Assembly (NCBI RefSeq): GCF_006345805.1
Contig: NC_043007.1
Location: 41,354,001-41,418,000, forward strand
DNA length: 64,000 nucleotides
Direction of reading: 5' to 3'
Source of the DNA: Octopus sinensis
Lineage: Eukaryota
A program made the position numbers and the translations under genes. The notes beneath the pieces are model-generated. The model had not been told where the DNA came from. It saw nothing but the letters and a program-made list of their open reading frames with translations, and did not search any database. Of the stretch, positions 1 through 64,000 are shown piece by piece. How positions within the stretch are numbered: the stretch's first letter is position 1; each line of letters starts with the position of its first letter.

Positions 1-45
1 TGCTTCAGCTCAAGGCCATACCCCTACTTTATTATATCTTTTATA

Positions 46-442
46 ATTTCTTTTATTTGTTTCAGGCATTAGACTGCGGCCATGCTAGGGCACCACCTTG
101 AAGAATTTTTGTCTTTTAGTCGAACGAATTGATCCTAGTACTTTCTAATTTTTTAAAAGCCTAGTACTTATTCTATCGGTCTCTTTTGTCGAACCGCTAT
201 GTTACGGGGACAGAAACACTTCAACACCGGTTGTAAAACGGTGGTAGAGACAAACACAGATACATACAAACACAGCTATATGTATACGACGGGCGTCTTT
301 CAGCTTCCGTCAACCAAATCCACTCACAAAGCTTTGGTTGGCCCGAGGCTATAGTAGAAGACACTTGCCCGAAGTGTCACGTAATAGGACTGAACGCGGA
401 ACCATGTGGTTGGGAAGCAAGCTTCTTACAACACAGCCATGG
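46..442 (-). mobile_element. tRNA-derived SINE, family A (CORE-like). Other copies at about 11760-12025, 18733-19075, 25414-25770, 26385-26830, 28308-28480, 33912-34065, 40495-40790, 51630-51765 (+) and 62305-62712 (-)
   Basis: Recurrent head ggctgtgtggtaagaagcttgcttcccaaccacatggtt..gggttcagtccc, core gtggcaccttgggcaagtgtcttctactatagcc. Confidence 0.85.
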
Positions 443-2154
443 CTAGGTTTCATCCGGGCATTTCCTCCCCAGAATGAGTGGAGAGGAAATAACCATAGAG
501 TATTTGTTCACTAAAATCTATATATTTTATATATTGCCTCACCTACGTTAAGTCTGATAGTACCGATTAGACTAGTGATTCCCAAACATTTTCAGGCTAC
601 CGCCCCCATGATACTCACGCCACATTCCTAGCGCCCCCTCTCCCCCTCAACACTACAAACATAGACCATTTTCTCCAGCAAATTTAAAAGAAAAGTATAT
701 TACAAATAAAACTTGACCTAATTAAACCATTATTTTGTTGTTTTTACATCCATCGTCCCCTTTTGGCCACCCCATTATTACACCATTATCAACAGTCCCT
801 GGATCTTTCCATTGGATTCGACCATGAGTTTTCTGAGTGGGTCGAATAAGACTACATTTTCAGAGTTGTCACCATAGTGTAAAAGAAGAAACGAAACCTG
901 CAAGCAAGCCACCAGCTTCATCGCAGGCTATTATAGTTACTGATTGTCATGAGAGAGAGAGTGGGGAGAGAGACAGACAGGCAGAGACAGAGAGTCATAT
1001 AACTAACAGAGGTGATTGTTTGCGTCCATTTCCATCACCTTTGAGATTATAGAAGTGGAAGCTATATATCGATAATTGATGTGCTTTTATGTTGTCACGA
1101 GGGGCTTGCAATCGCATAAGCTTGAGCTGGTCAGTGAAGGCATATTTCGTTGGCTGCTTCAATGATAACTGAATCAAACTCGCGAACATTTAACTTGATA
1201 TTTATTGCCAGACATATTGATATTTGGTGTTGGCTCTTTTCAATGAACAATATTAATAATTGCTGGATATGACTGAGACAAAAACTGCTCTGAAAATAAA
1301 GAAAATGGTTTGTATAACATATTGCGGTCAATGCAAATGTACACGAAGTCGTCTGCGCAAATCTCTGAGGCAAACTGTGTTATTAGCGGTCCATTGGCCG
1401 TTTTCATGGCAAGAGTGGAGGCGCACAAGTCAGCTGCCCTCAACACTCTGCAGTTGATTGAGCACCAAAAGCGATTATTATGAAAAACAAGAAAGCAAAC
1501 TTTAGAACATTAGAGAAAACCACATCATTTCACATCCGCACGTTAGTTGGTCGATTTATAGATCGATCACGTGAAACTATAGTGATTCACTCGAGTTGTT
1601 TGGCCGAGTATCTAGTGGTTAGGTTTCGAATCACTGCAACAATATCTTATGCGTTTCAATAGAATGGACTAGATCTGGGGAGAGAGAAGGAAGGAAGGGA
1701 AGAGAGCGAGAAAGATTGGTTGCAGTGAGCATTGTGTGGAGCTAATAAAAGGATACAGGGAATACCTTGTTCGCTGGCAGTGATCAGACAATAGTTCACA
1801 TTTGAGGGCTGTACGTGATCAAGAGATTGGTGTATGATGGAAGGTAAGGTTTACGATATCGGAAGAATATCACCGTCTTCCATCATCTTTTTGTTCTTCG
1901 TGTAGTTCAGGCTTCCGGCAGGCGAAGAGAGAAGACTTCAAGTATAAATGCTATTTACAACTGGTTTATTTACAGGTTTCACAGGATAGGTTAAGTGTGC
2001 TGCGCTCAGCAACCATCTTTAATCTCATCCAATATGGCGCTGACTGTGGAGAAGGAGAGTTATTCGGGAGGAATTTTGTGTGTTAGAGTTGCGAGAAGAA
2101 AAAAAAAAGAAGAAATAAGCTCGAGTATTTTAGCAGCGAGAGTTCTACATATAT

Positions 2155-3710
2155 ATTTCTTTATTGTCCACAACGGGCTAAATATAGAGGGGACAAGCAA
2201 AGACAGACAAAGGGGTTAATTCGATTATATCGACCCCAGTGCGAAACTGGTACTTAATTTATCGACCCCGAAAGGATGAAAGGCGTAGTCGACCTCGGCG
2301 GAATTTGAACTCAGAACGTAACGGCAAACGAAATACGGTTACGCATTTCGCCCGGCGTGCTAATGATTCTGCCAGCTCGCCGCCTTGAGAGTACTACATA
2401 TAGGCTGAATATTGATTGACAAACAGCGGGTGGAGGATTTTGAAAAGTTAGCGGAAATCCTCTTAGCAAAAGACCAGAGGATCCACCAAGATGCAACTGG
2501 GAGGCATGAGAGCTTAAAGGTCGCATTTTACTTTCTTGGTGGTTATCTGTTAAGCGTTACTGTTTTGGGTAAATGCCTTCTTGTGCTTGTGATGGTAGAT
2601 GACTTCATTCGAGTATTGTAAGCACTAATTATCCCTGTATAGCTGCGAACTAGCTACTCTAAGTGGTTGCTCCCCACCGTATCAGAAAATGAGACGTTGG
2701 ATAATGTGATCGAGGGATTCCTTGTACACAGGTAAAAAAAAAACAACAACCTGAATAAGATGAATGTATTTGATCATAAACCCGTGTTATGTGTAGTTTC
2801 GTTCTCGATGGATGATAGACAACTCAAATGAAGGCATTGTTATTGTTTTAGGTGTTTATTTACTTTACCTGTTACACGAACTGTCAACATTCAGCGTAGT
2901 AATACATATATACTTTAGACACAGTTCGTACTGTTTACTAACAAAATAGTGCCAAAAGTGGGGATGTATTCTACACACGTATACCTACGTATACACATAG
3001 ATATGAATGTGTAACAACCCGTTCGGCCAGGATTGAGCTGGGGCTAAATAACAACTATTGCTGCTACTTGAAGTATTTGAGATAATGTGGGGAATGTAAA
3101 GGGACATATTTGGGTGAATAATATTGCTTTCAAATTTTGGCACCAGGCCAACAATTTCGGGGGAGTAAATCAATTACATCAACGCCAGTGCTCGACTGGT
3201 ACTTATTTTATTGACCCCGAAAGGACGAATGGCAAAGTCGACCTCGGTGGAATTGGAATTCAGGACGTAAAGATGGACGAAATACCGCTAAGCATTCTAC
3301 ACGGTGTGCTATCCTTTCTACTATAGGTACAAGACCTGACATTTGGGGGAGGGGGATAGTCAATTACATCGACCCCAGTGTTTCACCGGTACTTAATTTA
3401 TCGACCCCAAAAGGATGAAAGGCAAAGTTCACCTCGGCGGTATTTGAACTCAGAACGTAGCAACAGACGAAATACCTATTTCTTTACTGCCCACAAGGGT
3501 CTAAACACAGAGAGGACAAACAAGGACAGACAAACGGATTAAGTCGATTATATCGACCCCAGTGCGTAACTGATACTTATTTAATCGACCTCGAAAGGAT
3601 GAAAAGCAAAGTCGACCTCAGCGGAATTTGAACTCAGAACATAACGGCAGACGAAATGCGACTACGCATTTCGCCCGGCGTGTTAACGTTTCTGCCAGCT
3701 CGCCGCCTTA
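2155..3710 (-). mobile_element. Cluster of tRNA-derived SINEs, family B (Meta/Nin-like core), CpG-rich copies
   Basis: Repeated gaggtcgactttgcctttcatcctttcggggtcgataaattaagtaccag core (reverse strand) at about 2155-2390 and 3130-3710. Confidence 0.85.
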
Positions 3711-4509
3711 TTTAGATGACTAATGTCTATTCTTCATATAGCTGTCACGGATGAGTTGCGTGTGTGTGAAGTACATTTGTTGTGAAAGGTTATCACAGCA
3801 AAGTTCCAAACAGTTAATTAAATTGAAATACCAGAAGGTTTGGAGATCAGGGAGAAATGAAATGCAGTAAGAAGTTGTAATGTGAGTGTTGTGTCGACTA
3901 AGCAGTGGTCAGACAATCTAATGGGAACAGAAAATAGTGATGGCTGAGTTTGGATGTAAGGAAGATGAGATTATACCATACGACACAAAGCAAAACTGGA
4001 CACAATATATACTCGATAACATAATTAAATCAAAGAGAAAACTAAATACAGTTTTTTTACGATAGATTTTAATTCTTATTTTTTCATAGCAGAATCGGTA
4101 GAGCGTTGGACAAAATTCCTTGCAGTACTTATTTTAGATTCTTTATGCTTTAAGTTCTAATCCTTCGAGGCTTAATTAATTTTTCATTCTTCCAGGGCCG
4201 GTAAAAATAACCAGTTAAGAATTATGGTCAGTTTAATCAACAATATCCATCGCTTCAAAGCTGAGGCTTTGTACCTATAAAAGAAATCGATCGCATTTCT
4301 TACTCCAAATTTGTGATCCGTGTGCCTATGTCAAAAATCATGATATGATTGAAGAGTTTCAATCTTTCGGTGTCCATTCCGACTGTCATTTTACAAAGTA
4401 ATCAGTATCTCTGAAACTTGGTCGATTCCGCAAGGACTAAACAGTGTGAGCACTTGAGAGTTGAAACAAATTCTTCTCAAAGTAGATCACAAAGTTTGGA
4501 AAGCAATAA

Positions 4510-7335
4510 ATAAATAAGCAAAACACAGGCAAATTGACAGTGCCAACAGAGCCACGGATGAAATGCCTTGCAGTGTTTATTCTCGTTCGTACCTTTCGAC
4601 TCCCCTTGGAGCCAACTTAGCTTTTCGTCCTTCCGGGATCGACAAATAAAGTACCAGTTTAAGACAGTTAGCCGGCAGAATTGTGAGAACGTCGGGTGGG
4701 ATACCTTGTGGTATTTTTCCGGTTTTAGCGTTATGAATTTAAGTGGTTTTTTCCCCCTTCTTTTTCATTTTGACCGGCTACACTTGCACGGTCCGGTTCA
4801 CACTCAACTTCCTTACCACAGTCTTCCATCTTTTTCCGTACACACTCTGAGGCAGGTACCTTTTCTCCAGACGGATCTTTCGTAACAGGTGAAAGTTAAA
4901 ATAACTTACTAGCCCGTGTCTGGAGATAAAGTGGTCTGTCTCAATCCCTTTCGCACGTGTCATCCATACTGTGTCTTTCAGTATGGCTACTACGCAGAAA
5001 AAAGATGCCTTCTTTTCCTTGTTAAAGGAGGGAGACGGTACGATCTTAACCATGGACTCAGTCGAGAGCCGTACTCTTTCTGCATCCGACATCAGTTGTT
5101 CGACATAGGTTATCAACTTCCTCAACTCCTCACAGAATACGAAGGCGTGCGTGACAGTTTCACTGACGCGCCCGCACCTCGGGCATGTGGGGGAAGTGTC
5201 AAAACCGTGTCTAGACAACCTCTCTCGAACCGGTAAGGCCGATCGGTAGTACAACCAAACCAGGGATTTCTGGAAGTTATCCAGATACCTCGACTCGAAT
5301 GTCTGTCCGAACAGGCTGGTCAGTTGCTCCTCATCGAAGCCTAGAGTCTCCTTCAGGATGTCGTCGGATTCATACTCTACCAACCCTCTATAAAAATCTG
5401 CAGTGGTAACCTAGATGTCGGTATTGCTCTTGAGAGAGAACTAAGTTAGTGCTTGTCTGCACTCCTGCCATTCTCCCATCCTAGGTCTCCGCTTGATCCA
5501 TGTACCTAAGTCCCTGAGGGACTTCAAATGTGGAAAGAGTTGCTTGGCATGCGGTGACCACACCTGCTAACCATACAGGTAGCGCCAGAGGTCTCTCAGC
5601 TACAGCGCAAACTTGAGCATCATCAGCCAAGGCATCCCCAATCTACCCCTTAACGGTTACTAGCAGCAGATGGAGCGCCTCGTAAGTGGAGTTTTCTCTT
5701 TCCACAAAAAGCGGAAAAGGATCCTTTCCAACTTGGTCAGCCACAAACCGGGGCAAGGCACGACGGTTAGGCGGTAGGTTATCACTGATGCTATAAGATC
5801 TGTGCAACCTCGGCCCTTCCTAGCAAAGATAACGTCCTCCCAGACCAAGTTTGGGTTATGGCCGTCATCTTGCTTGTCACCTCGCTCCAATTTTTCTCCA
5901 CTTAGAGATCTGGTACAAACCGAATTCCGAGCAATTTAACCGAGCCTTCCGTCCAGCGTCCGACGACGCTGTTGGGAAGCATCAACTTGTCACGCCATGT
6001 GCCGAGTTGCAAGCCGACTGATTTCTCCTGGAAATCCCGGAGGGTATCTCCATGGTCCAGCGTCCCGCTCCTCCCGAACAACGCAGCAAAAGTGCTCGTG
6101 AAAGGCCTTGCACATCTCTTCCTGTCCATGTTCATTAACCACAGACCTTATCGTAGCATCCACAACACGTTGGGTTTCTACCGGGCGAGCCCACCCGGCA
6201 ACGTTGATACCCTCGCGACCCAATGCTCGTACTTTAGCCTTCGTGTTTGGCATTGAGGTGTCGGTCCAAGGCCGATCTCGCTGCGAAAACTTGGGATGCA
6301 GAGCCCATTCTCAGCGCCTCTTCTAACGCCTTAACTAAATCCCTTTCTACTCTGGTCTGCTCTATACTTAACTGCCTGCTAAATCTAGTCGTCTTAAGTC
6401 GAATGACTCTTTTGAAGGCTCTCCACCACCGGTTATTTAACGGACTCCTCGGCGGTGAGTCCACGCCCTCCTTCCGCCTCCCCCTTCCATCCGCCACCGT
6501 ACAATCCTCCCCACCTACTGAGTCCGTCACTCTTCCCCCGCTCGGCACCCTGCCGCCTCTGCTCTTCAAAACTTTTGCGTCCTCCTCCACACTATACACA
6601 ACCGCTGTCATCGGCCACGCCTCCCCAATCTCCGGTAACACCCTGCCAATCCCCACCCTGACCACTCACTTGTCACAACAAGTCGGCAGAAGTACCTACT
6701 CCGCCACTCCCATCGGCTCAGTGGCGCGGCTCATCACGTCTTCCTCCCCACCAAACCCCACCTCCACCGCTCCGCACTTACCTCCACGTGCACAAAATGT
6801 GAAAAGCCTCTCCACTTCCCTGAGACACTCCTCCACCGTCTCTATTGGGGCCACCTCCATCCTCCTAAAGGACGCAGACAACGTTCTGCACACCACTGCT
6901 CCCCACCGCCATGCTGTTCGCCAACTCCTGCGGTGGAGCCAGCCCCAAACTGGCTGCCTTCCCTTCCACCAACCTACCACTTTCCTTCCACCTTCCGGGT
7001 TTCATCTTAACTTCACGCGCCTCCAAAGCGCTGGTCGACACTCCCCTACTCGTAGCTGATGCGCAACTTCCAGCTGATTCACCTTCCACATCTCCTCCTT
7101 CCTCCACCTCACCCACAGTTGGGGAAGAGAACAAATACAATAACAGGCAAAAACAGCAGCAATAGATCAAAATTCAACAAAGTTAACAAATCCCAGGCTC
7201 ACCCACTCGGAGAAACCCTCAACAAGTACAACAAACAGTCACTCCATAACCACGCGATTCCATCTCAAACCATCAACACAAAAACATCTGCAACGCCTTT
7301 TAAGTCTGGAACCAACAGACTCCGCGACTAGAAGG
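4510..7335 (-). mobile_element. L1/Tx1-clade non-LTR retrotransposon, degenerate and internally deleted
   Basis: ORF2 C-terminal CPRC-x7-H-x4-C zinc knuckle (ORF 4778-5383), LERILFRFLW motif, RT end EKSVGL...KLLGIRF, post-endonuclease WWRAFKRVI. GC-rich ORF1-like 5' part. Boundaries approximate. Confidence 0.8.
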
Positions 7336-7552
7336 AGGTTAGCATTTATAGTCAATAGTAGGTTCAAATGGAGTTTAGAAAAGACTGTCTCATGTGATTT
7401 ATTTGGAGGCTGTGATTGGTTGGGTTGCTTACTGGCACGCGATAGAGTAAGAGACAAATTGCGCTAATATCAAGCAATCAGAGTGGTAGATACAACGGGG
7501 TACAAAATAGCGCCGAAGGTTAGCTGTTACCTGCTACGTTCGTAAGTATTTA

Positions 7553-7871
7553 GGATCTATTCAATTTGACAGACGGATTTTTTAATTAATTTTTTTTTTA
7601 CTAAACATTTTGAAACTTCGGATACTGTTAGAATGTGTCACACAGAACAGGGTTTTTTCTTAACTTTTTTACAAAATTTTGTATTTTAGAAGTTAATACA
7701 CAAATAGGACAACTTTAACACGAAATAACTTCTAAAATACAAAATTTTGTCAAAAACGTCAAGAGTAAACCCTGTTCTATGTGACACATTCTACCAGTAT
7801 CTGAAGTTCTGAAGTGTTTAGCTAAAAAAAAAAACTAATTAAAAAATCTGTCCGTCAAATTGAATAGATCC
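7553..7871. mobile_element. Foldback MITE (about 145-bp inverted arms, short spacer)
   Basis: ggatctattcaatttgac... pairs with ...gtcaaattgaatagatcc, with arm homology continuing to the centre. Confidence 0.85.
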
Positions 7872-8114
7872 AGTATGGATTTATATGTACGACAGAGAGA
7901 GGAAGTTCACTAGAGTTCGCTACAAATGCATTCATTTGGGTGGGAAAATCACTGGGTTTCGAAGTGCTGATTTGATCAAGTTTTGAACAGGATCGTTGGT
8001 CAAAGATGACGTGACTGGTTGCAAATTGGTAGGTGCTCGGGAAAACAACAGGACCTTGGGTTATAAATTAGAAAAATAAAAGATACGGAAACCTTGCACA
8101 TACACAAATTTTAG

Positions 8115-8680
8115 GCGAAGGTAAAGAATACGCATACCCGGTGTTTCTCCCAAATTTGTTTATTAAAATTTTTTTGGGGGGGCCAAAAACCACTGTTTTC
8201 GGATACGGAAATTCCGGAAAATTGCCAAAAATAGGCATTGTTAAATCCCCACACCTAATTCTTCAATTCTGACTTTTTCCCTCAACACTAACCCTAACCC
8301 TAAAACCCTAACCGTAACTACAGAAATGTTTTGAAATTTTTGTCCGAATCATAATGTCCGTATTTTTCCGCATATTTAGAAAAAAAAAATTCTTAAAAAA
8401 AAAGTTTTACAAAAATTTTTGGAAATTTTTCAGAATCATAATCTCCGTATTTTTCCGCATATTTTGAGAAAAAAAAATTCAGAAAAAAGTAAAAAATGAA
8501 GGAAATAAGGGTGGGGGTCTGTAGCGAAAAAAAAAAATTAAGTGTGGTTTTTTTTTGGGGGGGGGGGGGGTCTTGCCGCGGAAAATTTGATGTTTATTGT
8601 TTACCTCAAATACATCTTGTGAAAATGTAATTCGGAATTTCACGAATTTTCCGCTTTTCTAGCGACCATCCTGTATATAC
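8115..8680. repeat. Unclassified interspersed repeat with telomere-like (TAACCC)n motif and an internal 89-bp-period duplication
   Basis: taaccctaaccctaaaaccctaaccgtaac at about 8289-8318; gaatcataat.tccgtatttttccgcatattt occurs twice (about 8346 and 8433). Confidence 0.55.
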
Positions 8681-9299
8681 TTAAATTTACGCATAATACG
8701 GCAAGGGTAGGCTTTCATTTAAGGGATTTATAAATGTGCTCTTATATGTCCCTAAAGCGAAAAATAGACACCTTATGAACATATTCCTGTTTCGTCACAA
8801 GTCACCTCTATGAACAAACATAACAAATATATGAGTATGAAAAACATTTTCCAACTTCCATTTTCCTTTCTATCTTCCTTTTCTCCTTTTCGGAGTACGC
8901 AACCCATTTTAGGAACGGCGTTGCCTACTTGGAGTGCGAAAGTGAATGACTGTCTAAATCAAAGATGGGCAATCCCGCGATACTTCCAGCAGAGCACGCC
9001 CAACGAAAAATTATAAATTTTTTGTAGTAGTGCAGCCCGCCCATTGATTAGTCAAGTTACATGCAGCCCATTTCTCGATAAAGGTTGCCCGTGCCCGGTC
9101 TAAACTAATAAAAGTAATATAATAAACTGATTTAGAGGCATAATAAAGATTACTGAAAGAATGCAATCACCGATCGGCAAACTTTCAGAGCAGCTATCAT
9201 TCATTAACTCACGGAGATAGAAATGGACAAAGAATTTACTGTCAAACACGTCTCACAAAACGGGAGTAACAGTAAAAAAAATACATGCATCAACACAAA

Positions 9300-9410
9300 C
9301 AAGTTCATAACAAAAATAATTAAGTGATAGTGAACACACAAACTTCTGACGTCACAGCCGCTGTGTTTATCACGTAGTACACAACACCGCCACATGCAAG
9401 GTACTTACAA
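9300..9410 (+). promoter_or_regulatory. Candidate promoter / first exon region with a perfect CRE palindrome TGACGTCA (9347-9354)
   Basis: Non-repetitive, CpG-retaining sequence. Possible donor AAG/GTACTT at 9401. Lies near the transition from CpG-retaining to CpG-depleted sequence. Confidence 0.35.
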
Positions 9411-11231
9411 GCTTTAGTTGTGACCACATTCCGATTGTAACAAGTCAACAGGGAGTTAATTTGTTCATGTCCATGTATTATTTTATTTATTTATTTACTA
9501 ATCTACTTATCCAACTAAATGTATATATTCATTTTAATATTTTATTATACTTAAGTGATGTATTTGTCGCCTATTGTCTAATGGTGTTAGTTACCTATGT
9601 AACTTTAAACTGTTTAAAAATAACTCGAACCGAAATATAACTTAACCTATTTATTTATTGTTGATAACTATACTTTTTTTATTTATACTTCATAATAATA
9701 ATAAGTACATACGTAATCATTATACTCAATAAGTATTTGTTTTAGTTGATTTCATCGAATAATTAGGTGTAATTACAGGTATTTGTTTTATGAATTCCCA
9801 GAAGGATAAGTGGTTATGAAGACAAGACTGATCGTAATTAAATTTGTAGTGCGATTTCGTTTCACTGTTTCAATTACCTCTCTCTTAGTTGTGTCGTTTA
9901 AAAAAGACTGAATTCTAATTTCGTTGGGTCCGAATTTGCATTTCGTTTCCCTGCGTATGTTAGACAGTGAGCTATGAAACAAGTACCCGTAATATACTAG
10001 ATCGAGTCAGTTGACGATGTCAGTTATCTCACTAGTGTAGCTGTAGATTGCCAAGTAAAGTCTAAGAACTAAGGAATGAAAATAACTATTTGTGTGCGTA
10101 TGAAAACTTTTATCCGAGCCAATGAAGGAGCCAGTCTTTATCTGGTTGCTCGATCTGTTATGAATACTAGCCAAATCTGCCTTAGATCACATCCTTACTA
10201 CCTTAAGTAAAAGACACAATAGTTAATGTAGTCCATCATTTTTTCAAAGATGGGTTGGTTCGTTTACAACTGGAATGCTTTTGAAGCCTGGGGCTAAACA
10301 ACAGCTTTGTTAATTATGATAATTAGTGATAAAAGATATTTTTCAAAGAAGTAATAAAAAAAAAATGGTGACAATCTTAAGCAGCTGGACTGGTTGTCGG
10401 GTTAACAACATAATTACTCTACATAGTATCGTGTATTTTACCGCATTTCTTTCGTGGCACACAGCCAAGTGTTTTCGGGGAGGTCCTTCAAATTCTTCTC
10501 GGCTCCAGGACAAAAGGAGATGATAGTTAATGTCAAATCTCTCACCTACTGACCACTTAGGTTATTAACACAACTAGTTTTATGTTCAGTAAATAGCAAT
10601 TTCTTAATTTTTGAGGGCACTGGAAATTGTCGAGGGAGTAAAGTTTCCGTACTGGATGCCTGGAATAGAAGTTAATCTCCTTCAGGTGTCACCCGAATGT
10701 CTTTAAAACAAACTTGGAAGGACACAATGGATAATGCTGTCCTAGTTAGAACTGCTGGAATGCTTTTAATTAGTGGTGACTTGTGACGAAACAGGAACAT
10801 GTTCACAAAAAGTTTTGTGTATATGTATGTATGTATGTAATTGCAATTTCTAACATTTTGGGTCCCTACTTCAGTACCTTTTCCTTTACTCTTGAGAAAT
10901 GTTACTTCGAGCGACAGATATTAGAAAACTCTGGAAAGATACGTTGATATTTTCGTCTAACTACTTCTGTTATTGCCTGCCTTAATATTTTTTGGTTGCA
11001 GGAAAGTTGCTGGTCCAATGTAAGTCACTTGGCTCCTTGAATTATGACAATGAAAAAAGATGAAACTAATTGTCATTAATTATCCACATTGAGTAGTCAT
11101 GATAGCTCGGGCTTACTCGAACTTAGTCGCTTGCTATAAATGTAGATTGCTTAGAATAATGTTTTATTAACTTGGGTTGTTAGTATGAATAACTCCTATC
11201 ACACATTTAAATAGAAGAAATTTTGTAAACA

Positions 11232-11361
11232 ATATATATATATGTATATATACATATATGTGTGTGTATATATGTGTATATATATATGTATGTATATATA
11301 TATATATATTATATATATATATATATATATAATATATATATATGTATATATATATATAATG

Positions 11362-11426
<65 letters not shown>

Positions 11427-11590
11427 AGATGTGTGTATGTATATGTACATGTGTGTGTATATATATATGTATGTATATATACTTATGTGTGTATATATAT
11501 ATATATATGTATATACACATCTGTGTGTATATATATATATATGTATATATACATATATGTGTGTGTATATATATGTATACATACATATAA
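11232..11590. repeat. (TA)n/(TG)n microsatellite field; similar fields at about 47035-47165, 50047-50160, 51763-52165, 56549-57051, 63600-63730
   Basis: Directly visible dinucleotide runs; they generate the spurious YIYI ORFs. Confidence 0.97.
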
Positions 11591-11714
11591 TGGGTAAGAG
11601 AAATGATGTGAAAGTAGATTTTTATTCCATGTTTACAGCTGTTTCATCAATATTAACATGCATATAAACTAAACACATACAAACGTGTGTGTGTGTGTAT
11701 ATATATGTATATAT

Positions 11715-11751
<37 letters not shown>

Positions 11752-12025
11752 CAAGAGAGTGGCATGTCTGTGTGGTAAGAAGTTTGCTTCTCAACCACAT
11801 GGTCCCAGATTCAGCTCACTGAGTGGCACCTTGGGCACATGTCTTCTACTATAACCTCAGGCTGATCAAAACCTTGTGTGCGCATTTAGTAGACAGAAAT
11901 TGAAAGAAGCCTATTGTGTGTGTGTGCGTTGGTTTGTTTATGCCTCCATAACTTAGGGGTTTGGTAAAATTGACCAGGCTTTTAAAAAAAATGTACTGGG
12001 AGGTGATTTGTTTGATTAAACCCTT

Positions 12026-12966
12026 CAGTTGTTCCTATCAGTAAGAACAAAAAATGCAAAATTTCAGGCCCCAACTCCCAGCAGTTCAAAAGTTATGACG
12101 ATTTGAAATTTGGCCCAAATCACCCATTTTTAGGCAAGCAGTGGCTATCTTGAATTTCAATGTCGCAACAAATAATGTAATAACTTTCAATCCACATGGA
12201 CTATTTTTCTGAAAATTTGTACCTGCACCCCCCCTTTTTTTGTTTGTTTTTGGGTCCTGCATCTGAATTTGAACAGAAAAGAGAGTATTTCTCATGGTAG
12301 AGTGCTTGTTTTCTTGAATCAAATTGAAAACACTACACCGTTTTTCCCCAACACTGCTGTGTACTCAAAGCCAAATTCCCAGAAGTGCCCAAATCAGGTG
12401 TACTGATATGACCATTGTGAAAACAGAATTTGAAGAAAACAGGTACCAACAATTTCTTCTGAATACCATGTTTCCTATGATTGTGGTTGGAAAATATCAA
12501 GTGAACGGCTCGACTTGGTGGTTTGTAACTTTTGATGTCTTGAGAGTGCCATTGAGATTTTTCACACACAAGTAAAAGATCATGTCCAGTTTATGTGCAA
12601 AAAGTTTTGAAGCTGTAGGATTTGGGCACTTCTGGGAATTTGGCTTTGAGTACACAGCAGTGTCGAGAGAAAACAGTGAAGTGCTTTCATTTTGATTCAA
12701 GAAAACAAGCATTTTACCATTTCTCTACAAATTCAGACTCAGCACTCAAAAAAATGGTCAGGTACAAATTTTCAGAAAAATAGTCCATGTAGATTGAAAG
12801 TTATTACATTATTTGTTGCGGCATTGAAATTCAAGATGGCCACTGCTTGCCTAAAAATGGGTGAATTGGGGCAAAATTCAAATTGTCGTAACTTTTGAAC
12901 CATTGGGAGTTGGGGGAGTGGAGCTGAAATTTTGCACTTTTCTATTCTTACTGATAGGAACAACTG
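12026..12966. mobile_element. Long foldback element (arms about 12026-12394 and 12619-12966)
   Basis: cagttgttcctatcagtaaga / tcttactgataggaacaactg. The ORF track gives near-identical peptides on opposite strands (12086-12322 - and 12692-12898 +). Confidence 0.88.
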
Positions 12967-13149
12967 GTCAAAATTTGGTGAAAATCTGAAATGTTGGCTT
13001 TCAAAATTCCGTTTTTTGTCCCTGGTTTACATGAAATTATCCTTTTGTAATCTACTTCTACTACACACAGTGACTGCTGCTCATGTTGATGGCCTGCTTT
13101 CACTGTCACTTCTCTCAACAATTGAAATATATAGTGTGAGAAATAAGTA

Positions 13150-13608
13150 CAGTTCTATATTTAAGAGATAAGGAATTATTTACATTTGACGGATATTTGT
13201 CCTTATCATGTTTGTTAATACAACGTTTCAGCTGATATACCTTCCAGCCTTCATCAGGTGTCTTGGGGAAATTTCGAACCTGGGTTCTCATTCCTAAGGT
13301 ATTTTTCGATGTTATTATTATTATTCAGGTCACTGCCTGGAATTGAACTCGGAATCTTGGGGTTAGTAGCCTGCACTGTTAACCATGGGCATATGGTGTA
13401 GTGGTTAAGAGCGCAGGCTACTAACCCCAAAATTCCAAGTTCGATTCCAGGCAGTGACTTGAATAATAATAATAATGATAACAACAACAACAACATCGAA
13501 AAATACCTTAGGAATGAGAACACCTGATGAAGGCTGGAGGGTATATCAGCTGAGACATTGTATTAACAACAAACAAGATGAGAACAAATATCCATCAAAT
13601 GTAAATAA
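13150..13608. mobile_element. Head-to-head palindromic insert: tRNA-derived head plus hammerhead-bearing Penelope-like tail, 15-bp TSD
   Basis: TSD TGTGAGAAATAAGTA at 13135-13149 and 13609-13623; A-box TGGTGTAGTGG 13394-13404; B-box GTTCGATTCC 13439-13448; CTGATGA core in both arms. Confidence 0.8.
13217..13262 (-). ncRNA. Minimal type I hammerhead ribozyme motif
   Basis: GACAC-CUGAUGA-A-GGCUG(gaagguauau)CAGCU-GAA-ACGU-U-GUAUU. Palindromic stem III; stem I has one mismatch. Confidence 0.65.
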
Positions 13609-14149
13609 TGTGAGAAATAAGTAATTGTACCAACACTATTTTATATAAATAAGGCTTATGTTATTGTTTTGTTTTTAAAAGTTTATAGACAGAATTGACT
13701 CTAAAAAGAAACACCACCACATCCATTGCAGTCTTATGGTAGGGGCCCCACAAGTCTGATAGATTACAATTATGATCTATGTGTGTCTGTTGTGGTTTTT
13801 TATCAATAAATAAATGCTATAGGTCCCAATGCATTGATTTGCCTGCCCAGGGGTGTTTATAATGCTGCTAAGACAGCCTTGACCACAACCTCTCTCTTTT
13901 TATGTATGCGTCTGCTAGAGTCTTGACAAAGACATTTCTTTGGTATTAAGAAACAATTGTGTTACTATGTAATTCCTTCATATTGTTGTGATGCTTCTCA
14001 TCTATAAATATAGCAATTATGATTTTAGGTATGATCAGCATAAATACTTAAAATTTCCTTCCCACATACTCATTCACTAAACTTGTTAAAGTTTGCTGAA
14101 TGAATATATTTGTTTCATTGTTGCTTAACCATTTATATAACCTACCTTA

Positions 14150-14492
14150 TTTCGTTTTTGGATTTGGTTTGCAAGATTCTTTATACGAGTTTGTGTGTTG
14201 AAGCATATTCTGTTGTGTCTGGGGAGAGTCATTTTCTTTTTGTGCTTTATAATTTAACACACTCACCGGTAAAATTTCCACTTATTTTTATTTTCCTAAA
14301 ATTTTCGTTGCGTCTTGCAACCTTTTCAATAGTTTTCAGTTGTCTTTAGTAGTCTTCAAGACTATCAAAAAGGTTGCAAGATGCAACGAAAATTTTAGGA
14401 AAATAAAAATAAGAAATAAGTGGAAATTTTACTGGTGTGTGTGTTAAATTATAAGGCATAAAAAGAAAATTACTCTCCCCAGACACAGCAGA
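14150..14492. mobile_element. Head-to-head palindromic Penelope-like insert with 13-bp TSD
   Basis: Arms 14206-14333 / 14361-14495; direct repeat ATAACCTACCTTA at 14137-14149 and 14493-14505. Confidence 0.8.
14295..14333 (-). ncRNA. Minimal hammerhead-like motif with U3-A8 core variant
   Basis: CUA-UUGAAAA-G-GUUGC(aagac)GCAAC-GAA-AAUU-U-UAG; mirror copy on + at 14361-14399. Confidence 0.55.
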
Positions 14493-16679
14493 ATAACCTA
14501 CCTTAGTGAGTGTGAAAAGTACAAGTTTTTAGGTATACCAAGAGGTAAATATCTTTTAAGATTCACGATTGAATGAACCCAAACAAAAATGATTTTTTAA
14601 CAAATTTATTCTGTAAGGCAACACAAATGAGGTAACACATTGTCTCATGCCTGGGGACTTAATAAGGTCCCACTGTTTGACTATAGTAACTTCAGATTGA
14701 TCTCATCCTCAGAATCAAAACATCCCTGAGGTTGTAATTAATCCATTTGAAGACTGTCAAAGGGACCTTTCCTGTTATTGGTAGCTGGTTTAATCTGTTG
14801 CCCATTATAACACCAATGTTGTTGGCCTGAGAATAGCTTCATTGTTTCTCTGCTCCTGTCTTAGAGGCCCTAAAAAGGACTGAACCTGAAACCATGTGAT
14901 TTGAATGTGAACTTCTTAACCACACACGCAGCCATGCTTATACCAGTTGTGCCTCACTGTTTATTCAGTTTTCTTACAGCTATTGTCATAGATCTTCTGC
15001 TTAGAGTAGGATTAGCAGAGTCTCAAATTGCATTCAGCCTGCTTAACTGCTGTGCAGTCCTCATCATATGTCAAATTTATGTTGTATTTATTTCAGAATT
15101 TAGAAACAAGCCTACTACTACCAGGCACACACGCATATATATCTTTATATATAGCATGTAAACATTACCTGTTAAAGGTAATTTTCTCTTGTGTTTAAAT
15201 GAACACTATTTTATATTGAGAATATGTTGTCTATTGACTTTTTATACATGCTAGGCCACTGGTGGTGAAATTTCTAAAAATATTCACTACCCTATATAAT
15301 TTACGAATACAATTTTAGCATTTTGAAGATTGGTTTGGCATTTTTCACTTATTGCCAACTGAAACTGCACTTGCATGGAGAATTTTGTAAAATTATAACA
15401 TATAATGATGAGACACGTGTTATTTGTCTTTAAATTATGTTAATTGTTATGTCATAGTTACTGATGAGGATTCGCCTAGTAAATTATGTCAAAATTGAAA
15501 TATATCAGTTGTAAAGTCCACACAATCTATTGTAGTTTAACACAGAAAAATCATTTTATATTGATATATATATGACGATGATGATGATATATATATATAG
15601 TTTTACGTTATAGCTACTTTATCTGGGGATTTTTTCCTACAACCCACTCCACCCTTTTGATACCAATCTGCTTGAAATTGACCTTGGATTTATGATACGG
15701 ACTCCCTGTTTTAAAATGATCTTAATTTAAACTTTCTATCTACATTTCATGTCAGTTTAGGTTTCAAATACCAACTTAATGACAAAATTATTTGATTAAA
15801 TTTTTGATTATTTCCAAAATTAATTGAAACAAAGACTGTATTTTAGCAGAAATGTGGTAACAAAAGGGTTAAAGCTACAGAAAATATGCTAGCCTGTATC
15901 TAATACGTTACCTGTTCATAGCATGTCTGTTAATTAGATTCAAATAGAATTTTTCTACTTTAATAATCAGATTCTTAATTTCTTTACTCAATTCAATGCT
16001 GTTTTACCACACAGTCAAGATAAAAACAATTTTTGAAGTCAAATTCTTCTGTGCCCTTCTATATTATGCTTCATTCTTCTACGTTGTTAAATCATATTTC
16101 TGTGGTGTGTTTCAATATTTGCTGTCATTGTACTTGTTAATTCTATACCACCGGATGATTAATTTCTGATATCTCTGTATACTCTATATTTATAGCTTTA
16201 TCAATATTATCAAACTAAAGACAGTGTGTCCTTGGCTACCTTTACACTTAAATGGTTTACAATGTTCTATCACTGACCTATAGATTATTGGTTCAAACCC
16301 ACTACTGGGGTTTCATTTTTTCTGAACTGTACCCCCCTCAGCTGTTTGAAAGAATGTTTCTTGGGTAGATGTACAGCTGTAATAGTTATGGGTAGACTGG
16401 CATTATAGAAAGTGAAAGTATTTTTTGTCTTTAATTGAGGCTATGTGTTTATTGTAATTGCTGCAGTTGGTATTTAGCCCTGAGTCAGCTGTATGATCAA
16501 AGGCATTTTAACTATGATTTTCACATCAGTATAATTGTTTTAAAATGGTAAAGTATGATTTGAGGGTGATTTAGCTGCTATTTCTACCAGATTGAGTGAC
16601 AGTCTAGAGACTCCTTTGTTGAATGGTGTAGTTATTGTCGTTGGGTATCCAAGAGTAACCCCAATCAAGCAGTTCTATT

Positions 16680-17600
16680 ACCTACAGATAGCTGGCTGAG
16701 CGACAAGGTGTGACTTATAATTATAACATATCAGCACTTTGGATTCTGCACAATCCAGAATACAGTGACGGATCATATGGGGTGAAACCTGACAGTCTGA
16801 CCATGTTGTACTCACCACTGTCCAGCCTATTTCTCTCCACTGGCAGATTTTGATTGTAATTACAACAGTGATAGACAAACTGGACTCCAAGTGCAATAGT
16901 TGCTGTTCCTCTGCACTGGTGTGCATCCCAGCATAGTGTTTGATGCCATTGGGTGGATATTTCTTATGTTTTGTTCTGAGTGAGAAAGATAGTGTTTTGA
17001 AGATGTAGTTGAACTCTGAGGTATGATGTATGTGATTGGTGGTCGTTTTTCATGGAAAGACAGGGACTGCAGTTGAAGCTTCTTGAAACAAAATGTGCGC
17101 CTTGCATGAAAATACATGATGGTCTTTCATTTTTAATAGTTTTGTTTTGTAGCTAGTGAATAAGTGGTTTATGTATACTCTGTGAAAATGTATAGTATGT
17201 TATCTTGGTTACAGTGTAGGTTCTTTTGTTTATTGTAAAGAAACTGAGGGCCCAAGGAGATCATTGCTATCATTCATGTTATATTGTTTGTGTAGCATTG
17301 GTTAATTTTTTTACTGAATGTAGTACTTGTAATGTCTAAGTATATTTGTGCATTGTTTTGCTTATTTTACTATGCATTATACACGTTGTGAATGTACTGG
17401 AGGTGTTGTATGTAACCTCTTATAGTTTTTATCTTCTTTTGAGTGTGAGGTCAGTTGTATTTGATGTTCTCTTGTATAGCTGATAAGGAAGATTCAGTGG
17501 GTGCAACTTTAAGTCTGTTGTTGTCTAGCCAGGTTTCGAACTGATTTATGCAGAGTGGAGTTGTTATGCAGCTATCTAGAGAATGGTAGTGAGGTGTATG
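16680..17600 (-). mobile_element. Old, highly degenerate LINE remnant (clade uncertain), interrupted by the CR1 insertion
   Basis: Fragments QFETWLDNNRLKVAPTESS (RT end-like) and DCQVSPHMIRHCILDC (CCHC-like). Confidence 0.4.
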
Positions 17601-17604
17601 ATAC

Positions 17605-18017
17605 CAGAGACGTGCAACCAAACGCATACCCTCCATCAGACACCTACCATATTCTGAGCGCCTTGTTTCCCTGGGCATGGATTCACTGAAGCTCCGGCGT
17701 CTGGCGACGGACTTGGTAAACACCCACAAGGTTATCAACCACCTCACCAACAACAACACTGAACACCTTTTTGATCTCCATGTGTCTAACACACGTGGAC
17801 ATGCCTACAAAGTCAGAAAACAACACAGCTCCCATGACTTTCGGAAACATTTTTTCACGCTCAGAGTTACTGAAGCATGGAATAAACTGCCTGCGTCAGT
17901 TGTTGACTGCCATGACACTGCATCCTTTAAGGCCCTCATGCTTTCCGAAATCCGCCGAAACTACACCTGATTATATATACACTTTAGATGAGTTGTAGTG
18001 CACCTGAGCACTGTACA

Positions 18018-18055
<38 letters not shown>
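17605..18055 (+). mobile_element. CR1 LINE 3' fragment with (ATT)n tail
   Basis: QRRATKRIP...YSERL, LKLRRLATDL, TRGH, RKHFFTLRVTEAWNKLP; tail at about 18019-18055. Confidence 0.88.
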
Positions 18056-18058
<3 letters not shown>

Positions 18059-19248
18059 CCTCTAGATATGAGGTGGTCTGTATGTTTTATAGAGATAATG
18101 AGAGGGTTTTGTAAGTAGAGGTCAAAAATGTTGAGCCAACAGAGGAGCTATCAATGTTCTTACTCAACCAGAAATTGTAACTGAATCTTTCTTAAATACC
18201 ACCCTATTATCCTAAAAATAATAGCAATTGTTGATTGTACTGGTGTTTTTCTTTATTTTTTTTTCATACTATTAATAGATAAGTTAAGGTAAAATTGTAT
18301 TAATGTTTTGTTTCATTTGTTTCAACAGTTTGTGAAAATGCTTTTACTCAGAGGATAATTTACTGGGTGTTGGGGAATTTAATGTTTCCATATCATTAAA
18401 CACCAAAAACCTTGTCTTAAGCAATAGTCAGTATTTTATGTGTATTTTTTTTTTTTTTGCTTGCTTTCCCATTGTCTTTCAAATGTCTCTTATCTCACTT
18501 GTTGTGAATACCTCAACAGAACACTTTTAACCTATAGTCAACAAATGAGCGTGTATAACCTGTGTGATCACTTATTCTGTTGGAAATAGCAACCGAATAT
18601 CTCTCAAATCATAACCTGTCATCTTTACCCTTTTGCTACCAACCCTGCTGAGACTATCCTCGGTTTTTATAATAAAAATCTGTTTTAAAGTGATTTAAAT
18701 TAAAACTTTTCATCAAAATTTCACATTATATAGACGTAGGAGTGGCTGTGTGGTAAGTAGCTTGCTTATCAACCACATGGTTCTGGGTTCAGTCCCATCG
18801 CGTGGCACCTTGGGCTTCTACTATAGCCTCGGGCCAACCAAAGCCTTGTGAGTTATATATGTATGTGTGTGTATATGTTTGTGTGTCTGTGTTTGTTACC
18901 TCAACATCACCTGACAACCGATGCTGGTGTGTTTACGTCCCCATAACTTAGCGGTTCGGCAAAAGAGACCGATAGAATAAGTACTCGGCTTACAAAGAAT
19001 AAGTCCTGGGGTCACTTTGCTTGACTAAAGGCGGTGCTCCAGCATGACCACAGTGAAACAAGTAAAAGAGAGAGAGAGTAAAAGAGTATTAATTTATGTT
19101 TCAAACACTACCTTAATGACAAAATTATTTCACTAAATTCTTTATTTTCAAGATTAATTTAAACAAAGGCAATGCATTTCATTAGAAATATGTGAACAGA
19201 AGTGTTTTAAAAAAGGACAGAACATGAATTATGTAGTCCTAGGTATCT

Positions 19249-19473
19249 TTAACCCTTTAGCATTCAGATTATTCTATCAAATGTAATGCTTATTTATTCA
19301 TATTGTTTTGAATTAATCATGCATTAACTCATAGCTTTAAGAATTCAAATGTGACTGTTTAGTTTTGGAATGACTGTTAGATAGTTGTGAAAAGCCACAT
19401 CTGGTCAGTTTGAACATAAAACAGGTAGAATATTTTGGGCTGTATGTGTCCAGTTTAAATACTAAAGAGTTAA
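19249..19473. mobile_element. piggyBac-type MITE
   Basis: ttaaccctttagcatt ... aatactaaagagttaa. Confidence 0.7.
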
Positions 19474-20510
19474 TATAGTATAGCTAATATAACCATGTAA
19501 TGTTATCTGATATAAACCACAGTGGCAAAGTGTATTCTGAACATTATTTGTCATATGTCAAGTAACACTCCTCTTTTATACATACCATGGTATTGGTTAG
19601 ATGAAATACAATCAACATTAATTATGCATTACACCACTGAAGTAATTAACTTAGTAGATATAAACATGTTGTTTAGCCCCCAGGTCAGTCTTGACTGAGC
19701 AGACTTATTAAAGACACACAACTGGTATACATCCCAGTCTATATAAGATTACATTATCTAAAAAAAACATAGGTCTACTCTCAGATGGTAAGGTGTAATT
19801 TGAAGAATTGGCTGGTATTTCTAGTAAGCCAGTGTAAATATGTTACATTTATGTATTTGTTTTTCAAGATTCTTGAGTTGAAACAAATATTGTTATACTT
19901 GAGAATGATCTAATTGGCAAAATATGATCATCTCCAAGTAAAACAATACAATGTAAATATGCTTGTTTTAAAATAAAATTCTAAATTAATGAAGACATGT
20001 ACTGCACATATACTGCTGTGGCTTTAAACTTTGCCTTGTATCTTTCCAGAGTAATTTGAGAAAATATCTAACCTGAAAGAACTTCAACTTGTCTTATTTG
20101 TTAGCATGAGGGAAGTGACTATAATCAAATATTCTTATAAATATATGAAAATATCAAGACTACAGTAAAACTGGATGATCATGTAAGTACAATGTTATTT
20201 GACAAAACCTTTAGTCTTTAATTTTTTAATTTTTTTTTTGATGACCAGAGCTTCTCTTTTTTTCCTTTCTTTTCCAAGCAAATCCATATACTTTTCATGA
20301 ACAGCACACACAAATGTGCAATGAAAGTAACTTTGTATGGTTGGTGATCCTGTTGAATATGATTGCCAAATCACCCTAAAATAAACTCTAGTATCTTGAC
20401 ACATTGGATAATGTAGTTCTAGATATACAAAGGAAAGGTCACATAATGTCAGTAAGTTTGATTGCTGTGAGCAGAGGAAAGTCTAACATTTTACTTTTTT
20501 TGTCCTTTAG

Positions 20511-20596
20511 GAAAGAATAGAGAAAGGCAAAGATGGCTGTAGGTACACAACAGTCCAACTTAGAAAAATATGAAAGTGTTGTTGTTCAGGAAATAG
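20511..20596 (+). other. Candidate upstream exon of the C6orf120 homolog, with ATG at 20533
   Basis: Branch-point-like CTAAC (20483-20487), T-rich tract and ttttgtcctttAG acceptor, donor AG/GTACAC at 20597. The 64 coding nt splice in frame to the 26971 exon. Confidence 0.5.
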
Positions 20597-20894
20597 GTAC
20601 ACAGTAATCAGGCATAACAACATTCTATGAACTCCTTTTGGTTAATTGATGCTTATATTGTACAAGGTTTCCTACTGGTTAATTTGAATGGCATAGTCAA
20701 AGGAGTAAAGCCAGTATCTCAGTTCTTTTTCAGGGCCTTTAAGACTGATGTAAGTTAACCTTAGACAGAAGACTTGGCTTCAAAATTTACAACAGTGTAG
20801 ACTCCACAAAAAGCATACAAGGAACACATGGAAACTAAAAAATGGCCTCTCCAATGAGCTTCTATACAATTTCCATCTACTAAACCACATTCAT

Positions 20895-21110
20895 AAGGCT
20901 TGGTGAGCCTGAGGCTCTGGTAGGAGACATTTGTCTAAGGTGTTGGTCAACCTGAGGCTATGGTTAGGGCTAGACACTTTTCAACATTGTTGCTTGGCAG
21001 TAGTAGAAAACACTTGTTCAAGGTGTTGGTCACCCTGAGGTTGTGGTAGGAGACATTTGATCAAGATGTTCATTAGCCTGAGGCTGGAGTAGAAAAGACC
21101 TATCCAAGCA
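20895..21110. repeat. Degenerate tandem repeat of about 40 bp derived from a SINE-A segment
   Basis: Four to five copies of ttggtc.acctgaggct.tggtaggagacatttg..caaggtg. Confidence 0.6.
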
Positions 21111-21679
21111 GTATAACAGAATTTGAAACCACTTAACTACAAAGCAGACTTCTGAATTAAGCATTCATGCTTGCGTTCAGTTAAGTGTCTGGACCACATA
21201 ACAAATCCAGTGCCAATCATCAGAATATAGAATCTGCTGACCTCTCTCCTTGTTGTCCACTACCACATCAGCTCTGCTCTCAACACTTATCATCATTGTT
21301 TTAATGGCTATTTTTCCATGCTTGCATGGGTCAGATGGAAATTTGTCGAGGCAGATTTTCTATGGCCGATGTCCTTTCTGCTGGCAAACTACATCTGTTT
21401 CCAAGTTAGGTAATATTTCTCCATAGCTAGATGTATTTACATGGAAGATCGGAAATGAATGACATCACTTGTATGGTGGTGATACTTGTTTATGACTATC
21501 ATAAAGACAAGGAGAGATTAACATACACACTTGCGTGCACATACATGCACACACACATATATGAACACACACACACATATATATATTACTTAATAAATCG
21601 TATAGTATAGACCTGGTAGTTTACTGGTAAAGCATGTTCACTTTCTCAGTGTCTGTTGGGTATTTGATTAATGGAAGAT

Positions 21680-21841
21680 ACGCAAAGAATTTTACATTGA
21701 TGGGATTAAAAAGCTTCTAAATAGATGGAAGGAAGTTGTAGATAATCAAGGAAAGTACATTAATGATTAAATTTCAATTAAATATAACATTTGATCACTT
21801 GTTTTCTTTATTCAAAATTTGGACAGAAATTATGGGATGAC

Positions 21842-21846
<5 letters not shown>
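21680..21846 (+). mobile_element. Mariner 3' end
   Basis: EFYIDGIKKLLNRWKEVVDNQGKYIND* followed by TIR-like aattatgggatgacctgata and TA. Confidence 0.75.
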
Positions 21847-21878
<32 letters not shown>

Positions 21879-22876
21879 TTCTTTCAGTATCCATTTTCCA
21901 AATCCAAGCTTATGCCTAATGTGGTATAAATTTGTCCCACTGCAGGCAGTTTTTTTTATAAGAAAGTACCTAGTCTTATGTGATGAGAGAGCATCACTGC
22001 ACAATTTATCAAAACAATGTACAGGATACACATCAGTGGTCACAGAACTTCCAACCTTCTTTCCATCACTAATACCTTGGTAATTGAGGTTTGTGGGTTG
22101 TTTTTGCCTATAGTAAAGCTTCTGTTCACATCAGTATTTGAAACTAACAAAACACTTGTTAAGCATGCATTGCTCTTCTCTTTATATATCATAAAAGGCA
22201 TGGATGGTACACAGACATTTTTCACTCCTACCATGCCAATATACATGGTTATGTTAAAGTTAAAGAAAATGTAAATATGTTTTGAAAAAATTGGTGAAGG
22301 GCAATAATTTTATGTGTATGTCAACACTTATTGATGCAGGATAAATTTTAGACGAGTAACAAAAGTTATCCATACACCTCACCTCCATCTTGCCATGCTT
22401 TAGAAAGTAAATATAAATACATAATTTTTTTTGAGAGAGATGGATGAAGAAGCGCAATTGATATCAACTTCTCGTCATCACTGTTTTATCTGAACTGTTA
22501 TAATATCAAACGTTCCTGATGTTCTCTTTTACTCTCCAACTGTGTATCTTCAACAAGCACTCTATGATTTTTTATTCAATAATTCCTATAACCTATACCC
22601 TGACTGTTCTGTGCATGCTCATTTATACTAACTAGTATAGTTCACTTAGCCAATCACGGGGTTGTACAGATTCCCCATACAACAGCAGTGTTATATGAAT
22701 GCCAACAGCTATTCATAATTGCATAATAAAGAATCTGAATATACCATTTTGTCTGTGTCATATTGCAAAGCCTTTGCTGGTACTCTTGAGTTGCTACATT
22801 GTTTAACATCCATGTTCCATGCTGGCATGGATTGGAAGGTTTGATAAGGTCCAGTGTGTCCAAGGACTGCATCAGG

Positions 22877-22928
<52 letters not shown>

Positions 22929-22992
22929 ATATATATCTATAAATAAATAAATATGAAACAAAGTGAAGTTGTAAGGTACCGCACAAGTGGAA

Positions 22993-23398
22993 ATATATAT
23001 GAAAGAAGGTTTGAAAATACAATTTTAAAGATGTTTATTCACTTGACCGAATTCACTTTTTTAGAAAAAGATTCTCAAAAGTAAAATGTAAAGCTCTGTA
23101 AAAGCTTTGTTGTGTTAAGTACTGGTTGTCACAAAATATTACAATACATATATATATTCTTTGATAATAATAAGAAAATGTTAATATTTTCTCAAGATAT
23201 TTCTCTGTAAACTGTTTTTGACATTTTATTATTATTATCAAAGAATATACATATGTATTGTAATATTTTGTGACAACCAGTACTTAACATTACAAAGCTT
23301 TACATTTTACTTTTGACAATCTTTTTCTAAAAAGTGAAACCAGTCAAATGAATAAACATCTTTAAAATTGCATTTTCAAACCTTCTTTCATATATATA
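22993..23398. mobile_element. Head-to-head palindromic insert with hammerhead-like motifs (23038-23085 -, 23306-23352 +)
   Basis: About 185-bp arms; consensus of both arms UUUACUU-UUGANAA-u-CUUUU..AAAAG-u-GAAACCGGUC-AAGUGAA. Confidence 0.65.
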
Positions 23399-25201
23399 TA
23401 GGCTCAGATAGCCAATGTGGTCTAGAAATGCGCTTTACAAACCATAGATTTGAGCCTTTAGTACAGCACTTTGGGCAAGTGCTTTCTATTGTAGCCTCTT
23501 CAGGGTTACCAATATCTTATGGATGAAGCGTGATAGATGGAAATTGTATGGAAGTACATCTCATCTATCTATTATCCATCCATCAATCCACCAACCTGTC
23601 TACCTATCATTGCTGTTTGCACCCCAACTACGTGATTTTCAATTCGGTCCTACGGCATAGTACCTTGGGCAAGTGTGTTGTATTGTTGCCCCAGGCCAAC
23701 CAAAGTCTTGCAACTGGATTTGGTTAATGGAAACTAAAAGAAGCCTGTTGTGTATATGCTTCTTTATGTGTGTTTCAGTGTCACCTTGACATTATGTGAC
23801 AATTGTAAATGAATGTCAACATCATACAAGCAATGTTCTTTGTTTCTAGACATCTATGAGAAACATATACAGCAATGGGGAAATATTAATCTTGCATAGA
23901 AACGGGTGTGGGGCTGCTGGCAACCAGCGTTGATAATTAATTTACATAATATCTATTTCTGCTGTTTTGAGTTGGCTTTTATATGAGTTATGGTTTATAT
24001 AGCTGGATAACGTTCCTATCACTGACCACTTTACTATGAAATAGGTAAGTGGAGCTTCTTTTAGTTCAGACAAACTCATGCCATCATATCTGTGTGTTTT
24101 GCAAAGAAACAGCATTAACATACTGGCTCCATCATTAAGGTTTGAACATTTGATCACATGCTCAGTCTTTACTCTTTCCCTCAAACCATTTAATTCATGA
24201 ATTATTTAATTTCTTTCTTTTAAGATTTTCTCAAAGTTGGAAATGATTTGTTCAAGTACAGAGTCCTGCCACACAACATTAGAATAAATATGAACATCAA
24301 TAAGTCAAATAGTAAGTTATTTTTTGCTTTGTCTTGCAATGTTCCTTTTCTTGCCACATTGTTGTTAAGGTGCTGAACTACCAGCTGAAGGGTTAGCGCT
24401 TTGGTTCTCAATCTGTTTGGTGGGGTTGACAAGAGCAAAATGTTGTCACACTTCATGTGGATAGTTATTAAAGACAGTAGGTTGTAAAGATAAAAATTTA
24501 GAGAAAAATATAGAAAAATATTGTTTACCATGTTTTAGTAATCATATTTCATCTTCATCATTATCAACATTTAACATCCGTTTTCCATGGGTTGTTCAGC
24601 TTGACAGGAACTGACAAGGCCAGGGTCCACAGTCTGTTTTGGCTTGGTTTCTATGGCTGGATGCTCTTCCTAATGCCAACCACTTTACAGGATGCACTAG
24701 GTGCTTTTTTTCGTGGCATCATCATCAGTGCTTTCCTTGTGGCACTAGCACCACTGCCTTTTATGTGAGACCTTGGTTTTAGGATTTCAATTGTGTTGTG
24801 GTGGGCGGGTCTTGCACTACATCTCTCAGGCCTCTGTCATCTCCTTCATCATCTTTCGGTCCTCTGTTATATGTATAACAAAATTATGGATGACAGTTCT
24901 ACGAGATGCTCAAATATTACAATAGATTTTCTAAGATCCTAAATTATTTAAAAAATCCTTGGTGTAATCTAGATACTGCATGTTTCACTGTTTGGGACCA
25001 TTGGATTAGAGGTTCATATTCTAAAATTACTATGCTTTATTTGTAATTAAGACATTTAATTGTCAACAGCCCATACCATCCAGTACTTAAGCAAGCACCA
25101 CTACCATCAACTAAGTACCACTGACTGATTGTTTGGTATCCTATCAACTCAACTATATATTGTAATTGGCTGGATATTCAGTCAGGCTAACCAGTATCAG
25201 T

Positions 25202-26222
25202 TTAACCCTTTTGTTACCATATTTCTGTTAAAATATACACAGCCTTTGTTTTAATTAATTTTGAAAATAATGTAGAACTTATTAACCATTTAGCATTTAA
25301 ACAGGCCATATCTGGCCCAAATGTTCAACCTGTATTATATCCCAACTGACCTGGTCTGATTTTTCACACCTATCTACAGTGACATTCTAAAAAGAAAAAA
25401 ATTGCATTATAAATGCAGGCATGGCTGTGTAGTAAGAAGCTTGCTTCTCAACCACATGGTTCTGAGTTCAGACCCATTGTGTGGTACCTTGGGAAAGTCT
25501 CTTCTACTGTTGCCTCGGGCTGACCAAAGCCTTGTGAGTGGATTTGGTAGACGGAAACTGAAAGAAGCCCTTTATATATATATTTCTGTGTTCATACCTC
25601 ACCACCGCTTGACAACCGGTGGTGGTGTGTTTACATCAGTTCGGCAAAAGAGGCTGATGGAATAAGTACTAGGTTTTAAAAAGTAAGTCCTGGAGTTGAT
25701 TTGTTTAACTAAAACCTTTCAAGGCAGTGCCCCAGCATGGCTGCAGTCAAATGACAAACAAATAAAAGAAAGATTATTATTGAAATCTCAAAGCTGCAAG
25801 ATACTGCATTATTAATTGAAAACAGTGTGAATAAATGAGTATTACATTTGACAGAGTAATGTTAAATATAAAGGGTTGATATAACTTTGTTGTTATTAAG
25901 CAGATGTTTGAAATATTAACATGAAATTTTGATGGAAGGTTTTTAATTTAGGTCTCTTTAACCCTTTCGTTACCAACCTGGCTGAAACCGGCTCTGTCTC
26001 TGTAGTACAAATGTCTTGTTTTCATAAGTTTTGAATTAAAATCTTCCACCAAACCTTAGTCACAATTTATGCTCGTAACACTAGCTGAATGTTAACTAAG
26101 TTATTTTACTAAATTCTTTTGTTATATTTAAAGTAATTGAAAGAAACACAGAGCATCTCAAAATAAATACAGTAACGAAAGGGTTAAAACAGAGAATTTG
26201 TATATCAGAACCAAGGGCAGTT
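25202..26222. mobile_element. Nest of TTAA-MITEs plus a SINE
   Basis: The outer MITE is interrupted at about 25282-25878 and 25958-26187 and resumes co-linearly with intact relatives at about 31 kb, 34.6 kb and 51.2 kb. Confidence 0.7.
25962..26183. mobile_element. piggyBac-type MITE, young
   Basis: Perfect TIR CCCTTTCGTTAC / GTAACGAAAGGG flanked by TTAA on both sides. Confidence 0.9.
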
Positions 26223-27032
26223 AATTCTATGTTCTGTACAGAGGCTAACCGTCTCTCATTCTCCCATACACTCTTGCAACCTCTACTCATCCTCATTTCT
26301 TGTTCTCCTGCTCTCTACTCACTTCTATCCACTCTCATATCTTGAGGGTCCACCTTGATATTTAGTTTGATTATTTTAATTGTAGATGCAGATATGGCTG
26401 TGTAATTAAGAAGCTTGCTTCATGACCATTTGGTTATGGTTTCGGTCCCACTCTGTAACACTTTGGGCAAGTCTATTTAGTTATGGCTCTGGTCCAATCA
26501 AATTCTTATGGATGAATTAGCTTTACAGAAACTGAAAGAAGTTTTTGGCCTGTGTGTTTTTGTGAGAGATAGAGAGAGAAAGTTAGAGACAGACAGACAG
26601 GGAGGGAGAATGTATGTGTGTGTGTTCTTATCTTTTTGTTTTGACATCATGTGCCAGTTGTAAATGAATGTTATCATCATACCAGTGATGTTGTTTATTT
26701 GCAATCTTCCATGAAAGTGTCTTGTCATTGTGCTGTTTGTGTCCAAAGGACAAGGAGAATATATTACCTTACTTGAGAACAGGTGAGTGTTTGTAACTGG
26801 AAGAGCATCCAGCTGTAGAAAATCTGTGTGAAAAGTGGATATTGAAACAATGATAAGGATGATGAATATTTGTAAATCTAAAAAAAAAGTGTGTTTTTGC
26901 TTTTCTTTTTATTTTCTGTCCTTTTTTTTTTGGTAAATTGTTAAAAAAAACTTTTTTGTTTCTTCTCCAGATTGCCTGTTGTTGTTCCCACAGCCAACCC
27001 AGTACATATTTGACTGGTGGTGGCCAGACCGA

Positions 27033-27644
27033 ATGAAATTCCTGATAATTTTATTGCTAATCCTCTCTGTGAAGTTACCATGTGCCAACGGGGAGCACCT
27101 GCTGTACAAGTTAAAAGGAACTGTTGGAGGCAAAAACCTCACATACCACCACATGAAATGGTCGGGGCGGATCCGAGTGTTGCTTGTCTCTCTGGCAGGG
27201 GATACTGACCTGTATGTTTCAGACAAAACAACCAAGCCAAACCCTGACAACTTTGAGCTCTACTCAGCCACTTGTGGTCAAGAATCAGTGGACATACCAG
27301 CACGATTCAAACGGCCAGTCAGCATCGGAGTATTTGGTTATCCTTTGATGGAAAAGTCTCACTATGAACTGACCTTTATTCATTTAACTGACAACGATGA
27401 GCCAGATGAATATGAGAGAATGGCTGCTAAGGAACGCTATGTTCCTCCTGAGTATGAACCAGAGGACTTCAACCCGAATCCTTCGCGGTCAGAAGATTCA
27501 CAGCCAAAAACTCAAAAAATCAGAGACACACAACATGACAATGATGGTTATGAAAGATGGGAAAAGGAGGAAGAAGATGTAGAGTCCTTCATCTGGGCTC
27601 TCTTTATTTATGTTCTCAAATTTATTTTCGATATTTTGTTATAA
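27033..27644 (+). CDS. C6orf120: UPF0669 protein C6orf120 homolog (203 aa; signal peptide, acidic linker, C-terminal hydrophobic helix)
   Basis: ORF MKFLIILLLILSV... carries motifs matching C6orf120 (GTVGGKNLTY, SLAGDTDLYVS, FELYSATCG, IPARFKRPVSIGVFGYP, ESFIWALFIYVLKFIFDILL*). Strong splice acceptor cttttttgtttcttctccag ends at 26970, so the exon starts at 26971. Confidence 0.93.
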   Translation: MKFLIILLLILSVKLPCANGEHLLYKLKGTVGGKNLTYHHMKWSGRIRVLLVSLAGDTDLYVSDKTTKPNPDNFELYSATCGQESVDIPARFKRPVSIGVFGYPLMEKSHYELTFIHLTDNDEPDEYERMAAKERYVPPEYEPEDFNPNPSRSEDSQPKTQKIRDTQHDNDGYERWEKEEEDVESFIWALFIYVLKFIFDILL

Positions 27645-29854
27645 CACCAACTGTGAGACAGGTAGCAAACAATGCAAGAAGTTGTGCAGATAAAAACAAG
27701 GAAAAAAATAAAGTAAAAGATATGCTACTGTAACAGCAAAATTTATTTGGTTCTATTGAAAAATAAATGGCAGAAGGGAAAAAGAACAACTATGAAGTGG
27801 GGGGTGGAAGCATGGAAAGAAAGAAAACAGAAAAATCTATTGAATTCACAATGTATTTATAGAGCTGGTTATTCAAAACATAATGGTGATGGAGGTATTT
27901 ATGCAGAAGTAGTTATGATGACAAAAATATGTGTGTTGGTCTTTCAATGCATGTGAGACATGGCTTTTGGAAATATCATGTGACAGTACTGTATTGTTTC
28001 AACAACAAACATAGTTTTTTTTTTCTTGGTTGTCTCTCTCACTGTCAGTGTTGATGGTCAGTCTAACATAAGACATGACAACATCTCACCTGTTAGTTTT
28101 GTCATTAGACAAGCAGAAGTATCTGTTATTTTGGCCAGTAGGTAGGCTTATGACATCATTGGTCAGTTTGGTCATCAAACAGAATGTCATTGCTTGCTTA
28201 AGCCATCAGATAACATTACTGTCCAGTACAACCATCAGACATGATGCTGTACTTCCAAAACTGTAGATATAAAAACAGATAATGTTTTAATTATATAACT
28301 GTAACCAGCAGGCATGGCTGTGCTTAAAAAATTTGCTTTGCAACCATGTACTTCTGGGTCTGTTCCCACTGCATGACACCTTGGACAAGTGCCTCCTACC
28401 ATGGTCTTGGGTTGACTAATAACCTCTTTGTGGAATTTGGTAGATGGAGACTGTGTGGAAGTCCTCCATTTGTGTGTGTGTATATGTATGTGTATATGTG
28501 TGAGTATGTTTATGCAAGTATATTTTATGCCAATGTGTATCAGTGAAAAAAAAATTTGAAATATTTGTTTTGCATTGAGTTACAAAATCTCCCTTGTTAC
28601 TTGTCAGCAGAAATACAATGAACCAAACATTTCGATCGTTGTTGTTCAGTAATACAATATAAAATAAAATAAAATAAGCTATTTTGTAGCTCCTACTGTT
28701 GGTCAGTGAATATAGCTTTTGGTTGGAGGGAATTGTCACAGGCCAAGAAACCGTCACTGCCAGCTGTTTTACACACACACACACACACTTGCACATATAT
28801 ACACACACATGTACATTTGCATAGACATATATGTTGTGAGTACTACATACAGACACAGATAAAATAAGTCTTAAATGATATACAGATACAGTTCCTACAC
28901 AGAAATACATTCATTTTTTACTTACTCATAGCAATAACTAATTATATGCTGTGTTGAAAGTTGTCTTTCATTTTTATCAAAAATAATATTACGCTTTTTA
29001 ACAACTTCTAATGATGGTATTATTGCATTTTCTTTCAGACCCCTTGTGAATCATGTCTTTTTTGTTTTTCTTCTTTTTCTTTGTTTCTTTTTTGTGGATG
29101 GGACACCCAGTGGACAAAATACCTTGTTCTGTTTCACAATATCTGAGCTCTGAGTTGATATCCTGCTTGGGCCAACTTTACCTTTCAGTATTCCATGGTC
29201 AATGAAAATAAGTACCAGTCAAGTACTGAAGCTGATATAACTGACAACACCCTTCAAGGTGATGCCCAAGCATGGCCACCACAGCTTAATGACTAAAACC
29301 AATGAAATAATAAAAGAATATATTTTTAAAGGTCATAGCTGAGATTGTCCTAGCTGATAGTTTTATTGTTTGTAACCTGACACCAGTGTTGAACTACATA
29401 ACTTGGCACTTATGGTTTTGTGTATTTGGCTCTAAAAGAAATACTTTGGTTACAGGATTGAATAAATACTGTAGTATAACTACAGCTTTAATAGATACTG
29501 CAGTGTGGTTACAGCTTTGAATAGATAACTGTAGTGTGATTACATTGTAAACAACAAGAACAATGAATGATTGACAAATGTTTCAAGCTCTTGCAGTGCT
29601 CACTCCAAGTTATTTGTCTTCATTTTCCTTTGCATCTAATAACCAAGAAACATAGTATTCATTCAGAGGTGGAAATCTGCTTTGCACACCCCTTATAACT
29701 CTTTGTAACATTTTTCCATTGAAATTCTTAGAAAATTTATGCATATTTATGTTCTACATGCAGGAATTCATATGATTATGGAAAAAAAATTTTTTTTTTA
29801 TCAGAGTTTCAGATAAGGACAGTCTGGACTTTTTGTTTAAATTCTAGCAATAGA

Positions 29855-30175
29855 CCAGGCACTTGTGCTGGTGGCACATGAAAAAACATTCGAGCAGGGT
29901 CGTTGCCAGTGCCGCTGGACTGGCTCCTGTGCAGGTGGCACATAAAAAGCACCATTTGAGTGTGGCCATTGCTAGTACCACCTGACTGGCCTTCATGCCG
30001 GTGACACATAAAAGCACCCACTACACTCTCGGAGTGGTTGGCATTAGGAAGGGCATCCAGCTGTAGAAACTCTGCCAGATCAGATTGGAGCCTGGTGCAG
30101 CCATCTGGTACACCAGACCTCAGTCAAATCGTCCAACCCATGCTAGCATGGAAAGCAGATGTTAAACGGTGATGA
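29855..30175 (+). mobile_element. RTE-tail SINE-like element; other copies at about 24550-24760 (-), 31170-31305 (+), 34078-34415 (-), 59600-60110 (+), 61270-61490 (+), 61650-61870 (-)
   Basis: Shares the 3' end gagtggttggcattaggaagggcatccagctgtagaaac...ccatgctagcatggaaag...gttaaa(tga)n with the RTE LINE at 55.6-55.76 kb. Confidence 0.85.
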
Positions 30176-32859
30176 ATAACAGGGGAGAAAGATATTGAAA
30201 AACATCAATATGTCAGAGTGACAAAGAAATGAGAAAGGTATCAGGTGGTCCTGAGATGTGCCTAAAAATAAGAGCTAAATAACCCTTAAATCACACTTTT
30301 TTGCATTATATAAATTCTCATGTGTAGAACACAAATTCACCAAGATTTTCTGAAAATTACAAAAAATAAAAATGTTATGAGGGGTTATAAGGGTTAATTA
30401 AACCAGAATTCCGCCCATTCAGATATCCAGAGATCTTTATATCATTTGGATCATCTGAAGTTCAGGCTTCCAATACCTTCCTTTAAGTTAAGGCAATAGC
30501 ATACAGCAGCAACAATACTGTTCATAATTATTTTTCTTTGCTTCTTGTGTTTGTGTAAAAGAATTTTTACTCCCACATTATATCTTTCCACTATGAACAC
30601 TTTCAACTTTCTCCTTTTTTTTTATTTTTGCATGCATCCCTGAATTCTGAAATATTGTCTGTGTGTGTGAACTAGTGGCCATTGTTCTACACTGCCTAAT
30701 TCTTAAACCTCGACACCTGGTTTAACACTATTATTTAACCCTGCATACTTTTAGCAGTGCCGATTCTATTGCTGGTCTTTTGGTTTCAGGACAACTCTTT
30801 ATGATTTATATTACTTTCTTTATTATCACCATACTCAGTGCCCATGAAATAAAATCCTGGCACCTATTCTTCTTCCCAACCTTTTTGTTACCACATTTCT
30901 GGTAACAAAACTGACTGTTTCAATTAATTTTTGTCATGAAGCTGGGGTATGGAACATAAATTAAAAGGAAATGTTGATGTAAAGTTTTAATTTAGATCAA
31001 TTTATTATTCTGTTATCATATTTCTGATGAAACTTTGTTTCAATTAATTTTGAAAATAATCAAGAATTTATTAAAATCTCTTTGTCAGTATAAGCTGGTG
31101 TTTGGAACATAAATTAACATGAAATTTTGGTGGTAGGTTTTAATTTAGATTATTTTAAAATGAAGTTTCAAAGTGGTTGGCATTAAGAAGATCATCCAGC
31201 TATGGAAACCATGTCAAATCAGACTGGAGTCTGGTGCAGCCCTCAGCTTACCAGCCCTAATCAAACTGTCCAACCCATGGACACAGATGTTAAATGATGA
31301 TAATGAAATTTTGTTTCATAAAACCAGGGTCATTTCCAGGTGAGTTTATATCAAAAGAGTTAATAAACTATAAAAAAAGAAGTTGAAATATGATCTATGT
31401 GATGGAATGGAGACTCCTCTCTCTAAGTTCCTTTCCTCTTCCTGTTGTATAATTTACATTACTCAATCTATATAAATGATCCCTAGGTCTTAGATACAAA
31501 AGCCTAGCAGATGTCAAGATGATGAGACAGTTGTGAGGTTCCACAAAGATTTCATTGGAATGCGTAGCTCTTAAGTCTACATATGGTGCTGTGAATTTTT
31601 GAAAGGTGCTCAGGCAAAATGTCTAAAGTCAAAACAGTGTCATTGAGATGAAATGAAGAAAATGTATATTTTTTCAAAAAAATCTTTGAATTTTATTAGA
31701 ATTTAGAGATTCTACAATTGTAAGTACACATGGGAATATATATGTGTGTGTGTATCTGTCTATTTCTCTCTCTCTGCTTGCTTATCTCTCATCATTGTCA
31801 TTTAATGTCCATGTTCCATGCTGATAATGGTTGGACAGTTCGACAGGATCTGATGAGCCCAAGCACTACATTGTGCTCCAGTGTTTGCTTTGGCACGTTG
31901 TCTACAGTTTTATGCCCTTCCTAACACCAACCAATTTGTAATATGTACATGGTGGTTTCTTCATGCCACTAGCACAAGTGAGATCAGCATGCAGCTTGCA
32001 AGACCACAACTCTCCATGGGATGGTCAGCTTAATGCTGGTAGGGGGTGGATGAGGGGTTAAGGGAAGAGAGAAAGGAAGGTGCGCAACTGGTTTTTGTGT
32101 AGAAAAACTATATAGCTACTCGCATTTAGGTGAGAATGATTGATAAAGAGTTGCAGTGTGATAGTGGTGAGGAGGTGTCCAGGTGGCTCTTCAAGTTATG
32201 AGCTTAGTAGAAGTTAATGAGGACAGAAGTACTTGGAGCATGGGTGGGTGGGATTTCAAGAGTGTATGGGAGACGAGGCAGGCAACAATTAAGGATTAGG
32301 ATAGGATATAGGAAGGGGTGGGAGATAGTGTTAGGAAAGATAAAGGGATGCAGAAAAGGATTACAGGAAAGTTTACCAAGAAAAATGTGTCTCACCATTA
32401 ATAGTTAAATACTATTTTATTGAGAAAAAAATGCTGAACTTTTTCTGCAATGAATTGATGGTGGATGAGAGCAGCAAGATTGTAACAATAACACAGTTGT
32501 CAGAGAGGAGGATGAAAGAGAGATAATATTGGCTGGGGTAGCTGCAGGAATAGGTGGTGAGAAAGAGATGCGGGTATAGTGTATAATGAGAGAGAATTAG
32601 GTTTCAGTGAGGAAGAATGAATCAATGTAATGTAGGTGGAGAGAATATTTGTGGCTAACTAGTGAAATGGTTTTAGGTATTAAAGGAAAGCTGAAGTAAT
32701 GATGACGGGTGTCTTGAGGAGTAGTTCGAGCAAGGGATTTACAATGAGTTTGTGCATATATACATACAGTTCTTCCAGAGGTCAATTTTGTCAAGGTAGG
32801 TGAGTCTTCTTGGGAACCATCTATCGTCAGTCATTCCAGCCCTTTGTCATCACCTTTGT

Positions 32860-33050
32860 GAGATTCAAGGTCTTGAGGTCATCTATCACCACCTTGTCTC
32901 GTGACTTCCTGGGTCTCCTTCCATTAGATCCAGCCACATTGATTGGCACTTGTTTATAAAAGCTGACTTCACCCATATGTGTCATATGTCCATACAAATG
33001 CGGTCTTTTTTTTTTTGCATACTACATCGGACTCCTCTTATGCTGAGTAT
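32860..33050 (-). mobile_element. Degenerate RTE LINE C-terminal fragment
   Basis: Minus-strand similarity to RLRWYGHV...GRPRKTW.EVV..DL of the 52 kb copy. Confidence 0.55.
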
Positions 33051-33421
33051 GTTATATTATTCACACTCATAGTGTGTGTATACATTGATAGATATCTGCC
33101 TGTATACGTAGATGTATATAGAAATATCTATGTCTATGATGATTTCAAATTTTGACACAAGGCCAGCAATTTTGGGGAATGGGGCAAGTCGATTACATCA
33201 ACCCTAAAAGGATGAAAAGCAAAATCGACCTCAGTGGATTTTGAACGCAGGACATAAGACAGACTAAATGCCGCTAAGCATTTTGCCTGATGAGCTAAAT
33301 GATTCTGCCAGCTCATCACCTTATCATCTATGTATATAATACAAGTTTGTAATGTACATTGCATACATCTTGTGACACACAAATACTGGGTGCTTGTCAA
33401 AAGTGATACAGCAGTGTTGAT

Positions 33422-33620
33422 AAGTATAAAGATCTAGAAATTGAAATAAGTAGGATGTGGCACCTGAAGACAGAAACAATACCAGTTGTGATTGGATCAC
33501 AAGGGGTCATAAAAGAAACAGTCAGTGGTTACTTTGGAAAAATCCTGGGCAAACCTAACGAATTCAAAAACTCATATTAAACGATATGGTTCACACTCAA
33601 TATAAGTTCGTGTCCTTGTA
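33422..33620 (+). mobile_element. R4/Dong-like (restriction-like endonuclease) non-LTR retrotransposon C-terminal fragment
   Basis: Translates KYKDLEIEISRMWHLKTETIPVVIGSQGVI, matching the KY.DL..E...W...P.VIG.LG motif of RLE-bearing elements. Confidence 0.7.
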
Positions 33621-35370
33621 ATCTATATTCTCAAAACCTTTGTGTTTCTATTTTATTTTTTGTAGGGGAGGTATGTGTTCAACAAGACCAGCCTGCCCTA
33701 GGTAACTGGTTGCCACTCAGCAATTATGTTATCTTGTCAATATCAAAGGGAAAAAAATAGGAATAACCTGATGCATCTCAGTTAGTTTCCATGATAAGCT
33801 TTCCAGTTGTTCAATTAACTGAACTAATCTAGTCATTAAATTAACATGTATGCGGCTGAGTATTCCACTAACAGAAGTAGCCTTAATGTTATTTTCAGGC
33901 TTAATCAGAATGTGGATGCATAGTAAGAAGCATGCTTCCCAACCACATTGTTTTGGGTTCAGTCCCATTGCGTGGTATCTTGGGCAAGTGTCTTCTATTA
34001 TAGCCTCGGGCTAACTAAAGCATTGTAAGTGGATTTGGGAGACAAAACCAAATTAAGCCCATCATATATATATATATCATCATCATCATTTAATGTACAT
34101 TTTCCAGGCTGGCATGAGTTGGACAGTTTGACCAAGGATGGCAAGCCAGCAGGCCACACCAGGCTCCAATCTGATCTGGCAAGGTTTCTACAGTTGGACG
34201 CCCTTCCTAATGCCAACCACTCCAAAAGTGTAGTGGGTGCTTTTTACATGCCACTGGCATTGACCACATTTGGATGGTGTTTTTTACGTGCCACCAGCAT
34301 GAGAGCACTGGCATCGACCATGTTCGGATGGTATTTTTTATGTGCTGCCAGTCAGGTGGCACTGGCATTGACCCACACTTGAATGGTGCTTATTACATGC
34401 CACCAACACAGGTGGTGTCTGTAGTTTGTCTCCTCCCCCACCCCCACCATTGCTTGACAATTGGTGTTTGTTTGTGTCCCCGTAACTAACTTGGCAGTTC
34501 AGCAAAAGAAGCCAATAGTATAAGTACCACATCTTAAAAAAAAAGTCCTGGAGTTTTGATGTAAAGTTTTAATTTAGATCACTTTATCCTTTTGTTGTCA
34601 TATTTCTGATGAAATTCTGTTTCAATTAATTTTGAAAATAATCAAGAATTTATTTGGTTTGCAAGATTCTTTGCGAATTTGTGTGTTGAAGCATATCAGC
34701 ATAAGCTGGTGTTTGGTACATAAATTAACATGAAATTTTGGAGATGGGTTTTAATTTAGATTATTTTAAAATAAAAATTTTGTTTCATAAAACCCGAATC
34801 ATTTTCAGGTGAGTTGATATCAAAATGGCTTATAAGCTATAAAAAAAGAAGTTGAAATATGAAGTGGCTTTAATTTAATTTTCAGGCTTAATCAGCATGA
34901 TGCAATACGTCCAGGCTTGACCTTTGATTTATAGGTTTACAAATGCAATCAAGCAAACAGACTACAGTTTTAGCATCATCATCATTGTTTTAATGTCCAC
35001 TGTTCCATGCTTGCCTGGATCACAAGGTATTCATTGAGATGGATTTCCTACAACTGGATGCCCTTGTCACCAAAACTTCATATGTTTTCAAGCAAAGTAG
35101 TATTTCCCCATGACCAGATGTTTCCATGGAAGATTGGAAATAAAGGACACCACTTATATGACAGTAACTAGTTTACATTTATGATGTGATATCAAGACAA
35201 GCAGACACAAACTCATGCATACGCATACACATATACATATACACACATATATACATACATATATATATATATATACTATCAATAGTTCATATATCTGGAA
35301 AAGAAGCATATTAGAACAGTAATATATTTATAAGGTTGTTTGTCATGATCACTCTGACCAGCCGTCTACA

Positions 35371-35880
35371 TACCATAAATCCTCAAGTATAATCCGCATT
35401 CGTTTCCCAAAATCACTAGTGCATACTATATACAAGGTTAAAAATGAAAAATATTTTCTAAGCAATGTCCGAGTCTCTATTTGCTGTCCGGCAATGTTTA
35501 TTGAGATGCATTTTGTGATGTCGGGTGCAAAAATACCTTAAGCTAAGCCTGAAAGCAATGAAGTCATAAAAGAATCATCCATAACTTGCAGTAAGCAACA
35601 TTTATTAAAATAAAAGTATTCAGAACACAGAATAACATGTAACAAAAACAATTTGCAAACATTTACATTCCCATATAACAGTTAAGAACATCACCATTAT
35701 TGTATTACACATGCGTGCAAGTATTTGTTCAACTAGGTGCTGCTGGCTTAATTACAGACGACTCAAGTTAGAGAGTGGGTGCGTATTATACACAAGGTTT
35801 AGGTTTTTCAGAAGTACAGCCCCCTAAAAATTCCCTGCATATTATACTCAAGGGTGGACTATACTCGAGGATTTACAGTA
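35371..35880. mobile_element. Tc1/mariner-type MITE
   Basis: Imperfect TIRs taccataaatcctcaagtata ... tatactcgaggatttacagta with TA ends. Confidence 0.75.
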
Positions 35881-38007
35881 AATATATATATACACAATTT
35901 CAGTTTGCTAAATCCACTTCCAAGGCTTTTGTCAATCTAGACCTATAGTTTGCTGGCCTTGTGCCAAAATTTGAAACCAATGTTTTGGTAAATTTGAATG
36001 TGAAAATCTGATTGCTCTTATTACATTTATTGATCCAGTGGGATAGCTTTGACTGAGGAGACACTCAATAAGGTCAAAACATCATAGTGTCTCCTTACAT
36101 CAGTAAATCGTGTATTATGAACACACATCATCTAAAGTAGAGGTTCTCAACTATTCTCTATCTATGAACCCCTTTGATTACTATTTTATTCTGGTGGACC
36201 CCCATAGCTATTCAATGTTTAAAAACTAGTTTTATAGAAACCTCTTTCAAGATTTTGTTTTCCACACATTAACTTGTATAGGTTGAACTATGTAAAATGT
36301 TTCTTGCAATACATAGCAATATATACATTTAAAGCAGCATTTTTGTGAATCCCCAATTTACTATTCAAAATTTTATATAGACCCTGGAAGTTTTCTCTAA
36401 TAACAGTGATCAGATCATTACATTTGAATTTTCCAGAATGTATACCATTACTGTTTGGAATCTTGTTTTTCTGTGTGCAACCTATGAGTTATTAAGCAGT
36501 TTAGCAAACATTATAGTGCATTAATGAATAATTGTTTGCTGATTTCTTGAAACAAGAGCTTATATTGTTAGATTCACCAGTCCAGCAGAGAAGCTTTGAC
36601 TGAGGTGGCAGACAATAAATTCAAATCACCAGCAAGTCTTGAAGTCCCCATACACTAACTAGTGAATTGTGTGTTATGAACATGTCATCTCAAGAGAGAA
36701 GGCATTCTCTAATGACAAACAAGCATTGATCAAATATTCATGTTCAAATCTGCTAGAACATATTAAGTATGAGCACAAACATTGTTAGGATTCTAATTGT
36801 TGTGCATGCACCATTTGAATTACTAAGGATTATTAAAAGAACTTCAGTTGCTAAATCCTAGAAACACAACCTTTGATTACTGTTCTTCTCAAGCAGGGCT
36901 GATCTAAGTATAAACAATAGTAAGAGATCTATAACTTTTGAGAAAAAAATAATAATGTAGAGATGCAGGCATGGATGTGTGGTAAGAAGTCTGTATTAGT
37001 GTAAGGCACAAAATAAAGGTTGCTCTTACTTCAGGTTGCAATCAGCAATAATCCCTCCAAGCATTGGATAACAGGAAACCAAGACTTCACAGTTGTATCC
37101 ACATGTAAGCTCTCTCTAACCACTGGCCAGAAAGGACTACTACTATATGAGGGTTCCCAACACACATCTTGCCCTCGCCACAGACCCCATAAGAAAGAGG
37201 TCATTTTGACCCTGCCACTTCTTGACAACATCATTTCCTCCCACATCCGTCTCTTCATGACATTACTTGCTCTCTCTTCTGGTCTCTTATTTTTCTTCCA
37301 CAGTCTGCTTCCTAGACACATGGTTTCTGATTCAGTCCAACTGTGTGGCATCTTGGGCAAGAAGTCTTCTACTATAGCCTCAGATCAAGCAAAGTCTTGT
37401 GAGTGGATGTGGTAGATAGAAACTAAAAGAAGCCCATCAAATATGACTTTCTTATCAGCATCATCATCATCACAACTGTTGCCACTACCATCACCATTAT
37501 TATCATCATCATCATCATCCTCATTATCATTGTCATCAGTATTGTCAGCATCATCATCATCATCATCACCCACCACCATCACCACTGCTGCTCCCTCTAC
37601 TGTCATCACCATGAATGCCTTTCCTTTCCTTCCTCCTCTTCTCTACATCATCATCTCCTTCATCACCACACCTCCCATCCCTTTCTCACCATTACTCTCT
37701 TCCTCATTTTCTTCATCATCATCCTTATTCAGTCTCGGAAATGGCAGTAACAGTGGGGCACCAGACTAAATTTCTTGCAGTATTTAGTTTCATCTTTCAT
37801 TCTAAGTTCAAATATTGCTGAGGTCGATTTTGACTTTGATCCCAATAAGAAATAATAAAATAAATATGAACTGGGTTAATTTAATCAATTCTATTCACCC
37901 TTCTCCCTTCACAACAAATTTATGGTCCTGTTCCAACATAAGTAATCATTATCGTTATTATTATTGAAATAATTTTTATTATTACTCTTATTATTTTTAT
38001 CATTATT

Positions 38008-38818
38008 AAGGCTGCAAGCTGATAGAATTGTTAGCATGCCAAGGAAAATGCTTAGCGGTATTTTATCTGTCTTCATGTTCTGAGTCTAAATTCCACTCAA
38101 GTCGACTTTGCCGTTTGTCCTTTCAGGGTTGATGAAATAAGTACCAGTGGAACATTGGAATTGATATAACCAAATAGTCCCCTTCTCCAAATTTCAGGCC
38201 TTATGCCTTTAACAGAAAAGATGATTATTATTATATTATTATTATTATTATTCTTAAGGTGGCAAGCTGGCAGAATTGTTAGTGCACTGGACAAAATGCT
38301 TAGTGGCATTTCATCCATCTTTACGTTCTGGGTTCAAATTCCGCTGAGGTCAACTTTGCCTTTCATCCTTTTGGGGGTCTATATAATCGACTAATCCCCT
38401 TCCCCAAAATTTCAAGCCTTATGCCTTTAGTAGAAAGGATTATTATTATTATTATTCTGTCATGGTCAACTTTGCCTTTCATTCTATCGAGATCGATAAA
38501 TTAAGTACCAGTGAAATGCTGGGGTCAATGTAATTGATTTGTCCCCTCCTACCAAATTTCAGGCCTTGTGCCTTTAGTAGAAAGGATTGTTATTATTATT
38601 ATTATTAGCACATTATTATTATTATTAGAATTGTTAGCACACCAGACAAAATACTTAGTGGTATTTCATCTGCCAATACATTCTGAGTTCAAATTCCGCT
38701 GAGGTCGACTTTGTCTTTCGGGGTCAATAAATTAAGTACCAGTGAATCACTGGGGTCAATGTAATCGACTGGTCCCCTCCCCACAAAAATTTCAGGCTTT
38801 GTGCCGTTAGTAGAAAGA

Positions 38819-38820
<2 letters not shown>
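38008..38820 (+). mobile_element. Tandem cluster of four family-B SINEs separated by (ATT)n tails; further copies at about 33140-33325 (-) and 57834-58310 (+)
   Basis: Same head and core as the 2155-3710 copies but CpG-decayed; each copy follows the previous (ATT)n tail. Confidence 0.85.
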
Positions 38821-38849
<29 letters not shown>

Positions 38850-38999
38850 ATTATTATTATTAGCCTAATTACATTTATTTTAAGGAGAATAAATTGAGCA
38901 TTCATTAAAATTCTTGCTCTTATTGTTTTATTCAATTTTATTTTTACTAAAGTTTTACTTCTTTAAATATTTTTTAACAAAAAAGATCTCTCTAATTGC

Positions 39000-39320
39000 A
39001 TCATCATTATCATATCATCACTCATCTCATCCCCACCTTCATCAAAACCCTTATTAATCACCACCACCAACAACTTCTGTCACCCCCCCACCTTAAACAT
39101 CATCATCATCATTCCCACTATCATCATTATCTTCATCACCATCATCACTACCACTACTATCACCATCATTATCACAACCATCATCATCACTACTACCATC
39201 ATTATCATCACCACCACCATCATCATCACCACCACTACCATCATCATCTTCACCATCTTCATCACTACCGCCATCATTATCCTCACCACCACCATCATCG
39301 CTGCTACCATTGCTACAATT
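39000..39320. repeat. (CAT/CAC)n trinucleotide low-complexity tract; similar tracts at 37455-37725 and 49383-49550
   Basis: Directly visible. Confidence 0.95.
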
Positions 39321-40253
39321 GCTTTCATTTGCTTTCTCAAAAAAAAAAAAAACAAGAAAAGGACAAAGAGAATAAATAAAGAAAAGGCAATTTAACAATA
39401 AGATTTGAAGAAAAACACAAATGGAAAGTAAGGGTTCTCATTAGTGTCAGGTTGAAAAGAAATCTAATTAGAAATTAAATGAAAAATTTGCCAGCCACCC
39501 TTCTTTAAAATTTTGCTAGCTCCACCCCAAAACCCTTTGGTGAGTTTATCAAAAAATGGTGGTTCAGAACTTTCTGTGGAAACAAAACTGAATTTATCTA
39601 TTTTGCTGTTAAACCAGATGGATCCAACCCATATATTTTATCTGCTTTATGTTCAAACAGGCCAGATAAAGCCTCTCACACCTAATCTATTATGTTATTC
39701 TAAAAATAAACAATTGCATCGTTGAAATCGCAGAGCTACAAACATAATGCGTGATTAATTCAAAACAATGTGAATAAATAAGCATTGCACTTGACAGAGT
39801 AATCTGAATGCTAAAGTATTTTCACTTACAAGAATCATTTCAAAGAGATACCTAAAGAATATTCTTAAATAATTCTATGTTGTTGTAAATAGAGAGCTTT
39901 GTGGCATAATGGCTAGGATGTTCAGCTCATAATATCATGAGATTAATTCCTGGACAGGATGTCTATGGAAATGAAGTTTTAATTGTCCAGACATGCCAAT
40001 GATGGTTTGACCAGTTTCACTTGAGAAATTTTTCTTTTGCAGATTTCCCTTGATTTGGATGGCAGAGTTCTGTCAATACTGAGCTTCTGTAAACCATAGT
40101 TGAAGGAAATCATGTCCTTGAGTAAGGCACTTCATTTCACTTTGCTCCAATCTACTCAGCACTAAATGAGTATCATTTGGGTGTTGGTGCACTCCTCTCT
40201 GTCTCTCTCCCTCTCTCATTCTCTCTCTCTCTCTCTTTCTCTCTCTCTCCCTA

Positions 40254-40305
<52 letters not shown>

Positions 40306-41683
40306 CTCTCTCCTTGCAGTTTTTACAACATAGATGTATCTGCATCAAGGGTAAAAGTGCTCATAAAGGATGTCTGTGTTTGCATGTGACTACATAACCA
40401 TCTAAAACAATAAAAGCATGGTACAAGTTATCAAACCATTTTCCCTACTCCCTGTGAGTGATGACTGACAGCTATTTAATTATTATTATAAACATAGGCA
40501 TGGCTTAGTGGTTGAGTGGTTTGCTTCCCAACCATATGATTTCAGGTTCAGTTCCACTGCAAGGCACATTGGACAAGTATCTTAAATTATAGCCCCAGGC
40601 TGACCAAAACCTTGTTAGTAAATTTGATAGACAGAAACTGAAAGAAGCCCATCATGTGATGTGTGTGTTTGTGTCTTCTTGTTTTGACAGCATGTAATGG
40701 TTGTAAATGAATATCACTGCCAAACAACCAATGTTATCCATTTCCAATATTCTGTGAAAACATGTCTAGCCATGAGGAAATACTATCTTGCTTAAAATGC
40801 ATGCATATGTATACATTCATACATATATGAACAAACATATGTATACATGCACACATATATAAGCATACATATGCATATAAATGAACACATATACACCCAT
40901 GACCCATGACTCTAGCATGGAAAGTGGATGTTAAATGATGATGATATACATACATGCATATATTTATACATATAAAATAGATGAAAATCTTAATTTAGAT
41001 GTTTTCAAGTGATGCCAAATGTTTTGCTTTTCATTTTTTACTTTAATCTATATCTATTTGCTCAAGGACAAACCACTTCTAGCCACTTTTGACAGGCAGT
41101 CTTAAAACCACATTTTTCAGTTGCAGTTCAAGCCAGAGTTTTAGTGTAAAACCAATCTGAACACCCATAGCACATACCTATTTGACAAAATCAACTGGTG
41201 AAAACTCCTATACTCTCTATGAAAATCTTAATATTTATATTTATTTGTTTACTTTAATCTGCTTTTTTTATGACATTATTCCCTTTATTTTCCTTAAATT
41301 CTTAAGTTCTGAAATAATTTTTCATTGAAATTTTCCATTTGCTGCAAATATTATAACTATCACTCTGTAGCAACACAATATAATTTGTTATATTCAGTTT
41401 TATTGAAGTTAATTTTTATTTTATTTGTTACTAATGTATATATATATTGATTTTTGCTAATAATCACTCAGTTTATCCAACAAATTCCATTATATTTGCA
41501 ATGTCATAACCCCTTGCCCAGTCAGCTTTAACTGTTTATTTGATGTTTTCCCAAATAATCATCATGGTATCATTTATAAACATAATAGACCATCGTATTG
41601 TATTGTGTTGTTCCAAAAGTTCACTTCTGCGAGATAATCAGTTATGTAAAACTTGAACCATTAGCTTGTGAAGTTTCTCAGCT

Positions 41684-41725
<42 letters not shown>

Positions 41726-41733
41726 GCTTTCTC

Positions 41734-41783
<50 letters not shown>

Positions 41784-41811
41784 CTATGAATGCATGCATG
41801 TATATACATGT

Positions 41812-41851
<40 letters not shown>

Positions 41852-42043
41852 ATGTGTGTGTATGAAAATTGTTTGTGTTTATGTATGTACATTATGCAAT
41901 AGAATGCACAAATCTTTGGCCAGGCTCAAGAGTCATACAAGGGCCTCGCATTGCATCATCAATGACTCATTCAATGATTCTTTCTAGCAATGGCTTTTCT
42001 CATATACACAAAGGCAGCTACTACATATATATATATATATATA

Positions 42044-42560
42044 CAGGGTGCAGTGAATAAACTGTCATCTAAATTAAGCAAAAAATGAAAATAACACTAA
42101 CATCTCATTTTAACAGATATATTTAGCAAAATTACATAAAAATATCTTGAAATACTAAACAGTAGATTTATTCAATAAAATCGCCATTGGCTTCAACCAC
42201 AGCCTCCAGATGACTTTGGAATCTCCTGCAAATCTTCTGGACAGTCTCCTTGTCTAAGTTGGTGAATGCTGCCATAATCCTTGCCTTCAGCTTATCTTTG
42301 ATGTTAGAAGGAGTTTTGTTGATCTCTCACACAACTGTGCCCCACACATAATAATCAAAGGGGTTGCTGTCTGGGGAGTTAGGTGGCCAGATGTTAGAGG
42401 TGATGTGATTGTTTGACACCCATGACTGGGTTCGTCTGCTTGTGTGGCATGGTGCAGAGTCCTGTTGCCAGACATAGGGTCTTCCAGCAGCCACCCTCCT
42501 GACCCAGGGCAGCACTACCTCTTCCAGACACTTGATGTAGGCCTCTGTGTTGAGTATGTG
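42044..42560 (-). mobile_element. Tc1/mariner (maT/DD37D-like) transposase remnant with terminal repeat
   Basis: YIKCLEEVVLPW...WQQDSAPCH...WPPNSPDSNPFDYYVWG; terminus TA|cagggtgcagtgaataaa at 42044. Confidence 0.85.
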
Positions 42561-42574
42561 AAAATGACAGAGGT

Positions 42575-43260
42575 TAGCACCCAATGGAAAAGGAGAACCC
42601 ATCTCCAGACCAGGGCTACACCTGAAAAAAAGGTATGACTTTCTTTGGTGGGGATATGAAGGGTGTTGTTTACTATGAAGTGTTATGCCAAAATGAAACA
42701 GTAAATGCAGTGAAATATTGTCATTGATTCATTTAGATTTTCCTCAATTATGGTTGTTCAAATCAAGGGGAATCTGAACAAGAAAAATTTCCCAAGTGAA
42801 AGAGGTCAAGCTATCATTGCCATGTTTGGATAATTAAAACTTCATTTCCATAGACAAAACAAATATTTTTTGCAGAAGAGTCCCTTTGGAATTTGTAGAA
42901 CAAACAGAGCCTGATACGGATCTGAACTAATCTCAGCGCTCACCATTTGTATACCATAAAAGGTTGTTGCTCTTACACAATAATCCAAGACCACTTATTG
43001 CCAAAGTTACTCATGAAAAGTCATAGTACTAAATATAAATATAAGAGCTTTGTCTCATCCTCCTTGCTCTCCTCGCCTTTCTCCATCTGACTATTATCTT
43101 TTCAGATCATTGCAATATTATTTAGAGGAAAAATAGTTTATAAATTGTGCAGAGGTTAAAGATGATATTGAATATTTTGTTACTTCAAAACCCAAAGAAT
43201 TTTACACCTGAGGAACCAATAATTTGTCGAATATATTGGATTACATTATCAATGATGAGG
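42575..43260 (+). mobile_element. Mariner (DD34D-type) transposase pseudogene fragment with a nested insertion at about 42730-42855
   Basis: Degenerate KKV...WWD..GVVYYEVL...TVNA..YC, LLLHNNPRP, HPPCSPRLSPSDYYLFRSL. The nested segment is homologous (reverse) to 39960-40060. Confidence 0.75.
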
Positions 43261-43762
43261 AGAATATTATTATGATTAAGATCAAAGAAGCATTTGTTTC
43301 TTTCCCATCCTGAAATGTAAAAAGACTTCCTTCCCAACCTAATACATGCCCTCCCAAAACATACGCATGCACACAAATACAAGCACATACGTATGCACAC
43401 GTGCACACACACACACACACACACACATACACATATACACACACGCTTATATGTATATGCATAAATTTTTATCCCTTCAATGGTGAAAATTTTTTGTGAG
43501 CAGCTGGAGCTAGTTAAAACTGTATCCACCCCAGACAACCAGCCAACCAACCAACCAGTCAGTCAGTCATCCTCAACAACCCTTTCTTTACTCCTTCTGA
43601 AACTAAAGGATAAACTGAAAAAACCAAGGTAATATGCAAACCCCTAAAAACAGACTTGGAATTTTGGTGAAATAATGGAAAAAAAACTCTGCACTGTCTT
43701 TGAAGTTTTTTCTCTTACTGTCTTCTCCAGTGACTTCTCGCCAGAAATAATTACAAACATAC

Positions 43763-43789
43763 CATCTCTGCTATATAAGGCAGTAACAT
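43763..43789 (-). other. Candidate 27-nt microexon of an unidentified minus-strand gene
   Basis: Minus strand: long pyrimidine tract with about 67 nt free of AG, ...cccaTGCaAG / atgttactgccttatatagcagagatg / GTATGT. Length is a multiple of 3. Confidence 0.35.
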
Positions 43790-44618
43790 CTTGCATGGGT
43801 AATAAAGGTGGATAAAAAAAGAAACAAAAGCAAGGAAAAGAAAAAGAACGAAAAATGTCTTAAATGTATGACTTTTACTGCCAATGGAATGCCTATATAT
43901 ACATGTTGCAAGCATATATATGCATTTTATGTATGTGTATATATATGTATATATATATGTATGTATATATATATATATGCACATATTTGTCTGTGTATAT
44001 TATGGCATGCGAGTTTATATTCATTGTGTGTGAATGGGGTGTATAGGGTGGGAAATACAGGCGTACATTGAACACACGTAGATGTACACATATGTATCTA
44101 TTTATTAATCTTCATCCCTTTCTCATTTGGTCTCTCTCTCTCTCTCTCTCTCTCTTTCTATACATATACATATATATATATATATATGTATCTGCACACA
44201 CAAGTATACATACACACACACATACATATATGTCTCTTTATATGATTATATGTGTGGTATGTTTGTATATAGACATGCATTCGCACACGCACACACACAA
44301 ACACACACACAAATACGCATCATGCAATAGCTCAAAGCTACACATTTAGAAGGGAAGAGGTATAGTGCATAAAACTGTCTATATACATTTACTTATAGAT
44401 TTGGAGGGAGTAAGAAAAGGAAACTAGGCCAGACATAGGTGGGTTTGAACTCATAATGTAGTGATGTGTAACTAAATGATAAATATATTTGTCTATTACA
44501 CAACAGTTTCTGACAATCCCCAGCTCCCTGATGTAATACACATGCATATATGATACACACACACATGCACAAACATATACATACATACATGCATACATAC
44601 ATATATATATATATATTT

Positions 44619-44652
<34 letters not shown>

Positions 44653-44656
44653 TTAT

Positions 44657-47035
44657 AGTTAAGTTAAGTTAAGTTCATTTTTTGGCTCAAAAAGCAAAAA
44701 GTAAGGCCATGTAGGGGGACATGGAGTTATGTACAGGGAGGGTTTTCATGCAAAGAGTTCAGGCCATTTCTGGTCAAGAGAGACTTTGAACCGAGCAGTT
44801 GTCAGCATCTTCACTATCTCGTCCAGCAGCTTATTCCACAGATCCGCAACCTGGACGGAGAAAGCCCCTATACTTTGATTGAGATGAAATCGTCACAGAT
44901 AGAGCTTTTCAGAATGACCCCACAGCCGACGCTCTGGAGCAGGAGTGAAGAACAGCTCTTTCGAGAGGTTACACTTTCCGCTTATGAGAATGAGATCACC
45001 ACGGCGTCGTTGTTTTTCTAGAGAATAAAGGTCAAGCGTCTTCAGCCTTTCTTCATAGGACAAATGCTTGAGACCAAGAACCATGTGGGTAGCAAGCTTC
45101 TGGACTCTTTCGAGATGATGTATGTCTTTGAGGAGATAAGGAGAAGAGGCTTGAATCCCGTACTCCCATATGGGTCTCACCAGCGTGACATAGAGCGGTA
45201 GGAATATGGCTGCTGTGAGCATTCCGAATGACTGTCGAATCAAAAACAGAACTCCGCATGCTTTGTTGGCAGTATGGACGCACTGGGCTGAAGGCGCAAA
45301 GGAAGAATCCACCAAGATACCCAGGTCCTTTACCTGGTCGGTCCTCTCCAGCAGCAGATGACCCGGCTCGAAATTACGTGGAGTTGCAGGAGAGGAGCTA
45401 ACAGGCAGATGACAGTATTTTGACACATTCAGACACAGGTCCCATTCGTTAGACCATCTCCAAACTTGGTGGAGGCATTGACGAAGATCATCTATATCAT
45501 CGCGAGGAGCGACCAGTTTGACCATTGGCAAATAGAAGGTGTGTTGCATGAGGTCGTCAGGCAAGTCATTTATAAAGACTAAACACAATAAGGGCCCAAG
45601 TACTGAACTTTGAGGCACGCCACTGCTCGCACTGGAGACGTCGGACAGCAAACCATTAACTTGGACTTGGAAGGAGCGATCTGAGAGGAAGGCACCAACC
45701 CATCATACAATATCCGGATGGAAATTATATGCTTGAAGCTTGACAAGTAACAGGCGGTGGTTAACCGAGTCAAAAGCTTTGACAAAGTCCAATAAAACGA
45801 TGTCAACAGCATCCCCATCATCCAGGATACGCGTCACCAATTCTTCCATTACCAGTAAGTTGGTCAAGCATGATCTCTTCGGCACGAAGCCGTGTTGGGA
45901 ATCAGAGATAGAGGCTTTGTTTTGGAGGTGGAGCAACATACTTTTTTTTAGGATGGTTTCGAACATCTTGCTGATTATTGAAGTAAGGGAAACCGGTCGG
46001 TAGTTAAACGGGTCTTCGCGGCTCCCTTTCTTGAAAATCGGGCAGATTATCGCTGTTCTCCACTTCACAGGTATAACACCCGTCGCGAATGACATACTGA
46101 ATAGAAGTGTTAAAGGTTTGCAGATGACCGAAGCCAATGCTTTGATAACCTGTGGGTGTATGCCGTCAGGGCCGTGACCCTTGTTGACATCGAGGCCTTG
46201 AATAACGCGTTCGACTTTGTCCTGAGTGATGACCAATCTAGGCATTGGAGGTACCGATCTATCAAATGGAGGGGGTTCACGACCATCATCTTGTTTGAAA
46301 ATTGTTGAAAAAGCCTCAGCAAATAACTGACTCTGCTGATAAGGGTCCTCAATCGATGCGCCTGTTGAGTCTACCAACATTGCAATTTGGTTGTTCAAGC
46401 GGGAATTCCGTTGGACATGGGCAAAGAAGGTTTTTGGATTGCTACTGGCATTTGCCGTGATTCTGTATTCATATCTGAAGCGTTCTTCCTTTTCAATTTT
46501 CACAGCTCGGTCTCATTGAGTTTTGTACGCCTCAAAAGCTGCAGTCAAATCTAGATTTTTGAATTCAGCTCAAGCAATATCTCTGAGTCGAAGTTCTCGT
46601 TTAACCTTCTTCGTCACCCAGGGCTTATGTTTCTTCTTCTTGGGAAGCCCAATGGGAACTGCTTGGTCAGTCAACCAGATTACATATGCTTTGAGGGACG
46701 ACCATAGTTCGTTAACTGAGGACATCGTCATCAGGGACCGCCAGTCCAGAAGCGCAGAAGCCTCGGTTAGAATTTCAAGATTGATTGCAGAGAAGACTCT
46801 ACGTGGCAGCTAAGTAGTCATGGGCGTAGAAAAAGTTGTGTGCATGTCGAACTTCAGGACTGCGTAATCACTCTTGGCAAGAGGGGCGCACACAGATAAG
46901 CCTGACACTGATCTTGGATAGCGGGAGAATACCAGATCCAGCATAGATGGCTGCTGCCCAGACCAATGCCTTGTCGGAAATTCAACATGTTGCGATAGAA
47001 AACAATCTTCAGCCACGTCAAGAAGGGCCTGGCCG
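44657..47035 (-). mobile_element. CR1-clade LINE, 5'-truncated, frameshifted ORF2 (end of APE endonuclease plus RT)
   Basis: LDLVF...SD endonuclease end; YRPVSLTS, QHGF, DFVKAFDSV, GVPQSSVLGPLL RT motifs; LERVQKLAT...RRRGDLI C-terminus; (AACTT)n tail at 44657-44676. Confidence 0.9.
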
Positions 47036-47044
47036 ATACATACA

Positions 47045-47078
<34 letters not shown>

Positions 47079-47165
47079 CATGCATATATGTATGTATATA
47101 TATATATAATATATATATATACATACATATATGTATATATATATATACATACATATATGTATATA

Positions 47166-47720
47166 TGGTGGCTGCCCCCTCGTTATCGAGTATGGCCATT
47201 GCATGGAGCTTAATCAATGTTGTTATCATGCAATGCCTGTGCAAGAAGATTTTTTTTAAAGTGAGGAAAGGCTGTGCACTGAGTCAATCCCACTCACTAA
47301 GCAACAGCAGCCATAATCCGAAAAGAAGAACAAGTCAACATCATCGGTAACCACTGAGCCGCAGGTTTTATGTTGGAGTTATCCCAGTTACCTGAGTTAC
47401 CTTCTCCTAGAAGGATGCCCTAACAAAGGCTAGGAGTCCTTCACTCCCAATGGTTTAATCGTGCGATTGGGTATTCAGTCTGATTATTTCTATGTCCACG
47501 CGCATGATACAGCCTCAAGACATTTATTGGATGGCCGTTGACTCTCAAGAGTTCCTCTGCCCCTTTGACGGGTTTTGTTTTTCTTCCCACAGCGTGTCCA
47601 ATAAACACCCTCCTCACCAAGCAAGCTTGGTGCGGTTCCTGGTTGAGTCGCCAACGACCCAGCCAGGCAACAGGTTGTACTGAGTTACATGTTACCAGTG
47701 GCACTCGAAAGTGACCTGAC
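47166..47720 (-). mobile_element. Probable bipartite non-autonomous RTE-derived element (5' UTR joined to 3' end)
   Basis: Minus-strand 3' end atggccatactcgataacgagggggcagcc resembles RTE/BovB 3' termini, and the ccttctcctag block resembles RTE 5' UTRs. No ORF; bounded by (TA)n. Confidence 0.5.
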
Positions 47721-47829
47721 ATATATATGTATATATATACATATGTATTTATACACACACACACATGTATATATATAATATATATATACATATATATATA
47801 AATGCACATATATATATATACATATATAT

Positions 47830-48454
47830 TAATAGTTAGGGATTATGATAATTCCAAGCCGACATTACAATGTATATTGTAATGAGGTGATTGACAATTT
47901 AAAGTCTATTCTGAGCATATTGGCATAGAAATCTCTTTTTCTTTTGCCCTTGTTTATAAATTGTTTATAATTTTCACCTTTAAAGGTATCTTAATATGCT
48001 GCCGCTTTGACGAAATTTTTTTTGAAAAAATTTTATCCTATATTAGAAGTAAATTTATCACCATTCACTTCGGGACTGGTAACCACTGAAAGTTGTGGCT
48101 TGTGACCAGTCACACATGTGCTGAAGCTAGCCAAAGGATTTTACGTTTAGATATAACTGGGGTACTTATATATACTCATGATTCCTGCTTCTGCTTTTTC
48201 CCATGGGTGCTTGTAAGTATTTCATTTATTTCTTATTGTATTCTCTACTGAAGAGGGAAAAATCCATGGGATTAATCCTGAAATTGATTCAATATAGAGA
48301 TAACGAATTTTTAAAAAAGTTCTGTTAGCTTGCCCTCCTCGATTTCTGCACAACATGTATTTATGGTGAATGTATATTGCAATGAGGTGATTGACGATTT
48401 AAAGTCTATTCTAAGCATATTGGCATAGAAATCTTTTTTCTTTTGCCCTTGTTT

Positions 48455-48461
<7 letters not shown>
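47830..48461 (+). mobile_element. pLTR-like element: 93-bp direct repeat at 500-bp period with an internal hammerhead-like motif (48243-48299)
   Basis: 47869-47962 repeats at 48369-48461; CUGAAGA-GGGA...UCCU-GAAAUUGAUUC; both ends lie in (TA)n. Confidence 0.6.
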
Positions 48462-48498
<37 letters not shown>

Positions 48499-48793
48499 TA
48501 CATGCATACACGCACACACACACACACACACACATGATGAATAGATAGACAGCCGACAACTGATGAAGGGTCTTTTCTCTGTGTTTACTTGTCCTGTTTT
48601 CCATTTTTTCTCATTGTTTACATATTTAACTCGTTTGTTTATGTATTTCATGTTGGTTGCACCCATATATGGGTTCAACCCATGCTAGCATGGAAAACGA
48701 ATGTTAGACGATAATGATGATGATGATGATGATGATATATTATCTATTATTCATTATTATTTAATTGAATGCAACACATCCACTTCCAAGTAA

Positions 48794-48835
<42 letters not shown>

Positions 48836-49382
48836 CTGTGTATCATACATAGTGCAGACACATCATTGAAAGCCTAATTACCTGGGGTATCCACCCCAAG
48901 ATACCATTCTTTATAGGCATATAATGTTGGTTGAATAATGCAACAATATATCAGTAGGGAATGGAAATTGCTAAAATAAGAAATGTTGCAATCAGCCGAG
49001 AGGCTGAATTAAAATTCATTATGTGTACCTTAATGTATACTTAATGTATACTTAAAGTATACTTAATGGCAGATACATCACAGAAAGCCAAACTCTGAAT
49101 ATGTAAATGTGAAGAAAAGTACTTAATACATCAAGTAGAGTATATTCAGTTATTCAACTGTGAGGCTTCATTTTGTAGCTACTCTGCGTTTCTTGATAAT
49201 ATATAACAATGTATATTATCATTTTTTCAGTTTCTGATTTACTGATACATCAAATAAATGAATATATTTCTGTTTTTAATTGCTTTTCATTCTTTAAGAT
49301 CATATTTTGAGCTGACACATAGAGACTAAAAGTGGAACAGTAAGTCCTGGAGCTTCAAGGGATTTTGAAACATGTTGCTTCA

Positions 49383-49414
<32 letters not shown>

Positions 49415-50044
49415 CATGATGATCATGATGATGATGAGGAGGAGGAGGATGGTGATGGTGATGGTGATGGTGGTGGTGAGGAAAATGACAACAATGATGA
49501 TAACAATGATAACAATGATGATGATGGCAATGATAATAACAATAATGAAAAAGACAACATCAAAGTCAACTGTGGTGATGACAGAATTAAGCATGAATGA
49601 CAGCAGTAAAAGGCTGAGGATAAAAACGATGCTGCAACATTTCTACATCTATTATTTGTATCCAGCTAACATCAAGTGGTTTCCATCTCTTACAATAAGG
49701 TGGGATATGAAAATAATGCTTCAATGAACTCAATATAAAAATGTATGGAATCACTAAAATTCTTAAAGAATGTGTTCAGAAAGAGTTTCAAGAACTTATT
49801 CCAGAATCCTTTTAATATGCCATCAGAAGAAACTCTTGAAAGGTTATCAACTGGAAATAATTTACCTTAAGAACTATGATGGACCGACAATCATGTTTAA
49901 CAAGAAATGTATGTCTGCCTGAAGAATTTATAAGTTGAGCCTTTTTGTTACCATAATGTTACTGAAATGTATTACCAGTTACTTGAATAAAAACTCAGTG
50001 GATGCAACTGGAATAGCATTAATTGAAATAGCCATCTATGCGAC

Positions 50045-50088
<44 letters not shown>

Positions 50089-50090
50089 CA

Positions 50091-50752
<662 letters not shown>

Positions 50753-50808
50753 TATATATATATATATATATATAATATATATATATATATACATATATAT
50801 TATATATA

Positions 50809-50839
<31 letters not shown>

Positions 50840-50986
50840 AATTATTAGTTCTAAATCTCTGAACGAGAAACATGCAGCAACAGTACAATAGAGTAAAGCT
50901 TCTTTATAAAGTGGCAATCCTGATTAGGACCAATAACAGTAACATTGGTTCTAATCAGGACTGCCACTTTATGTTGGCAATAAGCT

Positions 50987-51046
<60 letters not shown>

Positions 51047-51782
51047 TTACATATATATATGTTTTTAATACAGTATGATAATGAAGAGATTTTCTTTCAG
51101 ACAAAAACCCAAAGCATCATGCCTCTCAATGGTGTATGTGTCATGAGTATGATACTTAGACGGCTAGGTTTCAGGTAATTTTGAAAATAATTAACAAATT
51201 AGTAAAATAACTTTGTCCTTAATTATTAAGCTCGTATCTGGAACACAAATTGGGATAAAATTTGGATGGAAGGTTTTAATTAAGATCACTTTTAACAGGA
51301 TGTTTGTATCACAGAACCAGTGGTGGTCTTAAGTGGGTTGGTATATTAAAAGGATTAAGAAAGTTTGTTACTGCTATGCTTTCATTATCTGGTAGTAATT
51401 ATATCTGTGGATAAATATTTTCAAAACTGAAATCAGTGAAATCCAGTTTTTGATAAAATCTTATCGATGCCAAGCTAAATATTTTATTTTAAGTTTTTCT
51501 GTTACTAGTAAATATTACTAAATTTGCCTGGGAAAGTTCAGTTTCATTAAAATTTTTATTATACTTATTTTTATATTTATTATGAAGCTTGTATTATTAT
51601 GTTAGTTTTTAAACTGTCTTATGAAATAGAAGCAGAGGCATGAGGGTGTGGTTTCAGGTTCAGTCCCACTGCATGGCACCTTGGGTAAGTGTCTGCTATA
51701 GGCCCAGGGCAATCAATACTCTGTAAGCAAATCTGGTAGACAGAAACTACATGGAAGTTCATTATGTATGTATGTATGTATG

Positions 51783-51834
<52 letters not shown>

Positions 51835-51878
51835 AAAAATATATATATATACATACATACATACACACACGCACACAC

Positions 51879-51949
<71 letters not shown>

Positions 51950-52041
51950 TACATATATATATATACATATATACATATACATATACATATATATATTATA
52001 CATATATATATATACATATATATATACATATATATATATAC

Positions 52042-52129
<88 letters not shown>

Positions 52130-52164
52130 GTATATATATATGTATATATATATATATATATACA

Positions 52165-53250
52165 TACAGTGAAGAATTCCGGGTAGAGGTTGGGGTCCAC
52201 TAAGGTTCAGTCCTCAGTCCCCTCCTATTTATCATAGTCCTCCAGGCAATAACGGAGGAATTCAAGACAGGTTGCCCCTGGGAGCTCCTCTATGCTGATG
52301 ACCTTGCTCTAATTGCTGAGTCACTATCAGAACTGGAGGAGAAGTTTCAGGTGTGGAAACAAGGATTAGAATCGAAGGGCCTTAGAATCAACCTAGCCAA
52401 AACCAAAGTCCTAATAAGTAGGAAGGTAGATCAATCACAAACGCCTTCAGGTAGATGGCCCTGCTCGATCTGTAAAAAAGGTGTTGGTAGAAACTCTATA
52501 AGATGCACCAAGTGTAAGCTATGGACACATAAGAGGTGCAGCAATGTTAAAGGAAGGCTAACTAGGAAAATAGTTTTTGTCTGTGGCAAATGCTCAGGAG
52601 CAATAAACACTGGAAATGTGCAGAGACCAACTTCTGCCACGTTCCAGGGAGACAAACTAGAAGTAGTTGATAGCTTCCGCTACCTAGGAGACCAAGTCAG
52701 TAGTGGGGGTGGGTGTGCTGAAAGTGTAACTGCTAGAGTAAGAATAGCCTGGGCAAAGTTTAGAGAGCTCTTACTCCTGCTGGTGACAAAAGGCCTCTCG
52801 CTCAGAGTAAAAGGCAGACTGCAGACTGTATGATGCATGTGTACGTACAGCCATGCTACATGGTAGTGAAACATGGCCGTGACTGCTGAGGATATGCGTA
52901 AGCTCGCAAGAAATGAAGCCAGTATTCTCCGATGGATGTGTAATGTCAGTGTTCATAATCGTCAGAGTGTAAGTTCCTTGAGAGAAAAGTTGAACCTAAG
53001 TAGCGTCAGTTGTGGTGTGCAAGAGAGACGGCTGCGCTGGTATGGTCATGTGACGAGAAAGGCTGAAGATAGTTGTGTGCAAAAGTGCTACACCCTAGCA
53101 GTTGAGGGAACCTGTGGAAGAGGTAGACCCAGGAAAACCTGGGACGAGGTGGTGAAGCACGACCTTCGAACTTTAGGTCTCACTAAGGAAATGTCTAGAG
53201 ACCGAGACCTATGGAAGTATGCTGTGCGTGAGAAGACCCGGCAAGACTAG
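52165..53250 (+). mobile_element. RTE-clade LINE, 5'-truncated ORF with an internal PHD-type finger
   Basis: [12 protein letters not shown] (CAA>TAA at 52201), LLYADD at 52291, INLAKTK, C4-H-C3 finger, FRYLG, RRLRWYGHV, GRPRKTW. A 7-bp duplication (gcagact x2, 52814-52827) causes a frameshift. Confidence 0.92.
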
Positions 53251-55760
53251 TCAGGCCATAACCCGTGGCCCCTACCTGGGACGTAGTCAGTCCTCCTGTG
53301 CATACCTTCCTTCTTGTGACACTTATGAAGACCTGTTGAGGCAAGTGAAAATCAAATCAAAACAAATCAAAATAGATGAACATCAGTGGAATTGTATTCT
53401 TTGTGGTACCAGTGCCGGTGGCACACAAGAAAACCACTCGAACGTGGCCGTAGCCAGTACCGCATCGACTGGCCTCCGTGCTGTGGGCACAACAAACACC
53501 ACCCGATCGTGGCCGTTCGGGCCGTAGCCAGTACTGCATCGACTGGCCTCCGTGCTGTGGGCACAACAAACACCATCCGATCGTGGCCGTTCGCCAGCCT
53601 CATCTGGCACCTGTGTCGGTGGAACATAAAAACACCATCCGAAGACCCGGCAACGTAGTCAGTCCACCTGTGCATACCTTCCCTCTTATGACACTTGTGA
53701 AGACCTGTTGAGGCAAGTGTGTGACACTTGTGAAGACCTGTTGAGGCAGAGGCAAGTGTGTGACACTTGTGAAGACCTGTTGAGGCAGAGGCAGTGTGTG
53801 TGACACTTGTGGAGACCTGTTGAGGCAAGTGTGTGACACGTGTGACACTTGTGAAGACCTGTTGAGGCAAGTGAAAATCAAACCAAATCAAAATAGATGA
53901 ACATCAATGGAATTTGTATCTTTGTGGTTCCAGTACCGGTGGCACACACAGAAAACCACCATCCGAACGTGGCCGTAGCCAGTACCGCATCGACTGGCCT
54001 CCGTGCTGTGGGCACAACAAACACCATCTGATCATGGCCGTTCGCCAGCCTCATCTGGCACCTGTGTCGGTGGCACATAAAAACACCATCCGAAAAGACC
54101 GGCAACGTAGTCAGTCCACCTGTGCATACCTTCCTTCTTATGACACTTGTGAAGACCTATTGAGGCAAGTGTGTGACACTTGTGTAGACCTGTTGAGGCA
54201 AGTGAAAATCAAATCAAATCAAACCAAATCAAAATAGATGAACATCAATGGAATTTGTATCTTTGTGGTACCAGTACCGGTGGCACACAAGAAAACCATC
54301 CGAACGTGGCTGTAGCCAGTACTGCATCGACTGGCCTCTGTGATGTGGGCACATAACAAACACCATCCGATCGTGGTGGCCCCTACCTGGGAGTCCACCT
54401 GTGCATACCTTCCTTCTTGTGACACTTGTGAAGACCTGTTGAGGCAAGTGAAAATCAACAAATCAAAAAATCAAAAAATCAAAACAAATCAAAATAGATG
54501 AACATCATTGGAATCTGTATCTCTGTGGTACCAGTGCCGGTGGCACACAAGAAAACCATTCGATCGTGGCTGTAGCCAGTACCGCATCGACTGGCCTCCG
54601 TGCTGTGGGCACATAACAAACGCCATCCGATCGTGGCCGTTCGCCAGCCTCATCTGGCACCTGTCCGAAGACCCGGCAAGACTAGTCAGGCCATAACCCG
54701 TGGCCCCTTCCTGGGACGTAGTCAGTCCACCTGTGCATACCTTCCTTCTTATGACACTTGTGAAGGACCTGTTTTGAGCAAGTGCTAATCTAATCTAATC
54801 AAATCAAATGACACTTGTGAAGACCTTTTGAGGCAATGATATAATAATAATAATAATAATAATAATCATATCATAATCATAATCAAATCCAATCAAAACA
54901 AATCAAAATAGATGAACATCAATGGAATTTGTATCTTTGTGGTACCAATGCCGGTGGCACACAAGAAAACCATCTGAACGTGGCGGTAGCCAGTACCACA
55001 TCGTGCTGTGGGCACGTAACAAACACCATCCGATCGTGGCCGTTCGCCAGCCTCATCTGGCACCTGTGTTGGTGGCACATAAAAACACCATCCAAAGACC
55101 CGGCAAGACTAGTCAGGCCATAACCCATGGCCCCTACCTGGGACGTAGTCAGTCTACCTGTGCATACCTTCCTTCTTATGACACTTGTGAAGACCTGTTG
55201 AGGCAAGTATGTGACACTTGTGAAGACCTGTTGAGGCAAGTGAAAATCAAATCAAACCAAATCAAAATAGATGAACATCAATGGAATTTGTATCTTTGTG
55301 GTACCAGTGCCGGTGGCACACAAGAAAACCATCCGAACGTGGCCGTAGCCAGTACCGCATCGACTGGCCTCCGTGCTGTGGGCACGTAACAAACACCATC
55401 CGATCATGGCCGTTCGCCAGCCTCATCTAGCACTTGTGTCGGTGGCACATAAAAACACCATCCGAGTGTGGCTGTCTGCCAGCCTCGTCTGGCACCTGTG
55501 TCGGTGGCACATAAAAAAAAAACACCATCCGAGCGTGGCCGTTCACCAGCCTCGTCTGGCACCTGTGTCAGTGGCACATAAAATCACCCACTACACTCTT
55601 GGAGTGGTTGGCGTTAGGAAGGGCATCCAGCTGTAGAAACACTGCCAGATCTGACTGGCCTGGTGCAGCCTTCGGGCTCCCCAGACTCCAGTTGAACCGT
55701 CCAACCCATGCTAGCATGGAAAGCGGACGTTAAATGAGGATGATGATGATGATGATGATA
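53233..55760 (+). repeat. Complex tandem array (six units of about 260-520 bp) built from the RTE 3' UTR, ending in the normal (GAT)n tail
   Basis: Landmark aaaatagatgaacatca occurs six times (about 53370, 53890, 54230, 54490, 54905, 55265). Sub-repeats tgacacttgtgaagacctgttgaggcaag and (AAATC)n vary in number. Confidence 0.9.
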
Positions 55761-55792
55761 TATATACATATATATATATACATATATATATA

Positions 55793-56100
55793 TCATCATC
55801 ATCATCGTTTAACGTCTGTTTTCCGTGCTAGCACGGGTTGGACGGTTCAACCGGGGTCTGGGGGAGCCAGAAGGCTGCACCAGGCTCCAGTCTGGTCTGG
55901 CAGTGTTTCTACAGCTGGATGCCCTTCCTAACGCCAACCACTCCGCGAGTGTAGTGGGTGCCTTTTACGTGCCACCTGCACAGGTGCCAGAGGGGTCTGG
56001 CATCGGCCACGGTCGGTTGGTGCTTTTTATGTGCCACCTGCACAGAAGCCAGTCGGGGTGGTGCTGGCATCGGCCACGTTCGGATGGTGCTTTTTATGTG
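55793..56100 (-). mobile_element. RTE-tail SINE-like copy, tail-to-tail with the RTE array
   Basis: Reverse complement of 55590-55760 (ggagtggttggcgttaggaagggcatccagctgtagaaac...gttaaacgatgatgat). Confidence 0.85.
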
Positions 56101-56555
56101 GGGGGGAGGGTGCAGGAATATAGGGGAGCACTGGGGGGGGGGGGTGTTCGGAGAAACGATGATAGGTTCTAGACAAGTAGAACGTAGGATATCACGACAG
56201 AGGTAATGCATGGTGAAATAGCGTATTGAAGAGGGGGTTCGAAGGTAGAGACACCTATAATGGTGGTGGGAGAAGCGACATCCGGTATAGATGAGCAAAA
56301 ATATAGAGATATCTGGTATTGGTGGTGGGGGTGGGCAAGGGCGGGTGCACCGCGAATACACGAAGGTTGATAGAGGAGAGAGCGAGGACTTAGATGGGCA
56401 AAATTATCGTAGTAACATGGAGAAATTATCAGCACATAATAATAAAGGGATATTGAGGGGGGACGGTGGAGAAATGGAGAAATTATCGGCACATAATGAT
56501 AAGAGGAATTAGGGAATACGATGACAACTGCTTAGCTTACGTAGAGACATATATA

Positions 56556-56597
<42 letters not shown>

Positions 56598-56659
56598 TAT
56601 AATATATATATATATATATATACATATAATATATATATATATATATAATATATATATAT

Positions 56660-56746
<87 letters not shown>

Positions 56747-56843
56747 CATATATATATACATATATTATACACATATATATATAATCATATAATATATATA
56801 TATATTCATAGATATATACATATATATATATACATATATACAT

Positions 56844-56883
<40 letters not shown>

Positions 56884-56898
56884 CATATATATATATAC

Positions 56899-56953
<55 letters not shown>

Positions 56954-56980
56954 TACATATATATATACATATATATATAT

Positions 56981-57055
<75 letters not shown>

Positions 57056-57112
57056 AATAGCATGAAATAAAAATCCAAGGCTGTTACAGATCAGAACATT
57101 TATAAATAGAAG

Positions 57113-57160
57113 GTCTTATAGCTGTTTCTGGGATATTTTATATATCCCTTCATCAGAGAC
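57113..57160 (-). ncRNA. Minimal type I hammerhead ribozyme motif (canonical core)
   Basis: GUCU-CUGAUGA-A-GGGAUAU(auaaa)AUAUCCC-A-GAA-ACAGCUAU-A-AGAC. Perfect stems I and II; near-palindromic stem III. Confidence 0.75.
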
Positions 57161-57324
57161 GATGTGAGAAAAAGGTTAAACAATAGTTATTCTAGATAAG
57201 ATATGAAACAGAAAGTGAAGTGAAGGAATAAAAGTAGATGTGAGATATGCAGGGATATTGTATCTGCAGTTCCTTATTTAGGCAGAATGGTATACATATA
57301 AGATTCCTGTACCTTGTGAATAAG

Positions 57325-57560
57325 TTCTTCTGGGTTCTTCTGCTTGTGTGGCATGGTGCAGAGTCCTGTTGCCAGACACAGGGTCTTCCAGCAGCCACCC
57401 TCTTGACCCAGGGCATTACTACCTCTTCAAGGCACTTGATGTAAGCCTCCATGTTGTGTCTGAGGCCGTGTGGGAAGATGAATGGAGGCATAACATCGCC
57501 ATCACTAGTGATCACTCCAAACACCATGATGTTGACTGGATGTTTGATTTTTATCATTTT
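57325..57560 (-). mobile_element. Second fragment of the same maT-like transposase family
   Basis: MVFGVITSDGDVMPPFIF...YIKCLEEVVMPW...WQQDSAPCHTSRRTQ. Confidence 0.85.
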
Positions 57561-60504
57561 TGGTACACGTCCTCAGATTGTACTGTCCACAGATTGACAC
57601 CCAAACACTCTGACATGTTCATACTGGAGCTTCTGGCACAAATGCCAAGCAGTACAACATGTCATTTCCAAATTTCTGTCAGAGTGAATTGCATCATCGT
57701 GCTATTTTTCTCACAGACAGTACCCAACTATTAATTTAATTTAAATTTTGTCTTTCTCTCAATAACAAAACATGCATTATTTACAAGGTTTGTAGCTTAT
57801 GACATGGAATGTATTATTATTACTGTGATAATTAAGGCAGTGAGTTGGCAGAGTCGTTAGCAAACTGGAAAAAAATGTTTAGCGGCATGTCATCTGTCTT
57901 TATGTTCTGAGTTCAAATTCTGCCAAGGTTGACTTTGCTTTTCAACTTTTCGTGGTCGATGAAATAAGTACCAGTTGAGCACTGGAGTCAATGCAATCGA
58001 CTAATCCCTTTCCTTCAAATTTCAGGCCTTGTGCCTATAGTAGAAATGATTATTATTATTATCATTATTGTTATTATTATTATTACTGTGATAATTTAGG
58101 TGGCATGCTGGCAGAATTGTTCGCATGCTGGGCAAAATGCTTAGCAGTATTTTGTCCATCCTTACAATCTGAGTTAAAATTCCACCAAGGCTGACTTTGC
58201 CATTCATCCTTTCAGACTCGATAAGATAAATACCAGTTGAGTACTGGGGTCAATGTAATCGATGTACCCCTTTCCCTGATCTTGCTGGTTTTATGCCAAA
58301 ATTTGAAACCATTATTGCTGTGATAATTTCCAAAATGAACTATCCTCCAAATTTGGCTTTCCAAATTTTTTTATTTTCCATTTCATAGTGAAAAGATAGA
58401 GACTACCATTCTAGAATGCTATTTTCATCTTCTCCTATCCCTGCAAAATCTACTTTCTCATCCTTCTCAAACATGCACTGATCTGACAGTTGCCATCTTT
58501 AATTACCAAATAAATTACCTTTGATCCAGTTTTTTTTTTACTGGTTTAATAAACCTTTAAGGAAAACATCTGTTCCCTGTAAAATTGCTACTTTTACAAC
58601 TCAACTTGATTTTGTGTTTTTTAATAATACGCATGGGGACACATACTCATATAAGTCTCCATGTATCTGCACCTACTTAAGATATACAATATGCATAAAA
58701 AGAAAGTAACATACTTCAATTGATTATTAATTTCTAAATGTAGAAAATATATTTTAAAGCAAATAGGGTTGGGTATACAAGGATTATTTTAGAGAGAAGA
58801 ATTTCAACATAAAGTACTTGGTGTGAATCCCTCGTCAGCTACTTGATGCCTTGAAATGGGGTGCAAAATGCAGCACATGCCCGATGGGACTCAAATACCT
58901 TTATAAGTCTGTATCTGCATCCCTATTTAGATTCATGAACAAATACACATGCCAATATGTGTGCGTGCATATATATCTATAGTATATGAATATAAATACT
59001 GACAATATATACACATACACATCTAGAATATATAAACACTTACACCTTCAATGCATAGACTTATACATCAACAGTATATAGACACATACACATCAACAAT
59101 ATATAACCATACACATATAATATATAGACATATACACTTATGATATATAGCCCACACATATATACAATATATAGACATGCACACCCATAATATGGTTGTT
59201 TAGCAAGAAATTGTGGAACCCTCATACATCATCTAATGAGTCCATGATATATATAGCTCATATTATTTGTTCTTATGTATGTCTCAACATTGTGTTAGTT
59301 TGGAACTATGCATGTGATGTTTCAATTGCAACTGGATGCTTAACGATAATGGGTCATCAAGGAACACTTAAATGCATTTTGTTACAGAGAAATAATGTTC
59401 CACTGTTAGCAGAACCAAATATTAGATATTAAAATTTACTAACATATCATCAGTGTTACCAACTCTTCTATAATGTGAGTTGTCATGCAGCTCCTCTAGA
59501 GCAAGAAACCTATTCTGTTCTGGTTCCTACTCTCACACTGTAACTCCTCATATAGCATAAAGCTGTCTTCCTCTCTACTATAGCCATACTCAATTGAAAG
59601 TGATCTTAGTCTTGCAGGTGAAATTGCAACCTCACTAGTGTTGGTGCCAGTAAAAAAACAAAAAAAAAAAACACCCAGTACATACAGTTAAATGGTTGAT
59701 GTTAGGAAGGGTAATCCAGCCATAGAAAACATGCTAAAACAGACACTGGAGTATAATGTTATCTTTGGACCCATTGGATCCTGTCAAAGCATCCAGCCTA
59801 TGTCAGCATCGAACATGGATGTTAATGATGATGATGATGGGAGGATAGTTGTGATGGTGATCATGATGGTGATATAAAGAGAAGACCATTATACATTGTA
59901 CATTATATTTTCCAAGTATTCACACTCACTAGTGCTGGTGCCACAATATAAAAAAAAGGCATCTACTACGTAATGTAAAATGGTTTGTCTTAGAAAGGTC
60001 ACACAGCAATAGAAACTCTGCAAAAGCAAACATTGGAGCACAATGCAGTCTTCAGACCTGTTGGATCCCATTAAACAATTCAACTCATACCAGCATGGAG
60101 CACAGATGTTAAAAGCAGGTAAATCCATTGATTTTAGCTGTCACTGTAATTGTAAATTATTGAAATTTATTAAATGCACTAAACAGTTTTAAACATATTA
60201 GAAACTATAAAAAAGATTTTTTCAGTCAAACTGTATAAATAAGACTGCTGTTTATGGCTTATTCAATGAATTTAATAGATGTAATTCATGTATAAATTCT
60301 GTAATAGTTAAAACACTACAGATTTAATCCATAGTAAGGTTTAGTAAATATTAAAGCAAAATGATTCAGTGTAATTTAAATCATGAAAATGGCATCAATC
60401 CAGTAAAATTTTTATAACATAACTAAATAAACATGTGTTGCATATGAGACGATGTTCCCTACTAAGTTATTAAAATATTCACTTGGTACTGTTGCTTAGC
60501 ACAA

Positions 60505-60850
60505 GATGAAGGTGCATGGCTCAGTGCTTAGAGTGCTGAGCTCACAATCATGAAGTAGTCTATTTTATTCTCAGACTGGGCTGTGTGTTGTTTTTTTTGA
60601 GCAAGACACTTTATTTCACATTGCTCCAGTTCACTCAGCTGTAAAAATGAGTTGTAATATCACTGGTGCCAAGCTGTATCAGCCTTTGCTTTTCCCTTGA
60701 ATAACACCAGTGACATGGAGAGAGAGAGAGACTGGTATGCATAGGTGACTGCTGGTCTTCCAGAAACAACCTTGCCAGGACATGTGTCTCAGAGGCTAAC
60801 TTTCTAGGTGCAATCCCATACTCATTCATGACTGAAGCAGGTCTTTACCC
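60505..60850 (+). mobile_element. tRNA-derived SINE, family C
   Basis: A-box-like tggctcagtg; body gagcaagacactttatttcacattgctccagttcactcagctg related to 39900-40180. Confidence 0.6.
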
Positions 60851-62522
60851 TTTGCCTTTCACTATTGTTAACAATTTCACTACTGCTGTTAGCCACATAA
60901 ATACCACTTGTAGCCATTTCATTATCCTGCTAACTATTTTACAGTTGCTGTTAATAATTTTACTTAATTGATGGCAACTCTTCTACTACATTAGTTACCA
61001 TTTCACTACACCATTGATGGTTCTCATTTGACCATCCTTCCTCTGGCACTCCATCACAACATTCCTTTTATTTCCTTTTCAACTACTCCCACCCACTTCT
61101 ATTCATAATGTGCTGTGAGTTAGCCATGTACCTCCTCTATAGCAAGATATCTGTGCTTGTCCCTCTGTCATACTTTAGCTTTACAACACTTGGCATAAAC
61201 CCCACTTACTCTCTCAGATATTCTCCACTTAGTAGTGGGAGCTTTCTCTTTTTCCTTTCCTTTTTTGTCTTGCAAGTTACTTGGCAATCTCAACAGTGCT
61301 GGTGACAGGAAAAAGACCCAGTACACACTGTAAGGTGGTTGATGTTAGGAAGGGTACTCAGATGTAGAAACCATGCCAAAGCTGACATTGGAAGCCAATG
61401 CAGCCTTGCAGCTCACCAGATGCAGCTAAACCATCCAATACATGGCAGCATGGAAAGGGACATCAAATGTTGAAGATGATGATGATGATCATCATCATCA
61501 CCACCACCACCACCACCACCAAAACCACCACTACCACAACCACCACCCTGATGATTATGAAGATAATGGTGATGATAATGACATTGACAATGATGATGGT
61601 GGTGGTAGTTGTGGTAGTGATGGTTTTGGCAGTGGTGATGAGGTTGATATTGATCATCATCATCATCAGCATCATGATTTAACATCCCCTTTCCATGCAA
61701 CTATGCATTGGATAGTTTGGCTGCATCTGGTGAGCTGCAAGGCCACATTGACCTCCAGTGTCAGCTTCAGCATGGTTTCCACTTCTGAGTACCCTTCCTA
61801 ACATCAACCACTTTACAGAGTGTACTGGGAGCTTTTTCCATGTCACCAGTGCTGCTGAGGTTGCCAAGTCGTTGATGATGTCATCATCATCATCATCATC
61901 ATCAAAGAAGAAGAAGAAGAACCAAGGCTGGAAATGAATTTTTGCTTTGGTTAAAGATTAATCTTTATACGAACTGGTCTTTGGAATACAAAGCCACTGC
62001 TTTCAAATAGATTATATCAATACACAAACACAAACACAAAGAGAAGATTTATTAACAAATTTCGCCAAACTCAGCTATTGTTGCTCAGTGTAAGGTAGAG
62101 TCAGTTAGCCACTGCTATCACACTGAACACCAGGCCATATCAGGTGTTATATTTTGGATACCTTCATACTTTTATACCTTTCTAGAGGATGAAGAACAAT
62201 CAATTATGTTGATGTTGTTGGCAGAACACATAGCATGGATCTACCAAAAATAAATCGAGGACAGGAATTCCTGGCATGGTGTGGTATGAAATGCATCTCA
62301 ATTATCTTTTATTTGTTTTGGCCATTTGACTGTGGCCATGCTGGGGCACCTCCTTGATGAATGTTAGTCAAATGAATCAATCCCAGTACTTTTGTTTTTT
62401 AAGCCTGGTACTTATTCTATTGGTCTCTTTTGTTGAGCTGCAAAGTTACGGGCGACATAAACACAACAACACCAGTTGTCAAGCAGAGGATGGGTAACAC
62501 ACACACACACACACACATACAA

Positions 62523-62554
<32 letters not shown>

Positions 62555-63655
62555 GATGAGCATCTTTCAGTTTCTGTCTACCAAATCTACTACTCACAAA
62601 GCTTTGGTTGGCCCAGGGCAATAGCAGAGGACACTTCTTCAAGGTTCCACACAATGGGACTGAACCGAAAACCATACTTTAGGAAGTAAAATTCTTACCT
62701 ACAGCTGCACCTAAATTGAATCTACCTTGAAATGTAACTATATACATGGACATTAACACACACACACAAAAACACACACATGCATGCATGACCATGCACA
62801 CATATATGCATGCACACACATACATAAGTAATTAAAGTTATTGTGCTTGCTTCATTAAATATGCCAGGAACACTTCACTCAATAAATTAAAACTCTTGAT
62901 CAGGCTGTAATACTCCCATCAACTTCCATCATATAGTCAATATGCATAGCTATGAAAATGTCAAAGTTTGCTACACAAAAGTTAACTGAATCAATATTGA
63001 TTCGAGGATAACACTCAAAATTCCATTAAATGATAAATAAATGTCTTCATAACATTATTATTGTTGCTATTTATAACTTCATTTATATCACACGATTACT
63101 AATGCATATACTGAATGAATATCGTTTTGAAAGATCAGATATTGCGACAAAGCATTCCCATTTTAAGCACTTCACCACCCAAAATTTTGGAATATCTTTC
63201 CTGTTGATCTCTTGGTACATTACTGAGAATCTGTCATTCTGTTATTTCTGTTCCTTTGTTGTAAGAGTTCATCATGTGAGTTCCCATTTTTAAGAGACGA
63301 TCACATCTGTCTGTCATTCTTTGAGACATATTATATACTATGTTGTTTCTCTATAGTATTGCAGTTCAGCTTTTCTGGTATTAGTTAGATATGGGAGGTG
63401 AGGGTAGTGTAGCTATTTATCTATTTCTATCTCTGTGTGTATGTATATGTATGTATGTATGTATGTATTTATATATATTTCTATATATATACGTATACAT
63501 ACTTGTAAACAAAATTTTTTGTGTACAAAGCATTGCATTAAATAATAAATGCACAAACAAGCATTTGTTTGTGCATCTGTTAGATATTTTAAACTCATTA
63601 TATATATATATACATTTATGTATATATATATATATATATACACGTACATATATAC

Positions 63656-63706
<51 letters not shown>

Positions 63707-63809
63707 CATATACATATATATATATATAGAGAGAGAGAGAGGGAGGGAGGGAGGGAGAGAGAGAGACTGACAGACAGACAGACAGACAGACAAACACAGG
63801 CAAACACAA

Positions 63810-64000
63810 ACAGACTTTGTATGTGGGACATGTTCAGGAACAATAAACACGAAGAACACATGGGAAATAGATGTTGTGGAATGTCCAGGAGCATCCCTAG
63901 AGGAAGTAGATAGCTTCTGTTACTTAGATGACCTAATGGGTGGCAGAGGAGAATACTCTGAAAGTATAGTTATTAGAACAGAAACAGGGCAAAAAAAGTT
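63810..64000 (+). mobile_element. Diverged RTE LINE fragment running off the window end
   Basis: Translates [12 protein letters not shown]...[12 protein letters not shown], homologous to FVCGKCSGAINT...LEVVDSFRYLGD of the 52 kb copy. Confidence 0.75.

What the first reader, a model, noticed from the sequence alone, without database searches (positions are those of the whole stretch)
14137..14505. Palindromic insert with 13-bp TSD and a non-canonical U3-A8 hammerhead core
Seen: the minus arm reads CUA UUGAAAA g GUUGC aagac GCAAC GAA AAUU U UAG, with all three stems placed correctly but the C3-G8 pair replaced by U3-A8. Both arms begin just upstream of the motif. The TSD is ATAACCTACCTTA. Established: C3-G8 is a tertiary Watson-Crick pair that tolerates compensatory swaps. 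Caveat: the + arm has ctatcaaaaag, so the ancestor could have been UCGAAAA with CpG decay in each arm. Standard CUGANGA searches would miss this family.
Basis: partly seen in the sequence, partly recalled or inferred. Interest (0 to 1): 0.72.

Follow-up and report, generated by a model that had tools for sequence, protein, structure and literature searches.

The report
Penelope retrotransposon ends with variant hammerhead
This is one of thousands of short head-to-head scraps of a Penelope-like retrotransposon carrying an already described U3-A8 variant of the hammerhead ribozyme motif; related families in the same genome carry mismatched versions of that pair, so cleavage is likely dispensable for the element's spread.

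Summary
Window 14150-14492 is an inverted pair of arms between a 13-bp direct repeat, and the minus arm has a minimal type I hammerhead layout with U3-A8. It is a fragment of an abundant Penelope-like retrotransposon (PLE). The same arm lies 280-729 nt behind a GIY-YIG domain in 23 of 30 loci and encodes the first 27 codons of the element's ORF. One arm carries the PLE 'tail'. U3-A8 is the family state (83 of 86 arms), so the CpG-decay caveat fails. It is not new: natural U3-A8 cores were published in 2011, and in PLE minimal hammerheads in 2014, including the same UUGAAAA core. No arm starts at the predicted cut site (0 of 146); 5' ends pile up 39-46 nt upstream of it. In this palindromic copy the motif is predicted to be buried in a long hairpin. 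Cleavage was not tested.

The parts
14137..14149 (.). Left target-site duplication (13 bp)
   Evidence: 57 of 77 measurable head-to-head copies have a 10-17 nt flanking repeat
14150..14205 (-). 56-nt PLE 'tail', on this arm only; codons ~10-27 of the parent ORF
   Evidence: exactly one tail in 78 of 84 pairs, never two
14150..14336 (-). Long arm: pLTR end from 7 nt before U3 to the tail end
   Evidence: same arm 280-729 nt downstream of GIY-YIG in 23 of 30 loci
14150..14232 (-). Start of the parent ORF (ATG at 14232-14230; MTLPRHNRICFNTQTRIKNLANQIQKR)
   Evidence: the frame continues open for 100 codons in 4 of 5 natural 5' copies translated
14296..14332 (-). Minimal type I hammerhead motif: stem I CUA/UAG, core UUGAAAA (U3 14329, A8 14324), extra G, stem II GUUGC/GCAAC, GAAA, helix III AAUU, U17; predicted cut between 14299 and 14298
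   Evidence: activity untested
14337..14355 (.). 19-nt junction filler; the plus-strand side forms a small local hairpin (TAGTCT/AGACTA)
   Evidence: junctions differ from copy to copy
14356..14492 (+). Short arm: pLTR end without tail; hammerhead core mutated (U4C, G5A)
14493..14505 (.). Right target-site duplication (13 bp)

Best explanation
The insert is a head-to-head pair of pseudo-LTR ends of an abundant endonuclease-bearing Penelope-like retrotransposon, likely made as a dead-end by-product of target-primed reverse transcription from an uncut element RNA. Shown: the arm is the parent's pLTR, one arm has the tail, the two arms share subfamily-diagnostic letters, and 5' ends lie upstream of the ribozyme, not at its cut site. 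Inferred: the parent's GIY-YIG nuclease makes a staggered cut in AT-rich DNA (the TSD); reverse transcription starts inside the RNA at the tail end and runs about 200 nt to a preferred 5' end about 13 nt before U3, probably the transcript start of an internal promoter; the second arm comes from fold-back of the cDNA or from a second priming on the same RNA and stops at the other start site, 56 nt short. The motif is the ordinary minimal PLE hammerhead in its known U3-A8 form. It would at best cleave slowly, as a dimer or with help from the element's protein, and in this copy it is predicted not to fold because the arms pair with each other.
For: Parent: GIY-YIG hit above the Pfam cut-off, YSRYVDD RT motif and CX4CxxC linker in natural open frames, arm downstream of GIY-YIG in 23 of 30 loci, arm plus tail running into the ORF start. 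Two 3' ends: 65 short and 64 long of 146 arms. One tail in 78 of 84 pairs; 49 of the 55 pairs not found with the whole-element query. Arm concordance at diagnostic sites 0.87 vs 0.50, 0.88 vs 0.59, 0.99 vs 0.73, 0.94 vs 0.69 expected, but close to expectation at the two CpG sites (0.82 vs 0.78, 0.89 vs 0.81). 5' ends: 0 of 146 at U1.1, 7 within 3 nt, 52 at -15 to -8 with 18 at -13. Fold: stem II probability 0.0 in the whole element on both strands, 0.99 in a tail-less solo arm. Same architecture in PMC3846280 (inverted pLTRs, optional tail, 8-10-bp TSD); two internal RT starts, both-strand extension and ribozyme-independent insertion in PMC11167929.
Against: No cleavage assay. No 5'-end mapping, so the -13 wall could be an RT stop or a recombination hot spot rather than a transcript start. 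Fold-back and double priming are not separated. 7 of 146 arms start within 3 nt of the cut site in an A/T-rich stretch where edges are blurred, so a small cleaved fraction is not excluded. No intact full-length parent was seen; the longest (L156) is frameshifted and lacks its 5' start. 16 of 77 measured pairs show no clear TSD.
Confidence: 0.9

Rival explanations
1. The motif is a fully working ribozyme under selection for cleavage, with U3-A8 a compensatory swap, and cleavage processes the element RNA in vivo.
For: U4, G5, A6, A9 stay at 85-91% in 75 older-family hits while position 7 and loop II vary. Stem I and helix III change on both sides between old and young families: GUCA/UGAC to CUA/UAG, G15.2-C16.2 to A15.2-U16.2. 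U3-A8 ribozymes are reported active in vitro (PMC3088659, passage).
Against: Positions 3 and 8 do not covary: U-A 34, C·A 18, U·G 13, C-G 4, other 6 of 75. No genomic 5' ends at the cut. No pile-up of read ends in three RNA runs, though fragmented libraries read at about 6% are a weak test. Stem I is only 3 bp in the young family.
Confidence: 0.3
2. The hammerhead fold is kept in this lineage for a non-catalytic role (protein binding, promoter or translation control), and catalysis was lost once the 3-8 pair broke.
For: Whole subfamilies amplified with C3·A8 or U3·G8; single 3 or 8 mutants abolish cleavage in another PLE without affecting insertion (PMC11167929, for C3G and G8C). The motif sits between the -13 wall and the ATG.
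Against: G5, A6 and A9, which matter for catalysis, persist across subfamilies, and G12-A14 are the majority in the young family. U·G and C·A states were not assayed and may retain activity.
Confidence: 0.3
3. The insert is a MITE-like DNA transposon or a tandem retrozyme, not a PLE by-product.
For: Short, palindromic, high copy, flanked by a direct repeat.
Against: Arms are head-to-head copies of an RT/GIY-YIG element's pLTR with an asymmetric tail and variable junctions; TSD length varies; 55 of 129 loci have a single arm orientation; among the first 100 rows the only same-strand pair under 1 kb that I examined is a local duplication of a truncated arm with a microsatellite.
Confidence: 0.03

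Closest known systems
Minimal hammerheads of metazoan PLEs, U3-A8 variant of Schistosoma mansoni Cercyon elements (Cervera and De la Pena 2014, PMC4209133)
   Same: Type I, no loop 3, palindromic 15.2-16.2, extra nucleotide between 9 and 10.1, G10.1-C11.1, in the pLTR, pairs on opposite strands 100-700 bp apart, U3-A8; their supplement lists S. mansoni(4) with core UUGAAAA.
   Different: Different host and element family; extra nucleotide is G (their consensus is H); 3-bp stem I; sister families with U3·G8 and C3·A8, which I did not see described in the parts I read.
Adineta vaga Penelope insertions (PMC3846280)
   Same: Inverted pLTRs head to head, optional tail on one arm, pLTR including the first codons of the ORF, palindromes at the junction, TSD.
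   Different: Tail 56 nt against 31; TSD mostly 10-17 against 8-10; here most sampled copies are bare pLTR ends.
PAc, Poseidon element of Anolis carolinensis (PMC11167929)
   Same: Two internal RT start sites bounding the tail; AT-rich targets; insertion from uncut RNA.
   Different: PAc has a canonical C3-G8 core and the ORF starts inside the ribozyme; here the ATG is 66 nt past the cut site in the window's long arm, and the parent has a Neptune/Nematis-type linker.
Natural U3-A8 hammerheads (Perreault et al. 2011, PMC3088659)
   Same: C3-G8 replaced by U3-A8 in nature.
   Different: The passage I read gives no PLE context for those examples; here helix III is absent in the monomer.

Membership tests
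EN+ Penelope-like element | Single ORF with RT and C-terminal GIY-YIG linked to this pLTR | tested here: met
   GIY-YIG PF01541 above cut-off; YSRYVDD in the same frame; arm downstream in 23 of 30 loci. The RT part gave no Pfam RT hit and is named from its motif by recall.
EN+ Penelope-like element | pLTRs in direct or inverted arrangement, with an optional tail at one end | tested here: met
   one tail in 78 of 84 pairs, none with two
EN+ Penelope-like element | pLTR includes the first codons of the ORF | tested here: met
EN+ Penelope-like element | Spliceosomal intron near the 5' end (some PLEs) | tested here: inconclusive
   A GTGAGT donor-like site lies in the pLTR; no matching splice joint among the 15 of 18 joints shown
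Neptune or Nematis clade | CX2-5CxxC linker before GIY-YIG | tested here: met
   CTNDNCMVC; motif definition from PMC8557442
Neptune clade | Placement in an RT tree with named clade members | not tested
   No named reference RTs were fetched
Minimal type I hammerhead of PLEs | Core U4 G5 A6 A9, G12 A13 A14, A15.1-U16.1, H17 and a 3-8 pair | tested here: met
   Majority letters in 86 arms: 85, 82, 84, 85; 77, 83, 86; 78/84; U17 83; U3-A8 83
Minimal type I hammerhead of PLEs | Extra nucleotide between 9 and 10.1, G10.1-C11.1, palindromic 15.2-16.2 | tested here: met
   the extra nucleotide is G, outside the published H consensus
Minimal type I hammerhead of PLEs | Self-cleavage (as dimer or protein-assisted) | not testable with these tools
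   Needs an in vitro assay
Rfam hammerhead families | Covariance-model match | tested here: not met
   No hammerhead family among 120 matches at E<=1
Non-LTR retrozyme | Head-to-tail tandem units, each with a hammerhead | tested here: not met
   This copy is a single inverted pair; first 100 rows are dispersed
MITE / DNA transposon | Symmetric terminal inverted repeats, fixed TSD length, transposase parent | tested here: not met

The most novel reading that the evidence does not exclude
This genome holds a natural evolutionary series in which the hammerhead's supposedly essential 3-8 pair has moved through C-G, U·G, C·A and U-A in successive amplifying PLE subfamilies while the rest of the core and the helices were kept. 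PLE hammerheads would then either tolerate a broken 3-8 pair when helped by the element's protein or be kept for a non-catalytic job. In addition, the tail that bounds the RT start sites can pair with stem II and may act as an off-switch that protein binding releases.
Probability: 0.4. Interest if true: 0.55.

Novelty: new member of a known kind. Interest (0 to 1): 0.3.

Why it matters
The flagged feature is known. Its value is as a test set for an open question, namely what hammerheads do in PLEs (PMC8557442 calls their function unclear and suggests they may simply parasitize the elements). Four natural 3/8 states in one lineage can be assayed side by side, and thousands of genomic junctions record where the template RNA began. 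It is also a reminder that CUGANGA descriptors undercount these motifs: 9 canonical matches against 2,582 for the young family with the core left free (the two patterns are not identical).

Tried and rejected
CpG-decayed UCGAAAA ancestor: rejected (0 of 86 arms; 2 of 100 rows). Same-strand pairs as full-length parents: L031 and L032 hold no PLE ORF; L121 holds two separate insertions. Intron GTGAGT...CCCCAG in the pLTR: would remove the ATG, and no such joint was shown; dropped. Distal helix AGAGUCA/UGACUCU: not in the predicted folds; dropped. Cap-derived extra G at the -13 junction: upstream letter A 8, G 6, T 4 of 18; no support. Two arms from independent templates: rejected by arm concordance. 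Covariation of tail with loop II: none seen, the tail is nearly invariant and coding. Run search: no RNA holder listed on record. PDB sequence search with the parent C-terminal frame: no match. Earlier findings of this scan: nothing. Lunse et al. 2016 on PLE hammerhead dimers was not held; it may describe core variants, and I know it only from a reference list and a review passage. Supplement file 1 of PMC4209133 was not searchable. Three scripts failed before giving the result wanted and one failed half-way (first part used).

Full report
Observation. Window 14150-14492 is flanked by ATAACCTACCTTA on both sides and consists of two inverted arms, 90-93% complementary, with 56 extra nt on the minus arm. 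The minus arm reads CUA UUGAAAA G GUUGC AAGAC GCAAC GAAA AUUU UAG (U3 = 14329). Its stem II and a 3-bp stem I appear in the minimum-energy fold of the 58-nt piece (z -2.25). The plus arm has UCAAAAA. Rfam gives no hammerhead match at E<=1.

Family. The genome (G000, 2.72 Gb) has 3,165 exact matches to a 24-nt stem II pattern and 4,907 to a 27-nt downstream pattern, none for the reversed controls; these count arms and are lower bounds. The 30 best whole-element hits share the layout and differ from the column majority by a median 4.4%. Of 129 distinct loci found with the downstream pattern, 74 have head-to-head arms and 55 a single orientation. Among 146 arms found through the downstream pattern, which does not look at the core, 86 have stem II and the 5' strand of stem I in register (the other 60 start further 3' or are damaged). 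Of these 86, 83 are U3-A8, 2 U3·G8, 1 C3·A8; 75 read UUGAAAA and none UCGAAAA. A hand count of the first 100 of 2,582 rows gives 78 UUGAAAA, 2 UCGAAAA and 0 CUGANGA. The CpG caveat therefore fails.

Parent. Longer copies continue upstream through a microsatellite-rich 3' UTR into a GIY-YIG domain (PF01541 above cut-off). In 23 of the 30 best GIY-YIG loci the arm follows on the same strand 280-729 nt later. Natural open frames show YSRYVDD and a CTNDNCMVC linker, the CX2-5CxxC motif of Neptune and Nematis PLEs (PMC8557442, passages); the clade was not tested with a tree. In 5' copies the arm and tail run on into the ORF, which starts at an ATG inside the arm; the window copy encodes the first 27 residues. 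No intact full-length copy was seen.

Architecture. Arms have two 3' ends (65 short, 64 long, 17 other of 146). Of 84 head-to-head pairs, 78 have exactly one tail, 6 none, 0 two; among the 55 not found with the whole-element query, 49, 6 and 0. Flanking repeats of 10-17 nt (one mismatch allowed) were found in 57 of 77 pairs whose ends could be placed, 4 lie in TA runs and 16 show none. The two arms of a pair agree at subfamily-diagnostic sites far above chance (0.87 vs 0.50, 0.88 vs 0.59, 0.99 vs 0.73, 0.94 vs 0.69) but close to chance at two CpG sites (0.82 vs 0.78, 0.89 vs 0.81), which points to one template and little later homogenisation. This is the PLE pattern of PMC3846280 (passages). 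PMC11167929 (parts 1-2 of 4) shows two internal RT starts that bound the tail, extension of both strands, insertion from uncut RNA and a protein-assisted ribozyme.

Where the copies begin. Measured against one natural copy (L391), 0 of 146 arms begin at U1.1, 7 begin within 3 nt of it, 100 include U3, and 52 begin 8-15 nt before U3 with a sharp wall at -13 (18 arms; 1 at -14, 2 at -15). So most inserted DNA came from uncut RNA with a preferred 5' end 44 nt upstream of the cut. Penelope has an internal promoter in its pLTR (PMC2377424, passages), so I read the wall as a probable transcript start; this is inference. It would explain the excess of ~200-nt inserts: internal RT initiation at the tail of the 5' pLTR leaves only that much template.

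Folding. In the whole palindrome the arms pair and stem II has probability 0.0 on either strand, and a transcript of either strand carries only one sense motif, so the two arms cannot form the dimer in cis. A tail-less solo arm forms stem II (0.99) and stem I weakly (0.28). With the tail, UCUUGCAAACC pairs with GGUUGCAAGA and stem II drops to 0.0; a match this good arose in 5 of 20,000 shuffles, a post-hoc test, and the tail shows no covariation with loop II.

RNA. Three raw-read runs coded organism B (about 6% of each read) cover the pLTR at roughly 80-260x in each orientation and the ORF start at under 10x; 92-93% of laid reads run on into unlike sequence; no place has a pile-up of ends. This fits passive read-through of dispersed copies. 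It says little about cleavage.

Sister subfamilies. A pattern with loop AAGAA gave 102 hits; in the 100 listed I count 48 U3·G8, 46 U3-A8, 3 C3-G8, 2 C3·A8, 1 other (by hand). A pattern for older relatives with stem I GUCA/UGAC gave 80 hits; in 75 script-read hits the states are U-A 34, C·A 18, U·G 13, C-G 4, other 6, while U4 68, G5 64, A6 67 and A9 66 hold, and position 7 and loop II vary. A tree of 163 copies built without the core letters (bootstrap not fully settled, midpoint root, no outgroup) separates a young U-A clade (37 rows, 100/98), a U·G group beside it, an 11-row clade with 8 C·A (97/89) and a 22-row clade with 11 U·G and 4 C-G (100/97). Some rows in the tree were picked on their core (L205-L243, L352-L363) and are not used for frequencies. 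The canonical relatives CUGAUGA-G-GUUGC fix the register, so position 8 is the one that changes. Stem II and the 5' strand of stem I were fixed by my patterns and count for nothing; the free 3' strands match them, giving two-sided changes in stem I and at 15.2-16.2 between old and young families. Only 9 genome matches have a canonical core with this stem II. So the fold and most of the core look conserved, but the 3-8 pair is not strictly kept. The order of changes is not established.

What is known. PMC4209133 (parts 1-2 of 4 read; supplement file 2 searched) describes minimal PLE hammerheads, pairs on opposite strands, and a U3-A8 variant with about 1,300 hits in S. mansoni; its alignment has an entry with core UUGAAAA. 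PMC3088659 (passages) reports natural U3-A8 covariation and says such ribozymes are active in vitro. I found no description of U3·G8 or C3·A8 subfamilies in searches, but most subscription papers, Lunse et al. 2016 among them, are not held. Also seen: part 1 of 5 of bioRxiv 10.64898/2026.07.22.740005, passages of PMC3884650 and PMC6765202, passages of PMC8557442.

Verdict. A real feature, correctly read, and a new member of a known kind: an inert PLE end fragment with a published core variant. Interest 0.3, owed mainly to the four-state series at positions 3 and 8 and the junction evidence for uncut templates, both of which are testable at the bench.

Noticed in passing
window 14337-14342 (minus) equivalent; L391 and 145 other arms: 5' ends of arms stop at a sharp wall 13 nt before U3 (AGAGTC...), 18 of 146 exactly there; a possible transcript start or RT stop.
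   Followed up: partly
window 14165-14175 with 14313-14322 (minus strand): The tail contains TCTTGCAAACC, complementary to GGTTGCAAGA of stem II; predicted to unfold the hammerhead in tailed RNA. Both contain the palindrome TTGCAA.
   Followed up: partly
window 14261-14269 (minus strand): CCG/GTGAGT donor-like site between the hammerhead and the ATG, conserved in the young family; no splice joint seen.
   Followed up: partly
L274-L351: Older subfamilies have a 2-nt loop 3 (GA, AG or AA) between G15.2 and C16.2, which in a dimer would give tandem purine-purine mismatches; the young family has lost it.
   Followed up: no
window 55694-55848: Another palindromic insert: about 60-nt inverted arms around GAT and TA microsatellites; similar CATGCTAGCATGGGTTGGA sequence appears in flanks of other loci (L074, L028), so probably a different common repeat.
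   Followed up: no
window 61466-61679: Inverted arrangement of GAT/CAT and CAC/GGT microsatellites between short inverted ends.
   Followed up: no
L120:5125-5436 (minus): Open frame with a P-loop (GTAGSGKS) that looks like a dynein heavy-chain exon (recalled likeness, not tested); the PLE copy there would be intronic.
   Followed up: no
L156:3900-4160 (minus): The parent ORF has an Asn/Thr-rich low-complexity stretch before the RT, like the Asn-rich inserts reported in rotifer Penelope ORFs (PMC3846280).
   Followed up: no
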